Below, piece after piece: positions 1 through 62,237 of a stretch of DNA of 62,237 nt (positions are counted from its first letter, which is position 1; every line of letters starts with the position of its first letter). Both the position numbers and the translations under genes were made by a program. Source of the DNA: an uncultured Lachnospiraceae bacterium (GTDB taxonomy: Bacteria; Bacillota; Clostridia; Lachnospirales; Lachnospiraceae); the NCBI GenBank assembly GCA_910584115.1, contig CAJTYN010000002.1, positions 1-62,237 on the forward strand, given 5' to 3'. Under the pieces are notes generated by a model. It saw only the letters and a program-made list of their open reading frames with translations, ran no database searches and was not told the origin of the DNA.

Positions 1-22
1 ATTATCTGGACAAAATAAAAAA

Positions 23-103
23 TGCGGATGACAGGACTTGAACCTGCACGTCATGAACACCAGAACCTAAATCTGGCGCGTCTGCCAATTCCGCCACATC
101 CGC
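23..103 (-). tRNA. tRNA-Leu (anticodon TAG)
   Basis: Reverse complement GCGGATGTGGCGGAATTGGCAGACGCGCCAGATTTAGGTTCTGGTGTTCATGACGTGCAGGTTCAAGTCCTGTCATCCGCA folds as a cloverleaf: acceptor GCGGATG/CATCCGC, anticodon arm CCAGA-TTTAGGT-TCTGG, long variable arm, TTCAA T-loop. CCA is not encoded. Confidence 0.96.
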
Positions 104-132
104 ATATCAACGATCATCTATCAACAGGGCAT

Positions 133-162
133 ATTATAGCATTTATAAAAATAGCTTGTCAA
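133..162 (-). promoter_or_regulatory. sigma-A promoter for tRNA-Leu
   Basis: On the minus strand, TTGACA (162-157), 18 bp, then TGc-TATAAT (138-133). Confidence 0.8.
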
Positions 163-195
163 TAAGAACTTCCATTTGGAGGCCAGAAAAGTTGG

Positions 196-224
196 TTGAC
201 AAATGACACCCCATACTATAAGAT
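196..224 (+). promoter_or_regulatory. sigma-A promoter for the MBOAT operon, divergent from the tRNA promoter
   Basis: TTGACA (196-201), 17 bp, TAAGAT (219-224). Confidence 0.65.
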
Positions 225-363
225 GTAATTGAGAGTAGGATCGAGTCGAAATATGGCAGACAGGCAGTCATGGAAGGTCCGCGCTGGGGAGCGGTATGGA
301 TCGGGAGCCATGGAGTGCATATGCCGCAGAATGTCTGCATCGGGGAGTGTCAGGGGAGCATAA

Positions 364-1797
364 ATGGTATTTGCGAGCTTATTTTTTGTATGCTTTTTCT
401 TTGCGGTCTGGTTGGCCGTCTACAGCAGTGTTTCTACGATCCGTAGGAAAAATATCGTGCTGCTGGTGTTTTCTATGATCTTTTATGCCTGGGGAGGCGC
501 GCAGTATGTGCTCCTGCTCGTGGGGATGACATTTGTAGCATGGTTGAGTGCACGGAAGATAGAATGGTACGGGGATCGGCCTTTGCGTATCGTTCTTTTT
601 ATTTCTGCATGTACGCTCCTGCTCGGGGCGCTCTGCTTCTTCAAATATACTGGATTTTTCTTGGAGGGAGTCCGGTTTTTGTTCGGGGTGCCAGAGGAGA
701 TCCCGGCCATCGTCCTGCCTATAGGGATCTCTTTTTATACCTTCCAGCTGCTGTCCTATGTGGCGGATGTGTACAAGGGAGAGGTGAAGGCCCAAGAGAA
801 GTTCTGGATGCTCCTGCTCTATGCGGGGCTGTTCCATCAGTGTGTCGCGGGACCCATCGTGCGGTACAGCAGCGTCGCTGCAGAGCTGGAGCATCGGCGG
901 GCGAAGATGAGCGAAGTAGCGGAGGGCGTCTGGAGGTTCGCAGTGGGACTGGCCAAGAAAGCCATCCTGGCAAATGGGTGCGCTCTGGCGGCGGATACGT
1001 TCCTGCCCCTTGACGGAGCATCCTTGAAGGATATCACAGTGGCGGCTCTGTGGATCGGGGTCGTCAGTTACACATTGCAGATCTATCTGGATTTTTCCGC
1101 CTATTCTGATATGGCGATCGGCATGGGACTGATGATCGGGCTGCACTATGAAGAAAATTTCAATTATCCATATATAGCCGATTCGGTGCAGGGCTTCTGG
1201 AGGAGATGGCATATCTCCCTGAGCAGTTTTTTTCGGGATTATGTGTATATCCCTCTTGGCGGGAGCCGCAACGGGGAACTTACGACGGTCAGGAATCTGC
1301 TCGTCGTGTGGGCGCTGACCGGATTGTGGCACGGGGCCGCCTGGAATTTTGTGCTCTGGGGCCTGTATTATTTCTGTTTTCTGGTCCTGGAGAGGGCTTG
1401 CAGGCGCAAGGGCTTTCGGCTCCCGCCTGTGGTCCGGAATATCTACACGCTGCTGGTCGTGGCTTTTGGATGGGTGCTGTTCCGTTTTACGGATCTTGCC
1501 GATGCGGGGGCTGTGTTCAAAGGGATGTTCGGCTTAAATGGCAACGGCCTTACGGATCTGGAGACGAAGATCTTTTTTCAGAACCATTGCTTTTTGCTGC
1601 TGTTCGGAGCCCTCTGCTGCACACCTTTCATATCCATGCTCCGGGAGCAGTTCCGGCATGTGGGCAGGCTGTGGGAGGGGAGAGTCGGGCGCGTGGTATA
1701 TCTGGCAGGTGCTCTGGTGCCGGTGGCGCTGATCATCCTGTCGGTGATGGCCCTGGTGGGCAATAGCTACAATCCGTTTTTGTATTTTCAATTCTGA
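364..1797 (+). CDS. MBOAT family O-acyltransferase (AlgI/DltB/PatA-like)
   Basis: Motifs LPIGISFYTFQ, QIYLDFSAYSDMAIG, ENFNYPY, FWRRWHISLS, TGLWHGA and C-terminal NPFLYFQF. Confidence 0.95.
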   Translation: MVFASLFFVCFFFAVWLAVYSSVSTIRRKNIVLLVFSMIFYAWGGAQYVLLLVGMTFVAWLSARKIEWYGDRPLRIVLFISACTLLLGALCFFKYTGFFLEGVRFLFGVPEEIPAIVLPIGISFYTFQLLSYVADVYKGEVKAQEKFWMLLLYAGLFHQCVAGPIVRYSSVAAELEHRRAKMSEVAEGVWRFAVGLAKKAILANGCALAADTFLPLDGASLKDITVAALWIGVVSYTLQIYLDFSAYSDMAIGMGLMIGLHYEENFNYPYIADSVQGFWRRWHISLSSFFRDYVYIPLGGSRNGELTTVRNLLVVWALTGLWHGAAWNFVLWGLYYFCFLVLERACRRKGFRLPPVVRNIYTLLVVAFGWVLFRFTDLADAGAVFKGMFGLNGNGLTDLETKIFFQNHCFLLLFGALCCTPFISMLREQFRHVGRLWEGRVGRVVYLAGALVPVALIILSVMALVGNSYNPFLYFQF

Positions 1798-1813
1798 CAA
1801 GAGGAGGATCTGA

Positions 1814-3163
1814 TTGGAAGTCCAGACAAAACGTCAAAAACGTAAGGAGAGGGAACGGAAGAGATACCATTATTATCTGAAGATGGAGATCGGTATGTTC
1901 CGGTGGACGATACTCCTGTTCTGCCTGATCGGGCTTTTGCTGCCCCTTCGCCCGGAAAAGTCTAATGTAGAGAAGCGGGATCTGGAGAAGTTCCCCAGAC
2001 CCACGGTGAGTGGGATCCTGAAGGGGGATTTTTTTGCCGATGTGAGCACCTGGTATGCAGATACGTTCCCCTTCCGGGAGAGACTGCTGACGGCGAATGC
2101 TGCGGTGGAGCGGCTCTATGGGTTGGGGAAGGAGCAGATACATGGCAGTGTAGGCACGGGAGACGAGATCCCCACGGAATTTACGGGAGCGGATGAGAGA
2201 CCGGAGGATACGCTCTCGGATGATGAGTCCGTGGCCCAGGGGGACGAGGGAGACGGTACCGTCCATGTGGTGCCGGAGAGCGCGGGGACGATCTACATAG
2301 CCCAGGATAGGGCCTTTGAACTGTATTATTTTGCGCTGGATCCGGCAAATCAATATATCAATATGATCAATGATGCGGCACAGCTGCTGAAAGGGAAAGC
2401 GACGGTCTACGATGTGCTGGTGCCCACGTCCATCGGCATCTATCTGGATCAGAAGATCCAGGACTCACTGGGCTGCAGCGACCAGTCCAAGGCTTTTGAG
2501 TATGTGCTGGGCAATCTGGATCCGAGCGTGCGGGGGGTCCGCCTGTTTGACACCCTTGTGGAGCATAACAGCGAATATCTGTATTTCCGCACGGACCATC
2601 ACTGGACCGCGGATGGGGCGTACTATGCCTATCAGCAGTTCTGCCAGGAAAAGGGGATCGATCCCATCTTGAGGGATGAGCGTCAGATCCAGGAGTTTGA
2701 CGGCTTTGTGGGCAGTTTCTATTCCTTTGGGGACCAGGCGGCCGTGCTGGCGCAGAATCCGGATCATATCACAGCGTATCTGCCGAAGAGCACGAATGAT
2801 ATGACTTACACGGGGACCGATGGTGTCACGATCGACTGGCAGGTGATCTCGGATGTCTCTCAGTATGATGCAGGGAATAAATATTCCTGTTTCATAGGCG
2901 GGGATAATCCCTATTCGGTCATCCAGAATCCCACCCTGCAGGACGGATCTTCCTGCCTGGTGATCAAAGAGTCGTATGGGAATGCGTTCGTGCCCTTCCT
3001 GGTGGACCATTACCAGACGGTCCATGTGGTGGATTACCGTTATTTTGAGGGGAATATCCCGCAGTTCGTAGGAGAAAACGGGATACAGGATGTGATCTTC
3101 ATCAACAATGCGGATGCACTGACGGAAAGCGCCGTCGGCTATATGGAAGGATTGTTCCAGTAA
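1814..3163 (+). CDS. DHHW family protein (AlgJ/PatB-like extracytoplasmic O-acetyltransferase partner)
   Basis: N-terminal TM helix, EKRDL, YFRTDHHWT, KESYGNAF and VVDYRYF motifs; directly follows the MBOAT gene; TTG start with SD GAGGAGG. Confidence 0.88.
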   Translation: MEVQTKRQKRKERERKRYHYYLKMEIGMFRWTILLFCLIGLLLPLRPEKSNVEKRDLEKFPRPTVSGILKGDFFADVSTWYADTFPFRERLLTANAAVERLYGLGKEQIHGSVGTGDEIPTEFTGADERPEDTLSDDESVAQGDEGDGTVHVVPESAGTIYIAQDRAFELYYFALDPANQYINMINDAAQLLKGKATVYDVLVPTSIGIYLDQKIQDSLGCSDQSKAFEYVLGNLDPSVRGVRLFDTLVEHNSEYLYFRTDHHWTADGAYYAYQQFCQEKGIDPILRDERQIQEFDGFVGSFYSFGDQAAVLAQNPDHITAYLPKSTNDMTYTGTDGVTIDWQVISDVSQYDAGNKYSCFIGGDNPYSVIQNPTLQDGSSCLVIKESYGNAFVPFLVDHYQTVHVVDYRYFEGNIPQFVGENGIQDVIFINNADALTESAVGYMEGLFQ

Positions 3164-5374
3164 GGAGGTCTTATGCACGAAAGAGCAGTCAGTATCATCA
3201 TCCCCTGTTATAACGTAAAAAGATATCTTCCGCGCTGTGTGTCGTCCCTCTTATCTCAGACGATCGGGCTGGAAAATATGGAGCTGATCTTTGTGGACGA
3301 TGCCTCCACGGATGGCACGCTGGACTACCTGTATCAGATCGAGCAGCAGTATCCGGAGGAAGTCATGGTGGTCACGTATCCTGAGAACCAGGGACTGGGT
3401 GCGGCCAGGAATATCGGGATGGGCTACGCCACGGGAAGATACATCGGGTTCGTGGACGCGGACGACTGGGTGCATCCGCAGATGTATAAAGAGATGTATG
3501 AGAAGGCGGAAGAGACGGGATGCGAGCTGGTCAGTTCCTATCCATATCAGACGAGCGATGAAAAGGACGAGGCTCCAGGGCGCATCCAGGATGAGAGCCG
3601 CGACCGGCTGTACCATATCCAAAATGATGCCCAGCGCAGGGAATTGCTGGCGGCGGGGATGAGCATATTCGGCACGGTAAATGTCTGTAGTAAATTATAC
3701 CGCCGCAGTCTCATCGAGGAGGATGATCTGCGGTTTGGGGAAGGATACGCGTTTGAGGACCTGTATTTTTCCGATATGGCGGCGTTTTATGTAAAGAGAT
3801 TCTGTGTCATGCAGGCACAATATTATGATTACTACATCCGTCCCGGCAGCATCATGACGACCATGGACTGTGAGAGATGGTATGAGCAGAGAAAGATCAT
3901 GCAGGTCTGGCTGCAGGAATGCATGGACAGGGGGCTGTTCAGGGTGTATCCGGATGAAGTCGAACTCATATTCGGACGGGATTATTATGTGAGCAACCTG
4001 CACTATGTATTTACCCGCGGCAGGGGGGATGAGGATGAGATCGTCCACAAGACCCAGATGGTGACGAAGGCTTTATTTCCAGAGATAGAAAAAAATCCCT
4101 ATATCCTCCGCGACGGCGAGGCGCATGTGCGGAACTGCCAGAAGAGATTGTTTGCGTATGTCTCCAAAGGCTTCGCTCCCGGTGAGATCTGGCGTGTCCG
4201 GGAGGATTATCTGAGAGACGCCCTGGAATTGGTGCATAAAGAGAGAGCCGAAAAAAAGTAAGGAGGTCTTATGCAGGAAAAAGCAGTCAGCATCATCATC
4301 CCCTGTTATAACGCGGAGGAATATCTCCCGCGCTGTGTCTCATCCCTTTTAGACCAGACGATCGGTCTGGAAAACTTGGAACTGATCTTTGTGGACGATG
4401 CCTCCACAGACGGCACGCTGGAGTACCTGTATCAGTTGGAACAGCAGTACCCCGAGGAAGTCATGGTGGTCACATATCCCGAGAACCAGGGGCAGGGCGC
4501 GGCCAGGAACATCGGGATGGGTTATGCAACGGGGAAATACATCGGCTTTGTGGACGCGGATGATCAGGTCCTGCCGCAGATGTACGAGGAAATGTACCAA
4601 AAAGCCGAAGAGACGGGGTGCGAATTGGTCGGATCTTATATATCCAGGTCGGCGGATGGGAAGTTATGTGCCCGCGGGCGTTTCCAGGATGCGGCCTACG
4701 ATCAGGTATTCTGCGTGCAGGATGATCGGCAGCGCAGGGAACTGCTGGCAGGCGGGATGGGGATATTCGGGACATTGACTGTCATGTGTAAGATCTACCT
4801 GCGCAGCTTTCTGGAAAAATACCGTCTGCGTTTTGGGGAAGGGTATTCTCTTGAGGATCTGTATTTCTCGGATATGATCAGTTTTTATATACACAGGTTC
4901 TGTGTGATGCAGGCGGAGTATTATCAATACTATATCCATCCGGGCAGTACGATGACGAGCATGGATCTTGCAAAATGGTCGGAACAGAAGCAGATCATGC
5001 AGGTCTGGCTGAAAGAATGCATCGACAGGGGACTGCTGGAGACCTATTACCATGAGATCGAGCTGATGTTCGGCCGGGACTATTATCTGAGCGATCTGCA
5101 CTATGTATTTACCCGCGGCAAAGGGGGCAGGGAGGATGAGGCGGTCGTCCAGAAGAGCCAGAGGGTCATGAAGGCCCTGTTTCCGGATATCGCGCAGAAT
5201 CCATATATCCTGCGCGAGGGAGAGGACTATCTCCGGGACTGCCAGAAAGACCTGTTCGCATATGTCTCCAAAGGCTTCGCGCCGGGAGATGTCCAGAAAG
5301 CCCGGGAGGAGTATCTGAGGAAAGCCATGGATCTGGTGCAGAAGGAGAAGGCAAAAGAAGAGACTGAAAAAAAG
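3159..5374 (+). repeat. Diverged tandem duplication of the GT2 gene (period about 1098 bp)
   Basis: Identical junction AGTAAGGAGGTCTTATGCA precedes both genes. Long shared DNA blocks include CTGATCTTTGTGGACGATGCCTCCAC, AGATCATGCAGGTCTGGCTG and CTGCACTATGTATTTACCCGCGGCA. Confidence 0.85.
3173..4261 (+). CDS. Glycosyltransferase family 2
   Basis: VSIIIPCYN, FVDDASTD, GLGAARNIG, GFVDADD and FEDLYF motifs. Confidence 0.93.
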   Translation: MHERAVSIIIPCYNVKRYLPRCVSSLLSQTIGLENMELIFVDDASTDGTLDYLYQIEQQYPEEVMVVTYPENQGLGAARNIGMGYATGRYIGFVDADDWVHPQMYKEMYEKAEETGCELVSSYPYQTSDEKDEAPGRIQDESRDRLYHIQNDAQRRELLAAGMSIFGTVNVCSKLYRRSLIEEDDLRFGEGYAFEDLYFSDMAAFYVKRFCVMQAQYYDYYIRPGSIMTTMDCERWYEQRKIMQVWLQECMDRGLFRVYPDEVELIFGRDYYVSNLHYVFTRGRGDEDEIVHKTQMVTKALFPEIEKNPYILRDGEAHVRNCQKRLFAYVSKGFAPGEIWRVREDYLRDALELVHKERAEKK

Positions 5375-6289
5375 GAGATCATAGAAAAGCCGAAGATCAC
5401 GGTCATGCTGGCGACGGATAAAAACTACCTCCACCCGGCCATGGTCCTGATCACGTCCCTTTTCTGGAACCACCGAGATCAGCAGGTAACGGTCTATCTG
5501 CTGTATCGGGGATGCGATGCTAAAGATCTGGACAAGATCCGTCTGTTCGCAGACAGATGGCCGGATAAGGAGATCTGCTGTATCGAAGTCCCGGCAGAGC
5601 GGCTTACGTCCCTGAAAAGCTTCGGGAGATTCTCGACAGCCACTTTTTTCCGGATCTTAGGGATGTCCCTGATCCCCGAACAGGTGGAGCGCATACTCTA
5701 TCTGGATGTGGATATGGTGATCAATGGGGATCTTTCAGCGTTGTTTTTGCGGGAGATGAAAAAACCTCTGGCCGCTTGTTATGATATCAATAACCGCCTT
5801 CAGGGGAACATCGAGTACCACAGGGAAGCTTTAGGGATACCGGCGGGATATCCGTATTTTAACGCGGGCATGCTCTTTATGGATCTGAGATACATGCGGG
5901 AAAATGATGTGGCGGAGCGGCTGCTGGCGGATATCGAGGAACATTTTGACGCGTATTCCTTGGTGGACCAGGATGCGCTGAACAAGTTTTTTTATGAAGA
6001 CGTGGAATTTCTTCCCTGGCAGGCGTACAACTGTCCCTGTGTTCCATTTATTTCCAGGCATCCGGGGGATCAAAAGGGTGAGGCGCTCATCACCTATCCG
6101 GAACTTTACAGCCAAAAAGGGGCGTTTCAGATCCACGATATCACAGGAGCGCTCATGGAAGATGCGCGCATCATACATTTCTGCACAGCACAGAAGCCAT
6201 GGCGGGACAAGGATCTTTATGAGCAGGAGAATATGAGAGCGGCCATGCGCATCTACCAGGCGTATGAGGAAATGTATGAAAAAACATGA
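4271..6289 (+). CDS. Bifunctional glycosyltransferase, GT2 N-terminal plus GT8 C-terminal
   Basis: The N-terminal half is paralogous to the upstream GT2. The C-terminal half has GT8 motifs ATDKNYL, RILYLDVD, YFNAG, DQDALN and IIHFCTAQKPW. Confidence 0.92.
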   Translation: MQEKAVSIIIPCYNAEEYLPRCVSSLLDQTIGLENLELIFVDDASTDGTLEYLYQLEQQYPEEVMVVTYPENQGQGAARNIGMGYATGKYIGFVDADDQVLPQMYEEMYQKAEETGCELVGSYISRSADGKLCARGRFQDAAYDQVFCVQDDRQRRELLAGGMGIFGTLTVMCKIYLRSFLEKYRLRFGEGYSLEDLYFSDMISFYIHRFCVMQAEYYQYYIHPGSTMTSMDLAKWSEQKQIMQVWLKECIDRGLLETYYHEIELMFGRDYYLSDLHYVFTRGKGGREDEAVVQKSQRVMKALFPDIAQNPYILREGEDYLRDCQKDLFAYVSKGFAPGDVQKAREEYLRKAMDLVQKEKAKEETEKKEIIEKPKITVMLATDKNYLHPAMVLITSLFWNHRDQQVTVYLLYRGCDAKDLDKIRLFADRWPDKEICCIEVPAERLTSLKSFGRFSTATFFRILGMSLIPEQVERILYLDVDMVINGDLSALFLREMKKPLAACYDINNRLQGNIEYHREALGIPAGYPYFNAGMLFMDLRYMRENDVAERLLADIEEHFDAYSLVDQDALNKFFYEDVEFLPWQAYNCPCVPFISRHPGDQKGEALITYPELYSQKGAFQIHDITGALMEDARIIHFCTAQKPWRDKDLYEQENMRAAMRIYQAYEEMYEKT

Positions 6290-6320
6290 TCTTCTACTGG
6301 TATTTTGATCCGATCTGTGG

Positions 6321-6408
6321 TATCATAGATACATAAAGTCCATTTTAGAGTACCTCCTATAATTGAGTTGGGCACAGATGCCATTCAAGACTTAGGAGGT
6401 CTTCTTTT
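6321..6408 (+). ncRNA. Candidate small RNA, attenuator or elaborate terminator with anti-SD ACCTCCT
   Basis: Extended -10 TGg-TATCAT (6318-6326), a long imperfect hairpin ACCTCCTA...TAGGAGGT, and a competing terminator AAGACTT/AGGTCTT followed by CTTTT. Confidence 0.4.
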
Positions 6409-6488
6409 GTGCTGTCTTCCCGCCGCAGGTTCATCTGTACTTTTGCTGCGTCTGATAGTATAATAAGAAAAAGGCGGGAGGAAAGAAC

Positions 6489-7304
6489 ATGTTGAATGGA
6501 TTTTCAAGGATGGAATCTCTGATAGGCAGAGAAGCGACCGATGGACTGAGCAGAAAGAGGATCGCGGTCTTCGGACTGGGCGGCGTGGGATCATTTGTGG
6601 TGGAGGCCCTGGCCCGCTGCGGGGTCGGGAGCCTGACACTGGTGGATCACGACACGGTCGACCTGACAAATATAAACAGACAACTTTACGCCCTCCATTC
6701 TACGGTGGGCAGTCCCAAGACGAAGGTGGCCAAGGAGAGGATACGCGACATCGACGAGAATATCCTGGTCCATACGTACGAGACTTTTTATAATGAAGAC
6801 TCGGCTCATATGTTTGATTTTTCGGCATATGATTATGTTGTGGATGCCATCGATACGGTCTCGTCAAAGCTGCTGCTCATCGAGCAGTCGAAGCAGTCGA
6901 AGACGCCGATCATCTCGTGCATGGGGACGGGCAATAAGTTGGATCCCACCAAATTTGAGATCACCGATATCTCGAAGACCAGTGTCTGCCCGCTGGCGAA
7001 AGCGATCCGCACAGAACTGCGCAAGCGTGGGATCCGGAAGGTCAAGGTACTCTATTCTAAAGAGAAGCCTGTCAGACGACATGGACAGATGCAGGAGGGA
7101 AAGAACATACCGGGGAGCATTTCCTTTGTGCCCAGCGTGGCGGGACTTTTTATCGCGGCTGAGGTGGTCAAGGATCTGCTGCCAGATCTGGTGCCTGGTA
7201 AGATGGGAAATAGGAGCGAAGCGGAGCAGGATGGAAAATTTAAGCGGTTTGTTTCAAGAGATCATGGACAGCAAAAGGGTCTTGGCCCGGGAAGCGATGA
7301 GTAG
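6489..7304 (+). CDS. tcdA: tRNA threonylcarbamoyladenosine dehydratase (ThiF family)
   Basis: GLGGVGS, DHDTVDLTNINRQ, VVDAIDT, SCMGTGNKLDP, TSVCPLAK and GSISFVPSVAG motifs; the tail overlaps murB. Confidence 0.9.
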   Translation: MLNGFSRMESLIGREATDGLSRKRIAVFGLGGVGSFVVEALARCGVGSLTLVDHDTVDLTNINRQLYALHSTVGSPKTKVAKERIRDIDENILVHTYETFYNEDSAHMFDFSAYDYVVDAIDTVSSKLLLIEQSKQSKTPIISCMGTGNKLDPTKFEITDISKTSVCPLAKAIRTELRKRGIRKVKVLYSKEKPVRRHGQMQEGKNIPGSISFVPSVAGLFIAAEVVKDLLPDLVPGKMGNRSEAEQDGKFKRFVSRDHGQQKGLGPGSDE

Positions 7305-8157
7305 ACATACGACTTTTCATATCGGCGGGCCGGCGGACTATTTTCTGCTGCCGCAGGATGCCGAGGAACTGGGGAGGATCATCCAGGTCTGCCAGAGGGA
7401 GCAGATCCCCTGGGCCATCATGGGCAATGGCAGCAATCTTTTGGTCAGCGACCGGGGGGTCCGGGGCGCTGTCATCCAGATATACCGGAATATGGCGCAG
7501 GTCTTTATAGAGGGATGCAGGATAAGGGCGCAGGCCGGCGCGCCCCTCGTGGCCCTTTCAAAAAAAGCCATGGAGGCGTCCCTGACCGGTCTGGAATTTG
7601 CCGGAGGGATCCCGGGGACGCTGGGCGGCGCGGTGTCTATGAACGCGGGCGCCTACGGCGGCGAGATCAAGGATGTGCTGGCGGAAGTACGCGTACTCGA
7701 CCGGTCCGGGCAGATACGCACCCTGCCGGCAGACCAGTTGGAGATGGGGTATCGGACCAGCGTCATCAAGACGAAAGGGGACATCGTCCTGGAGGCGGTC
7801 CTTTCGCTGCGCCCGGGGGATGCAGGCGAGATCCGGGCCGTCATGCAGGATCTGGCACAGAAGCGGGCACAGAAGCAGCCGCTGGAGTATCCCAGCGCGG
7901 GGAGCACGTTCAAACGTCCAGAAGGCCATTTTGCAGGAAAACTGATCATGGACGCGGGGCTCAGAGGTTATCGGGTGGGGGACGCGCAGGTCTCGGAGAA
8001 ACACTGCGGGTTCGTGGTCAACCGCGGCCACGCGACCTGTGCGGACGTACTGGCCGTGATGGAGCATGTGCAAAGAGAAGTCAGGGAACAGTTCCATGTG
8101 GAGCTGGAACCGGAAGTGCGATTCTTGGGTGATGAGGAGACAGGATGCGTTTTGTGA
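7231..8157 (+). CDS. murB: UDP-N-acetylenolpyruvoylglucosamine reductase
   Basis: HTTFHIGGPAD, GNGSNLLVSD, GIPGTLGGAVSMNAGAYG, QPLEYPSAGSTFKRP and SEKHCGF motifs. Start moved from 6793 to ATG 7231. Confidence 0.95.
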   Translation: MENLSGLFQEIMDSKRVLAREAMSRHTTFHIGGPADYFLLPQDAEELGRIIQVCQREQIPWAIMGNGSNLLVSDRGVRGAVIQIYRNMAQVFIEGCRIRAQAGAPLVALSKKAMEASLTGLEFAGGIPGTLGGAVSMNAGAYGGEIKDVLAEVRVLDRSGQIRTLPADQLEMGYRTSVIKTKGDIVLEAVLSLRPGDAGEIRAVMQDLAQKRAQKQPLEYPSAGSTFKRPEGHFAGKLIMDAGLRGYRVGDAQVSEKHCGFVVNRGHATCADVLAVMEHVQREVREQFHVELEPEVRFLGDEETGCVL

Positions 8158-9026
8158 TAGTGACCGGGGTGTCGGGGGCCGGGAAGAGCACGGCTCTCAA
8201 GATGTTGGAGGATGCGGATTATTTCTGTGTGGATAATCTGCCCATCCCGCTGATGGAGAAATTTGCCTCCCTGATGGCGGACATGGACGCCGAGGAGATC
8301 AAAAACGTGGGTCTGGGGGTGGATGTGCGCAGCGGCCAGGCCCTGGATGAATTGGAGAGTGTCCTGGACCATCTGAAAGGCCAGGGCTATGACTATGAGA
8401 TCTTGTTCCTGGACGCCTGCGACGAGGTGCTCATCAAGCGCTACCAGGAGACGCGGCGGGCACACCCGCTCTCGCCGCGGGGACGGGTGGATACAGGGAT
8501 CCGGCTGGAGAGGGAGAAGCTTAAGTTCTTAAGGACGCGGGCGGATCATATCGTAGACACTAGCCAGCTGCTCGTCCGGGAACTGCGGGAGGAGCTGGAA
8601 GATATATTCCTGAAAGAGCGCAGATCTGACAGCCTTACGGTGACCATATTGTCTTTCGGTTTTAAATACGGCATACCGGGGGACGGGGATCTGATCTTCG
8701 ACGTGCGCTTTTTGCCCAATCCCTATTACCTGGATCATCTGCGGCCTATGAGCGGGGAAGATGAGGAAGTCTTTACGTATGTGATGTCTTCCGGCGCGGC
8801 GAAAGAGTTCGCGGATCGGTCAGAAGACATGCTCCGCTTCCTGATCCCGCTCTATATCAGAGAGGGGAAGGCCAGTCTGGTGGTGGGGATCGGATGCACG
8901 GGAGGGAAACACCGTTCCGTGGCGGTGGCCAGAGAGATCTATCAGAGGCTGAAAGGGCAGTCGGGGTACGGTCTGCGGATCGAGCACAGGGACCTCTCCA
9001 AAGATCCCATCCGTAAGAAAACGTAA
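8145..9026 (+). CDS. rapZ: RNase adapter RapZ (YvcJ) P-loop protein
   Basis: TGVSGAGKS, FCVDNLP, SFGFKYG, DVRFLPNPY and GCTGGKHRSV motifs. Confidence 0.95.
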   Translation: MRFVIVTGVSGAGKSTALKMLEDADYFCVDNLPIPLMEKFASLMADMDAEEIKNVGLGVDVRSGQALDELESVLDHLKGQGYDYEILFLDACDEVLIKRYQETRRAHPLSPRGRVDTGIRLEREKLKFLRTRADHIVDTSQLLVRELREELEDIFLKERRSDSLTVTILSFGFKYGIPGDGDLIFDVRFLPNPYYLDHLRPMSGEDEEVFTYVMSSGAAKEFADRSEDMLRFLIPLYIREGKASLVVGIGCTGGKHRSVAVAREIYQRLKGQSGYGLRIEHRDLSKDPIRKKT

Positions 9027-9058
9027 ACATTCTATCAGAAAAGGGTGTATGAAGAGCG

Positions 9059-10036
9059 ATGTCTTTTTCAGCGGAAGTCAAGGAAGAACTTGTCAAGAAG
9101 ACCGGTACGGCCCGACACTGCCAGATCGCGGAGCTCTCCGCGCTCCTCGGCATGTGCGGACATGCAGTCTTGCTGCCGGATGGGGGGACGGGGCTGTCCA
9201 TACAGACGGAAAATGGAGCAGTTTCCCGAAAATGCTTTACATTGCTGGAGAAAACCTTTAATATAGATAGGGATGTCGTGGTCGTCGTCGATCCCTATCA
9301 GAAGAAGGGACATGTATATCCGATTACGATCAGCGACCCAGAGTGGACCATGCGTATCCTGCAGGCCGTGAAACTGCGCGCCCAGGGGGACAGCGCCCAG
9401 GGAAGCCTGCATCTGGCAGATCACATGGTCATCCAGAATAATTGTTGTAAACGTGCATTTATCCGCGGCGCATTTTTAGCTTCCGGATCGATCAGCAATC
9501 CGGAAAGATCTTATCATTTTGAGATCGTCTGTCAGACGGGAGAGAAGGCGGAGCAGATCCAAAGAGCGATCCAGGCGTTCGATCTTGATGCAAAGATCGT
9601 CCGGCGCAAGAGGTCCCATGTGGTCTATATGAAAGAAGGCGCACAGATCGTGGAGCTTCTGGGCTTCATGGGGGCAAATGTCGCGCTGCTGGATCTGGAG
9701 AATATCCGTATATTGAAAGAGATGCGGAACTCTGTCAACCGGAAAGTAAACTGTGAGACGGCGAACATACATAAGACAGTAAATGCGGCGGTAAAGCAGA
9801 TCGAAGATATCCGCTTGATCGAGGAGAAGGTGGGGCTGGACGGACTGGCCAGCGGATTGGCGGAAGTCGCGCAGCTGCGTCTGGAATTTCCGGAGGCTAC
9901 ATTAAAAGAATTGGGAACCATGCTCACTCCGCAGGTGGGAAAATCAGGTGTGAATCACAGATTGAGGAAATTGAGCGACCTGGCCCGGGAGTTGCGTGGA
10001 AACGAGGAGGATGGATTATGGTCAAGAAACTCGTAA
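9059..10036 (+). CDS. whiA: DNA-binding protein WhiA
   Basis: MSFSAEVKEEL, AFIRGAFLASGS, NRKVNCETANI and KSGVNHRLRKL motifs. Confidence 0.95.
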   Translation: MSFSAEVKEELVKKTGTARHCQIAELSALLGMCGHAVLLPDGGTGLSIQTENGAVSRKCFTLLEKTFNIDRDVVVVVDPYQKKGHVYPITISDPEWTMRILQAVKLRAQGDSAQGSLHLADHMVIQNNCCKRAFIRGAFLASGSISNPERSYHFEIVCQTGEKAEQIQRAIQAFDLDAKIVRRKRSHVVYMKEGAQIVELLGFMGANVALLDLENIRILKEMRNSVNRKVNCETANIHKTVNAAVKQIEDIRLIEEKVGLDGLASGLAEVAQLRLEFPEATLKELGTMLTPQVGKSGVNHRLRKLSDLARELRGNEEDGLWSRNS

Positions 10037-10272
10037 AGATCAACTTGAGCACTGGATTGGAGGCCAGGCCTGTCGCACAGCTCGTACAGCTCGCCAATCG
10101 GTATGAATGCGAGATCTATATGGAGGTTGGCGATAGGCGGGTCAACGCGAAGAGCATCATGGGGATGATGACGCTCGGGTTGGATACGGGGGAAGAGATC
10201 GCTGTGACTGCGGAGGGCGAAGGCGAAGAAGAAGCGATACAGAGCGTGAAAGAATATCTGAGCGGCGACTGA
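10018..10272 (+). CDS. HPr family phosphocarrier lacking the active-site His (Crh-like; GLEARP)
   Basis: GLEARP replaces GLHARP, while VNAKSIMG (the regulatory Ser46 motif) is kept; the position after whiA is typical of crh. Confidence 0.88.
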   Translation: MVKKLVKINLSTGLEARPVAQLVQLANRYECEIYMEVGDRRVNAKSIMGMMTLGLDTGEEIAVTAEGEGEEEAIQSVKEYLSGD

Positions 10273-10294
10273 CATACACGCTTTTATATACAGC

Positions 10295-10334
10295 AAAAAG
10301 GATGGAGAGGCTTGAGGGCGGATCCATCCTTTTT
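10295..10334 (+). terminator. Intrinsic terminator after HPr
   Basis: AAAAAGGATGGA...TCCATCCTTTTT inverted repeat. Confidence 0.75.
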
Positions 10335-10366
10335 AGATTATATTTATGAAATTTATAGAAATATTG

Positions 10367-10406
10367 CAATTTTAAAATTGACATATGATCGGATATATGT
10401 GATAAT
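10367..10406 (+). promoter_or_regulatory. sigma-A promoter with overlapping palindromic operators
   Basis: TTGACA (10378), 17 bp, TGt-GATAAT (10401). Palindromes CAATTTTAAAATTG (10367-10380) and ACATAT-N8-ATATGT (10381-10400). Confidence 0.65.
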
Positions 10407-10619
10407 AAGACCATTCTAAAGAAATCTTCCCAAAGATCCGCCGGTTCTGGCAGAGCGCATCCGTATGAGTCCCCAAAACATGCAAATCGTGAATGTAGGT
10501 AGTATGCAGGATACTACTCAATTATAAAGTGATATACTTCCAAATCTAAAAGCTGATATTTAATGCTCATCATGGGTAAAATATAAAGCAGTATAGATCG
10601 GAATTGAGGTGCAGGTTGC

Positions 10620-10943
10620 TTGATAGATGAGAAGTATATTATAAACCGTATCAGACAATTGTGCGAAAGGAAGCATATGTCCATGTATGCGCTTTCTAAA
10701 AGATCAGGTATCAGCCAGTCGTCCTTGTCGAACTTGATGAAAAGGGGCAGTACGCCGTCTTTTTTTACCCTGGATAAGATCTGCGACGGGCTGGGTATCA
10801 CGCTCGCACAATTTTTTTCTGATGAACGCGAGATACTGGATCTCACAGAAGAACAGAAGAAGGTCCTGCAGGCGTGGGATAGGCTGACCGACAGGGAGAA
10901 ACAGGCAGTGGCTATCTATGTGAGAGGGATGAAACTGGAATAG
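10620..10943 (+). CDS. XRE-family helix-turn-helix regulator
   Basis: YALSKRSGISQSSLSNL and TLDKICDGLGITLAQFF; TTG start with SD GAGGTG. Confidence 0.88.
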   Translation: MIDEKYIINRIRQLCERKHMSMYALSKRSGISQSSLSNLMKRGSTPSFFTLDKICDGLGITLAQFFSDEREILDLTEEQKKVLQAWDRLTDREKQAVAIYVRGMKLE

Positions 10944-10962
10944 TGGATGGGAGAAAGGAAGG

Positions 10963-11268
10963 GTGATCTTGATGGGAGATAGGGAAGAGTTAAAGGAAAG
11001 GATCTATGGGCTCATGAACGGTCTGCTGGATCTGGAAACGCATCCGGTAGAGGAGAGCAGATATGTGGAGGATGAGTTCGGGGAGGATAAAGTCTGCGGC
11101 ATCGCGTACAGGGAGATACTGGAAGCAAATGAACGGCTCTGTGAGCGGCTGCACAGCGGGAAGGGTGACCCGGATGTGGAGATCATCATGGATGGGATGA
11201 TGCGCATATCCTACCATCTGTGTATGAAGATGTTCGATTACGGAGCTTTTTTTGCAGACCGGGATTGA
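10963..11268 (+). CDS. Small acidic hypothetical protein
   Basis: 101-aa ORF with purine-rich RBS, tightly linked to the XRE gene, host-like codon usage. Confidence 0.7.
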   Translation: MILMGDREELKERIYGLMNGLLDLETHPVEESRYVEDEFGEDKVCGIAYREILEANERLCERLHSGKGDPDVEIIMDGMMRISYHLCMKMFDYGAFFADRD

Positions 11269-11343
11269 TCCGATCCGGCGATCGACGGGGTTTTCCCGCT
11301 ATGGTATAATAGGTTTCAAGATCATATCATCGTGGGAGGGTTT

Positions 11344-12150
11344 ATGTACGCATATCATTTTTTTCAGTGGATCTTATTTTTCTTTATCTATTGTTTCTTT
11401 GGGTGGATATGGGAATCCTGTTATGTGTCGGCCAAAGGGCACAAATGGGTGAACAGGGGATTCCTGCACGGACCCCTGATCCCCATCTACGGGTCGGGGG
11501 CCATCACCGTGCTGTTCGTAGCGATCCCGGTACGGGACAACCTGGCGCTGGTCTTTATCTTCGGGATGGCCGGCGCGACTCTGCTGGAGTACGTGACAGG
11601 GGCGGTCATGGAAAAGCTGTTCAAGGTCAGATACTGGGATTATACGGGCAAAGCCTGCAACCTGAACGGGCATATCTGCCTGGGGGCTTCACTTGCCTGG
11701 GGGACTTTTTCCGTGCTGCTCATCCGTTATGTCCATGCGCCCGTGGAACGGCTGGTGTTGGGGATGCAGGCGGATATAGCGGAGATCCTCTCCTTTGTGC
11801 TGGTGGTCGCTTTCGCCGTGGATGCCACCCAGTCCTTCAATGAGGCCATGGATCTTAGGGAGGTCATCGAGCGGCTCACAGAGAACAGCGAGGAGCTCAG
11901 ACGCATCCAGAAGCGGGTGGATGTGATCGCCGCGGTCATAGACGCGGATATACAGGAATATAAAAAGTCACTGGGAGAGCGCCGTCTGGCTATGGAAACG
12001 CTCATGAAAGATAAGAAGTATCTGCGTTCCGTCCGTCTGCTGCGCAGGAATCCGGGCGCAGTGTCACGTCATTATAAAGAGGCTCTGGAGGAGGTCATGC
12101 GCCATGACAATATCATTTCCCGGATCAAACACAAAAGAGACACAGAATGA
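11344..12150 (+). CDS. Putative ABC transporter permease-like membrane protein (DUF1113-type)
   Basis: YCFFGWIWE, NRGFLHGPLIPIYGSG, LEYVTG, YWDY and NLNGHICL motifs, C-terminal coiled coil; ATG 11344 follows GGGAGGG. Confidence 0.82.
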   Translation: MYAYHFFQWILFFFIYCFFGWIWESCYVSAKGHKWVNRGFLHGPLIPIYGSGAITVLFVAIPVRDNLALVFIFGMAGATLLEYVTGAVMEKLFKVRYWDYTGKACNLNGHICLGASLAWGTFSVLLIRYVHAPVERLVLGMQADIAEILSFVLVVAFAVDATQSFNEAMDLREVIERLTENSEELRRIQKRVDVIAAVIDADIQEYKKSLGERRLAMETLMKDKKYLRSVRLLRRNPGAVSRHYKEALEEVMRHDNIISRIKHKRDTE

Positions 12151-12234
12151 ACACAAATTTTTTTTATGATAATGACCATATGATCTTTAGCATCCCGGGC
12201 GGTGAGCGTCCGGGCAGACAGGAGGTAAGAAAGA

Positions 12235-13251
12235 TTGATCGAAGTCAGAAACCTGGTGAAAAGATATGGCAGTCATCTTGCTGTGGATCATCTGAGTTTT
12301 GTGGTAGAGAAAGGACAGATCTACGGTTTTTTGGGGCCGAATGGCGCGGGGAAGTCCACGACGATGAACATCATGACCGGATATCTGGGCGCCACGGAAG
12401 GGGAAGTGCTGGTCAACGGCCATGATATGCTCAAAGAGCCGGAGGAGGCCAAGAGGCTGATCGGCTACCTGCCGGAGATCCCGCCCCTTTATACGGATAT
12501 GACGGTGTGGGAATATCTGGCGTTCGCCGCGGAGCTGAAGAAGGTAAAACGCGCCGAGATCCCCGGGCAGGTGGAGCAGGTCATGGAGATGGTCAAGCTG
12601 GGCGACGTGCAGCACCGGCTGATCCGCAACCTGTCCAAAGGCTATAAGCAGCGGGTGGGGCTTGCACAGGCGGTCCTCGGGTTTCCCGAGATCATCATCC
12701 TGGATGAACCGACGGTCGGGCTCGATCCAAAGCAGATCATCGAGATCCGGCAGCTGATCCGTGAATTGGCGAAAAAACATACAGTGATCCTAAGCTCCCA
12801 TATCCTGGCGGAGGTGCGGGAAGTCTGTGACCATGTGATGATCATCTCCAAGGGGAAGCTGGTCGCCAGCGATACGCCGGACCATCTGGAACGGCTGATC
12901 GAGGGGGAAGAGACCCTGGAGCTGGAGGTAAAGGGCAGCCGCCGTCAGGTGGAGAGCATCTTACAGGGGATCCCCGGTGTGGGTGAACTGCGGCTGCATG
13001 AGCAGAGGGACGGCCTGATCGGGGTCCAGATACAGGTGACGGACCATCGGGAGATCAGGGAGGAGCTGTTCTATGCTCTTGCAGAAAATAAATGTCCATT
13101 GTACCGCATGCAGATATCCAAGGCTACGTTGGAAGATGTATTCCTGGAACTGACCCAGAATGAAAATGAGGATGTGCAGGGAGGATCAACAGAAGATCGA
13201 TCCGGGACAGAGAGTTTAGAGGAGGAGGCAAGCCATGAAGGGGATCTATAA
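12235..13251 (+). CDS. ABC transporter ATP-binding protein (GldA-like)
   Basis: Walker A GPNGAGKST, signature LSKGYKQRVGLA, Walker B ILDEPT, and SSH. Confidence 0.95.
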   Translation: MIEVRNLVKRYGSHLAVDHLSFVVEKGQIYGFLGPNGAGKSTTMNIMTGYLGATEGEVLVNGHDMLKEPEEAKRLIGYLPEIPPLYTDMTVWEYLAFAAELKKVKRAEIPGQVEQVMEMVKLGDVQHRLIRNLSKGYKQRVGLAQAVLGFPEIIILDEPTVGLDPKQIIEIRQLIRELAKKHTVILSSHILAEVREVCDHVMIISKGKLVASDTPDHLERLIEGEETLELEVKGSRRQVESILQGIPGVGELRLHEQRDGLIGVQIQVTDHREIREELFYALAENKCPLYRMQISKATLEDVFLELTQNENEDVQGGSTEDRSGTESLEEEASHEGDL

Positions 13252-14101
13252 GCGGGAATTGAAGTCCTATTTTTATTCGATGATCGGATACGTGTTCATC
13301 GCATTCTTGGTGGCTTTCGTGGGGATCTATTTTATGGCGTATAACCTGAATATGGGGTATCCCTATTTTTCCTATACGCTCTCAGGGGGGCTGTTCATCC
13401 TGCTGATCGCGGTCCCGATCCTGACGATGAAGAGTTTTTCAGAGGAAAGGCGCAGCAAGACGGATCAGCTCTTGCTCACGGCCCCGGTCACGCTGGGACA
13501 GATCGTGTGGGGAAAATACCTGGCAATGGTCACCGTGTTCGCCGTGCCGAATCTGATCTTCTGCCTGTTTCCCCTGATGATCAAAGCGTCGGGGCAGGCG
13601 TATCTCAAAGTGGACTACTGCGCGATCCTGGCGTATTTCCTGATGGGGTGCGCCTATATCGCTGTGGGGATGTTCCTCTCCTCGCTGACGGAGAGTCAGA
13701 TCATCGCGGCCATCAGTACATTTGGTGTGCTGCTGGTGCTGTATCTGTGGAACGGGCTGGTGGATTTCCTTCCCACAGATGCGGGCGGGAACTTAGCGGG
13801 CGTGCTGCTGCTGTGGAGCCTGCTGGCATTCGGGGTCTATCAGATGGCCAGGAACTGGATCTTGGCGGGTCTTTTGGAAGTCGTGGGTGCTGCCGCGGGG
13901 ATCGCGGTCTATTTTCTGCGTCCTTCCTGGATGGAGAGGCTGCTGCCGGATGTCCTGGGCAGGCTGTCCCTGTCAGATGGATTTACCAGCATCGTCAATG
14001 AGCGGCTCTTGGATGTGAGCAGCCTGTTTTTGGTCGTTTCCGTGATCGTGCTGTTTGTTTTTCTGACCATACAGACGATCCAGAAGAGACGGTGGAGTTA
14101 G
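13235..14101 (+). CDS. ABC-2 type permease (GldF-like)
   Basis: KRELKSYF, PILTMKSFSEER, LLLTAP and SSLTESQIIAA; multiple TM helices. Confidence 0.9.
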   Translation: MKGIYKRELKSYFYSMIGYVFIAFLVAFVGIYFMAYNLNMGYPYFSYTLSGGLFILLIAVPILTMKSFSEERRSKTDQLLLTAPVTLGQIVWGKYLAMVTVFAVPNLIFCLFPLMIKASGQAYLKVDYCAILAYFLMGCAYIAVGMFLSSLTESQIIAAISTFGVLLVLYLWNGLVDFLPTDAGGNLAGVLLLWSLLAFGVYQMARNWILAGLLEVVGAAAGIAVYFLRPSWMERLLPDVLGRLSLSDGFTSIVNERLLDVSSLFLVVSVIVLFVFLTIQTIQKRRWS

Positions 14102-14114
14102 GAGGGGAGCAGAC

Positions 14115-15581
14115 ATGAAAAAAAAGTTGAGAGAGACATTTTCCAGCGTATCATCCAGGTATGGTTCATACAGCCTGGGTGCGATCGCGCTCGTGGTGGC
14201 GATCGTGATCGTGGTCAATCTGATCGCGGGACAGCTCCCTGAAACGGTGCGCAGTGTGGATCTGAGTGACAACAAGATTTATGAGATCACAGATGTCAGC
14301 CGAAAACTGATCAGGGATCTGGAACAGCCGGTATCCATCACAGTCCTGGCGGAGAAAGACCAGGTGGATAAACGGATCCGGAATTTTGTGGAAAGATACG
14401 CGGGGCTGTCTTCTGAGATATCCCTGGAGTGGATCGATCCGGTGCAGCATCCGTCCGCATTGAGTAAGTACGACGCCCAGGCGGACAGCCTGGTGGTCTC
14501 CTGCGAAGAGACAGGCAAGCAGCAGGTGGTCTCATTTGGAGAGATCATCACCTATGACCAGATGTCGTATTATACCACGGGATCCATGCAGGAGACAGCT
14601 TTTGACGGCGAGGGCCAGCTGACGGCCGCCGTAAACCATGTGACCAGCAGTGAGAGCAAAAAGGTGTATTATTCCACGGGTCACGGGGAGGCTGAGTTCT
14701 CTTCTTCGGTCCAGGACCTGATGGGGAAAGCGAACTATACGTTGGAGGCATGCAATCTGCTGATGGATCCGGACATCCCAGAAGACTGCGAGCTTTTTAT
14801 CATGAACGGCGCTTCTACGGATGTGACAGAAGATGAGCAGAAAGGGATCCTGGAATATCTGCAGCAGGGCGGCAAGGTGATGATCCTCCTCGGAGAAGTC
14901 GAGAAGAGCACGCCAAACCTGGATGCCATCTTTAAGGAATACGGTCTGGAGAGGAAGACGGGATATATCGTGGATATACAGCGCAGCTATCAGCAGAATC
15001 CATATTATATCTTTCCGGAGCTGTCATTGGGAGAGAATCTTGCCAAGGGTATGTCCAGCGAGATGGTGCTGCTGATCAATTCCCAGGGATTTACCCAGAC
15101 AGACCCTGCACGCGATGGCATCACATTGGATGCTTTTATGAATACGTCTGCGGACGGCTATGTTGTCACGGAAGATGGCGAAGAGCAGGGGTCCTATGTA
15201 CTGGGGGCCGTTGCGACTGAGAGCATATCGTCTGACAGCATCTCATCGGACAGTGTATCAGAAGATCAGAAAGAGGACGCTGAGACAGAAGATGATGAAG
15301 AGGGCCCAGAGAGCCGTCTGACAGTGCTGGGAGCAGGTTCGATGATCGATGCTGATGTGACAGATACTTTTTCCACATTGGAAAATCTGACCCTGTTCAT
15401 GAATGCAGTGGGGGCGAACTTCGGGGAGGATACAAATATCTCCATCGCGCCGAAGAGCTTGGAAGTGACTTATAACACGGTCCAGTATCCAGGACTGTTC
15501 AGTCTGCTGGTCATCTTCGGGATCCCTGTGATCGTTCTGGGCTTTGGGTTCGTGACGTGGATGCGGCGCAGAAAGGCATAG
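14115..15581 (+). CDS. GldG family ABC auxiliary component
   Basis: N- and C-terminal TM helices; DLSDNKIYEIT, WIDP, FDGEGQLT, GHGE and YLQQGGK motifs. Confidence 0.85.
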   Translation: MKKKLRETFSSVSSRYGSYSLGAIALVVAIVIVVNLIAGQLPETVRSVDLSDNKIYEITDVSRKLIRDLEQPVSITVLAEKDQVDKRIRNFVERYAGLSSEISLEWIDPVQHPSALSKYDAQADSLVVSCEETGKQQVVSFGEIITYDQMSYYTTGSMQETAFDGEGQLTAAVNHVTSSESKKVYYSTGHGEAEFSSSVQDLMGKANYTLEACNLLMDPDIPEDCELFIMNGASTDVTEDEQKGILEYLQQGGKVMILLGEVEKSTPNLDAIFKEYGLERKTGYIVDIQRSYQQNPYYIFPELSLGENLAKGMSSEMVLLINSQGFTQTDPARDGITLDAFMNTSADGYVVTEDGEEQGSYVLGAVATESISSDSISSDSVSEDQKEDAETEDDEEGPESRLTVLGAGSMIDADVTDTFSTLENLTLFMNAVGANFGEDTNISIAPKSLEVTYNTVQYPGLFSLLVIFGIPVIVLGFGFVTWMRRRKA

Positions 15582-15591
15582 GTGGCAGAGT

Positions 15592-16155
15592 ATGAAGAAA
15601 AAACAGATCATCTGGCTGGCGGTCGTGCTGGCGGTGCTGGCGGCCGTGTATGGGGCGCTCTTTCTGAGCAACAAAAGGGAGGCCCAAAAGGAGCAGGAGG
15701 AAGAGGCGAGCCAGGTCATCCAGGTGACGGAGATAGAAGATATCCGCGCGTTTTCCTATGAGGCGCCGGAACAGGAGCAGCTGCATTTTGAGAAAAAAGA
15801 GGACGTCTGGGTATGTACGGATGATGAAAAGATGGAACTGGAACAGTCCTATCCGGACGGGATCGCGGAGTCCTTTGGCCAGCTAACGGCTTCCAGGAAG
15901 CTGGAAGAGATCGATGCGCTGAAAGATTACGGCCTGGAGGAACCTGCCTATACGGTTACTCTCCAGCCAGAAGACGGGGAAGAGGTCCAGCTCCTGATCG
16001 GGAACAGCACCGGGGAGGAATATTATCTGCAGGTGAAGGGTGAGGAGGACGTGGTGTACACGATCTCTTCCACTGCGGTGAGCACTCTGGATCATAGCCT
16101 GGCGGATATGGAGAAGGCGGAGACAGAGGAGGAGACAGAAGAGACGGATCAATAG
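15592..16155 (+). CDS. DUF4340 domain protein
   Basis: N-terminal anchor; DYGLEEP, LLIGN and YYLQ motifs; typical last gene of Gld-like ABC operons. Confidence 0.8.
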   Translation: MKKKQIIWLAVVLAVLAAVYGALFLSNKREAQKEQEEEASQVIQVTEIEDIRAFSYEAPEQEQLHFEKKEDVWVCTDDEKMELEQSYPDGIAESFGQLTASRKLEEIDALKDYGLEEPAYTVTLQPEDGEEVQLLIGNSTGEEYYLQVKGEEDVVYTISSTAVSTLDHSLADMEKAETEEETEETDQ

Positions 16156-16169
16156 ACAAAATGTGGATG

Positions 16170-16201
16170 GACTGCCGTATGGGAAGACCTGTACGGCAGT
16201 C
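16170..16201 (+). terminator. Hairpin terminator after the Gld-like operon
   Basis: GACTGCCGTATGG-GAAGA-CCTGTACGGCAGTC followed by a T-rich tract. Confidence 0.7.
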
Positions 16202-16253
16202 TTGATCATTTTTCATTTATCGGAGAAAATTTCATCTTTCCTGTATTTGGGGG

Positions 16254-16282
16254 TTGAAAAGGAACATAAGTTCTGATAAGAT
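16254..16282 (+). promoter_or_regulatory. Promoter with a Firmicute LexA (SOS/Cheo) box
   Basis: TTGAAA (16254), 17 bp, TAAGAT (16277), with GAAC-ATAA-GTTC (16262-16273) inside the spacer. Confidence 0.85.
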
Positions 16283-16303
16283 AGTACAGGGAGGTGTGGG
16301 AAA

Positions 16304-17833
16304 CTGGCACAGGAAAAACATCTGTATATCGCGATCGATCTGAAATCATTTTATGCTTCTGTGGAATGTGTGGAGCGCGGACTGGATCCGCTGAAGACTA
16401 ATCTCGTGGTGGCCGATGCCAGCCGTACGGAGAAGACCATCTGCCTTGCGGTGTCGCCTTCCCTCAAAAAATACGGGATACCAGGGCGGCCGAGGCTGTT
16501 CGAGGTCATACAGAAGCTGCAGGAAGTGAATGCAAGACGCCGCCGCCAGGCTCCGGGCGGAGTGTTCGTGGGGGAGTCCTGGGATGCGGATGCGCTCAAA
16601 AGATCCGCGGGACTTTCTGTTTCTTATATCACAGCGCCCCCGCGGATGGCCCTTTATATCGATCACAGCACGAGGATCTATGATATTTATCTGAAATATG
16701 TGGCACCGGAGGATATCCATGTCTATTCCATTGACGAAGTGTTTATGGACGTGGCGGGTTATCTGGACATGTATGGGCTCACGGCCAGGGAACTGGCGGC
16801 GAAGATCATCAGGGAAGTGGTCCGGGAGACTGGCATCACGGCCACGGCGGGGATCGGGACGAACCTCTATCTGTGCAAGGTGGCTATGGACATCGTGGCA
16901 AAGCACATCCCGCCGGATGAGGACGGTGTACGGATCGCAGAGCTGGACGAGATGAGTTACCGCAAGCTCTTATGGGGCCATCGCCCGCTCACGGATTTCT
17001 GGCGTGTGGGCAGGGGGTACGCCCGGAAACTGGAGGAAAATGAGATCTACACCATGGGCGACGTGGCCCGATGTTCCATCGGAAAGCCTTCCGAGCATTA
17101 CAATGAAGAGCTGCTCTATAGATTATTCGGCGTCAATGCGGAGCTTTTGATCGATCATGCGTGGGGATGGGAACCCTGCACGATCGCTGAGGTGAAAGCC
17201 TATAAGCCGGAGAGCAGCAGCCTGGGATCCGGCCAGGTCCTCCCGTGTCCCTATGGATACGAGAAAGCCAGGCTGATCATCAGGGAGATGGCAGACTTCC
17301 TGGCCTTGGAGCTGGTGGAAAAGAAGCTGGTGGCGAGCCAGGTCGTTCTGACGGTCGGTTATGACAGAGAAAATCTCTCTGATGCAGGGCGGCGGAAGGC
17401 TTATAAGGGTCCGGTCACCACAGACCGCTACGGGCGCAGGATCCCCAAGCACGCCCATGGGACGATCAGTCTCAAGAGGCAGACGTCCTCAGCGCGGCAG
17501 ATCATCGAGGCAGCACTGGACCTGTATGACCGCATCGTGGATGAGACGCTCCTCATCAGGCGGATCACTATCACGGCGGAACATGTTGTCAGGGAGAGCC
17601 TGGCGGAAGAGGAGATCATCTACGAGCAGATGGATCTCTTTACCGACCATGCGGTAGCGCAGGAGCAAAGGGAGCAGGAGCAGGCGGCTCTGGAGAGGGA
17701 ACGGCGGCTGCAGGAGGCCGTGCTGGATATCAAAAAGAGATTTGGAAAAAACCTGATCCTGAAAGGGATGGATCTGGAAGAGGGAGCCATGTCCAGGGAC
17801 CGCAATGAACGGATCGGAGGTCATAGAGCGTAG
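16304..17833 (+). CDS. Y-family (UmuC/ImpB/UvrX-like) error-prone DNA polymerase
   Basis: YIAIDLKSFYASVEC, PPRMALY, YSIDEVFMD, TAGIGTNLYLCK and DFWRVGRG motifs. The probable start is CTG at 16304, because the catalytic motif lies upstream of the first GTG at 16361. Confidence 0.92.
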   Translation: MAQEKHLYIAIDLKSFYASVECVERGLDPLKTNLVVADASRTEKTICLAVSPSLKKYGIPGRPRLFEVIQKLQEVNARRRRQAPGGVFVGESWDADALKRSAGLSVSYITAPPRMALYIDHSTRIYDIYLKYVAPEDIHVYSIDEVFMDVAGYLDMYGLTARELAAKIIREVVRETGITATAGIGTNLYLCKVAMDIVAKHIPPDEDGVRIAELDEMSYRKLLWGHRPLTDFWRVGRGYARKLEENEIYTMGDVARCSIGKPSEHYNEELLYRLFGVNAELLIDHAWGWEPCTIAEVKAYKPESSSLGSGQVLPCPYGYEKARLIIREMADFLALELVEKKLVASQVVLTVGYDRENLSDAGRRKAYKGPVTTDRYGRRIPKHAHGTISLKRQTSSARQIIEAALDLYDRIVDETLLIRRITITAEHVVRESLAEEEIIYEQMDLFTDHAVAQEQREQEQAALERERRLQEAVLDIKKRFGKNLILKGMDLEEGAMSRDRNERIGGHRA

Positions 17834-18283
17834 ATGAGAGGAGAACATCACGATAGTCACGGAGATGATGGATGTGATGGATATGATGACATCATCGGTC
17901 TGCCCCATCATGTGTCCGCAGTCCACCCGCATATGTCCCGGATCGACCGGGCGGCACAGTTTGCACCTTTTTCGGCCCTGTCCGGATTTGGGGCGGCGAT
18001 CCGGGAGACCGGACGCGTGACCGAGGAGGAGGCGGAGCTGAGCGAAGACGCCAGAGATCTTTTGGATGAAGAGCTGCGGATGATCCAGGAGCGGGCTGCA
18101 GGCTGTCCGGATGTGGTAATCACATATTTTAAGCCGGATGAGCGAAAAGAAGGCGGGGCCTATACTACAGTCTCGGGGCGCATAAAAAAGATCGACACCT
18201 GCGGCCGGATCCTCGTTATGGAGGACGGGACGAAGATCCCTTTTGATGCGGTCGCAGGGATCGAGAGGGGCAAAGGAGAGTAG
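17834..18283 (+). CDS. YolD-like protein (accessory partner of Firmicute Y-family polymerases)
   Basis: YDDIIGLPHH, MSRIDRAAQFAPFSALSG and ITYFKPDERKEGGAY; abuts the polymerase stop (TAGATG). Confidence 0.85.
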   Translation: MRGEHHDSHGDDGCDGYDDIIGLPHHVSAVHPHMSRIDRAAQFAPFSALSGFGAAIRETGRVTEEEAELSEDARDLLDEELRMIQERAAGCPDVVITYFKPDERKEGGAYTTVSGRIKKIDTCGRILVMEDGTKIPFDAVAGIERGKGE

Positions 18284-18285
18284 GA

Positions 18286-19032
18286 TCATACCCGTTTGAG
18301 ACGGAACCAGTAAGGGTAGAGATCCTGGAATCCCAGGCTATCGTAGAGGGTCTTTGCGGATATATTGTCCGGAACCACCTGCAGATAGGCGTGGCGGGCG
18401 CCCTGACGGATCCCTTCCTGCAGGATGCGGATGCAGATGGAACGCGCCAGATGCCGGCGGCGGTGATAGGGATCCACATGGATAGCGTACAGTCCGATGT
18501 GGTCCCGGTCCAGGATCCCCAGGCCGATGGCCGCGATCTTGTTGTCCCGCACGACGGAGGCGGCGATCGTATCCTTTGGGATGGCTGCGTACATGGTGGG
18601 GACGATCTTGCGGTGGATCCGGCTGGTGGTCCCTTTTAATGAGAACAGGGCGTCCAGCCATTCCCAGCTGATATCTTTTTCCAGATCCACACGGGTGTCC
18701 GGTTCCAGGGAAAAGCCTGTGAGATCTTGGACCTTGACTTCTGTGGGATGGGCGACCTGGTACCCGCGTTCTGCCAGGAGGCTGTCAAAGGCAGGGTCTA
18801 TCAGGGGCGTGATCTTGAAGATACAGGGCGTACCCCAGCGGTTGTAGATATTTTCACAGTAGGGGATCTTCTCATCCAGCGGGATGGTGGACGGCCCGAT
18901 CTGTTCTACGGAGTTGGTGCGGTGCGTATAAAAATAAGAAAAACGAAGGAGCCAGCCGTCGTAGATCTGGAGCTGGTGGGAGGGCCAGGCATTTAGGGAA
19001 AGGTCTTCGATAGTTTTGATGTAAGACTGCAT
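18286..19032 (-). CDS. GNAT family acetyltransferase
   Basis: LNAWP, DGWLLR, HRRRHLARSI, AYLQV and TLYDSLGF motifs. Confidence 0.88.
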   Translation of the reverse strand: MQSYIKTIEDLSLNAWPSHQLQIYDGWLLRFSYFYTHRTNSVEQIGPSTIPLDEKIPYCENIYNRWGTPCIFKITPLIDPAFDSLLAERGYQVAHPTEVKVQDLTGFSLEPDTRVDLEKDISWEWLDALFSLKGTTSRIHRKIVPTMYAAIPKDTIAASVVRDNKIAAIGLGILDRDHIGLYAIHVDPYHRRRHLARSICIRILQEGIRQGARHAYLQVVPDNISAKTLYDSLGFQDLYPYWFRLKRV

Positions 19033-19107
19033 GATATGTAACCTCCGGCGATCTTTTTCTTATTGATTATACATATAAAATGTTCGGAATACAAGACGGA
19101 GAAGGAT

Positions 19108-20460
19108 ATGGATAGAGATCTGACGACGGGAAATGTGGCAAAGACGATGCTCTTATTTGCGGGGCCGATGATCATGGGAAATCTCCTGCAGCAATTTTAT
19201 AATATCGCGGATACGCTGATCGTGGGGAGATTTCTGGGGGCGGAAGCCATGGCGGCCGTGGGGACGGCCTATACGCTCATGACGTTCCTTACGTCTATCC
19301 TCATCGGCCTGTGCATGGGCAGCGGGTCGGTCTTTTCCTTTTATTATGGGAAGAGGGATCTTGTAAAGATGCAGAGGTGTATGCGGACGGCATTCTGGAT
19401 GGTCGGTGGGATCGCGGCGGCAGTGGAGGCTCTGGCTTTTATCCTGACAGATCCGATCCTGGTCCTGCTGAAGATCCCGGAAGAGATCCTGGCACAGATG
19501 CGCATGTATGTATCGATCATCTTTGGGGGCATCTTCTTTATCTTTTTGTATAATTATTTTGCCTATCTGCTACGGGCGCTGGGCAATTCGGTGATCCCGC
19601 TGTATTTTCTGGGTGCCACTTCGATCCTCAATGTGGTGCTGGATCTGTTGTTCGTGGTCGGCTTTCACTGGGGGATCCAGGGGGCGGCTGCCGCAACGGT
19701 CTTCTCCCAGGTGCTCTCAGGTGTGGGGATCGGGATCTATACATGGAAAAAAGAACCGCTGCCCAGAGACGCGTGGCATCTGGGAGTCGGGGCGCCGGAG
19801 GAACAGCGCAAAACGCGCAGGGAGATCGTCCGGTTTTCTTTCGCGGCATCCATCCAGCAGTCGGTGATGAATTTCGGGATCCTGATGGTCCAGGGGCTGG
19901 TGAACAGTTTCGGCGTGGCCGTCATGGCGGCATTTACGGCGGCGGTCAAGATCGATTCCTTTGCCTATATGCCCGCTCAGGAATTTGGGAATGCCTTCTC
20001 CCTCTATGTGTCCCAGAATTACGGCGCCGGGAAGATGGAACGGGTGCGTCAGGGTGCCGCCCGTGCCATGGCGATCTCCATCACATTCTGTCTGGCTGTG
20101 TCAGCGCTGGTCTTTTTCCTGGCAAGATATCTGATGCTGTTTTTTGTCGCGCCGTCCCAGACGGAGATCATCCAGATCGGGGTAGGGTATCTGCGGGTGG
20201 AAGGCGTGTTTTACTGCGGGATCGGGATCTTGTTCCTGCTGTATGCGTTCTACAGGGGGATCAACAGGCCGGAGATGTCCCTGGTGCTGACCGTGATCTC
20301 ACTGGGGATCCGGGTGGCTCTTGCCTATCTGCTGGCGCCGATGCCTGGGATCGGGGTATGGGGGATCTGGTGGGCGATACCGATCGGATGGTTTTTGGCC
20401 GATGTCACGGGGATCATCTATCTGGTACATATATCCGGTAAGTCTGAAAGTATAAAATAA
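19108..20460 (+). CDS. MATE family efflux transporter
   Basis: DLTTG, GNLLQQFYNIADT, RALGNS, NVVLDLLFV and GIWWAIPIGW; ATG 19108. Confidence 0.93.
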   Translation: MDRDLTTGNVAKTMLLFAGPMIMGNLLQQFYNIADTLIVGRFLGAEAMAAVGTAYTLMTFLTSILIGLCMGSGSVFSFYYGKRDLVKMQRCMRTAFWMVGGIAAAVEALAFILTDPILVLLKIPEEILAQMRMYVSIIFGGIFFIFLYNYFAYLLRALGNSVIPLYFLGATSILNVVLDLLFVVGFHWGIQGAAAATVFSQVLSGVGIGIYTWKKEPLPRDAWHLGVGAPEEQRKTRREIVRFSFAASIQQSVMNFGILMVQGLVNSFGVAVMAAFTAAVKIDSFAYMPAQEFGNAFSLYVSQNYGAGKMERVRQGAARAMAISITFCLAVSALVFFLARYLMLFFVAPSQTEIIQIGVGYLRVEGVFYCGIGILFLLYAFYRGINRPEMSLVLTVISLGIRVALAYLLAPMPGIGVWGIWWAIPIGWFLADVTGIIYLVHISGKSESIK

Positions 20461-20511
20461 ACCTTTATGCGCCTGGCGGCGGATCTTCAAAGTAAAGAAA
20501 AGAGGACATTT

Positions 20512-21072
20512 ATGGGTATTCAATTGGTCGATATGAGAGAGGCGAAAGTCAGGGAGCCGTTCATCGCATTATATGAGACGGCATTTCCCAGTGAGGAGCG
20601 GAAACCTTTTGGCTTTATGGAAGGCTTGGTCCGGCGGGGGAAGATGGAGATGCTGGCGGTCATGGATGAGGGGCGTTTCGTGGGGCTGGCGGTCACTCTT
20701 TTAGGGGAGGAGGCCGTGCTCTTGGATTATCTCGCCATCGCTCCCGCATGCAGGGACTGTGGCTATGGCGGAGCGGCCTTGGGGCTCTTGAAGGGACGCT
20801 ATGGCGGGCGGCGGCTGATCCTGGAGATCGAGGTGGAGGATCCGCAGGCGGAGAATGCCCGGGAGCGGGTGAGGAGAAAGGCGTTCTATATGAGGAATCA
20901 TATGAAAGAGACCGGTGTCTATGCCCATGTCTATCACACGGACTTTGAGTTGTTGTCTGTGGATGGGAGATCGGATTTTGAGGAATATGTGCAGGTGATG
21001 GAACAGACGATGGGAGCAGACTTTATCGAGAGATTAAAGCCCAGGCAGATCTTTCAAGATCCGGGGAGATAG
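20512..21072 (+). CDS. GNAT family acetyltransferase
   Basis: LYETAFPSEERKP, LDYLAI, RDCGYG, LEIE and RRKAFY motifs. Confidence 0.85.
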   Translation: MGIQLVDMREAKVREPFIALYETAFPSEERKPFGFMEGLVRRGKMEMLAVMDEGRFVGLAVTLLGEEAVLLDYLAIAPACRDCGYGGAALGLLKGRYGGRRLILEIEVEDPQAENARERVRRKAFYMRNHMKETGVYAHVYHTDFELLSVDGRSDFEEYVQVMEQTMGADFIERLKPRQIFQDPGR

Positions 21073-21081
21073 GAGGAGAAG

Positions 21082-24000
21082 ATGATCGCACGTTTTAGCG
21101 TAAAAAAGCCGTATACGGTAGTGGTGGCGGTGGTCCTGGTCCTGATCTTGGGCAGTGTCTCCTTTACGAAGATGAACACGGACCTGCTGCCCAGCATCGA
21201 TCTGCCCTATGCCATCGTGATGACTACATACCAGGGGGCGAGTCCGGAAACGGTGGAGATGGTCGTGACGAAGCCCATTGAGCAGTCCATGGCCACCGTG
21301 GCCAGCATCGAGAATGTCAGTTCCATCTCCCAGGAAAATATCTCCCTGGTGATCCTGGAATTTGAGGAGACAGCCAACATGGATTCGGCTACGATCGAGA
21401 TGCGTGAGAACCTGGATCAGATCAGTTCTTACTGGGACGATACTGTGGGGAGATCCATCATCATGAAGCTGAATCCGGATATGATGCCGGTAATGGTGGC
21501 GGCCGTGGAAGTGGACGGGATGGAAGACACAGAGGTGACAGATTTCGTGACCAGCCATGTGGAGTCGGAGCTTGAGAGCATCGCGGGCGTGGCCAGCGTG
21601 ACCACCACGGGCACGGTGACGGAGGATGTGGATGTGCTCATCCGGGAAGACAAGGTGGCGGCCGTAAACCAGAAGGTCAAAAATGCCCTGTACGGGACTT
21701 TTTCTGAGAAAGAGCAGGAACTCGATGATGCTCAGGATGAGCTGGAGGCGAACCGGGCGGATCTGGAATCTGGAAGAGCGGATCTGGAAGCCGGGAAACA
21801 GCAGGCGGCCGAGCAGATCGGGGGAGGGGCTGCTCAGTTAAATGATGTCCAGGTCCAGCTGATCGAAGGAAAACAGGAGATCGAGAAAAATCTGAAGCTC
21901 CTGGAAGAAAAGCAAGGGGAATTGGACAGCAGCCGGGAAGCCCTCTATACCAGCGAGGCCGAGGCAGAGAAAGGGCTGGAGCAGCTTAAGCAGGCTAAGT
22001 CTGCCCTGGAACAGCTTCCTGCCGCTATCAAAGGCATGAAAGAGAAGCGGGCAGAATTGGAGCAGAAGCTCGCAGAAGCAGACGAAGCACTGACTGCGCT
22101 TGAGGCAGCTCTCCAGATGATGCCCGAGGATCCAGAGCTGAAAGAGAAGGAAGCCACACTGCGCAGCGGCCATGGACTGATAGAGAAAGGGATCAGTGAA
22201 CTGGATCAAAAGCTCACGGAGACACAGACAGCCCTGGATGCGCTGTTGGATCCATTGGGGGTGAAAACGCCCCAGGAGGGGCTCAAGGCTGTAAAGGCCC
22301 AGATACAGGAAGTGGAAAAAGGGCTTGTGCAGATCGCAGTCGGGAAGGAGAAGCTGGAAGAAGGGCAGGCCCAGTTAGACGCAGGCAGAGCGCAGCTTGA
22401 GGCGGCCCGGCAGCAGTTGGAGGAGGGGCAGAGAGGGGTCTCATCCGGGATCGCTCAGTTGAATACCCAGCAGATCCTGGCCTCTGTGGAGATGAGCATC
22501 GCCCAGTCGAAGCTAGATACGGGAATGTCTCAGATAGAGTCTGCCCAGCAGCAGGTGGACAGCGGGCGGGAACAGTTGGAAGACGCCCGCGAAGAAGCTC
22601 TGGAAAAGAGCAGGCTGGATAAGATCCTCACAGTGGATATGATCAAAGGGATCCTGGCGGCGGAAAACTTCTCCATGCCTGCGGGCTACGTGGGGGAGGA
22701 CAGTGAGAAATACCTGGTGCGCGTGGGGGATAAGCTGCAGGATGTAAAAAGCCTCCAGGAACTGGTGATCCTAGATATGGATCTGGATAACCTGGCACCC
22801 ATCTGTCTGGCGGAAGTGGCGGAAGTGGCCGTTCACAACGATTCCAGTGAGATCTACGCGAACCTGAACGGAAATCCCGGCGTCATGATCTCGATCGAGA
22901 AGCAGACCGGCTATTCCACCGGTGATGTGACAGACCGGATCTTGGAGCGGTTTGAAGAGCTGAAAGATACATACGGCCAGCTGGGTGTCTCTGTGCTGAT
23001 GGATCAGGGGATCTACATCGATCTGGTGGTGGATTCTGTCCTGCAGAATATGATATCTGGGGCCATACTGGCGGTCTTGATCTTGTGGCTGTTTTTGAAA
23101 AATATCCGGCCCACGTTCGTGATCGCCTGTTCGATCCCGATCAGTGTGGTGACGGCGCTGGTCCTGATGTATTTCAGCGGGGTGACACTCAACATCATCT
23201 CCCTCTCCGGCTTGGCACTGGGGATCGGGATGCTGGTGGATAACTCCATCGTGGTCATTGAAAATATCTATCGTATGCGCGGGGAAGGCGTGCCGGCGAA
23301 AAAAGCGGCTGTAGCGGGGGCTTCTCAGGTTGCCGGCGCGATCAGTGCGTCCACGCTGACGACCGTCTGCGTGTTCGCTCCGATCGTATTTACGGAAGGA
23401 CTGACCCGTCAGTTATTTGTGGATATGGGTCTGACGATCGCCTATTCTCTGCTGGCAAGCCTGGCGGTGGCGCTGACATTGGTGCCCATGATGTCTGCGG
23501 GACTTTTGCAGAAGGTCCAGGCAAAGCCGGCGCGATCCCTGACGAGACTCCAGGGAGCTTATGCAAAGACCCTGCGTCTGGCTCTGCGGCTGAAATATCT
23601 TGTCCTGGCGCTGAGCGTTGTCCTGCTGATGGTCAGTATGGCGGCCGCTTTCTCAAAAGGAACGGCTTTTATGCCTGAGATGGAGAGCACGCAGGTGAGT
23701 GTGACGATCAGTGTAGAGCGGGAGAAGGATTTTGAGGATCTGACGAACGCGGCCGACCGGGTGATCGAGTGCATAGAAGACATCCCGGATATCGACTCGA
23801 TCGGCGCCATGGCAGGCGGCAGCATGATGTCCACCGTGATGGGCGGAGGCACCCAGGACACCGTGTCCATGTATCTGGTGCTGAGAGAAGACCGTCAGTG
23901 GGGAAATGAGAAGCTGGAACGGGAGATCCGAAAACGGACAGAGGACATCGACTGCCAGGTAGACATACAGACATCCAGCATGGATATGAGTGCGCTCGGG

Positions 24001-25173
24001 AGCAGCGGGATCCAGGTACAGATCAAAGGGCAGGATCTTGACAGACTGCAGGAACTCACCGCAAAGGCAGCGGCCATCGTGGAAAAAGTCCCTGGGGTCA
24101 CCAATGTCTCCGACGGGATGGAAGAGACAGATAAAGAGCTGCGCGTAGTGGTCGATAAAGGAAAAGCGATGGGTCACGGGCTGACAGTGGCGCAGGTCTT
24201 CCAGGAGATCCAGAAACATCTGGCGGAAGCCTCATCCGCCACGACGCTGTCCACAGAGGAAAAAGATTACGAGGTCTATGTGAGAGCGGATACAGACGAG
24301 GAGCTGACAAAAGAGGACCTGGAAAAGATGAAGCTGGAGTACACGGATGCACAGGACGAGGAACAGCAGGTGTATCTCAGGGACATCGCGGCTTTCCAGG
24401 AAGCGGTGACGCCCCAGTCCATCCAGCGGGATGCCCAGTCCCGCTATATGTCCATGACGGCGGAGCTGGATACAGGATACAACATCGGTCTCGTGAGCAG
24501 AGATGTGGAGGAGGCTCTGGAGGATCTCCGGCTGCCCAAGGGATATACGATGGAGATGCAGGGGGAAAATGAGACGATACAGGATGCTATGGGGCAGCTC
24601 ATGCTGATGCTCGCCCTTGCCGTGGTCTTCATGTATCTGATCATGGTGGCCCAATTTCAGTCGCTGCTGTCTCCGTTCATCGTCATGTTCACCATCCCAC
24701 TGGCGTTTACGGGCGGATTTTTCGCCTTGTACCTGACCGGGAATGAGATCAGCGTGATCGCGATGATCGGGTTTGTCATGCTGGCGGGGATCATCGTAAA
24801 CAACGGGATCGTGCTGGTGGACTATATGAATCAGCTCCGAATGGAAGGGATGGAGAAGAGAGAAGCGATCGTCCAGGCCGGCAAGTCCAGGCTGCGCCCG
24901 GTCATCATGACGGCCCTGACTACGATCTTAGGTCTTTCCACCATGGCATTGGGGATGGGCATGGGTGCGGATATGGTGCAGCCCATGGCGATCGTTACGA
25001 TCGGAGGGCTTTTGTACGGGACGCTCCTGACACTGTATGTGGTGCCGTGCATCTATGACATCCTGAACAGAAAAGATCATAAGAAAGATGAGATGCGCCT
25101 AGAAGAAACGGCCGGGGACGCTGCTGCACCCCAGCCGGTGGGAGAGGATCCCATGGAAGAGGATCTAGGATAA
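21082..25173 (+). CDS. RND (AcrB/AcrD/AcrF, SwrC-like) transporter with long coiled-coil insertion
   Basis: DLLPSIDLP, GASPETVE, GMLVDNSIVVIENIYR, GIIVNNGIVLVD and RLRPVIMT motifs; heptad-rich insert at about residues 200-510. Confidence 0.92.
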   Translation: MIARFSVKKPYTVVVAVVLVLILGSVSFTKMNTDLLPSIDLPYAIVMTTYQGASPETVEMVVTKPIEQSMATVASIENVSSISQENISLVILEFEETANMDSATIEMRENLDQISSYWDDTVGRSIIMKLNPDMMPVMVAAVEVDGMEDTEVTDFVTSHVESELESIAGVASVTTTGTVTEDVDVLIREDKVAAVNQKVKNALYGTFSEKEQELDDAQDELEANRADLESGRADLEAGKQQAAEQIGGGAAQLNDVQVQLIEGKQEIEKNLKLLEEKQGELDSSREALYTSEAEAEKGLEQLKQAKSALEQLPAAIKGMKEKRAELEQKLAEADEALTALEAALQMMPEDPELKEKEATLRSGHGLIEKGISELDQKLTETQTALDALLDPLGVKTPQEGLKAVKAQIQEVEKGLVQIAVGKEKLEEGQAQLDAGRAQLEAARQQLEEGQRGVSSGIAQLNTQQILASVEMSIAQSKLDTGMSQIESAQQQVDSGREQLEDAREEALEKSRLDKILTVDMIKGILAAENFSMPAGYVGEDSEKYLVRVGDKLQDVKSLQELVILDMDLDNLAPICLAEVAEVAVHNDSSEIYANLNGNPGVMISIEKQTGYSTGDVTDRILERFEELKDTYGQLGVSVLMDQGIYIDLVVDSVLQNMISGAILAVLILWLFLKNIRPTFVIACSIPISVVTALVLMYFSGVTLNIISLSGLALGIGMLVDNSIVVIENIYRMRGEGVPAKKAAVAGASQVAGAISASTLTTVCVFAPIVFTEGLTRQLFVDMGLTIAYSLLASLAVALTLVPMMSAGLLQKVQAKPARSLTRLQGAYAKTLRLALRLKYLVLALSVVLLMVSMAAAFSKGTAFMPEMESTQVSVTISVEREKDFEDLTNAADRVIECIEDIPDIDSIGAMAGGSMMSTVMGGGTQDTVSMYLVLREDRQWGNEKLEREIRKRTEDIDCQVDIQTSSMDMSALGSSGIQVQIKGQDLDRLQELTAKAAAIVEKVPGVTNVSDGMEETDKELRVVVDKGKAMGHGLTVAQVFQEIQKHLAEASSATTLSTEEKDYEVYVRADTDEELTKEDLEKMKLEYTDAQDEEQQVYLRDIAAFQEAVTPQSIQRDAQSRYMSMTAELDTGYNIGLVSRDVEEALEDLRLPKGYTMEMQGENETIQDAMGQLMLMLALAVVFMYLIMVAQFQSLLSPFIVMFTIPLAFTGGFFALYLTGNEISVIAMIGFVMLAGIIVNNGIVLVDYMNQLRMEGMEKREAIVQAGKSRLRPVIMTALTTILGLSTMALGMGMGADMVQPMAIVTIGGLLYGTLLTLYVVPCIYDILNRKDHKKDEMRLEETAGDAAAPQPVGEDPMEEDLG

Positions 25174-26463
25174 ATGCAAGATCCTCCGTTTGGCGAAGGT
25201 CATGTCGATGGGGGCCGGGAGGATGTCCACGGCTCCCCGCTCTATAGCGGCGGCGTACTGCGCCATATCTCCTTCCCGGCAGATGGCGATGAAAGGGACA
25301 TCCTGCAGCCAGTCGATATCCAACGCTTGTTCCAGCAGAGCATCCCCATTGTCGGATCCTGTGGAGATGTCTATGTAAAACAGGTGGATCTTTCCGGAAA
25401 ATTCTTTTTTAAAATACTGTGCTTCCTTTGGGGAAAAAATGGTGAGCAGCCGGGTCTTTTCATTGGCTTTACTGAGCAGGCTGCGCACATCGCGGCTGCT
25501 GCTCAACAAAAGAGAGACCAGGATCTCAGGGCTCGTCATGTCTGGAGCCTTCTCGATCCCGTATTCGGTATACTGGCCTTTTCCATTGCGTTTGGCATTA
25601 TAAAGGGCCTCGTCTGCCTGTCGGAACAGCGTTTCATATGTGCTGGGGCAGGGCTGGGAGATGGCCATACCGATGCTGACCGTGACGTTGGCGGGCGCAG
25701 TCAGGTCGGGCTTGTATCTAAAAAGGTTGGAAAAATCCTCCACTTTCTGCCTGGCCAGCTCCTTTGAGGGCAGGTTCAGCATGAAAACGAGAAACTCATC
25801 GCCCCCGATCCGTCCGATAACGTCTGTTTTTCTGAAATATCTGGATAAAAGATCCGCCACGGTGCAGATGACCTGGTCGCCGATCAGGTGGCCGTGGACA
25901 TCGTTGACCTGTTTAAAATCGTCGATATCGATGATCAGCATCGCGCAGATGAGATCATTTGTGGCCAGCAGGTTGGAGATCAGGTGTTCTGTCGTGACTT
26001 TGTTGTAGATCCCTGTCATAAGATCCCGTTCCGCTTTTATACGGAAAGTCTCCCGTTCCCGGACGACTTCTTCGATCTGGTGCGTGGAGAGTACGTTGTC
26101 GATCCGGTAGCGGATGATCTCCTCGATGAACGGTTTTGTGATATAGTCTGTGGCGCCTAACCGGAAAGTCTCCATCAGGCTCCTGGTGTCGTCGTTTATG
26201 GTGATCACGACCACCGGGATGCTGCTGAATACAGGATCCGTATGCCTGGCCTGCAGTACGTCTATCCCTGAGGCCACCGGCATCTGAATATCCAAAAGGA
26301 CGATCCGGATCTCGCTGCCGTATTGTCGGATCAGATCCATGCATTCTTTTCCGTTTGTCGCTTCTAATATGTCAAAATCATCTTCAAATATCTCTCTTAA
26401 GATGTCCCTGTCGATATCAAGGTCATCTGCGATCAGCATCTTGTATTTCTCGTGCATGCCCAT
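25165..26463 (-). CDS. Response-regulator diguanylate cyclase (REC-GGDEF plus degenerate REC-like C-terminus)
   Basis: IADD, LLDIQMP and ITKPF receiver motifs; DIDDFKQVND, RKTD I-site, intact GGDEF and ADEALYNAK. Confidence 0.9.
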   Translation of the reverse strand: MGMHEKYKMLIADDLDIDRDILREIFEDDFDILEATNGKECMDLIRQYGSEIRIVLLDIQMPVASGIDVLQARHTDPVFSSIPVVVITINDDTRSLMETFRLGATDYITKPFIEEIIRYRIDNVLSTHQIEEVVRERETFRIKAERDLMTGIYNKVTTEHLISNLLATNDLICAMLIIDIDDFKQVNDVHGHLIGDQVICTVADLLSRYFRKTDVIGRIGGDEFLVFMLNLPSKELARQKVEDFSNLFRYKPDLTAPANVTVSIGMAISQPCPSTYETLFRQADEALYNAKRNGKGQYTEYGIEKAPDMTSPEILVSLLLSSSRDVRSLLSKANEKTRLLTIFSPKEAQYFKKEFSGKIHLFYIDISTGSDNGDALLEQALDIDWLQDVPFIAICREGDMAQYAAAIERGAVDILPAPIDMTFAKRRILHLS

Positions 26464-26636
26464 ATCCCCTCATTGTTCATGTGCTTGATAGTCTTATATC
26501 CATTATACATAAAAAAACGGATCCAGTAAAGGAGATTTCAACAGTTGTGGATCTTGCAGGGGATGTGTTATAATATGCGGTGATCATAAAATCTGAGGAT
26601 CTGTATTGATAAGGAACGAGAAGGAGGAAAACAAAG

Positions 26637-27947
26637 ATGATCTGGGCACCAGAAGAGACTTATTCCCGAGAGGAGATACAGGCGATCCAGCTGCGCAAGC
26701 TGAGACAGACTGTGGCATATATCTATGAGAAAGTACCGGCTTATCAGAAAAAGATGGACGAGGCCGGCGTAAGGCCCGGGGATATCCAGACGCTCAAGGA
26801 TCTGGAGAGATTGCCGTTTACCAACAAATCTGATTTTCGGGACAATTATCCCATGGGGCTGTTTGCGCGGCCGCGAAAAGAACTGGTCCGCGTACATGCC
26901 AGTTCCGGGACCACCGGCAAACCGACGATCGTAGGGTATACGAGGAACGATATGGCTGTCTGGACGAACAATGTATCCAGGATCGCCTGTATGGGCGGGG
27001 CAACGCCTGATGACATTGCGCAGATCGCGTTTGGCTATGGGATGTTCACCGGCGCACTGGGACTCCATGCGGGCCTGGAGAACATCGGCGCCTCGGTCAT
27101 GCCCATGTCTTCCGGGAATACGAAGAAGCAGATCATGTTCATGCAGGACATGGGGACGACCCTTCTGGTGGCAACGCCCTCCTATGCTCTGTTTCTGGGC
27201 GAGTCGGCCCGGGCCATGGGGATCGATCCGGAGGAGGACCTGCATGTACATATCGGCCTGTTCGGCGGAGAGGGGATGACGGAACCCATGCGGGATGAGA
27301 TGCACCGGATCTGGGGAAAGAGTTTCCTGTGTACCCAGAATTACGGCATGAGCGAGCTGTGCGGCCCGGGCGTTTCCGGGGAGTGTGAGTATCTCCAGGG
27401 TATGCATGTCAACGAGGACTGGTTCATACCGGAGATCATCGATCCAAAGACCGGGGAAGTGCTCCCGCCTGGTGAAAAAGGAGAACTGGTGGTCACCTGC
27501 CTGGGCAAGGAGGCCCTGCCGCTGGTCCGCTACCGCACCAAAGATATCTCCAGGCTGATGTACGAGCCCTGTCCCTGCGGCAGGACGACTGTCCGTATGG
27601 AAAACCTCTCCGGCCGCTCCGACGATATGCTGGTCATCCGCGGCGTGAACGTATTCCCCACGCAGATTGAGGAAGTGCTCCTCCAGATCGGAGAGATCGG
27701 CCCCCATTATGAGATCAAGGTGGAGCGGAAGAACCGTCTGGATGTGATGACGATCACAGTGGAGCTGATCGACGACCGCCTCCTGGACTCTTATAAGAAA
27801 CTGGAAGAACTGAACGCGAGGATCAGGAAAGATCTAAAAGCGATCTTAGGGTTGGACGCGGTGATCCAGATCGTGGCGCCGCAGAGCCTGCAGCGTTTTG
27901 AGGGCAAGGCAAAACGTGTGACGGATCTGCGCGGTGAGGGATTATAA
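26637..27947 (+). CDS. paaK: Phenylacetate-CoA ligase family protein
   Basis: HASSGTTGKP, FGYGMFTG, YGMSE, RYRTKD, GRSDDMLVIRGVNVFP and GKAKRV motifs. Confidence 0.92.
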   Translation: MIWAPEETYSREEIQAIQLRKLRQTVAYIYEKVPAYQKKMDEAGVRPGDIQTLKDLERLPFTNKSDFRDNYPMGLFARPRKELVRVHASSGTTGKPTIVGYTRNDMAVWTNNVSRIACMGGATPDDIAQIAFGYGMFTGALGLHAGLENIGASVMPMSSGNTKKQIMFMQDMGTTLLVATPSYALFLGESARAMGIDPEEDLHVHIGLFGGEGMTEPMRDEMHRIWGKSFLCTQNYGMSELCGPGVSGECEYLQGMHVNEDWFIPEIIDPKTGEVLPPGEKGELVVTCLGKEALPLVRYRTKDISRLMYEPCPCGRTTVRMENLSGRSDDMLVIRGVNVFPTQIEEVLLQIGEIGPHYEIKVERKNRLDVMTITVELIDDRLLDSYKKLEELNARIRKDLKAILGLDAVIQIVAPQSLQRFEGKAKRVTDLRGEGL

Positions 27948-27968
27948 ATATCATCTATTAAGAAAGGC

Positions 27969-28403
27969 ATGGTGCAGCAAATGTTAAAACAGTTGGCAGT
28001 ATTTGTAGAAAATCGATCGGGCAGCCTGCAGAAAGTGACCATGGCACTCCATGAAAAGCATATCAATATCTACGCGTTCGCGTCTTTTGATACGCCGGAA
28101 TTTGGGATTTTGCGCATGCTGGTGGACCGGGCGGAGGAGGCCAAGGAGGCTCTCACCAGCCAGGGGTTTGTGACCAAGGTCTGTGATGTGATCGCGGTGG
28201 AGCTCCCGGACGAGCAAGGGGGACTCGACTCCCTTCTGGCGGCGCTCTATGAGAGCAATATCAGCATCAATTACACATATTCATCCTTTGGCCGGATGAG
28301 CAGGATCCCCGCGGTGGTCATCCACACAGATGAAGTCTACGAAACAGAAAATGTGTTAAAGAGCAAAGGATTTACCTGTATGGAAAGTTTAGGAGGAGAA
28401 TAA
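27969..28403 (+). CDS. ACT domain protein (paaK-associated)
   Basis: QLAVFVENRSGSL, EFGILRMLV and ISINYTY; exact start uncertain (27969/27981). Confidence 0.88.
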   Translation: MVQQMLKQLAVFVENRSGSLQKVTMALHEKHINIYAFASFDTPEFGILRMLVDRAEEAKEALTSQGFVTKVCDVIAVELPDEQGGLDSLLAALYESNISINYTYSSFGRMSRIPAVVIHTDEVYETENVLKSKGFTCMESLGGE

Positions 28404-28450
28404 AAAATAAGAAAGACGATCATGATATGATGGAGAGGAGGGGCAGGACG

Positions 28451-29911
28451 ATGTTAGAAAAGATCGATCTGACAAAAAAGATGTCAAAAGAAGATCACCG
28501 TGCCAAGATGGACGGACTGGAGAGAGAACTCGGGGCGCTGCAGCGCAGATGCAAGGAGCTGGGCATCCCTGTGATGATCGCGTTTGAGGGTTATCCGGCT
28601 GCCGGGAAAGGCGTGCAGATAGGGGCGCTGATCCACGCCCTGGATCCCCGGGGCTTCGAGGTCCATGCAGTGAAAAAAGAGACGGAAGAAGAGAAGATGC
28701 ATCCGTTCCTGTGGCGTTTCTGGACAAAGATGCCGGCAAAGGGCAGGATCGCGCTCTACGACACCAGCTGGTATCGGAAAGTGCTGGCGGAGAAGGCCGA
28801 CAAAAGGGCCTTTGACTCCATCCTGTCTTTTGAGCGGCAGATCACGGACGGCGGCGTGATCCTGGTCAAATTGTTCCTGGCCATCGACCAGAAAGAACAG
28901 AAGAAACGCTTCGAGCAGCTGGAGAAGAAAAAAGGGACTGCCTGGCGGGTGACGGATGCGGACCGGCGGCACAACAAACATTTTGAGGAGTATGAGAAGA
29001 TCTACGAAGAGATGCTCCGGAAGACGGACACGGACTATGCACCTTGGCACATCATCGAGTCCACGGACAAACGGTTTGCCACGGTGAAGATCTACACCAT
29101 CGTGATCAATGCCCTGGCGGAGGGGATCGAGCGGGCGTCGGCGCCCCAGGCTGCCAGGAAGGAGCATAAAGTCTATATCGATGACAGGGACCTTCGAGAG
29201 TCCATCTTGAGCAGAGTGGACTTAAACCTGACTTATACAAAAAAAGAATACAAAGAGAAGCTGGATAAACTCCAGTCCAAGATCCAGCTCCTCCACGGGG
29301 AGCTGTACCGGAAGCGGATCCCTGTGGTCTTAGGCTTCGAGGGATGGGACGCCGGGGGAAAAGGCGGGGCGATCAAGAGGCTCACCGAGAAGATGGATCC
29401 CCGGGGCTATACGGTGATCCCCACAGCATCCCCCAACGACCTGGAGAGGGCCTACCATTACCTGTGGCGTTTCTGGCGGGCGATGCCAAAGGCCGGGCAT
29501 TTCTCCATCTTTGACCGGACCTGGTACGGGCGTGTGATGGTAGAGCGGATCGAGGGATTCTGTACGACGGAAGAATGGCAGCGCGCGTATAAGGAGATCA
29601 ACGACATGGAGCGGGATCTGTACGACGCGGGCGCTGTCGTGCTGAAATTCTGGATGCAGATCGATAAAGACGAACAGGAACGGCGCTTTAAAGCCCGCCA
29701 GGAAAACCCTGAAAAACAGTGGAAGATCACCGATGAGGACTGGCGGAACCGGGAAAAATGGGATCAATATGAGGAGGCTGTCAACGAGATGCTCATACGG
29801 ACCTCGACACCCCATGCGCCCTGGATCGTGGTAGAGGGCAACAGCAAATATTACGCACGTATCAAAGTCCTGAAGACCGTGGTAAAGGCGCTTGAGGAGA
29901 GGCTGGGATAA
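28451..29911 (+). CDS. Polyphosphate:AMP phosphotransferase (two-domain PPK2)
   Basis: Two PPK2 domains: FEGYPAAGKG and FEGWDAGGKGG, DRTWYGRV, WKITDEDW, PWIVVE. Confidence 0.93.
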   Translation: MLEKIDLTKKMSKEDHRAKMDGLERELGALQRRCKELGIPVMIAFEGYPAAGKGVQIGALIHALDPRGFEVHAVKKETEEEKMHPFLWRFWTKMPAKGRIALYDTSWYRKVLAEKADKRAFDSILSFERQITDGGVILVKLFLAIDQKEQKKRFEQLEKKKGTAWRVTDADRRHNKHFEEYEKIYEEMLRKTDTDYAPWHIIESTDKRFATVKIYTIVINALAEGIERASAPQAARKEHKVYIDDRDLRESILSRVDLNLTYTKKEYKEKLDKLQSKIQLLHGELYRKRIPVVLGFEGWDAGGKGGAIKRLTEKMDPRGYTVIPTASPNDLERAYHYLWRFWRAMPKAGHFSIFDRTWYGRVMVERIEGFCTTEEWQRAYKEINDMERDLYDAGAVVLKFWMQIDKDEQERRFKARQENPEKQWKITDEDWRNREKWDQYEEAVNEMLIRTSTPHAPWIVVEGNSKYYARIKVLKTVVKALEERLG

Positions 29912-29921
29912 AGAGTTCGGC

Positions 29922-29958
29922 CGATCAAAAGGGTGTAAGATCCGCACCCTTTTGATCG
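29922..29958. terminator. Bidirectional terminator between ppk2 and the AraC gene
   Basis: Perfect 14-bp inverted repeat CGATCAAAAGGGTG/CACCCTTTTGATCG, overlapping the AraC 3' end. Confidence 0.75.
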
Positions 29959-30833
29959 TATTCCAAAGCCCTTTTACGGTATTGCATGGGACTGCACCCA
30001 AAATGCCTGCGGAAAGTCTCAGAAAAATAACTCGTTCCGGAAAAACCCACCTCATAACTGATCTGGGTGATGTTCATATCCGTAGATGTCATCAGGCCGA
30101 TGCTCTGATCTAACCGGTATCGGATCAGATAGTTGACCGGAGTCTGGTTCAGGTAGCGGTGGAAAAGGGAGCAGCATCTGCTCTTGCACACATTTCCCGC
30201 AGCGGCGATGTCGTCCAGGGAGATCTTTTTGGCGTGGTTTTTTTGGATATAATGCACCATCTCCCGTATGGTGGACAACTGACCGGAGGAATCGGCGGTC
30301 TGCGGTCCATCCTGGGGCGCGTGGATATGCAGCTCCCGCCATATCTGGCAGAACAGGCTTAAGATCAGCAGCGGAAAAGCCGGCTGGCCCAGAGCGTCAT
30401 ACATCTGCCGCAATGCCTGAAGGATCTTCTTTTCCCAGGGGATGTCCTCATGCAGCAGTTGATAGGGAAGAGCGGTGTTGGACAGAACGGGAGTGATGTA
30501 GTCCTGCTCCATGGATGGAGTGGAGCACAAGAGCATGGGGTGGAGCAGGATACAGAGGAACACACATTCTCTGCGGCCTTTGGAGAAACCATAGTGGAAC
30601 TGGCGGGAATTTACGAACAGGCCCTCTCCCTCGCTCATGTGTACGATCCTGCCGTTGATGTTGTAGTCCATCTCCCCGGAAAGGACGGCGATGAATTCCG
30701 TATCATCGTGCCAGTGGCTCAGCCCAGTGTACTGGGGGTAATGGGACAGGCGGTCTTTATCGATGAAGAGAAAGTGTCCGGGATAGCTGTAGGTGATGTT
30801 TTCGGAATGGTCTCTGTTCAGGTCAAGGATCAT
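29925..30833 (-). CDS. AraC family transcriptional regulator
   Basis: Cupin motif HWHDDTEF; C-terminal HTH ISLDDIA, TPVNYL and VGFSGTSYFSETFRRHFGCSP. Confidence 0.93.
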   Translation of the reverse strand: MILDLNRDHSENITYSYPGHFLFIDKDRLSHYPQYTGLSHWHDDTEFIAVLSGEMDYNINGRIVHMSEGEGLFVNSRQFHYGFSKGRRECVFLCILLHPMLLCSTPSMEQDYITPVLSNTALPYQLLHEDIPWEKKILQALRQMYDALGQPAFPLLILSLFCQIWRELHIHAPQDGPQTADSSGQLSTIREMVHYIQKNHAKKISLDDIAAAGNVCKSRCCSLFHRYLNQTPVNYLIRYRLDQSIGLMTSTDMNITQISYEVGFSGTSYFSETFRRHFGCSPMQYRKRALEYDQKGADLTPF

Positions 30834-31039
30834 CGTTCGTCCTCCTGTATCTTGAAGATAGGATATTGTTATATAAATATACGATATATTGAAAGAAAAT
30901 GCAAATCTTTTACGATATGATCATAGTCAAGGATGTGCGGGCAGAGCTTCGATAGGCTACATGTTCTCCCTTTTGATGCCGGTCCTGCCGTACATCCTTT
31001 TTTCAATGAACGAGTATAAAGATCACAGGAGGGATAGAT

Positions 31040-31642
31040 ATGGAAAACAGATATGGACAGATGCATAGCGGAGAACTGTATTATCCGATGCAGGAGGAAC
31101 TGGTGGATTTACAGGCCCGTTGTCTGGAAAGACTCTATGATTACAACATGACCCGTCCGTCAGAAAAAGAGGAGCGGAAACGGCTGCTCCAAGAGATGTT
31201 CGCCCAGATCGGAGAGGCATGTTATATAGAGCCGCCTTTTCATGCCAGTTTTGCGGGGCGCCACGTGTATTTCGGGGATCATATCTACGCGAATTTCAAT
31301 CTGACGTTGATCGATGATACGTATATCTATGTGGGAGACTACACGATGTTCGGGCCAAATGTCACCGTCGCCACGGCGGGACATCCGATCCTGCCCGCGC
31401 TGCGTGAAAAAGAGCTTCAGTACAACGCACCTGTCCGTATAGGCCGAAACTGTTGGATCGGGGCCGGGGCGGTGATCGTGCCGGGGGTCACGGTGGGGGA
31501 TGATGTGGTCATAGGCGCGGGGAGCATCGTGACCAGGGACATCCCGGATCGTGTGGTCGCAGTGGGGAACCCCTGCAGAGTGCTCCGGGAAGTCAATGAA
31601 CATGATGAAAGATATTATTTTAAAGACAGGAGGATCCCGTGA
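31040..31642 (+). CDS. Sugar O-acetyltransferase (maltose/galactoside, LacA/Maa family)
   Basis: IEPPF, ANFNLT, GPNVTVATAGHP, hexapeptide repeats and AVGNPCRV. Confidence 0.93.
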   Translation: MENRYGQMHSGELYYPMQEELVDLQARCLERLYDYNMTRPSEKEERKRLLQEMFAQIGEACYIEPPFHASFAGRHVYFGDHIYANFNLTLIDDTYIYVGDYTMFGPNVTVATAGHPILPALREKELQYNAPVRIGRNCWIGAGAVIVPGVTVGDDVVIGAGSIVTRDIPDRVVAVGNPCRVLREVNEHDERYYFKDRRIP

Positions 31643-31685
31643 CCCTGCGGGCGGCAAAAAATGCTGGGGAAAAAAGGAGTAGATA

Positions 31686-31745
31686 TTGACTTTCAGAGTG
31701 TTTCAGGCGATAATAAGAGTACTTAGGTAAACTACTTAAATAAAT
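31686..31745 (+). promoter_or_regulatory. Promoter plus putative ROK/XylR-type 25-bp operator
   Basis: TTGACT (31686), 17 bp, GATAAT (31709), then the imperfect palindrome ACTTAGGTAA-N5-TTAAATAAAT (31721-31745). Confidence 0.55.
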
Positions 31746-31786
31746 CATCAAAAAAAGTCTTTGGTTCTATGAAGGAGGATCTGTTG

Positions 31787-32848
31787 ATGGAAGGTAAGAT
31801 GAAAGTCGCGGTCATGCTCGGCGTAGGTAAGATGGGCTTCGAAGAGAGGGATATCCCCATGCCTGCGGACAACGAAGTGTTGGTGAAACTGGAATATGTA
31901 GGGATCTGTGGTTCCGACCTGCATTATTACGAATCAGGTGCGATCGGTGCCAACGTGGTGGAGCCGCCCTTTGTCCTGGGCCATGAGCCGGGCGGTGTCG
32001 TAGTGGAAGTCGGAAAAGACGTAAAACATCTGAAAGTAGGCGACCGGGTGGCGCTGGAGCCTGGAAAGACCTGCGGACACTGTGAATTCTGCAGGACAGG
32101 CAGATACAATCTCTGCCCGGATGTGATCTTTTTTGCCACACCTCCGGTAGACGGGGTGTTCCAGGAATATGTTGCCCATGAAGCCGATCTGTGCTTCAAG
32201 CTCCCTGACAATGTGAGCACGCTGGAGGGCGCCCTGATCGAACCTCTGGCCGTAGGTTTCCATGCAGCCATGCAGGGCGGCGCGCAGGCAGGTCAGACGG
32301 CAGTCGTCATGGGGGCCGGGTGCATCGGGCTGGTGAGCATGATGGCGTTAAAAGCGATGGGCGTCTCAAAAGTCTATGTGGCCGACATCATGGATAAGCG
32401 TTTGGAAAAGGCCCTGGAATTGGGCGCGGACGGTGTGATCAACGGCAAAGATAAAGATACTGTGGAAGAAGTCTTGAGACTCACGGACGGAAAAGGCTGC
32501 GACCTGGCCATCGAGACAGCAGGTTCCCAGGTGACGGCAGCGCAGACCATCCACATGACTAAAAAGGGTGCGACGATCGTCCTGGTAGGCTACAGTGCCA
32601 GCGGAGAGATGACTCTGCCCATGAGTCTGGCTCTTGACAAGGAACTGACCTTCAAGACCGTATTCCGTTATCGCCATATCTATCCCATGGCCATCGAGGC
32701 AGTGGCTGCGGGCAAAGTCAACCTGAAAGGGATCGTCACAGACATCTTTGATCTGGATGATGTACAGAAAGGGATGGACCACAGTATCCATAACAAAGCG
32801 GACATCGTAAAAGGTGTGATACGGATCTCCAAAGACGCAGAGCAGTAA
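31787..32848 (+). CDS. Zn-dependent polyol (sorbitol/xylitol) dehydrogenase family
   Basis: GICGSDLHYY, LGHE, CGHCEFC..GRYNLC, FFATPPVDG, GAGCIG and FRYR motifs. Confidence 0.9.
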   Translation: MEGKMKVAVMLGVGKMGFEERDIPMPADNEVLVKLEYVGICGSDLHYYESGAIGANVVEPPFVLGHEPGGVVVEVGKDVKHLKVGDRVALEPGKTCGHCEFCRTGRYNLCPDVIFFATPPVDGVFQEYVAHEADLCFKLPDNVSTLEGALIEPLAVGFHAAMQGGAQAGQTAVVMGAGCIGLVSMMALKAMGVSKVYVADIMDKRLEKALELGADGVINGKDKDTVEEVLRLTDGKGCDLAIETAGSQVTAAQTIHMTKKGATIVLVGYSASGEMTLPMSLALDKELTFKTVFRYRHIYPMAIEAVAAGKVNLKGIVTDIFDLDDVQKGMDHSIHNKADIVKGVIRISKDAEQ

Positions 32849-32867
32849 ATATATCAATAGATCCCAG

Positions 32868-32910
32868 GCTATCGGAAAGCAGAGATGATGACCGCTTTCC
32901 GATAGCTTTT
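32868..32910. terminator. Terminator between the dehydrogenase and MATE genes
   Basis: GCTATCGGAAAGC...GCTTTCCGATAGC 13-bp stem followed by TTTTT. Confidence 0.8.
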
Positions 32911-32919
32911 TAACATGTT

Positions 32920-34269
32920 TTAGGATCTATCTTTCCCAAAACCCCGCATCCGGCAGGCATAATAGATGATGAAAGCGACGCTGCTGAGCATCCAGGTGAC
33001 TGGATAGCCCACCATGATGGTCGAGAGTCCATGCCGGATCGGCAAGGCGATCACGACCCATGCGATACGCAGGAGGCACACTCCGCATATGGTGATGATG
33101 GTCGGGATCATCACATTTCCGATCCCCCGCAGGGCGCCGGAGAAGATCTCCGTCGGGGTGAAGATGACGTAAAAAGGTGCGAGGATCATGACCATCATGG
33201 ATCCGATCTTCAGCACATGCGTGTCTGTGGTGAAGATGCCCAGGAGCGGCCGGCAAAAGACGATCATGATCGCGGACACGAAGATCGCGGTGGCGGTCTG
33301 CATACCGGCGCAGACCCAGACGCTCTTTTTGACCCGCTGGTATTTCAGGGCGCCGTAGTTCTGTCCAACGAACGTGGTGATCGCGATCCCGAAGGCGCTG
33401 CTGATCATCCAGAAGATGGCGTCCAGCTTCCAGAAAGCGGCCCACGCGGCCATGGCATCCGTCCCAAACCGATTGATAGCGGCCTGGATGATGATGTTGG
33501 AGATGCTGTACATGGTACTCTGCAGCCCTGTGGGGATGCCTATGTAAAGCTGCGACTTTAAGATCCCTTTGGAAAAACCTATATTTCTAAGCTGCAGATG
33601 GAGCCCTCCGTCCGCATGCGTCAGCGCCCTCGTGACCAGGAACGCGCTGACGGCCTGCGACAGGACCGTGGCGATGGAGACTCCGGCAATGCCCAGCCCG
33701 CAGATCAATACGAAGAAGATATCCAATACGATGTTCAATACGCAGCAGACGATCAGATAATAGAGTGGTCGTCTGGGATCCCCGGCCGCGCGCAGGATGC
33801 TGGAGCCGGTATTGAAGATGAACACGAATAAGATCCCGCTGTAATATATGCGCAGGTAAACGAGAGAACCCCGCATCAACTCCCCGGGCGTATCCATCCA
33901 GCGCAAAAATACAGGGGCCAGGAGTATACCCAGTATCATGATCAAAAAGCTGGCGGCTATGGAAAAGGCATAGGCCGTATGGATGCCCGCTCTCACATTT
34001 TTCATATCCTTGGCGCCCCAGAATTGGGAGACGACCACAGCCGCGCCGGAAGTCAGCCCGGTAAAGAATCCCACCACCAGGTTCACCAGCTGTCCGGCGG
34101 ATCCGCCCACGCTCGCCAGAGCCTCTTTGCCCACAAAGCGCCCCACGATCACAGTGTCCACCGTATTATAGAGCTGCTGGAAAAAAGTCCCCAAGATGAT
34201 AGGAAAAAAGAAGATCAAAAGCTGTTTCCAGATGACACCCTCCGTGATCTGGTCCTGTCCTGGCTGCAT
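32920..34269 (-). CDS. MATE family efflux transporter
   Basis: ITEG, GTFFQQLYNTVD, RAAGDPRRP, NIVLDIFFV and GQNYGA motifs. Confidence 0.93.
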   Translation of the reverse strand: MQPGQDQITEGVIWKQLLIFFFPIILGTFFQQLYNTVDTVIVGRFVGKEALASVGGSAGQLVNLVVGFFTGLTSGAAVVVSQFWGAKDMKNVRAGIHTAYAFSIAASFLIMILGILLAPVFLRWMDTPGELMRGSLVYLRIYYSGILFVFIFNTGSSILRAAGDPRRPLYYLIVCCVLNIVLDIFFVLICGLGIAGVSIATVLSQAVSAFLVTRALTHADGGLHLQLRNIGFSKGILKSQLYIGIPTGLQSTMYSISNIIIQAAINRFGTDAMAAWAAFWKLDAIFWMISSAFGIAITTFVGQNYGALKYQRVKKSVWVCAGMQTATAIFVSAIMIVFCRPLLGIFTTDTHVLKIGSMMVMILAPFYVIFTPTEIFSGALRGIGNVMIPTIITICGVCLLRIAWVVIALPIRHGLSTIMVGYPVTWMLSSVAFIIYYACRMRGFGKDRS

Positions 34270-34433
34270 CGGCCCGCACCTCCTCTAAAGTAGTAATCCA
34301 TATATATCACAGACTCTGGAAAAAAACAAGTAAAAAGATCATCTCCATGGAACCGGGGGACTTTTCTTGCGGTGTCGGCCCGGCTATGCTATAATCTCCA
34401 GTAATGATATTTTCAGGAGAGGAGCAAAAGAGA

Positions 34434-35081
34434 ATGTACCGTGCTATTTTATTTGATCTGGATGGGACCCTGACGGCCTCGGCGGAGGGGATCACGAAAA
34501 GTGTCCGATATGCACTGCATAAACTCGGGATAGATGAACCGGATCTACATAAACTGGAGGCTTTTGTCGGCCCGCCCCTGTTGGATCAGTTTATGGAGGC
34601 ATACGGTTTGGATGAAGCGGCCGCATGGCAGGCGGTGGGGTATTACAGGGAGAGGTACGCTCAGCAGGGGATCTATGAGAACCAGCCTTACGAGGGGATA
34701 CGGGAACTCCTGCAGGGACTGAAGGCGCGGGGGTACATCCTGGGAGTGGCCTCATCCAAACCGATCGTATACGTCAGACAGATACTGGAACATTTTAAGC
34801 TCGCATCTTTTTTCACAGTGATCGAGGGCAGTCAGATGGACGGCTCCCGGACGACGAAAGGTGAGGTGATCCAGGAGGCATTGCGGGGGCTTAAGATGGA
34901 AGGGCAGCGGGAGCAGGTGGTGATGGTCGGCGACCGCAAGCACGATATCCTGGGAGCCAGGGACGCGGGGATCGACTGTGTGGCCGTGGCTTATGGATAT
35001 GGGAGCACCCAGGAACTGGAGCAGGCGGGGCCGGTCATGATCGCGCCGACGATCGAAGGACTGCAGCGTTTTTTTCTGTAA
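34434..35081 (+). CDS. HAD-superfamily hydrolase (phosphoglycolate phosphatase/5'-nucleotidase-like)
   Basis: FDLDGTL, FVGPPL, VASSKP, MVGDRKHD and YGYG motifs; SD GAGGAG upstream of ATG 34434. Confidence 0.93.
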   Translation: MYRAILFDLDGTLTASAEGITKSVRYALHKLGIDEPDLHKLEAFVGPPLLDQFMEAYGLDEAAAWQAVGYYRERYAQQGIYENQPYEGIRELLQGLKARGYILGVASSKPIVYVRQILEHFKLASFFTVIEGSQMDGSRTTKGEVIQEALRGLKMEGQREQVVMVGDRKHDILGARDAGIDCVAVAYGYGSTQELEQAGPVMIAPTIEGLQRFFL

Positions 35082-35113
35082 ACCCTCTGCCCAGACGGAA
35101 CTGGTTCCATAAA

Positions 35114-35884
35114 GTGTGGAGGGTGCTCTATCCGGCGGGGATCCATTTTGTGGTCGGATATGTGGTGGGGCAGGCGCTGATCTTATTTCTGATGCTGACA
35201 GGCCGGGGCATGGATCAGCTGAGCAGCTACAGTCTGGCGGCGACAGGCGTCACGGGTCTTTTGACCGCGCCCATAGCTGTGTGGCTGATGCGGCGGGATG
35301 AGAGGCAGGGGGGATATTATCGGCGGGGCAGGTTCAAGAGGAGGCTGCGCCCCGGGGAAGTGGTGTGGATGCTGCTCTTAGGGGTGTCCGTCTGCCATCT
35401 GGCGAATATGCTCCTGTCCATCCTGCAGATCGCCCGTCTGTTTCCCGGGTACGGGGAACTGTCCGAGCGGGTCTTTTCAGATCAGGATCTCTTGTCCATG
35501 GTCTTTTGGGTGGGGATCGTGGCGCCCATAGCGGAAGAACTGATCTTCCGAGGGCTCATCTTCCGCCGTCTCCTGGATGATATGCGTGTGGGCTGGGCCA
35601 TCGGGATCTCTGCTTTTTTCTTCGGGATCTACCATGGAAATGTGCTGCAGTTTCTGTACGCCGGGATCCTGGGGGCGTGTTTTGCCTATTGTTATTACCG
35701 GCTGGGCAGCCTGTGGGCGCCGATCCTGCTCCATATGGGGGCGAACTGCTGGTCCGTGGCCCTGACCCAGCTGGCGGCCGGGGAGGCGACGCCGGAACTG
35801 GGGTATATCCTGCTGCTGCTCATGGGCGTGGAGGTGGTGATCCTGGTGTTTTCCATCGTTGCTTTCTGCAGAAGACCCCGATGA
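35114..35884 (+). CDS. CPBP/CAAX intramembrane metalloprotease (possibly translated as a frameshifted fusion with the HAD)
   Basis: APIAEELIFRG, FGIYHGN and ILLHMGAN motifs; no SD before GTG 35114, and the frame is open back through the HAD stop region. Confidence 0.88.
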   Translation: MWRVLYPAGIHFVVGYVVGQALILFLMLTGRGMDQLSSYSLAATGVTGLLTAPIAVWLMRRDERQGGYYRRGRFKRRLRPGEVVWMLLLGVSVCHLANMLLSILQIARLFPGYGELSERVFSDQDLLSMVFWVGIVAPIAEELIFRGLIFRRLLDDMRVGWAIGISAFFFGIYHGNVLQFLYAGILGACFAYCYYRLGSLWAPILLHMGANCWSVALTQLAAGEATPELGYILLLLMGVEVVILVFSIVAFCRRPR

Positions 35885-36155
35885 TCGATCTGTATATACG
35901 ATTAAGAAAATTCAGGGAGGAGGGATCTTTTGGGCCTACTCCCTTCGGATTTTTTTCGGGGATCCCGGTGGATATCCCGTTGATATACGTGTGAAAAAAG
36001 AGAATAAAGCGCGCGATATCAGATAGATATACATAAAAGAACGATATATTCAGTTTATCTGACAATACAGAGAAAAAATAAGGTTTACAAGAGGCGGAAA
36101 ATAGTTTATAGTATCTATAGTGTTTTGAGAGCAAGAGAGAAAGGATGGTCTTTGG

Positions 36156-39100
36156 ATGGAGAAGACATTATACGATGCCCGGTTTGAGCATGATAATTGC
36201 GGGATCGGGGCGGTAGTGAACATAAAAGGGATAAAGACCCATGAGACGGTGGCCAACGCATTGAAGATCGTTGAAAACCTGGAACATAGGGCTGGCAAAG
36301 ATGCCGAAGGAAAGACAGGGGACGGTGTTGGGATCCTACTTCAGATCTCACACAAGTTTTTTTCAAGAGCCTGTCAGTCCATCGGCATTTTTTTGGGCGA
36401 AGAAAGGGATTACGGCGTGGGGATGTTCTTCTTTCCCCAGGATGAGCTAAAGCGCAACCAGGCCAAGAAGATGTTCGAGGTGATCGTGGAGAAAGAGGGC
36501 TTAAAGTTCCTCGGATGGAGGGAAGTGCCCACGGCTCCCGGTGTGCTGGGCCACAGGGCGGTGGCTTGTATGCCTTGTATCATGCAGGGTTTCATCAAAC
36601 GGCCCAGAAGTCTTGAGAAGGGCCTGGAGTTTGACCGGAGGCTGTACATCATCCGCCGGATCTTCGAGCAGAGCAACGATGATACATATGTGTCGTCCCT
36701 GTCCAGCCGGACGATCGCCTACAAGGGGATGTTCCTGGTGGGACAGCTGCGGACATTTTATAAGGACCTGCAGAGCGCGGATTATGAGTCGGCCATCGCC
36801 ATGGTCCATTCCAGATTCAGCACCAACACGAACCCCAGCTGGGAGCGTGCCCACCCCAACCGTTTCATCGTACATAACGGGGAGATCAACACGATCCGGG
36901 GCAACGCGGACAAGATGCTGGCCCGGGAGGAGACGATGGACAACGGGGCGCTGGGAGATGAGCTGTATAAAGTGCTCCCGGTGGTGAACGCCACGGGATC
37001 GGACTCTGCCATGCTGGACAATACGCTGGAATTTCTCGTCATGAGCGGCATGCCCCTTCCCCTGGCGGTGATGATCACGATACCGGAACCCTGGGCCAAC
37101 AATAAGACCATGAGCCAGAAAAAACGGGATTTCTATCAATATCATGCCACGATGATGGAACCCTGGGACGGCCCGGCCTCCATCGTATTCAGCGACGGGG
37201 ATATCATGGGAGCCGTGCTGGACCGCAATGGGCTTCGGCCGTCCCGGTATTATGTGACGTCCGACGGCTATGTGATCCTGTCCTCGGAAGTGGGCGTCCT
37301 GGATATCGATTCGGCGAAGATCGTGGAGAAAGAACGGCTGCACCCGGGCAAGATGCTGCTGGTGGATACCGTTCAGGGCAAGATGATCTCCGATGACGAG
37401 TTGAAAGAATATTACGCGGGAAAACAGCCTTACGGGGAATGGCTGGACAGCCATCTGGTGACCTTGAAGGAATTGAAGATCCCCAATAAGCGGGTGCCCT
37501 CCTACACCCCCGAGGAGCGGGCAAAGCTGCAGAAGTCCTTTGGCTATGCCTATGAGGACTGCCGGACAACGATCCTCCATATGGCGGAGACAGGGGGCGA
37601 AGCGATCGCGGCTATGGGCGCGGATACGCCGATCCCGGTCCTGTCGGAAGGCCACGAGCCTCTGTTCCACTATTTTAAACAGCAGTTTGCCCAGGTGACG
37701 AACCCGCCGCTGGACGCGATCCGGGAGGAGATCGTCACGTCCACCACCATCTATGTGGGGGAAGATGGGAATCTCCTGGAAGAGAGGCCGGAAAACTGCA
37801 CGGTCCTGAAGGTGGAAAATCCGATCCTCACCAACACGGACCTTCTGAAGATCAAGAATATGAAGCGCAGGGAGTTCAAGATCGAGACGATCCCGATCCT
37901 CTTCTATAAGAACACCAGCCTGGAAAAAGCCATCGACCGTCTGTTCGTGGAAGTGGACCGGGCGCACAGGAATGGGGCGAAGGTACTGATCCTGTCCGAC
38001 CGGGGCGTGGACGAGAACCATGTGGCGATCCCATCCCTGCTGGCCGTATCGGCGGTGCATCAGCATCTGGTCAAGACGAAGAAGCGGACATCCCTGGCGG
38101 TCATCCTAGAATCCGGGGAGCCGCGGGAAGTCCATCATTTTGCCACGCTTTTAGGATACGGCGCCTGCGCTGTCAATCCGTATCTGGCCCAGGACACCAT
38201 CTGTGAGCTGATTGACACGGGTATCCTGGACAAAGACCCTTACGCGGCGGTGGAAGATTACAACAATGCCGTCCTCCACGGGATCGTGAAGATCGCGTCC
38301 AAGATGGGGATCTCTACGATCCAGTCCTACAGCGGATCCCAGATCTTCGAGGCGGTGGGGATCGCAAAAGACGTGGTGGACAGATATTTTACGAATACGG
38401 TCAGCCGGATCGGCGGCATCACGCTGGAGGATATCGAGCGGGAAGCGGATCAGCTCCATTCGGCGGCTTTCGACCCGCTGGGCCTGGAGACGGATCTGTC
38501 CCTGGACAGCAGGGGCCGTCATAAGATGCGCAGCGGCGGGGAAAAGCACCTGTATGACCCCCGGACCATCCATCTGCTCCAGGAGTCCACGAAGCAGGGC
38601 GATTACGCCATGTTCAAAGAGTACACGAAACTCCTGGAGGCAGAAGAAGAGCAATGCCTCCTAAGGGACCTGATGGAACTGCGATATCCCGAGAAGGGAG
38701 TCCCGCTGGAGGAAGTGGAGAGTGTGGAGTCCATCGTAAAAAGGTTCAAGACCGGAGCCATGTCCTACGGATCCATCTCCCAGGAGGCCCATGAGACGCT
38801 GGCCATCGCCATGAACCGTATCCACGGGAAATCCAACACCGGAGAGGGGGGCGAGAGTCTGGACCGGCTCACCGTCGGACCGGACGGGCAGGACCGCTGT
38901 TCGGCGATCAAACAGGTGGCTTCCGGGCGTTTCGGCGTCACCTCCAGGTATCTGACCAGCGCCAAGGAGATCCAGATCAAGATGGCCCAGGGCGCAAAAC
39001 CGGGAGAAGGCGGCCATCTGCCCGGCGGGAAAGTCTATCCATGGATCGCCACCACCCGGCACTCCACGCCGGGAGTCAGCCTGATCTCGCCGCCGCCCCA

Positions 39101-40691
39101 TCACGATATCTATTCCATCGAGGATCTGGCGCAGCTGATCTACGACTTAAAGAACGCCAACCCCGATGCCCAGATCTCGGTCAAACTGGTGGCGGAGGCC
39201 GGTGTGGGTACGGTGGCGGCCGGTGTGGCAAAAGCCGGGGCGCAGGTGATCTTGATCTCCGGATACGATGGCGGGACCGGGGCCGCGCCGGGCAGCTCGA
39301 TCTATAATGCGGGACTTCCCTGGGAACTGGGCCTCTCGGAGACGCACCAGACCCTGATCATGAACGGGCTGCGCAACAAAGTGCGCATCGAGACGGACGG
39401 AAAGCTGATGACCGGCAAGCACGTGGCCATAGCCGCCATGCTGGGCGCGGAAGAATTTGGCTTTGCCACGGCGCCATTGATCACCATGGGCTGCGTGATG
39501 ATGCGCGTCTGCAATCTGGACACCTGCCCGGTGGGTGTGGCTACCCAGAACCCGGAACTGAGGAAGCGTTTCCGCGGAAGACCGGAATATGTGGTGAATT
39601 TCATGCATTTCATCGCCCAGGAGCTGCGGGAATATATGGCGAAGCTGGGCGTGCGCACCGTAGACGAGCTGGTGGGCCGGACAGACCTCCTGTGCGCCAG
39701 GACGGATATCCGAGCGCAGAAAGCGAAGAAGGTGGATCTCTCCAATATCCTGTCCAATCCCTACGCGGCCACGGAGCAGAAAGTGGTCTTCGACCCGAAA
39801 CAAGTCTACGATTTTGAGCTGGATAAAAAAGCCGACCGGACGATCCTGCTGAAAAAATTCAAGGACGCCCTGGAAAATGGCCAGAAGCGCAGCGTGGAGC
39901 TGGATGTGGGCAACACGGATCGGACCTTTGGGACCATGTTCGGCGCGGAGATCACCAAGCGATACGGCGATGCCCTGGAAGAAGATACATTTGCCGTCAA
40001 ATGCCACGGCGCCGGGGGACAGAGCTTCGGGGCGTTCATCCCGAAGGGGCTGACCTTAGAGCTGGTGGGCGACAGCAACGATTATTTCGGAAAAGGATTA
40101 TCCGGCGGCAAGCTGGTGGTCTATCCGCCCAGGGGGAGCCGTTTCCGCCAGGACGAGAACATCATCGTGGGAAATGTGGCCCTCTACGGGGCGACCAGCG
40201 GAAAAGCCTACATCAACGGCGTGGCAGGCGAGCGGTTCTGCGTGCGCAACTCCGGCGCGATTTCTGTGGTGGAAGGCGTGGGCGACCACGGCTGCGAATA
40301 CATGACAGGCGGCCGGGTGGTGATCTTAGGCAACGTGGGCAAGAATTTTGCCGCGGGTATGAGCGGCGGGATCGCGTATGTGCTGGATGAGCGCAATGAT
40401 CTCTACACCAAGACGAATAAAGATATGGTCTCCATCGAGAAAGTGACGTCCAAATACGATGTGCAGGAATTAAAGACCATGATCCAGGACCACGTGTCCT
40501 ATACGAATTCGGTCAAAGGAAAACAGGTCCTGGACAGATTTGAGGAGTATCTGCCCAAGTTCAAGAAGATCATCCCCGACGACTACAACAGGATGCTCTC
40601 GGCCATCGTGAAGATGGAGGAAAAGGGTCTGAGCTCCCAGCAGGCACAGATCGAAGCGTTTTATGCGTACAAGCAGGATGAGGAGGGATAA
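36156..40691 (+). CDS. gltB: Glutamate synthase large subunit
   Basis: EHDNCGIG, HSRFSTNT, EPWDGPA, FAQVTNPP, QVASGRFGV, AQGAKPGEGG, CNLDTCPVG and GDHGCEYMTGG motifs. Confidence 0.97.
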   Translation: MEKTLYDARFEHDNCGIGAVVNIKGIKTHETVANALKIVENLEHRAGKDAEGKTGDGVGILLQISHKFFSRACQSIGIFLGEERDYGVGMFFFPQDELKRNQAKKMFEVIVEKEGLKFLGWREVPTAPGVLGHRAVACMPCIMQGFIKRPRSLEKGLEFDRRLYIIRRIFEQSNDDTYVSSLSSRTIAYKGMFLVGQLRTFYKDLQSADYESAIAMVHSRFSTNTNPSWERAHPNRFIVHNGEINTIRGNADKMLAREETMDNGALGDELYKVLPVVNATGSDSAMLDNTLEFLVMSGMPLPLAVMITIPEPWANNKTMSQKKRDFYQYHATMMEPWDGPASIVFSDGDIMGAVLDRNGLRPSRYYVTSDGYVILSSEVGVLDIDSAKIVEKERLHPGKMLLVDTVQGKMISDDELKEYYAGKQPYGEWLDSHLVTLKELKIPNKRVPSYTPEERAKLQKSFGYAYEDCRTTILHMAETGGEAIAAMGADTPIPVLSEGHEPLFHYFKQQFAQVTNPPLDAIREEIVTSTTIYVGEDGNLLEERPENCTVLKVENPILTNTDLLKIKNMKRREFKIETIPILFYKNTSLEKAIDRLFVEVDRAHRNGAKVLILSDRGVDENHVAIPSLLAVSAVHQHLVKTKKRTSLAVILESGEPREVHHFATLLGYGACAVNPYLAQDTICELIDTGILDKDPYAAVEDYNNAVLHGIVKIASKMGISTIQSYSGSQIFEAVGIAKDVVDRYFTNTVSRIGGITLEDIEREADQLHSAAFDPLGLETDLSLDSRGRHKMRSGGEKHLYDPRTIHLLQESTKQGDYAMFKEYTKLLEAEEEQCLLRDLMELRYPEKGVPLEEVESVESIVKRFKTGAMSYGSISQEAHETLAIAMNRIHGKSNTGEGGESLDRLTVGPDGQDRCSAIKQVASGRFGVTSRYLTSAKEIQIKMAQGAKPGEGGHLPGGKVYPWIATTRHSTPGVSLISPPPHHDIYSIEDLAQLIYDLKNANPDAQISVKLVAEAGVGTVAAGVAKAGAQVILISGYDGGTGAAPGSSIYNAGLPWELGLSETHQTLIMNGLRNKVRIETDGKLMTGKHVAIAAMLGAEEFGFATAPLITMGCVMMRVCNLDTCPVGVATQNPELRKRFRGRPEYVVNFMHFIAQELREYMAKLGVRTVDELVGRTDLLCARTDIRAQKAKKVDLSNILSNPYAATEQKVVFDPKQVYDFELDKKADRTILLKKFKDALENGQKRSVELDVGNTDRTFGTMFGAEITKRYGDALEEDTFAVKCHGAGGQSFGAFIPKGLTLELVGDSNDYFGKGLSGGKLVVYPPRGSRFRQDENIIVGNVALYGATSGKAYINGVAGERFCVRNSGAISVVEGVGDHGCEYMTGGRVVILGNVGKNFAAGMSGGIAYVLDERNDLYTKTNKDMVSIEKVTSKYDVQELKTMIQDHVSYTNSVKGKQVLDRFEEYLPKFKKIIPDDYNRMLSAIVKMEEKGLSSQQAQIEAFYAYKQDEEG

Positions 40692-40694
40692 AAA

Positions 40695-42188
40695 GTGGGA
40701 AGACCAACGGGATTTTTAGAATATGAGCGCGTAGTCAGCGCGGCGGAAGAGCCGAAGACGAGGATCAGGCATTTTAAGGAATTCCATGCCCATCTCCCTT
40801 TAGAAGAACAGAAGCTCCAGGGCGCCCGGTGCATGTCCTGCGGCGTGCCTTTTTGCCAGTCGGGGATGATGATCGGCGGGATGGCCTCCGGCTGCCCGCT
40901 GCACAACCTGGTGCCGGAATGGAACGACGCCGTCTACCACGAGAACTGGGAACAGGCGTACCAGCGGCTGAAAAAGACCAACAATTTTCCGGAATTTACC
41001 TCCCGGGTCTGCCCGGCTCTCTGCGAGGCCGCCTGTATCTGCAACCTGAACGGGGACCCGGTCTCCACCCGCGAAAATGAATATGCGGTCATCGAGACGG
41101 CATATGAGAGGGGGTATGCGGCCCCCCACCCGCCGAAAGTGCGCACCGGGAAAAAAGTGGCTGTCGTGGGCAGCGGCCCCTCCGGCCTGGCGGCGGCCGA
41201 CCAGCTCAACAAACGGGGCCATGAGGTGACCGTCTTCGAGCGGGAGGATAGGATCGGCGGGCTGCTCCGCTACGGCATCCCCAACATGAAGCTGGAAAAG
41301 CAGGTGATCGACCGGAAGATCCAGGTCATGGAGGAGGAAGGGATCCGATTCGTCACAGGCGCGGACGTGGGGAAGAGCCACAAGGCCGCGGATCTGTTAA
41401 AAGGATTTGACCGGGTGATCTTAGCTTGCGGCGCATCTGAGCCTCGGGACCTGAAACTGCCGGGGCGGGATGCCAAGGGGATCCATTTTGCCGTGGATTT
41501 CCTGAAGTCTGTCACCAAGAGCCTGCTGGATTCAGACCTGAAGGATCAAAAATACATCCCTGTCAAAGGAAAACGGGTGGTGGTCATCGGCGGCGGCGAC
41601 ACGGGAAACGACTGCACGGGGACGGCCCTCCGGCTGGGGGCAAAAAATGTGATCCAGATCGAGATGATGCCAAAAGCCCCGGATACTCGGGCGGCTGATA
41701 ATCCCTGGCCCCAATGGCCCCGGATCTGCAAGACGGATTACGGCCAGGAAGAGGCGATCGCCCTCTTCGGCAAGGACCCGAGAGTCTACCAGACCACGGT
41801 CACAGAATTTGTGAAAAATAAAAAAGGCGAGCTGTGCCAGATCAAGACCGTCCGGCTGGAGCCGAAACCGGACGCGGATACCGGCCGGATCAGCATGGTC
41901 CCCATAAAAGGGACGGAACAGGTGATGGACGCAGATGTGGTCCTGATCGCGGCGGGCTTTATGGGCTGCCAGGATTATGTGGCAAAGGCTTTCCGGGTCA
42001 ACGTAGACGGGCGCACGAATGTAGCCACTGAGCCGGGCGGCTATGAGACGAATGTGCCGAAAGTATTTACGGCAGGGGACATGCACCGGGGCCAGTCGCT
42101 GGTGGTCTGGGCCATCCGGGAAGGCCGGGAGGCGGCCAGGGCCGTGGATGAGAGCCTGATGGGCTATACGAATCTGTCCGTACAGTAG
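40695..42188 (+). CDS. gltD: Glutamate synthase small subunit
   Basis: RCMSCGVPFC, NNFPEFT, GSGPSGLAAA, GGGDTGNDC and AGDMHRGQSLVVWAI motifs. Confidence 0.96.
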   Translation: MGRPTGFLEYERVVSAAEEPKTRIRHFKEFHAHLPLEEQKLQGARCMSCGVPFCQSGMMIGGMASGCPLHNLVPEWNDAVYHENWEQAYQRLKKTNNFPEFTSRVCPALCEAACICNLNGDPVSTRENEYAVIETAYERGYAAPHPPKVRTGKKVAVVGSGPSGLAAADQLNKRGHEVTVFEREDRIGGLLRYGIPNMKLEKQVIDRKIQVMEEEGIRFVTGADVGKSHKAADLLKGFDRVILACGASEPRDLKLPGRDAKGIHFAVDFLKSVTKSLLDSDLKDQKYIPVKGKRVVVIGGGDTGNDCTGTALRLGAKNVIQIEMMPKAPDTRAADNPWPQWPRICKTDYGQEEAIALFGKDPRVYQTTVTEFVKNKKGELCQIKTVRLEPKPDADTGRISMVPIKGTEQVMDADVVLIAAGFMGCQDYVAKAFRVNVDGRTNVATEPGGYETNVPKVFTAGDMHRGQSLVVWAIREGREAARAVDESLMGYTNLSVQ

Positions 42189-42272
42189 ATTCTTGTTGTC
42201 ATTTTCGCGCTGTCGTAGTAAAATAAGATCTGCATATCTTATGAACATATATGATAAGATCTGGAGGTTTTA

Positions 42273-42995
42273 ATGGACGACAAGATACAGCAATATCGAT
42301 ATGGCTTAAGAGACGGCGTGCCGATCGGGCTGGGGTACCTGGCTGTTTCCTTTACATTCGGGATCATGGCTGGGCAGGCCGGGATCGGTGTGCTGGCGGC
42401 GGTGATCATGTCTCTGACGAATCTGACGAGCGCGGGCCAGTTTGCCGCGCTGGGCGTGATCCAGAGCGGCGCGCCTTTTATGGAGATGGCGGCCGTGCAG
42501 TTCATCATCAATCTGCGGTACTGCCTGATGTCCTGTTCTCTCTCCCAGAAGATGGCGCCGGACATGCCCTTTTTTCACCGGTTTTTGATCTCTTACGGGG
42601 TCACGGATGAGGTCTTCGGCGTGTCGGCCTGCCGGGAGGGAAATTTAAGCCCCTATTATGCTTACGGGCTGATCAGTGTCGCTGTCCCGGGGTGGACTTT
42701 TGGGACGCTTCTTGGGGCTGTCTCCGGCGACCTTTTGCCGGCGCGTCTCTTGAGCGCTCTGAGCGTGGCCCTCTATGGGATGTTCCTGGCGATCGTCATA
42801 CCGCCGGCCAGGGGCAGCCGGGTCCTGGCCGGGGTGGTGGCCGTTTCTATGGCGGCGAGTTTCTTATTTTCGGTCATACCGCTCCTTGGCGGGGTGACTT
42901 CCGGTTTTAAGGTCATCATCCTGACGGTGCTGATCGCCGGCGGGGCGGCGTACTTTTTTCCGGTGGAGGATGAGCAGAGAGGAGGCGCAGGATGA
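42273..42995 (+). CDS. azlC: AzlC family branched-chain amino acid exporter
   Basis: PIGLGY, SAGQF, INLRY, TDEVF and ALYGMFLA motifs. Confidence 0.9.
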   Translation: MDDKIQQYRYGLRDGVPIGLGYLAVSFTFGIMAGQAGIGVLAAVIMSLTNLTSAGQFAALGVIQSGAPFMEMAAVQFIINLRYCLMSCSLSQKMAPDMPFFHRFLISYGVTDEVFGVSACREGNLSPYYAYGLISVAVPGWTFGTLLGAVSGDLLPARLLSALSVALYGMFLAIVIPPARGSRVLAGVVAVSMAASFLFSVIPLLGGVTSGFKVIILTVLIAGGAAYFFPVEDEQRGGAG

Positions 42996-43306
42996 ACCGT
43001 TCGGTCTATCTGTATATCCTGGTGATGGCAGGCGTGACCTACCTGATCCGTATGCTGCCGCTGACACTGATCCGAAAAGAGATCAAAAATACATATGTGC
43101 GGTCGTTTTTGTATTATGTTCCGTATGTGACGCTCTCGGTCATGATCTTCCCGGCCATCCTCTCGGCGACCTCATCGGTCTGGTCCGGCGGGGCGGCGCT
43201 GGCGGTGGCGGCTTTTTTGGCATATCGGGGCAAGAGCCTGTTCCAGGTCTCTACGGCGGCCTGTGCGGCGGTGTTTGTGTTGGAATGGCTGATGGATCTG
43301 TTATGA
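42992..43306 (+). CDS. azlD: AzlD domain protein
   Basis: MAGVTYLIRMLP and FLYYVPY; 4-nt overlap with azlC. Confidence 0.88.
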   Translation: MNRSVYLYILVMAGVTYLIRMLPLTLIRKEIKNTYVRSFLYYVPYVTLSVMIFPAILSATSSVWSGGAALAVAAFLAYRGKSLFQVSTAACAAVFVLEWLMDLL

Positions 43307-43380
43307 TCCGCGGCAGGATGGTAAGGCAGGGTCTTGTGAAGGGGATCCTGCCTTTTTAGAGGGTGTTTTTGGAGGTCTTT

Positions 43381-44187
43381 ATGCTCTTTCATACAAAGAA
43401 CGGAAATGTCTGTGTCGGCGATATGAACATGGACTATGTTTCTTTCGGCAGAGGCGAGGATGTGGTGGTCATGCTCCCAGGCTTGGGCGACGGCCTGCGG
43501 ACGGTGAGAGGCATGGCGCTCCCGCTCGCCATGCTCTATAGGATATATGCAAAAGATCATTCGGTCTTTATCTTCAGCCGGAGAAATGATCTTCCCGAGG
43601 GCCATTCTACGCGGGATATGGCTGAAGATCAGGCGAGAGCGATGGAAGTTCTCGGTATCACAGACGCCGATGTCATAGGTATATCCCAAGGAGGGATGAT
43701 CGCGCAGTATCTTGCGATCGATCACCCAAGAGCCGTCAGGAAACTCGTGCTGGCTGTCACGCTCTCAGAACAGAATGAGGTGATCCAGCAAGTGGTGAGC
43801 GGCTGGATCTCCATGGCCAGACGCGGGGATTATGGATTGCTGATGATCGACACGGCAGAAAAGTCTTATTCGGAGAGATATCTAAAAAGATACAGATGCC
43901 TGTACCCTCTTCTGGGCCGTATGGGAAAGCCAAAAGATCTTAAGAGATTCCTCATCCAAGCAGATTCCTGCATCCATCATAACGCCGGCGCGGAGTTAGA
44001 GAAGATCATGTGTCCGACGCTGATCATCGGCGGCGCGTGTGATAAGATCGTCGGGGGGAGCGCGGCGCCTGACCTGGCAGAGAAGATCAGCCAGAGCGAG
44101 CTGTTCATCTATGACGGCCTTGGCCATGCCGCATATGAAGAGGCCAGAGACTTTCATGAACGGGTGCTGCGTTTTTTGGAAAGATAG
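43381..44187 (+). CDS. Alpha/beta hydrolase
   Basis: LPGLGDG, nucleophile elbow GISQGG, PTLIIGG..DKIV and GLGHAAY. Confidence 0.9.
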   Translation: MLFHTKNGNVCVGDMNMDYVSFGRGEDVVVMLPGLGDGLRTVRGMALPLAMLYRIYAKDHSVFIFSRRNDLPEGHSTRDMAEDQARAMEVLGITDADVIGISQGGMIAQYLAIDHPRAVRKLVLAVTLSEQNEVIQQVVSGWISMARRGDYGLLMIDTAEKSYSERYLKRYRCLYPLLGRMGKPKDLKRFLIQADSCIHHNAGAELEKIMCPTLIIGGACDKIVGGSAAPDLAEKISQSELFIYDGLGHAAYEEARDFHERVLRFLER

Positions 44188-44212
44188 ACATTATAGTTTT
44201 TTAGAAGATCGG

Positions 44213-45106
44213 TCATTCCTTATGCGCGATGAGCAGCGTCCGCAGCTTGCGGGCGGCGACGGAGAGCGGGTACTGTTCATTTTCGATGAGGCATATCTCC
44301 CGGACGGGGAGCTGTTCGGTCAGGGAGAGCCGGAACACCTCGCCTTTATCCAGAGCATCCCGGGCAAAGATCTTTGGCACATAGCCGATGCCTAAGTCGT
44401 TTTTTATCATGGGGAGGATCTGGTCGGTGGTTGCGGCCTGCAGTTCGGGGTACAATGTCCGGCCGTGGCGGCGGTAAAAGTCTTCGTAGGTCCGAAAGGT
44501 CATCGTACCTTCGCCCAGGCAGATGAGCGGGCGGGCGGAGATCTCCTCAAGGGTCAGGGGCTTTTCGCGGAAAACCCGGCAGGAGGGGCCTCCCACCAGG
44601 ATGTCCCGGAAGCGGAGGAGGGGGCGCGCCTGCAGGGGTTTTTCGATATCCGGCGGCGATACCACCACGGCCAGGTCGACTTCCCCCCGTTTTGCCGAGT
44701 CCATGGCCTGGGTGGTCAGGTGGTTCAGGATGCGGATGCGGATCTTCGGGTGGTCTTCTCTGAACTGGCGCAGGACCGGGAGCAGGAGCATGTGCAGCGC
44801 TGTCTCTGTGGCGCCGATCGTCACGCATCCGTCCTGCATGCTGGCCGAGGCGAGGATCTCATTTTCGGCGGCCTGGATCCGCTCCACGGCGGCTCTGACG
44901 TGGGTGTAGAGCCGTTCGCCTTCCGGGGTCAGGGTGATCCCCCGGTTGGAACGGATGAGCAGGCGGCAGCCCAGGGCGTTTTCCAGGAGCTTGATCGTCC
45001 TGGAGATGTTGGGCTGGCTGTTGTGCAGGATATGGGCGGCCTGGGTCAGGTTTTTGTATTTGGCGGCGTAATAGAAGATCCGGTAGTATTCATAGTTGAT
45101 GTTCAT
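44213..45106 (-). CDS. LysR family transcriptional regulator
   Basis: NLTQAAHILHNSQPNISRTIKLLE and RSNRGITLTPEG; divergent from a MATE gene. Confidence 0.93.
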   Translation of the reverse strand: MNINYEYYRIFYYAAKYKNLTQAAHILHNSQPNISRTIKLLENALGCRLLIRSNRGITLTPEGERLYTHVRAAVERIQAAENEILASASMQDGCVTIGATETALHMLLLPVLRQFREDHPKIRIRILNHLTTQAMDSAKRGEVDLAVVVSPPDIEKPLQARPLLRFRDILVGGPSCRVFREKPLTLEEISARPLICLGEGTMTFRTYEDFYRRHGRTLYPELQAATTDQILPMIKNDLGIGYVPKIFARDALDKGEVFRLSLTEQLPVREICLIENEQYPLSVAARKLRTLLIAHKE

Positions 45107-45241
45107 GATGCGTCACTCCTGTCATATCAGATACATATAGATACGATATCATATATATATTTTTCATATTTCTTAAAAAAGAGTATAATATCTGGAGCAT
45201 GGAAAATCAATAGGACATCTATCTTACAGGAGGTTACAAGA

Positions 45242-46582
45242 TTGGATAAAAACAGAAATAAAGATCTGACCGTGGGAAAGCCGGAGACGGTCTTGTGGCG
45301 ATTCTGCCTGCCGCTCTTTGGCAGCATCATCTTTCAGCAGATCTACAACATCGCGGACAGCTTAGTGGCGGGGAGATTTATCGGGGAAAACGCTCTGGCG
45401 GCCGTGGGGAACAGCTACGAGATCACGCTGATTTTCATCGCGTTTGCTTTCGGGTGCAATATCGGGTGTTCGGTCATCGTCGCCCAGTTCTTCGGCGCGA
45501 AGAAATATGGCGACCTGAAAACGTCTGTCTACACCACATTGATCGCCAGCGGGGTCCTGTGCGCGGCATTGATGCTGTCCGGCCTCCTCGGGAGCGGCGG
45601 GCTTTTGCGTATGATCCATACGCCGGGGGAGATCTGGGCGGATTCGAAGCTGTATCTGGATATCTATATCCTGGGACTGCCGTTCTTGTTTTTTTACAAT
45701 ATCGCCACGGGGATCTTCTCAGCCCTGGGGGACTCGAAGACGCCGTTTCTCTTCCTGGCAGTCTCATCCACGTCTAATATCGCGGTGGACATCCTGTTCG
45801 TGGCGGGGCTTGAGATGGGTGTGGCGGGCGTCGCCTGGGCGACTTTTCTGTGCCAGGGGGTCAGCTGTGTGCTGGCAGTCCTGACAGTGTTAAAAAGGCT
45901 TGCCAAGATCCGAACGGACGGGCGGGAGCGGGTGGCTGTGTTTTCTTTCCCGATCTTCAAGAAGATCGCGCAGATCGCCGTCCCCAGCATCCTGCAGCAG
46001 AGCTTTATCTCTGTGGGAAATATCATCATCCAGAGCGTGATCAATGACTGCGGCGTGGGCGTGACCGCCGGTTATTCCGCGGCTGTCAAGCTCAATAACC
46101 TGGTGATCACCTCATTTACCACCTTGGGAAACGGGATGTCCAATTATACGGCGCAGAACATCGGGGCCGGGAACTGGCCCAGGGTGCGGGCGGGCTTTAA
46201 GGCGGGGGTCAAGATGATCTGGACGCTGTGTGTACCGATCGTGGCGGTGTATCTGCTCTGCGCGAAGGTCTTAGTGACGTTCTTCATCAACGATCCTTCA
46301 GAGCTGGCGCTGTCCTCCGGAGTGCAGTTCCTCTATATCGTGACGCCGTTTTATCTCGTCGTATCGCTGAAATTGGTCGCCGACGGCATCCTGCGGGGAG
46401 CCGGGCTGATGAAGAGATTCATGGCGGCGACATTTACGGATCTTATCCTGCGCGTGGCGATCGCCGGGATACTCGCGGGGCCGATGGGGTATCTGGGTAT
46501 CTGGTGGGCCTGGCCGGTGGGATGGACGGTGGCCATGGTCATGTCCGTCTGTTTTTACATCAAAGCTCCCGCCGCCGGATAG
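45242..46582 (+). CDS. MATE family efflux transporter
   Basis: DLTVGKP, FQQIYNIADS, ALGDSKTP and AQNIGA motifs; TTG start after AGGAGG. The longer ORF from 44465 is antisense to lysR. Confidence 0.92.
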   Translation: MDKNRNKDLTVGKPETVLWRFCLPLFGSIIFQQIYNIADSLVAGRFIGENALAAVGNSYEITLIFIAFAFGCNIGCSVIVAQFFGAKKYGDLKTSVYTTLIASGVLCAALMLSGLLGSGGLLRMIHTPGEIWADSKLYLDIYILGLPFLFFYNIATGIFSALGDSKTPFLFLAVSSTSNIAVDILFVAGLEMGVAGVAWATFLCQGVSCVLAVLTVLKRLAKIRTDGRERVAVFSFPIFKKIAQIAVPSILQQSFISVGNIIIQSVINDCGVGVTAGYSAAVKLNNLVITSFTTLGNGMSNYTAQNIGAGNWPRVRAGFKAGVKMIWTLCVPIVAVYLLCAKVLVTFFINDPSELALSSGVQFLYIVTPFYLVVSLKLVADGILRGAGLMKRFMAATFTDLILRVAIAGILAGPMGYLGIWWAWPVGWTVAMVMSVCFYIKAPAAG

Positions 46583-46767
46583 GCGGCATGTATTCAGGGA
46601 TGCCCAATGCGCCCGTCAGAACTTTATGTGCGGTGGAGCGTCCGCTGCCGGGCGCATGCGGGTTTACAGGAAATCTTTCAAGTGACATCTGAAAAATATT
46701 TTACATCCGGACCGATCAGTGGTATGATAAATAGAAATCTTTCAAAGATCAAGGAGGAAAGTGACTG

Positions 46768-47694
46768 ATGGCTACGCTCACAGTAAGCAAGGAAGACGAG
46801 AAACGGGTAAAAGCGCTTGGTTTCCTGAGCAATAAAGGGACAGACAACTTCTCTGGCCGTGTGATCACGGTGAACGGAAAACTCACGGCAGACCAGCATA
46901 TCGCGATCGGGGAGGCAGCCCGGAGATTCGGGAATGGAAATGTGGTCTACACAGCCCGACTGACCGTGGAAGTCCAGGGGATCCCCTATGAGAAGATCGA
47001 CGCGTTCAGGGAGTTCATACAGGAGGCGGGACTCACCACCGGCGGGACTGGTGCGAAGGTGCGCCCTGTGGTCTCCTGTAAAGGGACGACCTGCCAGTAT
47101 GGCCGCATTGATACATTTGAACTGTCGGAAAAGGTACACAAGGCATTTTATGAGGGCTACCGTCAGGTGAGACTTCCCCATAAATTTAAGATCGCGGTGG
47201 GCGGATGTCCCAACAACTGTATGAAGCCGGAGCTGAACGACGTGGGCGTGGTGGGACAGCTGATCCCCAATTTCCAGGCGGATGTCTGCAAGGGATGTAA
47301 GAAATGTTCTGTCATGAAAGTATGTCCCATGGGAGCGGCCAAGGTGGTCGATAAGGTCCTGAAGATCGACAAGGAGATCTGCAGCCAGTGCGGACGCTGT
47401 GTGGGCAACTGCAATTTCGACGCCATCGCGGACGGGACCACCGGCTATAAGGTCTACATCGGGGGCAGGTGGGGGAAGGATATCTCCCATGGAAAAGCGC
47501 TGAGCAAGATCTTCACTTCCCAGGAGGAGGTCCTGCAGGCCATCGAGAAGATCATCCTGTTCTATAAGGAGCAGGGGGAGACAGGGGAAAGGCTCGCGCA
47601 GACCATTGCCCGGATCGGGTTTGAGAAAGTGGAGGCGGAGATCTTATCAGACGATATCCTGAGCAGGAAAGAGAAGATCCTGAGCGCAGAATGA
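46768..47694 (+). CDS. Nitrite/sulfite reductase-like 4Fe-4S protein (AsrC-like)
   Basis: RPVVSCKGTTC and PHKFKIAVGGCPNNC, plus ferredoxin motifs CKGCKKC..CP and CSQCGRCVGNC. Confidence 0.85.
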   Translation: MATLTVSKEDEKRVKALGFLSNKGTDNFSGRVITVNGKLTADQHIAIGEAARRFGNGNVVYTARLTVEVQGIPYEKIDAFREFIQEAGLTTGGTGAKVRPVVSCKGTTCQYGRIDTFELSEKVHKAFYEGYRQVRLPHKFKIAVGGCPNNCMKPELNDVGVVGQLIPNFQADVCKGCKKCSVMKVCPMGAAKVVDKVLKIDKEICSQCGRCVGNCNFDAIADGTTGYKVYIGGRWGKDISHGKALSKIFTSQEEVLQAIEKIILFYKEQGETGERLAQTIARIGFEKVEAEILSDDILSRKEKILSAE

Positions 47695-47709
47695 TCCAGT
47701 CTTAAATAG

Positions 47710-47749
47710 AGAAAGCCGGCGCAGTGTCATGCTGTGCCGGCTTTCTTTT
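47710..47749. terminator. Bidirectional terminator
   Basis: AGAAAGCCGGCGCAG/CTGTGCCGGCTTTCT followed by TTT. Confidence 0.78.
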
Positions 47750-48194
47750 CAAAAAATACGAACTGTAGTTCAGCGTTGACTGCTTTATGTCTGGATATCC
47801 TGTAACCCATTTTTTGATAAAGGCGGATATTCTCGTTGCTTTTTGTGCTCGTGAAGAGTTCGTATCGCTTCTGAGGAAAATACCGTTCAATCTCATTTAA
47901 GAGCGCCGTTCCATACCCGCGGCATCTGTGCTGCGGGTGGACCATCAATTTTCCGATATGCACTGTCCGGTCCTCTTCGCGCGCCCGCACCGAACCGATG
48001 ATATGTCCGTCCTCATCGAGCATTTTGAGGATGACGCCCGCGCCGTATTCATCAGTCAGATCCTCCAGCGTCTGTTTCAGGGGCGGTATATCTCTGTTCT
48101 CGAACAGGTCCGCCTCACTTTGGTATGCGAGGTATTGCAGCTGCAGGATCTCTGGCAGGTCTGCAAGATCTGCTCTGTAAATATTTTTTTTCAT
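47727..48194 (-). CDS. GNAT family acetyltransferase
   Basis: LQYLAYQSEA, IPPLKQT, IIGSVRA, HRCRGYGT and LYQKMGY motifs. Confidence 0.88.
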   Translation of the reverse strand: MKKNIYRADLADLPEILQLQYLAYQSEADLFENRDIPPLKQTLEDLTDEYGAGVILKMLDEDGHIIGSVRAREEDRTVHIGKLMVHPQHRCRGYGTALLNEIERYFPQKRYELFTSTKSNENIRLYQKMGYRISRHKAVNAELQFVFFEKKAGTA

Positions 48195-48720
48195 GGTCAT
48201 AGTCTTCTTTCGATAGTGTTAAGCTGTATCGCAAAAGGTCATAGCAGCGTCCGTCTTTTCTGCTCATCGTCGGCACAGAAGAGAGCAGCGTAAGACCGGA
48301 GGACTCTGCTAAACGGACGGAAGCGATGTTGTCCGCTCTTGTGGAATAGATAAATCCTCTTGCATCGAAATCTTCTCTGCAATAGCGGATCAGACCGTGG
48401 AGGATCTGCTTGCCGAACCCTTTTCCCACATGATCCGGTCCCAGGCATATCCCCGTCTCTTGATAAATGTAGGGGCCGATCCTTTCTACTCCGGCGAACC
48501 CGATCGCTCGGCCGCTGGATCTTTCATAGACCAGATATGTATCATGTTCTTTCTGAAACGCGATGGTCTTCATGATCCTGATCTTGGCATCTTCTTCATT
48601 CGTAGTGATATCCCAGGCCATGTATCTTGCGCTTTCCGGCCGTGACCAGACGTTCTGATACATTTCTCTCCAGTCTGAAAACTCTGCCTTATCGAGGATC
48701 AGGTCCTTGGTCTCGATCAT
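48115..48720 (-). CDS. GNAT (RimJ/RimL-like) acetyltransferase
   Basis: IETKDLIL, AIGFAG, GKGFGKQ and NIASVRLAE; the tail overlaps the next gene. Confidence 0.82.
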   Translation of the reverse strand: MIETKDLILDKAEFSDWREMYQNVWSRPESARYMAWDITTNEEDAKIRIMKTIAFQKEHDTYLVYERSSGRAIGFAGVERIGPYIYQETGICLGPDHVGKGFGKQILHGLIRYCREDFDARGFIYSTRADNIASVRLAESSGLTLLSSVPTMSRKDGRCYDLLRYSLTLSKEDYDHEKKYLQSRSCRPARDPAAAIPRIPK

Positions 48721-48755
48721 TTTCAGATATCCCCCTTCATCCGTTACGGTGCGAA

Positions 48756-48795
48756 AAAGACCGCAGACCTTTTTTGGGGATCTGCGGCGTCTTTT
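48756..48795 (-). terminator. Terminator after the PAP2 gene
   Basis: AAAAGAC-CGCAGA...TCTGCG-GCGTCTTTT imperfect inverted repeat. Confidence 0.6.
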
Positions 48796-49563
48796 CTATT
48801 TATAAGAAAATTTCGCGGCCACCTGCCGGGTGTATCTCCGGGCGGGATACTGGTAGAAGAACAGATAGCCCAGTCCGGCCATGGCGGTGCCCAAGACTAC
48901 ATCCACCACGGAATGCTGTTTTAAGAACATGGTGGACAGTACGATGGATGCCACCAGGACGAGCGTCGCCCTCTTGATCCAGGGACGTCCGGCCAGGGAA
49001 CGGCACCGGGAGATGGCCATGTAGGCGGCCAAGGAGTTGAACACATGGATACTGGGGAGGATGTTCGTGGCAGTGTCCGTAGCGTAGAGCCATCTGACCG
49101 CGTCCACACACAGGTTTGAACGTGTAAATGTATCCGGCCGGAGCTGATGTCCATTGGGATACAGGTAGGAGACCGCCAGGAAGATCGTCATCCCCGTGCA
49201 CAGGTTCCTGATATAGGAATGATATTCCTGCTTATCTTTATTAAAAAATATAAAGTACACCAGTGTTGTGGCCAGGAACGGGAACCACAGCATATACGGC
49301 ACGATGAAATATTCGCAGAACGGGATATAGTCATCGATGAACACGTGGACAATGTGGTAGCCGTGCTGGACGTTCTTCTCCAGATAAGAAAATGCGGTCA
49401 TGTAAAAAATGCCATACAGTACGATGATGAGTCCGTGCTTATACTGCGCGATGGCCTGCAGGATGAGACGGACGGGACCCTCCGGGACCGCTGTCCTGGG
49501 GCCATGTTTTCTTGCGTGATCCAATCTTCCACCTTCTTTTTCGTAATGTCTTATCCTTATCAT
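48796..49563 (-). CDS. PAP2-family membrane phosphatase/phosphoesterase (start uncertain)
   Basis: DDYIPF, FIVPY, RP, LPSIHV and STMFLKQHSVVDV motifs. Confidence 0.85.
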   Translation of the reverse strand: MIRIRHYEKEGGRLDHARKHGPRTAVPEGPVRLILQAIAQYKHGLIIVLYGIFYMTAFSYLEKNVQHGYHIVHVFIDDYIPFCEYFIVPYMLWFPFLATTLVYFIFFNKDKQEYHSYIRNLCTGMTIFLAVSYLYPNGHQLRPDTFTRSNLCVDAVRWLYATDTATNILPSIHVFNSLAAYMAISRCRSLAGRPWIKRATLVLVASIVLSTMFLKQHSVVDVVLGTAMAGLGYLFFYQYPARRYTRQVAAKFSYK

Positions 49564-49620
49564 AACACGTATGCGGTCCGTTTACAAACGAGGATCGAAA
49601 ACTTTATAAAAATTTTCTTT

Positions 49621-50262
49621 TTATCGCTCGATCCCGGAGAGGATCTCGTCGATCCATTCGTCCACATCGTAAGTGTCGTTGTCAAAGAGCTTGATGATCA
49701 CGCCGTAGGGTTCTTTTTCGTTGGCAAAAGCATTGGCCTCGTCCGTATCTACATGCATAGCGAGAGCAAAATTTTTGTTGACACGGACGACCACGTCGGC
49801 GTAGATCAGGGCCCGTTCGTAGCTCCTGGTCAGGACGAAGACCGTGTCGTTGTCCTTCACGCGCATCTTGTATGCCTGGGAAGGCGTCATGTGGATGTGC
49901 CTTTTGGCGACGATCACGCCCGTCTCGATGTCGATGGTGCTGTTCGGGCCGGAGAGGGTGCAGCCCGGTGTGCCTGCGATATCGCCGGATTGGCGGATCA
50001 TGGCGGGGATCCCCAGCTTCTTCGTGTCGGTGAGTGAGAGTTCCACCTGCGTCTGGGGGCGCAGCGGTCCTAAGAGGGCGATGTTCTCGAAACTGCCCCG
50101 CGGGCCGATGACGGTGAGCCGTTCTTTGGCCAGGAATTGTCCCGGCTGGCTCAGTTCTTTGTCGAAAGTGAGCTCAGAGCCTGTCCCGAATAATTTTTCA
50201 AAATCCTCTTTGCAGATATGTATGTGCCGGGCAGATGTCTCGATCGGAATTTTGATACCCAT
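49621..50262 (-). CDS. pduL: Phosphate propanoyltransferase
   Basis: SARHIH, LSQPGQF, LGPLRPQTQVELS, RQSGD..GTPG, VAKRHIHM and MHVDTDEANA motifs. Confidence 0.92.
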   Translation of the reverse strand: MGIKIPIETSARHIHICKEDFEKLFGTGSELTFDKELSQPGQFLAKERLTVIGPRGSFENIALLGPLRPQTQVELSLTDTKKLGIPAMIRQSGDIAGTPGCTLSGPNSTIDIETGVIVAKRHIHMTPSQAYKMRVKDNDTVFVLTRSYERALIYADVVVRVNKNFALAMHVDTDEANAFANEKEPYGVIIKLFDNDTYDVDEWIDEILSGIER

Positions 50263-50391
50263 ATCTTTGCAGCCTTTCTGATGATGTTTTTTATCTATTA
50301 TACGCCGGACGGCCCGCGACGGCAAGGATAACCTGTAACAAAAAAGTACATAGCACAATTCTGAAAAAAATATAATTTTTTTGATTTTCTA

Positions 50392-50420
50392 TTGTAAAAA
50401 ACGTAGCCATTCGTTAAAAT
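50392..50420 (+). promoter_or_regulatory. Promoter for the comEA operon
   Basis: TTGTAA, 17 bp, TAAAAT. Confidence 0.55.
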
Positions 50421-50490
50421 GATAAATGGTCATGCATGGTCTTCGCTCGTCAGGAGTCCTTACAGATACAGACTGTCAGGGAGGACTGTT

Positions 50491-50994
50491 ATGAAGAGAA
50501 AGATCATGTGTATATGTTTTTCTATTGTTAGTATATGCATATTATGGACTGGCTGCGGACGGAGCGCAGAGGAGCCTGTCTTTAACGTGGGCACAGAGAC
50601 GGTATCGAGTGCAGAGGATCCGCAGGGAGGAGATATCCAGGTGGACGAGGAGACGCTGCGCGCGATGATCGAAAGCGCGCTGGCGTCGGTAGAGATCAGT
50701 CCCGTGATAGAGGTCACATGCGGCTGCACGGGGGAGACTCAGGTGCATCAGGTCACTGCCGAGGCATCCGTAAACGGACCCGATGCGCCAGCGGACGACG
50801 GCAAAGTGGATATCAATACTGCGGATGCGGCGGCCTTACAGAGCCTGAATGGGATCGGGGAGACGCGGGCGCAGGCGATCATCTCTTACCGGGAGACCTG
50901 CGGGGCGTTCCAGTCGATCGAGGATATCAAGCGGGTGGACGGCATCAAGGACGGCGTCTTTGACAAGATCAAGGACGAGATCTCAGTGGGATAA
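50491..50994 (+). CDS. comEA: ComEA-like helix-hairpin-helix DNA receptor, predicted lipoprotein
   Basis: Signal ending WTGC; C-terminal KVDINTA..LQSLNGIGETRAQAII.YR..GAF.SIEDI..VDGI. Confidence 0.82.
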   Translation: MKRKIMCICFSIVSICILWTGCGRSAEEPVFNVGTETVSSAEDPQGGDIQVDEETLRAMIESALASVEISPVIEVTCGCTGETQVHQVTAEASVNGPDAPADDGKVDINTADAAALQSLNGIGETRAQAIISYRETCGAFQSIEDIKRVDGIKDGVFDKIKDEISVG

Positions 50995-51024
50995 ATATTT
51001 CAGTGATTAGAGAGGTTATCATTC

Positions 51025-51714
51025 ATGAGTAAAAGGGTACTGGTGGTAGACGATGAGAAACTGATCGTAAAAGGCATACGTTTTAGCCTGGAACAAGATG
51101 ACATGCATGTGGATTGTGCCTATGATGGCGAGGAAGCGCTGGAACTTGCCCAGGAGAACCATTATGATATCATCCTGCTGGATCTTATGCTGCCGAAGAT
51201 GGACGGACTGGAAGTCTGTCAGCAGATCCGGGAGTTTTCAAATGTGCCGATCGTGATGCTGACGGCAAAAGGGGAGGACATGGATAAGATCATGGGGCTG
51301 GAATACGGGGCGGATGATTATATCACGAAGCCCTTCAATATCCTGGAGGTGAAAGCGCGGATCAAGGCGATCATGCGCCGCGCCCATCAGGACAGCAATC
51401 CCCAGGAGAAGGCCAAGACCATAGAGGTGGGCGAGCTGCGCTTAGACTGCGAGGGACGGCGCGTGTTCATCTCCGGCAGGGAGGTCAACCTGACGGCAAA
51501 AGAATTTGACGTGCTGGAACTGCTCATCTTCAATCCCAATAAGGTGTACAGTCGGGAAAATCTCCTGAACATCGTGTGGGGCTACGAGTACCCGGGGGAT
51601 GTGAGGACTGTGGATGTACATATCCGCAGGCTCAGGGAGAAGATCGAGGTCAATCCCAGTGAGCCGAAATATGTGCATACAAAGTGGGGTGTGGGATACT
51701 ATTTTCAGGGATAG
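51025..51714 (+). CDS. OmpR-family response regulator (WalR/PhoP-like)
   Basis: VVDDE, LDLMLP, MLTAK, GADDYITKPF, LTAKEFD, RTVDVHIRRLREKIE and WGVGY motifs. Confidence 0.95.
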   Translation: MSKRVLVVDDEKLIVKGIRFSLEQDDMHVDCAYDGEEALELAQENHYDIILLDLMLPKMDGLEVCQQIREFSNVPIVMLTAKGEDMDKIMGLEYGADDYITKPFNILEVKARIKAIMRRAHQDSNPQEKAKTIEVGELRLDCEGRRVFISGREVNLTAKEFDVLELLIFNPNKVYSRENLLNIVWGYEYPGDVRTVDVHIRRLREKIEVNPSEPKYVHTKWGVGYYFQG

Positions 51715-51717
51715 GTC

Positions 51718-53151
51718 GTGCGTGGGATGCCGAAAAAAAAGTCAACATTCTTTAATAGTGTGCGCTTCCGCATCATGATCATCATGATCGTGCTGGGCAT
51801 CGTGCCATGTCTGGTCATAGCGGAGGCGGTCATCCATTCTTACGAAAAGCGGGCAGTCGCCCTGCGCATCAGCAATGTGCGCAGCCAGTGCGATATCCTG
51901 TGCAACCAGCTCATGGACGTGGGATATCTGGAAGACCCGGCGTCGAAGGTGATCGAGAGGCAGATCGAGGTGCTCTCCAATGTGTACAGCGGGAGGATCC
52001 TGCTGATCAACAATTATTTTAAGATCATCAAAGACACGTATGGGCTGGATGAGGGAAAGACTGTGGTCGCCGCGGATGTGATCCGGTGTCTGGAGGGCAG
52101 GGCCACCAGCAACTACAATAAGGAAAACAGATATATCGAGCTGACAGTACCCATCAAGGGTACGGATCAAAAAGAGCTGCAGGGGGTCATGCTCGTCAGC
52201 ATCTCCGCCGGTGAGATCGCTTCGTCGATCGAGTTCTTGGAGCGGACTGTGATCCTCTTCCTGGCGATCATCGCCCTGGTGGTGGCGGCGATCTCCTACG
52301 TGGCTTCCCGCGCGCTGGTGAAACCTTTCAACAAGATCACAAAAGCCATCGAGGAGATCACAGACGGATACCAGAAAGAAGATATACTCGTAGAAGATTA
52401 TACGGAGACAGAGCTGATCACCAACGCATTCAATAAGATGCTGAACAGGATGAAGATCCTGGACGAATCCAGACAGGAATTTGTCTCCAATGTATCCCAT
52501 GAGCTGAAGACGCCGATGACGTCCATGAAAGTGCTGGCAGATTCTCTCGTGGGCCAGGAGGGTGTCCCGGAAGAACTCTACCAGGAATTTCTGCAGGATA
52601 TCACCGTGGAGATTGACCGGGAGAGCAAGATCATCACGGATCTGCTCTCTTTGGTGAAGCTGGATAAGAAAGTCTCTGACCTGCGGATCGAGCATCTGAA
52701 CATCAATGATCTGCTGGAGCAGATCTTAAAGAGGCTCCGCCCCATAGCCGACGAGCGCAACATAGACCTGATCCTGGATAGTTTCCGTCCGGTGGAAGCG
52801 GATGTGGATGAGATGAAATTTACGCTGGCCATCTCAAATCTGGTTGAGAATGGGATTAAATACAACGTGGACGACGGTTGGGTGCGGGTGTCCCTGGATG
52901 CGGATCATAAATATTTTTATGTGATGGTCGCGGATTCCGGCATGGGGATCCCGGAGGAATCCCTGGAGCGGATCTTTGAGCGGTTTTACCGGGTGGACAA
53001 ATCCCATTCCAGGGAGATCGGGGGGACCGGCCTGGGGCTTTCCATTGCCAGGAGCGCCATATTGATGCACCACGGGGTGCTCAGTGTAAACAGCAAGGAA
53101 GAGGAGGGGACGACGTTTACGGTGCGGATCCCCGTATCTTATATCCCCTGA
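51718..53151 (+). CDS. Sensor histidine kinase (2 TM, HAMP, HisKA, HATPase)
   Basis: FVSNVSHELKTP, NLVENGIKY, DSGMGIP, FYRVDKSHSR and GTGLGL motifs. Confidence 0.95.
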   Translation: MRGMPKKKSTFFNSVRFRIMIIMIVLGIVPCLVIAEAVIHSYEKRAVALRISNVRSQCDILCNQLMDVGYLEDPASKVIERQIEVLSNVYSGRILLINNYFKIIKDTYGLDEGKTVVAADVIRCLEGRATSNYNKENRYIELTVPIKGTDQKELQGVMLVSISAGEIASSIEFLERTVILFLAIIALVVAAISYVASRALVKPFNKITKAIEEITDGYQKEDILVEDYTETELITNAFNKMLNRMKILDESRQEFVSNVSHELKTPMTSMKVLADSLVGQEGVPEELYQEFLQDITVEIDRESKIITDLLSLVKLDKKVSDLRIEHLNINDLLEQILKRLRPIADERNIDLILDSFRPVEADVDEMKFTLAISNLVENGIKYNVDDGWVRVSLDADHKYFYVMVADSGMGIPEESLERIFERFYRVDKSHSREIGGTGLGLSIARSAILMHHGVLSVNSKEEEGTTFTVRIPVSYIP

Positions 53152-53178
53152 AGATGGGAGGGTGTAAATGAGGTGGCC

Positions 53179-54099
53179 ATGAAAAAGTGGGTGTGTCTGT
53201 TTTTTTTGGTCCAGGCTGCGCTGACGGGATGCTCTTTTGGAGAGCAGGGAGGTAAAGTACCGGACTCAGAGTATTATTTTTACCATATCGATGAGACGAA
53301 GACAGAGCTGGTCCCGGTGGCCTATACGCCGTCAAAAGAGACGACGGAGGCCATGCTCCAGGATTTTATGAAACTCTTGAACGGCAAGGAACACGGGGAG
53401 GATGATATCAGCCTGCTGCCGGAGGGGGTAGAGATCGTGACCCACAGCGTCCACGACGGGGTGCTGAACCTGGATTTCAGCAAAGAGTATCTGCAGATGG
53501 ACGCGGCCAGGGAAGTGCTGGCCCGGGCAGGGGTGGTGAAGACTTTCTCGCAGCTTTCAGATATCGGATACGTGAAATTTCAGGTGGACGGCAAGCCCTT
53601 CCTGGATTCAAATAAGAAACCCATCGGGATCATGAATGAGGAGAGCTTCCTGGAGAGTTCCGGGAAAGACTTAAATTCCTATCAGACGGCCGATGTGGTC
53701 CTGTATTTTGCCAGCGAGGACGGGGAAAGACTGATCTCGGAGGAGAGAAAAGTCTATTTTCCCAGTAATGTGACCCTGGAGACGGTGGTCGTGGAGCAGC
53801 TGTTAAAAGGGCCGAAAGAAGCGGGAAACCCCACGATGCCCTCCACGACTAAGATCGTGTCGGTGACCACCATGGATAAAGTCTGTTATGTGAACCTGAA
53901 CAGGAGTTTCCTGGAGGAGCCTCTTCCGCTCAGGGAAGAACTCCCGGTCTACTCGATCGTAAATTCCCTGATCGATACATGCCGCGTGGAGAAAGTGCAG
54001 CTGTCCATCGACGGGGTCACGGATATCACCTACGGTGAGCAGATGGATCTGGACCAGTCTTACAAGAAAAATGAGGAACTGATCGATCAGACGAGATAA
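53179..54099 (+). CDS. GerMN-domain lipoprotein
   Basis: Lipobox LTGC; two GerMN-like repeats (LDFS..VKT..V.FQVDG and LYF..VEQLLKGP..VNL..SIVNSL..VQLSIDG). Confidence 0.85.
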   Translation: MKKWVCLFFLVQAALTGCSFGEQGGKVPDSEYYFYHIDETKTELVPVAYTPSKETTEAMLQDFMKLLNGKEHGEDDISLLPEGVEIVTHSVHDGVLNLDFSKEYLQMDAAREVLARAGVVKTFSQLSDIGYVKFQVDGKPFLDSNKKPIGIMNEESFLESSGKDLNSYQTADVVLYFASEDGERLISEERKVYFPSNVTLETVVVEQLLKGPKEAGNPTMPSTTKIVSVTTMDKVCYVNLNRSFLEEPLPLREELPVYSIVNSLIDTCRVEKVQLSIDGVTDITYGEQMDLDQSYKKNEELIDQTR

Positions 54100-54117
54100 A
54101 AAGGAAGTGGGTATTGA

Positions 54118-56367
54118 GTGAAACGGCCTATGTGCTGGCTGTGCCTGTTATTTATAGCGGCGATCTGGCTGGGGGATCTGACGGGGATCATGCCTGTCCG
54201 GTCCCCGGATATCCGGCTTGAGGAGGATGGGCGCTATATAGGCGAAAAAGGACAGGCGCTGATCTGTGGACGGATCTGTCAGTATATCTATTCAGAAAAT
54301 TCTATGGGCATCTGTCTGAAAGATGTCTATCTGAGATCCCGAGTCGGGGATATTTCAAAAAAATTAGCGGGACGTGTGGTCGTATATATGCAGGAAGACT
54401 GTGGCAGTGCGCTGCCTCTCGGGACCTGGGCGCAGGTGAGCGGCAGGCTGCAGAAGATCAGCGGCCCCAGGAATCCGGGGGAGTTTGACAGCCGTCTCTA
54501 TCATCAGACGAAGAAGATCTATTACCGGATGAGCGGGCAGGGACTGACGGCGGGCGGCGGACAGGTCTGGCATCTGCGGGAAGGACTGCGGCAGCTCAGG
54601 GAAAAGCTGGCGTGCTCCCTGGAGAAAGCCGTGCCAAAAGAGGCGGGGATACTCTGCGCTATGGTGGTCGGGGAGAAGAGGCTGCTGGGACAGGAGGAGA
54701 AAAACCTGCTGGCGGCAGGATCCCTCTCTCATATCATCTCTATATCAGGGATGCATCTGAGCCTTCTGGGCATGATGTGTTTCTATCTGTTCCAGAGACT
54801 GGGGCTGGGGATCCGGCCGGCCTCAGCTGCGGCCGCCGGCATGATGATCCTCTACGGCCTCCTGGCGGGGGAGAGCGTCGCCACCATGCGCGCGCTGGGC
54901 ATGTTCGGCCTGGCCATGACGGCAAGGATCGTGGGCAGGAGCTATGATCTTCTGAGCGCCCTGTCGCTGTCTGTGATCCTTCTGCTGCTGGACAACCCTG
55001 CATATCTGTATTACAGCGGGTTTCTCTTATCCTGCGGCTGTATCTGTGCGGTGGGTCTTGTCCTGCCGCTGTCTGAGCAGATCTTCTCATTTGGCAAGAT
55101 AAAGAATAGGATCGTAAAAAAACTGGGACAGACCCTGCAGATGGGCGTGGCCGTGCAGATGACCACCCTTCCTCTGATCCTATGGTCTTACTACGAAGTT
55201 CCCCTCTATGGGGTCCTGATCAACCTGCTGGCAGTCCCTACGCTGGGGATCGTTCTGGTCTGCGGCTGGGTGGGCGCGGCTGCCGGGTTGTGGATGCTGC
55301 CCGCAGCGCGGATCCTCCTGTTCCCGGCCTGCGTACTGATCCGTTTTTACCAGTTCCTGTGTGAGACGGCAAAAGGCCTCCCGGGCGCGGTCCTGATCCT
55401 GGGAAAGCCCGAGATGTGGCAGGTCGTTGTCTATTATTGTCTGCTGGCGACCGGACTCTTTCTGGGGCAAAAGCTCATCAGTATAAAAAAAGAAAAGCGC
55501 TGGCGGGCGGCAGGCACGGCCCTTGTCCTGCTGTGCTGGCTTTCGGGGACGTTGTCTCTGTGCTGTCGTTCCCACGGATCTTTGGAGATCACATGTCTGG
55601 ATGTGGGGCAGGGGGACGGGGCGGTGATCCGCACATCGAAGGGCGCTTGTTTCCTGGTGGACGGGGGCAGCAGCAGTCAGAAGAAAGTGGGCCGGTATAC
55701 GATCCTGCCGTTCTTGAAGAGCAGAGGGATCAGCCGGGTGGATGCGGTCTTTGTCAGCCATACGGACGCGGATCATATCAATGGGATCGAGGAGATCTTC
55801 CAGATGATCCGGACGGGTCAGACATCCCTGCGGATCAGCCGGCTGATCCTTCCGGGAACAACGACAGAAGATCCCGGCCGGGAAAAGCTGGCCCTCCTGG
55901 CAGTGCAGGCCGGGACAGAAGTCTCCTATATGAATGCCGGGGACCAGGTGCGGGCCGGGCCGGTGTCCTGGCAGGCGCTCTCCCCGCCTTCAAAAGGGCA
56001 GACGGGAGATATCAATGAAGATTCCCTGGTCCTTTTGCTGGAGGAGGGGGGATTTCAGGGATTGTTCACAGGGGACATCGGCGAGGAGCGGGAGAGCGCG
56101 CTGGCGGGCCGTCTGGCGGATTGTGATTTCCTGAAAGTGGCCCACCACGGCTCCAGATATTCCACAGGGGACGGCTTCCTGGCAGAAGTACGTCCGGAGG
56201 TGGCTGTGGCGTCGGCGAGCGCCACGAATACATACGGCCATCCCCACCCGGATACGCTGGCCCGGCTGGAAAAAAACAGATGCCATGTGTTCTTGACAAA
56301 AGACAGCGGAGCGGTTACCTTAGATATAAAGGACGGCATGATCCGGGCAGAGGCATATCTGCATTAG
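54118..56367 (+). CDS. comEC: DNA internalisation competence protein ComEC/Rec2
   Basis: RNPGEFD, SHIISISGMH, GFLLS, LDVGQGD, SHTDADH, FTGD, LKVAHHGS and YGHPHP motifs. Confidence 0.93.
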   Translation: MKRPMCWLCLLFIAAIWLGDLTGIMPVRSPDIRLEEDGRYIGEKGQALICGRICQYIYSENSMGICLKDVYLRSRVGDISKKLAGRVVVYMQEDCGSALPLGTWAQVSGRLQKISGPRNPGEFDSRLYHQTKKIYYRMSGQGLTAGGGQVWHLREGLRQLREKLACSLEKAVPKEAGILCAMVVGEKRLLGQEEKNLLAAGSLSHIISISGMHLSLLGMMCFYLFQRLGLGIRPASAAAAGMMILYGLLAGESVATMRALGMFGLAMTARIVGRSYDLLSALSLSVILLLLDNPAYLYYSGFLLSCGCICAVGLVLPLSEQIFSFGKIKNRIVKKLGQTLQMGVAVQMTTLPLILWSYYEVPLYGVLINLLAVPTLGIVLVCGWVGAAAGLWMLPAARILLFPACVLIRFYQFLCETAKGLPGAVLILGKPEMWQVVVYYCLLATGLFLGQKLISIKKEKRWRAAGTALVLLCWLSGTLSLCCRSHGSLEITCLDVGQGDGAVIRTSKGACFLVDGGSSSQKKVGRYTILPFLKSRGISRVDAVFVSHTDADHINGIEEIFQMIRTGQTSLRISRLILPGTTTEDPGREKLALLAVQAGTEVSYMNAGDQVRAGPVSWQALSPPSKGQTGDINEDSLVLLLEEGGFQGLFTGDIGEERESALAGRLADCDFLKVAHHGSRYSTGDGFLAEVRPEVAVASASATNTYGHPHPDTLARLEKNRCHVFLTKDSGAVTLDIKDGMIRAEAYLH

Positions 56368-56390
56368 AGTGAGCAGGATACGGAGGTCTT

Positions 56391-57371
56391 ATGAAAAATA
56401 TACAACAGGATATCCAGTCAGGAGAGCTGAAAAGAGCATATCTATTATATGGGGACGAGAGTTATCTGAAGCAGCAGTACAAGAAGCACTTGTTAAGAGC
56501 GCTGATCCCCGATGGGGACACGATGAACATGGCATCCTACCAGGGAAAGAACATTGACGTGGGTCCGCTGATCGAGCTGGCGGAGACGATGCCCTTCCTG
56601 GCAGAGAGGCGGGTCATCCTGGTGGAGGACAGCGGCTTTTTCAAAAATAAATGCGACCGGCTGGCGGACTATATGAAAGAGCTTCCCGACTATCTGTGCA
56701 TGGTCTTTGTGGAAGACCAGGTGGATAAGCGCAGCCGCATGTACAAGGCGGTGGGGAAGGCGGGCAGGGCCGTGGAGTTCGCCGTCCAGGATGAGAAGAC
56801 CCTGACGCAGTGGGTTCTGGGGATATTCTCCAGGGGCGGCAGGCGCATCACGAAAAAAGATATGGAGTTGTTCATGTCCAAAGTGGGTTCTGACATGGGG
56901 AATATCTATCAGGAAGCAGAAAAACTGATCTGCTACACGATGGGCAGTGACAAGATCACGGCGCAGGATATCGAGGCGGTCTGCGTCACCCAGATCACCA
57001 ATAAGATCTTCGACATGGTGCGGGCCGTGACGGAGCGGGATCAGAAGAAGGCCCTGGATCTGTATGAGGATCTGCTGGCCTTGCGGGAGCCGCCCATGAG
57101 GATCCTCTATCTGCTGGCCCGTCAGTTCAGGCAGCTGATGCAGACAAAAGAGATGCTGGAGGAAGGGAAAGGGCAGCAGGAGATCAGTAAGACATTGGGG
57201 ATCCCTGGGTTTGTGGCGCGGAATTATGTAAATTGTGTGAAAGGTTATGAGAAAGACCGGCTCAGACAGGCGGTGGAGGATCTTACCAGTGCAGAGGAGG
57301 ACGTGAAGACCGGCCGACTGGGGGACCGGCTGAGCGTGGAACTGCTGATCGTACAATACAGTTCAAGATGA
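56391..57371 (+). CDS. holA: DNA polymerase III delta subunit
   Basis: YLLYGDESYL, TMPFLAERR, EAEKL, IFDM and EPPMRIL motifs; conserved position between comEC and rpsT. Confidence 0.92.
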   Translation: MKNIQQDIQSGELKRAYLLYGDESYLKQQYKKHLLRALIPDGDTMNMASYQGKNIDVGPLIELAETMPFLAERRVILVEDSGFFKNKCDRLADYMKELPDYLCMVFVEDQVDKRSRMYKAVGKAGRAVEFAVQDEKTLTQWVLGIFSRGGRRITKKDMELFMSKVGSDMGNIYQEAEKLICYTMGSDKITAQDIEAVCVTQITNKIFDMVRAVTERDQKKALDLYEDLLALREPPMRILYLLARQFRQLMQTKEMLEEGKGQQEISKTLGIPGFVARNYVNCVKGYEKDRLRQAVEDLTSAEEDVKTGRLGDRLSVELLIVQYSSR

Positions 57372-57404
57372 AAGTCAGATGTTTTGTATCAGGATCTTTG
57401 CAAT

Positions 57405-57440
57405 AAAAAAGGGCAGCCCAAGAGGGGAGGCTGTCCTTTT
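57405..57440. terminator. Bidirectional terminator between holA and rpsT
   Basis: AAAAAAGGGCAGCC...GGCTGTCCTTTT. Confidence 0.8.
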
Positions 57441-57455
57441 CAAAGATCGCTCTGA

Positions 57456-57719
57456 TCAGTTCAGAGCATTTACCGCTTTTGTCAAGCGGGAGATCTTCCG
57501 AGATGATGTGTTTTTATGGTAAACACCTTTTGATGTCGCTTTGCCGATCGTTGAAACAGCTTTTGACAGAGCCGCTGTCGCAGCTTCCTTATCGTTCTGG
57601 TCAATGGCTGCGTATACTTTCTTGATAGAAGTCTTTACAGCAGACCTGGTCGCTTTATTCCTGGCAGCCCTTGTCCTGTTTACCAGGATCCTTTTCTTTG
57701 CGGATTTGATATTAGCCAA
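57456..57719 (-). CDS. rpsT: 30S ribosomal protein S20
   Basis: ANIKSAKKR, RNK, KGVYHKNTSSRKISRL; TTG start 6 nt after SD GGAGGTG. Confidence 0.97.
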   Translation of the reverse strand: MANIKSAKKRILVNRTRAARNKATRSAVKTSIKKVYAAIDQNDKEAATAALSKAVSTIGKATSKGVYHKNTSSRKISRLTKAVNALN

Positions 57720-57732
57720 CTGTGGCACCTCC

Positions 57733-57833
57733 CATTCCTGTGGATCTTTTGATGATGGATCTGTGGTGACCGTATCATTTCGTGATACGATCCATCCCGG
57801 TGGACAGACACGGACATTCCACCGGAAACATAC
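57733..57833 (-). ncRNA. Candidate structured rpsT 5' leader
   Basis: Stems CCGGTGGA/TCCACCGG, GATGGATC/GATCCATC and CGTATCA-CGAAA-TGATACG between the promoter and the RBS. Confidence 0.5.
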
Positions 57834-57839
57834 TGTATC

Positions 57840-57868
57840 ATTATATATAGAGGAAAACGTTTTGTCAA
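57840..57868 (-). promoter_or_regulatory. Consensus sigma-A promoter of rpsT
   Basis: Minus-strand TTGACA (57868-57863), 17 bp, TATAAT (57845-57840). Confidence 0.88.
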
Positions 57869-57958
57869 TAGATAGAAGTTCATATATTGCAGATCTTTTT
57901 GGAATCTGGTAGAATACAAGGCGGTCGATCGAATGAGAAAAGATGTTTGGAGGATCAG

Positions 57959-59458
57959 ATGGAAAAGATCTTGTGTTGGGGACAGGCGCTGCGGCGGGAT
58001 AAAGGCATGGCGCTGTCTCTTCTCTATATTTTTTTACCGGTTTTTCTGTTTTTTATGGGATGGCTGAAGTTTTTGCTGGCTGTTCCTCTGTGCCTGCTCT
58101 TTTTGTGGCTGTTCATGCGCGTGAGCCAGAGGCTGTGTACGGGCGGGGGCTGTGTGAGATTTAGATATGAGCCTGAATATTGGGTCACATTATGTGTGGT
58201 CGTGTTCATCTGGCTTCTGTTCAGCGGGATCGGGGGCCTTTCCTATCAGAACAGCGATCATTTCGTGCGCAATCCGATCTATCGGGACTTGGTGGAGCAG
58301 CCCTGGCCTGTGTTCTACGATCTTTCATCTCAGAGGCCGTCCGTCCAGGCGGTGATCGGCAGCGACACCGTGGCGTTTGTGTATTATTTCTGTTTCTGGC
58401 TGCCGCCCGCGCTGCTCTCGAAGATCGCGGGCCTGTGCGGGGGCGGGGAACTGGCGGCAAACGTGTTTCTGTTCCTGTGGGCCTATCTGGGGGTGATGCT
58501 GGTCTTGTACCAGATCCATCGGTATCTGAAGCGGTGCTCCTGGGTGATCCCCGGGATCTTCATCTTCTTTGGCGGGTACGACGCCCTCGGGTATCGGCTG
58601 CTGCGGGGGGACTTTGAACTGGGCGCCCATCTGGAGTGGTGGTGTACGTATTTTCAGTATTCCTCGGATACCACGCTGCTGTATTGGGTGTTCAATCAGG
58701 CGATCCCAGCATGGCTGATCGTGACGATATTCCTCAACATGCGTCGGGATGTGGCGGCGGTGGGAGTCTGCGCATTGATATTTGCCTATTCACCCTTTGC
58801 CACTTTCGGGATGCTGCCCTTGGCGGCTTACGCGGTCCTTCGGAACAGGCGGGAATGGAAGAAGGCGCTGACCTGGGAAAATATCCTGCTCCCGTTCCTT
58901 ATGCTGCTGGTCTTCGGGAGTTTTTACCTGTCGAATCCCGGGAGCATACCTGTGAAAGGCTGGATCTTCAGATATTATCCGGCTGGGGATCTGATAGGGC
59001 ATCATCTCTTGTTCATCGCACTGGAGGTGGGGATCTATCTGCCGTTCTTGAAGGGTCATCTGAGGAAATACGACTATCTGTGGCTGGCTCTGGCAGAATT
59101 GGCGCTGATCCCGCTGTACAGGATGACGCCGGCCAATGACTTTGCCATGCGGGCCTCGATCCCGGGGCTCTTGATCTTGGCGGTGAGCCTGATGCGCCAC
59201 ATCTTAGGATGCCGGAAGAGATGGGCGCGGTGGGCGGTGATCCTGGCGGTGTCCGTGGGTGCGGTCACGCCGATCTCGGAGATCTGCCGCAGCATGACGA
59301 ACACGGTGCTGCAGGGGGCGCGGCCGGTGGAGACGGTCTACAGCTTCCAGGACTTTGCCACGGATGATCGGGGGATCCTGCAGACCTGCAGCAGGCAGTT
59401 TTTTGCGTATGGATATGAGGAGAGTTTTTTCTTTCACTATATGGGAAAGAGAAAGTAG
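57959..59458 (+). CDS. Polytopic membrane protein, possibly a GT-C-fold glycosyltransferase
   Basis: About 12 hydrophobic segments; an early loop YQNSDHFVRNPIYRDL..PWP and later NDFAMRASIP; ATG 57959 after GGAGGA. The function is inference. Confidence 0.7.
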   Translation: MEKILCWGQALRRDKGMALSLLYIFLPVFLFFMGWLKFLLAVPLCLLFLWLFMRVSQRLCTGGGCVRFRYEPEYWVTLCVVVFIWLLFSGIGGLSYQNSDHFVRNPIYRDLVEQPWPVFYDLSSQRPSVQAVIGSDTVAFVYYFCFWLPPALLSKIAGLCGGGELAANVFLFLWAYLGVMLVLYQIHRYLKRCSWVIPGIFIFFGGYDALGYRLLRGDFELGAHLEWWCTYFQYSSDTTLLYWVFNQAIPAWLIVTIFLNMRRDVAAVGVCALIFAYSPFATFGMLPLAAYAVLRNRREWKKALTWENILLPFLMLLVFGSFYLSNPGSIPVKGWIFRYYPAGDLIGHHLLFIALEVGIYLPFLKGHLRKYDYLWLALAELALIPLYRMTPANDFAMRASIPGLLILAVSLMRHILGCRKRWARWAVILAVSVGAVTPISEICRSMTNTVLQGARPVETVYSFQDFATDDRGILQTCSRQFFAYGYEESFFFHYMGKRK

Positions 59459-59615
59459 GGCTTTTATTTTAGGAGATTATATGATAGAATAGATACATTC
59501 GTAGTTCATCAGCCTGTCCAGGCCGGTATTTCTGCAGATGCCGGCAATACATCCATTCAGTTCGGACAGATTTACCCATGTAGGTGTTTGTGAGCGTTAA
59601 GAGAAAGAGAGGATC

Positions 59616-60965
59616 ATGAGAGAAAAATATGAATCCCTGTCGGTAGCAGCTTTGCGGGATCTGGCAAAAAAGAGGGGACTAAAAGGTATCTCTTCGTTGA
59701 AAAAGAGCCAACTGGTAGAAGCTATGCTGGCAGAAGATGAAAAAGATAAGGAAAAAACAGAGGTCAAGGCAGAAGAAAAAGCTGTCGTGAAAGATGGGGG
59801 CAGGGCCGAGGAGCGGATCCCGGTGGAGACTGCCCAGTTAGACAGCGGGCAGAGAGCGGACGGGATCTTGGAAGTGATGCCGGATGGGTATGGATTCATC
59901 CGCTGTGAAAATTATCTGCCGGGTGACAACGACGTGTACGTCTCACCGTCTCAGATACGCAGATTTGGCCTGAAAACGGGGGATATCCTCCAGGGAAACA
60001 TACGGATCAAGACCCAGTCGGAAAAATTCAGCGCGCTCCTATACGTGACTTCCATCAACGGGATCGCACCCAATGAGATGCGGCGCTTTAATTTTGAAGA
60101 TATGACGCCGATCTTCCCTGATGAGCGTCTGATGATGGAGAGGCCCGGGGGGAGCATGGCCATGCGGATCGTGGATCTGATCAATCCGATCGGGAAAGGC
60201 CAGAGGGGGATGATCGTCTCCCCGCCGAAAGCGGGAAAGACCACCCTGTTGAAAGATGTGGCCAAGTCCCTGCTGAAGAACAGTCCGCAGATGCATCTGA
60301 TCATCCTGCTGATCGATGAGCGCCCGGAGGAGGTCACGGATATCCGGGAAGCCATCGTGGGAAAAAACGTGGAAGTCATCTATTCCACCTTTGACGAGCT
60401 GCCGGAGCACCACAAACGTGTCTCCGAGATGGTCATCGAGAGGGCGAAGCGGCTCGTGGAACATAAGAAAGACGTGACCATCCTCCTGGACAGCATCACC
60501 CGGCTGGCCAGGGCTTATAACCTGACGATCCCGCCCAGCGGCAGGACATTGTCCGGCGGTCTGGATCCGGCGGCCCTGCACATGCCCAAGCGTTTTTTCG
60601 GAGCGGCCAGGAACATGCGGGAAGGCGGCAGCCTGACCATCCTGGCGACGGCGCTGGTGGACACGGGCAGCAAGATGGACGATGTGATCTACGAGGAATT
60701 TAAGGGGACAGGGAACATGGAGATGGTCCTGAACAGGAAACTGCAGGAGAAACGTGTCTTCCCGGCCATCGACATCGTACGGTCCGGCACCCGCAGGGAG
60801 GATCTGCTGCTGAGTCCGGAAGAGCAGGAGGCCGTCTACAATATGCGCAAGGCATTGAACGGCATGAAAGCAGAGGAGGCGGTGGAGCAGGTCCTGAACA
60901 TGTTTGCCCGGACGAAGAACAACAATGAGTTCGTGCAGATCGCGCGGAAGCAGAAATTTATCTAA
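59616..60965 (+). CDS. rho: Transcription termination factor Rho
   Basis: [61 protein letters not shown] and [10 protein letters not shown] motifs. Confidence 0.97.
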
Positions 60966-60970
60966 ACGTC

Positions 60971-60999
60971 TTGCATTCTGACATAAAACGTGCTATAAT
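60971..60999 (+). promoter_or_regulatory. Promoter of rpmE
   Basis: TTGCAT, 17 bp, TGc-TATAAT. Confidence 0.78.
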
Positions 61000-61062
61000 C
61001 CATGAAGCGTTTATGTGGGATGAACACAAGCCAGATCAAAAAAATAGATAGAGGTGAAGAGC

Positions 61063-61263
61063 ATGAAAGAAGGAATCCATCCAGAATACTATCAGGCGAC
61101 GGTGACCTGTAACTGCGGCAACACATTTACCACAGGTTCCACGAAGGAAGATATCCACGTGGAGATCTGTTCCAAATGCCATCCGTTCTATACCGGACAG
61201 CAGAAGGCCGCACAGGCACGCGGGCGCATCGACAAATTTAATAAGAAATATGGTATTCAGTAA
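61063..61263 (+). CDS. rpmE: 50S ribosomal protein L31 (zinc-binding C+ type)
   Basis: [23 protein letters not shown] and [11 protein letters not shown]. Confidence 0.97.
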
Positions 61264-61286
61264 AAGGCGTATATAGTGGAATGAAC

Positions 61287-61317
61287 AGGGTGAGGTGTAT
61301 GATCTCGCCCTATTTTT
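61287..61317 (+). terminator. Terminator after rpmE
   Basis: AGGGTGAG...CTCGCCCT followed by ATTTTT. Confidence 0.7.
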
Positions 61318-61332
61318 CGTTTGGAGGCAGCG

Positions 61333-62237
61333 ATGAGATCATCGAATATCGGCGGGCAGGCCGTCATGGAAGGGATCATGATGCGTCATGGGGACGTATA
61401 TTCCGTGGGCGTGCGCAGGCCGGACGGAGAGATAGAGGTCAAGATCGAAGACTATAAGAGCGTCTTCGGAAAACATACATGGATGAAGTGGCCGCTCCTG
61501 CGCGGCGTGGTCAGTTTTGTGGACTCCCTCGTGGTGGGGACGAGGTGCCTGATGTATTCGGCCTCGTTCTTTGAGGACGAGGAAGAGGAGGCGGCGCAGG
61601 ACCTCTCCCGGGAGGAAGAGCAGGCCCGGGAAAAGAAACAGCAGCAGACGGAGAGCTTATTTATGTATGCCACGGTCATCCTCTCCGTGGTGCTCTCCGT
61701 GGGACTTTTTATGGTGCTGCCCTACTGGGTTGCCCAGGCGGTGCGGTCCTTTACCCGGTCGGATATGGCTTTCGCCGCGGCGGAGGCGGTGGTGAGGATC
61801 TTGATCTTCCTGGCCTATCTGGTGCTGATCTCCCGGATGAAGGATATCCAGCGGGTGTTCATGTACCACGGAGCCGAGCACAAATGCATCAACTGCGTGG
61901 AGAACGGCTGGGAGCTGAATGTGGAAAATGTGATGAAGAGTTCCCGGCAGCACAAGAGATGCGGGACCAGTTTCCTGCTGTTCGTGATGGTGGTCAGCGT
62001 GATCATCCATTTTGGCATCACGCTCCTTCCCATCGAGGCGAAATGGATGCAGGTGCTGCTTCGGATCGTTCTGCTGCCGCTGATCGCGGGGATCTCCTAT
62101 GAATTTATCCGCTGGGCGGGGAGCAGTGATCAGGGCTTCATAAGCCTGCTGAGCAAGCCGGGTCTGGCCCTGCAGAAGCTGACCACCCGGGAACCCCAGC
62201 CGGATATGGCGGAGGTGGCGATCCGCGCCGTGGAGGC
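61333..62237 (+). CDS. DUF1385 (YqhQ-like) membrane protein, truncated by the window end
   Basis: Translated by hand from ATG 61333 (SD GGAGG): MRSSNIGGQAVMEGIMMR, PLLRGV, RVFMYHGAEHKCINC, RCGTSF, LQKLTTREP. Absent from the ORF track because no stop lies in the window. Confidence 0.9.
   Translation, partial: MRSSNIGGQAVMEGIMMRHGDVYSVGVRRPDGEIEVKIEDYKSVFGKHTWMKWPLLRGVVSFVDSLVVGTRCLMYSASFFEDEEEEAAQDLSREEEQAREKKQQQTESLFMYATVILSVVLSVGLFMVLPYWVAQAVRSFTRSDMAFAAAEAVVRILIFLAYLVLISRMKDIQRVFMYHGAEHKCINCVENGWELNVENVMKSSRQHKRCGTSFLLFVMVVSVIIHFGITLLPIEAKWMQVLLRIVLLPLIAGISYEFIRWAGSSDQGFISLLSKPGLALQKLTTREPQPDMAEVAIRAVE

Follow-up and report, generated by a model that had tools for sequence, protein, structure and literature searches.

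How are two neighbouring reading frames decoded when the second lies one base back from the first and seems to lack a start of its own? The question is raised by a locus in a stretch of DNA from an uncultured Lachnospiraceae bacterium – 62,237 nucleotides, referred to below as the window – in which a gene for a HAD-type hydrolase runs directly into a frame for a CPBP intramembrane protease. A preliminary description of the window proposed that some ribosomes slip back by one base at the end of the first frame and carry on into the second, so that the locus would yield both a free hydrolase and a fusion protein. Here, this proposal is weighed against other ways of reading the locus, whose features are collected in Table 1.

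Table 1. Features of the HAD-CPBP locus (coordinates of the window)
Feature	Position	Strand	Remark
HAD-IA type hydrolase ORF, 0 frame	34434-35081	+	215 aa; span includes stop codon
SD-like AAGGA	35056-35060	+	8 nt 5' of heptamer; probably not in signal
Slippery heptamer T TTT TTT (U UUU UUU), X XXY YYZ phase	35069-35075	+	proposed tandem -1 slip of two tRNA-Phe
-1 frame ORF	35075-35884	+	first new codon TCT (Ser) to stop TGA 35882-35884; 269 aa
Last 0-frame sense codon CTG and HAD stop TAA	35076-35081	+	also the 6-nt spacer between heptamer and stem
Candidate 3' stimulatory stem-loop	35082-35124	+	folding; conservation
First GTG of CPBP frame	35114-35116	+	possible independent start; no SD; in or next to 3' arm of stem

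The identity of both frames is clear. The upstream ORF belongs to the HAD superfamily, subfamily IA: it matches Pfam HAD_2 (7e-34), it scores above the cut-off of the NCBIfam profile HAD-SF-IA-v1, and its FDLDGT, SSKP and GDxxxD motifs, invariant in alignment A3, correspond to what we take to be the subfamily signature (DxDxT, S/T, K and GDxxxD). PGP/PpaX-like NCBIfam profiles cover it nearly end to end, with scores below their equivalog cut-offs. Its true start is likely the ATG at 34434 (MYRAILFDLDG...), which is preceded by GGAGAGGAG at 34416-34424 and coincides with the equivalent Met at which the homologues begin. The downstream ORF is a CPBP (Rce1-like) protein by both domain and motifs. 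It consists of a linker, a WR..YP.GIHF motif and a protease domain matching PF02517 (about 3e-24), with the invariant residues E154, E155 and R159, F183 and H187, and H220 and N224 fitting the EExxxR, FxxxH and HxxxN motifs that we take to define the family. A scan for promoters and terminators showed nothing promoter-like between the ORFs, and a search of positions 34900-35300 against Rfam gave no match at E values up to 10. Residues 1-214 of the HAD protein joined to the 269 residues of the -1 frame make a computed 483 aa, in keeping with the early estimate of about 215 aa for the free HAD protein and about 480 aa for the fusion.

At the junction, the HAD frame ends in CAG CGT TTT TTT CTG TAA, where the first T of the T7 run is the third base of CGT and the stop occupies 35079-35081. 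No stop interrupts the -1 frame (..FFSVNPLPRRNWFHKVWRVLYPAGIHF..) on its way into the CPBP ORF, and backwards it is open to at least 34901. Three elements of the preliminary description – a heptamer in X XXY YYZ phase just before the HAD stop, a stop-free -1 frame leading into CPBP, and a first GTG at 35114 without a Shine–Dalgarno (SD) sequence – hold in the sequence. The heptamer alone is nonetheless no more than chance would provide. TTTTTTY occurs 85 times in the window versus 9.1 times in shuffled sequences, so T runs are common here, and the HAD/CPBP gene pair itself holds other in-phase T_TTT_TTC sites at 34808 and 35614. The significance of the heptamer comes only from comparison with other genomes.

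For this comparison, 79 related loci from other genomes were kept from the best 80 of 473 relatives. Within this set, drawn from the best 80 of 473, HAD lies directly upstream of CPBP in 75 of the 79 loci; CPBP is in the -1 frame, as in the window, in 47; a single in-frame HAD-CPBP ORF of 485-677 aa is found in 28; and CPBP stands alone with its own ATG in 4. The 47 loci and the window together form a -1 class of 48 sequences. As these are mutually related, the column counts given below are descriptive, and figures such as 48/48 do not represent independent observations. The -1 state is fixed across these 48 species-level genomes, and 13 of the 47 other assemblies come from cultured isolates, judging by their record titles.

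Every one of the 48 members carries an in-phase NNT TTT TTY, with a run of at least six T whose first T is the third base of a codon, so that the -1 offset and the heptamer noted in the window are both kept across the orthologous loci. The heptamer is TTTTTTC in 36 members and TTTTTTT in 12, and the run is T6 in 36, T7 in 9 and T8 in 3; in the window's own clade it is T7 in all six members. The controls for codon usage were single conserved Phe columns and D/N/H columns (other conserved FF dipeptides were sought as a control and none was found). Set against them, the base at the X position is T in 48/48 over five different codons, compared with 38-88% T at third positions in 16 D/N/H columns; the first Phe codon is TTT in 48/48, compared with 50-91% in nine other conserved Phe columns; and the second Phe codon is TTC in 36/48 (75%), against a TTC background of 22%. 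The -1-frame Ser that overlaps the HAD stop is encoded by AGC in 27 of 27 cases, against an AGY background of 33%. The HAD stop itself falls one codon past the heptamer in 47 of the 48. The place of the shift is pinned down by 12 members in which stops flank the T run closely, one in the -1 frame directly 5' of it and the 0-frame one 2-4 nt past it. Judged by these comparisons, the shift site appears to be conserved beyond the needs of the encoded protein, and it has the layout of a candidate X XXY YYZ cassette, correctly phased with the upstream frame. In E. coli, according to PMC4066793, H_HH.U_UU.Y heptamers belong to the most efficient -1 motifs, with U_UU.C ranking above U_UU.U.

The decoding of the -1 frame leaves its own trace in the alignment. 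Upstream of the heptamer, column entropy is highest at 0-frame third positions (1.48 vs 0.75 and 0.55), and downstream of it at -1-frame third positions (1.36 vs 0.78 and 0.59); the heptamer is thus the point at which codon periodicity passes from the HAD frame to the -1 frame. Past the FF of the heptamer, the first 33 codons have a dN/dS of 0-0.38, a sign of purifying selection, and both ORFs are under such selection, with dN/dS in the -1 frame well below 1. The segment described in the window as NWFHKVWR is part of a conserved -1-frame peptide, FF(R/S)(L/V/I)(S/T/N)PL(R)(R/K)Q...WR..YP.GIHF, which matches that of the in-frame relatives L023, L077 and L078. In 17 of the 48 members, there is no ATG, GTG or TTG in the open -1 frame before the W codon of WR..YP.GIHF, and in two (L026 and L045) the first start codon, at codon 67-68, already lies past the first membrane helix. 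The downstream ORF is open across the site in the -1 frame and seems not to need a start of its own.

Fused homologues read in a single frame do exist, both as the 28 of 79 loci mentioned above and among longer database homologues, where 13 of 13 are HAD+CPBP fusions; HAD_2 and Rce1-like domains are both present in the 4 of 4 in-frame ORFs tested. These Lachnospiraceae fusions (annotated as 'HAD hydrolase-like protein') are homologous to the -1 class over both domains but, unlike it, have one frame without a stop. In three of them (L023, L077 and L078), the linker is homologous as well, FFLSGPLREQ or FFRRTPLRKQ compared with FFRLSPLRRQ in the -1 product. L078 has T7 where the -1 class has T6, which marks the T run as a place of single-base length changes, and the likely origin of the -1 arrangement is the loss of one T from the T7 run of an ancestral in-frame fusion gene. 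The tree places 46 frameshift rows and three in-frame rows on one starred side (98) and needs at least three changes of state; a single in-frame clade is rejected by the AU test. The three in-frame members of this larger clade carry further fixed differences beyond the length of the run. On this sampling of genomes, the -1 arrangement appears to have been kept in dozens of Blautia-like gut bacteria, with relatives in which the same genes are fused in frame.

Less uniform is the RNA structure downstream of the heptamer. In the window, ACCCTCTGC (35082-35090) can pair with GTGGAGGGT (35116-35124) into nine base pairs, two of them G-U, starting 6 nt past the heptamer. Folded in a context of 50 nt (-16.4 kcal/mol; pair probabilities 0.94-1.00) or of 85 nt, the sequence has this stem as its minimum free energy (MFE) structure, whereas with 65 nt a different fold is better by 0.7 kcal/mol and the probability of the stem is about 0.3. 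It pairs as the preliminary description had it; a smaller hairpin is enclosed as well, although it is CCAG/CUGG (35091-35094 with 35101-35104), which differs from the one implied there. Across the -1 class, a homologous 7-bp core located 6-7 nt downstream is complete in 34 of the 48 members and retains at least six pairs in 36, and the Arg of the WR motif is encoded by AGG in 36/48, against a background of 13%. The stem is absent from 4 of 4 short-linker in-frame relatives, which have synonymous alternatives in place of the CCCUC/GAGGG pairing of the -1 class. Its covariation, on the other hand, is almost nil (only three cells changed on both sides in the 48-sequence alignment), and RNAalifold gave no consensus structure for the 48-sequence junction alignment. 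An all-against-all helix scan of the same alignment returned only the proposed stem and trivial pairings of the U run with purines, and no pseudoknot partner. In 12 of the 48 members, the stem is degenerate, including a whole subclade (L015, L018, L026, L030, L033, L034, L036, L042 and L043) whose folding z-scores lie between near 0 and -1. The stem probably raises the rate of slippage; since one subclade has lost it, it is not indispensable.

As a separate observation on these folds, the MFE structures of L033, L034 and L036 contain an alternative long-range stem (CCC..GCAGG with CCUGC..GGG), and those of L042 and L043 a similar one.

On the 5' side, the picture is simpler. The AAGGA that had been proposed as an internal SD is present in the window, yet it is not conserved: a search for upstream SD motifs in the -1 class found none that is, GGAGG occurs within 22 nt upstream of the heptamer in 1 of the 48 members, and the nearest relative, L001, has GAAGGG. 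The three-part layout of dnaX – internal SD, heptamer and hairpin – which the preliminary description had invoked therefore does not hold for this family and was rejected as a description of the signal.

What, then, might produce the same arrangement by other means? The main rival, which we regard as unlikely, is that RNA polymerase slips on the T run and adds one U, so that a fraction of the mRNAs would encode the fusion in frame. The product would be identical to that of -1 ribosomal slippage, a homopolymer is found at the shift site in 48/48 members, the subclade without the stem still has its T run, and the comparison of L078 with the -1 class shows that length changes do occur there. However, with T6 in three quarters of the members, the run is short compared with the bacterial cases described in PMC5009743, which involve about nine A or T, and the bias towards TTC at the second Phe codon shortens it. 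Neither a long homopolymer nor a shorter run with an upstream nascent-RNA hairpin is seen in the 48-member class – a scan of the 60 nt upstream of the T run found no conserved hairpin – and the element that is conserved lies instead on the downstream side, 6-7 nt away, as is typical of ribosomal stimulators. It is hardly credible that the arrangement reflects an error of sequencing or assembly, a pseudogene of recent origin, or ON/OFF phase variation of the run. Homopolymers are indeed prone to error and to mutation, and a T8 run in the window would place both ORFs in one frame; but sequencing error is excluded by the 47 other independent assemblies, from different species and including the 13 isolates, that show the same arrangement, and decay into a pseudogene does not fit with the purifying selection on both ORFs. 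Runs of six to eight are short for phase variation, and ON/OFF length variants were not seen among close relatives, the window's clade being uniformly T7 and the -1 state fixed in all 48; the in-frame members of the larger clade differ by their further fixed changes.

A different kind of alternative dispenses with slippage altogether. An ancestral fusion may have split into two ordinary genes, with CPBP translated alone – from the GTG at 35114 or from a near-cognate codon coupled to termination of HAD – and no fusion made; this we consider distinctly unlikely. Several observations speak for it: public gene calls give CPBP as a separate protein of 237-268 aa, the 4 of 79 standalone CPBP relatives (among the best 80 of 473) have their own ATG, a GTG or TTG stands directly before the W codon in 28 of the 48 members, including the window, and the -1 codon overlapping the HAD stop is CTG, a near-cognate start, in 33/48. 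Yet 17 members have no canonical start before the motif, and two first offer one at codon 67-68. The codon homologous to GTG 35114 varies among GTG, TTG, ATC, ATA, ATT, CTG, TGG and GCN across relatives, so that it is not a conserved start, and in the window it lacks an SD and lies inside the stem. The overlapping codon in the remaining 15 of the 48 is GTA, ATA or TTA, and so a hydrophobic residue rather than a start. Against this reading also stand the segment between heptamer and GTG, conserved as protein (dN/dS 0-0.38), and the synonymous sites in the heptamer, conserved beyond the control columns.

We therefore think it probable, on comparative grounds, that the locus uses programmed -1 ribosomal frameshifting to make a soluble 215-aa HAD protein and a 483-aa HAD-CPBP fusion. 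The recoding proposal of the preliminary description is strongly supported by the comparison of genomes: by the shared offset and heptamer, the switch of frame, the missing start codon, the conservation of the -1 segment as protein under purifying selection, and the fused in-frame relatives. The locus would be one transcription unit decoded into two proteins. Most ribosomes would read ...CGU UUU UUU CUG and stop at UAA, releasing a complete HAD-IA phosphatase-like protein. In a fraction of them, the two tRNA-Phe on UUU UUU (35070-35075) would re-pair one base back, on 35069-35074, and reading would resume as UCU GUA AAC... in the -1 frame up to 35884; the stem-loop 6 nt past the heptamer would probably boost this slippage. 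The longer product would carry a short basic linker tying the HAD domain to the first membrane helix of CPBP. We infer, rather than read directly from the alignment, that the ribosome and not RNA polymerase is the slipping enzyme, and the same applies to the efficiency of slippage and to the functions of both products.

Known systems offer partial parallels. E. coli dnaX (tau/gamma) is a cellular, non-mobile gene in which a heptamer and a stem-loop about 6 nt downstream yield two products in a set ratio, and in these respects the HAD-CPBP locus would be alike; the dnaX heptamer is A AAA AAG with an internal SD about 10 nt upstream, in contrast to U UUU UUY and a non-conserved SD here, and the shifted product of dnaX is the shorter one, whereas here it would be the longer, with a whole domain added. 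The orfA-orfB pairs of IS3/IS911 share several features with our locus: the upstream ORF has an in-phase heptamer close to its end, a 0-frame stop comes soon after, and a 3' structure, a candidate one here, lies a few nucleotides downstream; slippage gives a two-domain fusion and normal decoding a short upstream product. The heptamer U_UU.U_UU.C itself is listed among those of IS elements in passages of PMC4066793. Unlike these elements, the present locus is a chromosomal enzyme/protease pair, with HAD and CPBP as its only Pfam domains, rather than a transposase, and its candidate structure is a simple large-loop stem without covariation support and with no pseudoknot found. Cellular cases of the GeneTack type (e.g. 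Mg-chelatase chlD; Antonov et al. 2013) resemble it in the conserved disruption of frame between domains that other lineages have as an in-frame fusion, and in their detection by comparative genomics. The main text of that paper (PMC3711429) gives no hits for CAAX or Abi and does not feature the HAD-CPBP family. Term searches found no mention of it in PMC4066793, in the part of PMC5009743 that was covered, or in bioRxiv 10.1101/2025.10.02.679949, and literature searches (frameshifting with CPBP/CAAX protease, HAD, Blautia or Lachnospiraceae, and surveys from 2017 onward) found no published report among the titles and abstracts listed.

Apart from IS elements and phages, few -1 frameshifts in chromosomal genes of bacteria are well supported, and this arrangement is conserved in a dominant gut genus over dozens of species. 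What it adds is an entire membrane domain instead of a short tail, and it comes with natural controls built in, namely in-frame fusion in sister lineages and loss of the stem in one subclade. It also exposes a systematic error of annotation: most public CPBP calls start at a codon inside the frame and leave out the conserved motif at the N-terminus, and in the -1 class the fusion product goes unannotated. For biology, the locus would tie a HAD phosphatase functionally to a protease of the CPBP family, for which few bacterial substrates are known. Going further, we lean towards the view that Blautia and related Lachnospiraceae abundant in the human gut have, in a non-mobile gene, a previously unreported and anciently conserved programmed -1 ribosomal frameshift, which would set the ratio of free to CPBP-tethered HAD. 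It may have arisen when a one-T deletion in a fused gene was followed by fixation of a rescuing slip, with the 3' stem gained later and at least two lineages reverting to in-frame fusion. If so, the family would provide a natural series in which the birth and loss of recoding signals can be studied.

At the end of the HAD hydrolase gene, the layout set out in the preliminary description for a candidate programmed −1 ribosomal frameshift, on a run of seven Ts, that would join the 215-aa HAD to the following CPBP (Rce1-like) protease is borne out by the sequence CAG CGT TTT TTT CTG TAA: the run opens on the third base of CGT and thus forms a U UUU UUU heptamer in X XXY YYZ phase. From there the −1 frame continues without a stop, as claimed, into the CPBP ORF (FFSVNPLPRRNWFHKVWRVLYPAGIHF), and Pfam recognises HAD_2 (7e-34) and Rce1-like/CPBP (3e-24) domains in the window proteins. 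By itself the heptamer is unremarkable, with 85 copies of TTTTTTY in the window vs 9.1 in dinucleotide shuffles, a roughly ninefold excess. Further in-phase T_TTT_TTC heptamers lie within HAD (SFF) and CPBP (AFFFG); by reading of the sequence, a −1 slip at the former would reach a stop some 17 codons on.

Upstream, an extended −10 element 17 nt downstream of TTGCGG and a strong SD 9 nt 5′ of the ATG, both picked out by eye, support a HAD start at 34434 rather than 34404. The consensus promoter scan does not list this extended −10 and has no promoter-like site between the HAD and CPBP ORFs; an Rfam search of the junction region gave no match. The three neighbouring genes show no obvious functional link to the pair.

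Features of the HAD–CPBP locus and its neighbours in the window
Feature	Position	Strand	Basis or remark
Zinc-type alcohol/polyol dehydrogenase	31769-32848	+	Pfam
MatE-family efflux protein	32920-34269	-	Pfam
Extended -10 element TGCTATAAT	34387-34395		by eye
SD GGAGAGGAG	34416-34424		by eye
HAD gene	34434-35081	+	215 aa
In-phase T_TTT_TTC in HAD	34808-34814		
T7 run	35069-35075		slippery heptamer
CPBP reading frame	35075-35884	+	-1 frame
HAD stop	35079-35081		TAA
Stem, 9 bp	35082-35090 with 35116-35124		6 nt past heptamer
First GTG of -1 frame	35114		
In-phase T_TTT_TTC in CPBP	35614-35620		
Glutamate synthase large subunit	36156-40691	+	Pfam

Relatives were collected by scanning one genome per species with a CPBP homologue alignment; the best 80 of 473 matches gave 79 distinct loci, sorted by tblastn with both window proteins. 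Both arrangements that the preliminary description had suggested looking for are found among them: an orthologous −1 offset, with HAD directly upstream, at 47 of the 79 loci, and a single in-frame HAD–CPBP ORF of 485–677 aa at 28. The other four (L064, L070, L073 and L075) lack an upstream HAD, and their CPBP has its own ATG. Together with the window, the −1 class numbers 48, a set of related species whose counts are dependent observations; it spans the window's own uncultured Lachnospiraceae clade (L001–L005) and many Blautia species, and 13 members are cultured isolates by record title. Both Pfam domains are present in all four in-frame ORFs tested, and all 13 longer homologues in a large protein collection are HAD–CPBP fusions (498–550 aa), named, where a name is given, 'HAD hydrolase-like protein'. 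One locus, L008, on a contig titled Eggerthellaceae bacterium, falls in the tree beside L020 and L027 within a tight Blautia/'Ruminococcus sp.' clade, which points to a contig that was mis-binned or mislabelled and not to a copy of actinobacterial origin.

Throughout the −1 class (48/48), a run of at least six Ts begins on the third base of a codon. Of the heptamers, 36 are TTTTTTC and 12 TTTTTTT (the run being T6 in 36, T7 in nine, T8 in three), the 0-frame stop lies one codon past it in 47, and in 12 a −1-frame stop adjoins the run on its 5′ side, so that there the frame could change only on the T run itself. The codon before the two Phe residues ends in T in all 48, over GAT, AAT, CGT, CAT and ACT, vs 38–88% at 16 conserved D/N/H columns of the same genes; the first Phe codon is always TTT (50–91% at nine other conserved Phe columns), and the second is TTC in 36 of 48, against a 22% background, a bias that holds the run at the shortest length still forming the heptamer. 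Such codon usage indicates that the heptamer is kept beyond what the protein requires. In E. coli, according to PMC4066793, H_HH.U_UU.Y heptamers rank among the most efficient −1 sites and, among tetramers, U_UU.C is better than U_UU.U. The −1-frame Ser codon overlapping the 0-frame stop is AGC in 27 of 27 cases (AGY background 33%), from which the stop itself looks to be under selection.

Coding constraint, as read from column entropy, switches frame at the heptamer: entropy peaks at third positions of the 0 frame over the 90 nt on its 5′ side (1.48 vs 0.75 and 0.55), and at those of the −1 frame on its 3′ side (1.36 vs 0.78 and 0.59). A like switch is seen at the first codon past the heptamer, which read in the −1 frame is CGN (Arg), whereas the residue of the 0 frame varies there (A, D, G, V and others), and the anticipated protein-level conservation extends over FF(R/S/L)(L/V/I)(S/T/N)PL(R/H)(R/K)Q...(V/I)WR..YP.GIHF. 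In two subclades tested, dN/dS over the first 33 codons after FF is 0.00–0.38 (33 pairs with estimable dS). Nevertheless, at 17 of 48 loci the stretch of open −1 frame that precedes the conserved W codon contains no ATG, GTG or TTG; the first such codon of L026 (from a Blautia intestinalis isolate) and of L045 comes at codon 67–68, past the first membrane helix. The codon overlapping the HAD stop (CTG in 33, GTA in seven, ATA in five, TTA in three) encodes a hydrophobic residue and not a start, and counterparts of the window's first GTG are GTG, TTG, ATC, ATA, ATT, CTG, TGG or GCN. These patterns indicate that the segment past the heptamer is translated, though often without a start codon.

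Sequencing error or recent pseudogenisation as the source of the −1 state is excluded by the sharing of the arrangement among 47 independent assemblies and by the purifying selection. Phase variation at the T run is unlikely, since T7 is found in all six members of the window's clade and the differences seen in the in-frame relatives go beyond run length. The polymerase, rather than the ribosome, may slip on the T run; such transcriptional slippage would yield the same protein product, but the runs fall short of the roughly nine-base runs described in bacteria (PMC5009743) and are biased towards shorter length.

The downstream stem of the preliminary description can form at most −1-class loci but is nearly devoid of covariation. 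Folded from the window with a 50-nt or 85-nt context, it gives the minimum-energy structure (pair probabilities 0.89–1.00), while a 65-nt context favours a competing fold by 0.7 kcal/mol. It is the sole conserved helix of the region (alignment columns 35–41 with 72–78): 34 of 48 loci allow all seven core pairs and 36 allow six or more, most single-sequence MFE folds contain it (mean z-score −1.8 vs mononucleotide shuffles), and its two arms stand out as the best-conserved nucleotide blocks. In 36 of 48 loci AGG encodes the Arg of the WR motif (background 13%), and the four in-frame relatives whose short linker is homologous (L023, L025, L077 and L078) use other synonymous codons with which the stem is impossible. 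Only three cells changed on both sides, however, pairing cells make up 83.5% vs 80.2% in shuffles, and RNAalifold found no consensus structure in the −1-class junction alignment. A nine-species Blautia subclade (L015, L018, L026, L030, L033, L034, L036, L042 and L043; CCCCCGAC ... TGGCGTA and similar, junction near 2990–3080 in most) has lost the stem (CCCUC/GAGGG) yet retains both heptamer and −1 offset. All nine lack a canonical start between heptamer and W codon, a GTG 93 nt upstream, within HAD, being present in L018 alone; dN/dS over their whole CPBP-frame ORFs is 0.09–0.26. The stem is a probable, though dispensable, stimulator of shifting. Several of the nine show different long-range pairing in MFE folds; L048, a T8 locus, has a perfect local hairpin at the same heptamer spacing (GCUCCC-UGA-GGGAGC, L048:690-720) whose loop holds the HAD stop, and L050 has a shifted 3′ arm, the usual one being mutated (GGAAAA) and a new complementary UGAGGGU lying just upstream. 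The upstream AAGGA put forward as an SD-like signal is not conserved (GGAGG in 1/48), and no conserved hairpin was found 5′ of the T run in the −1 class.

The HAD C-terminus is complete, as had been proposed, in that its alignments to the PGP and PpaX profiles fall only a few residues short of the profile ends, at scores below the equivalog cut-offs. An AlphaFold2 model of L078, a natural in-frame relative, drew on 30 natural fusion sequences and has a mean pLDDT of 86.5 and a pTM of 0.61; in it the HAD domain closes with helix 207–215, followed by a short linker (216–223) and the first membrane helix from 224, an order that places the shift site at the predicted HAD/CPBP domain boundary. The catalytic-type CPBP residues EExxxR, FxxxH and HxxxN are invariant.

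In a tree of 74 rows, with the junction excluded from −1 rows and L004 and L033 omitted because a contig end cuts their HAD, 25 long-linker in-frame fusions occupy one starred side (98), and 46 frameshift rows with three in-frame rows the other. In-frame L023 is sister to frameshifted L048 (100), and L077 and L078 fall among the Blautia rows, a placement less sure because they are two long branches joined to each other. At least three state changes are needed; an AU test rejects a single in-frame clade (p ~1e-67, for a group defined after tree inspection). The simplest history would start from a fused ancestor whose T7 run lost one T, two reversions coming later.

No published account of a HAD–CPBP frameshift was found in the literature searched, the main text of the GeneTack survey included, and the case for recoding is wholly comparative. 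Among the 18 closest public CPBP calls (P0002–P0019), 12 begin downstream of the GIHF motif, two inside it (MGIH), two at MWRV and the remaining two at the codon that overlaps the HAD stop (MNPLP); with such late starts, annotation truncates the CPBP protein in most relatives.
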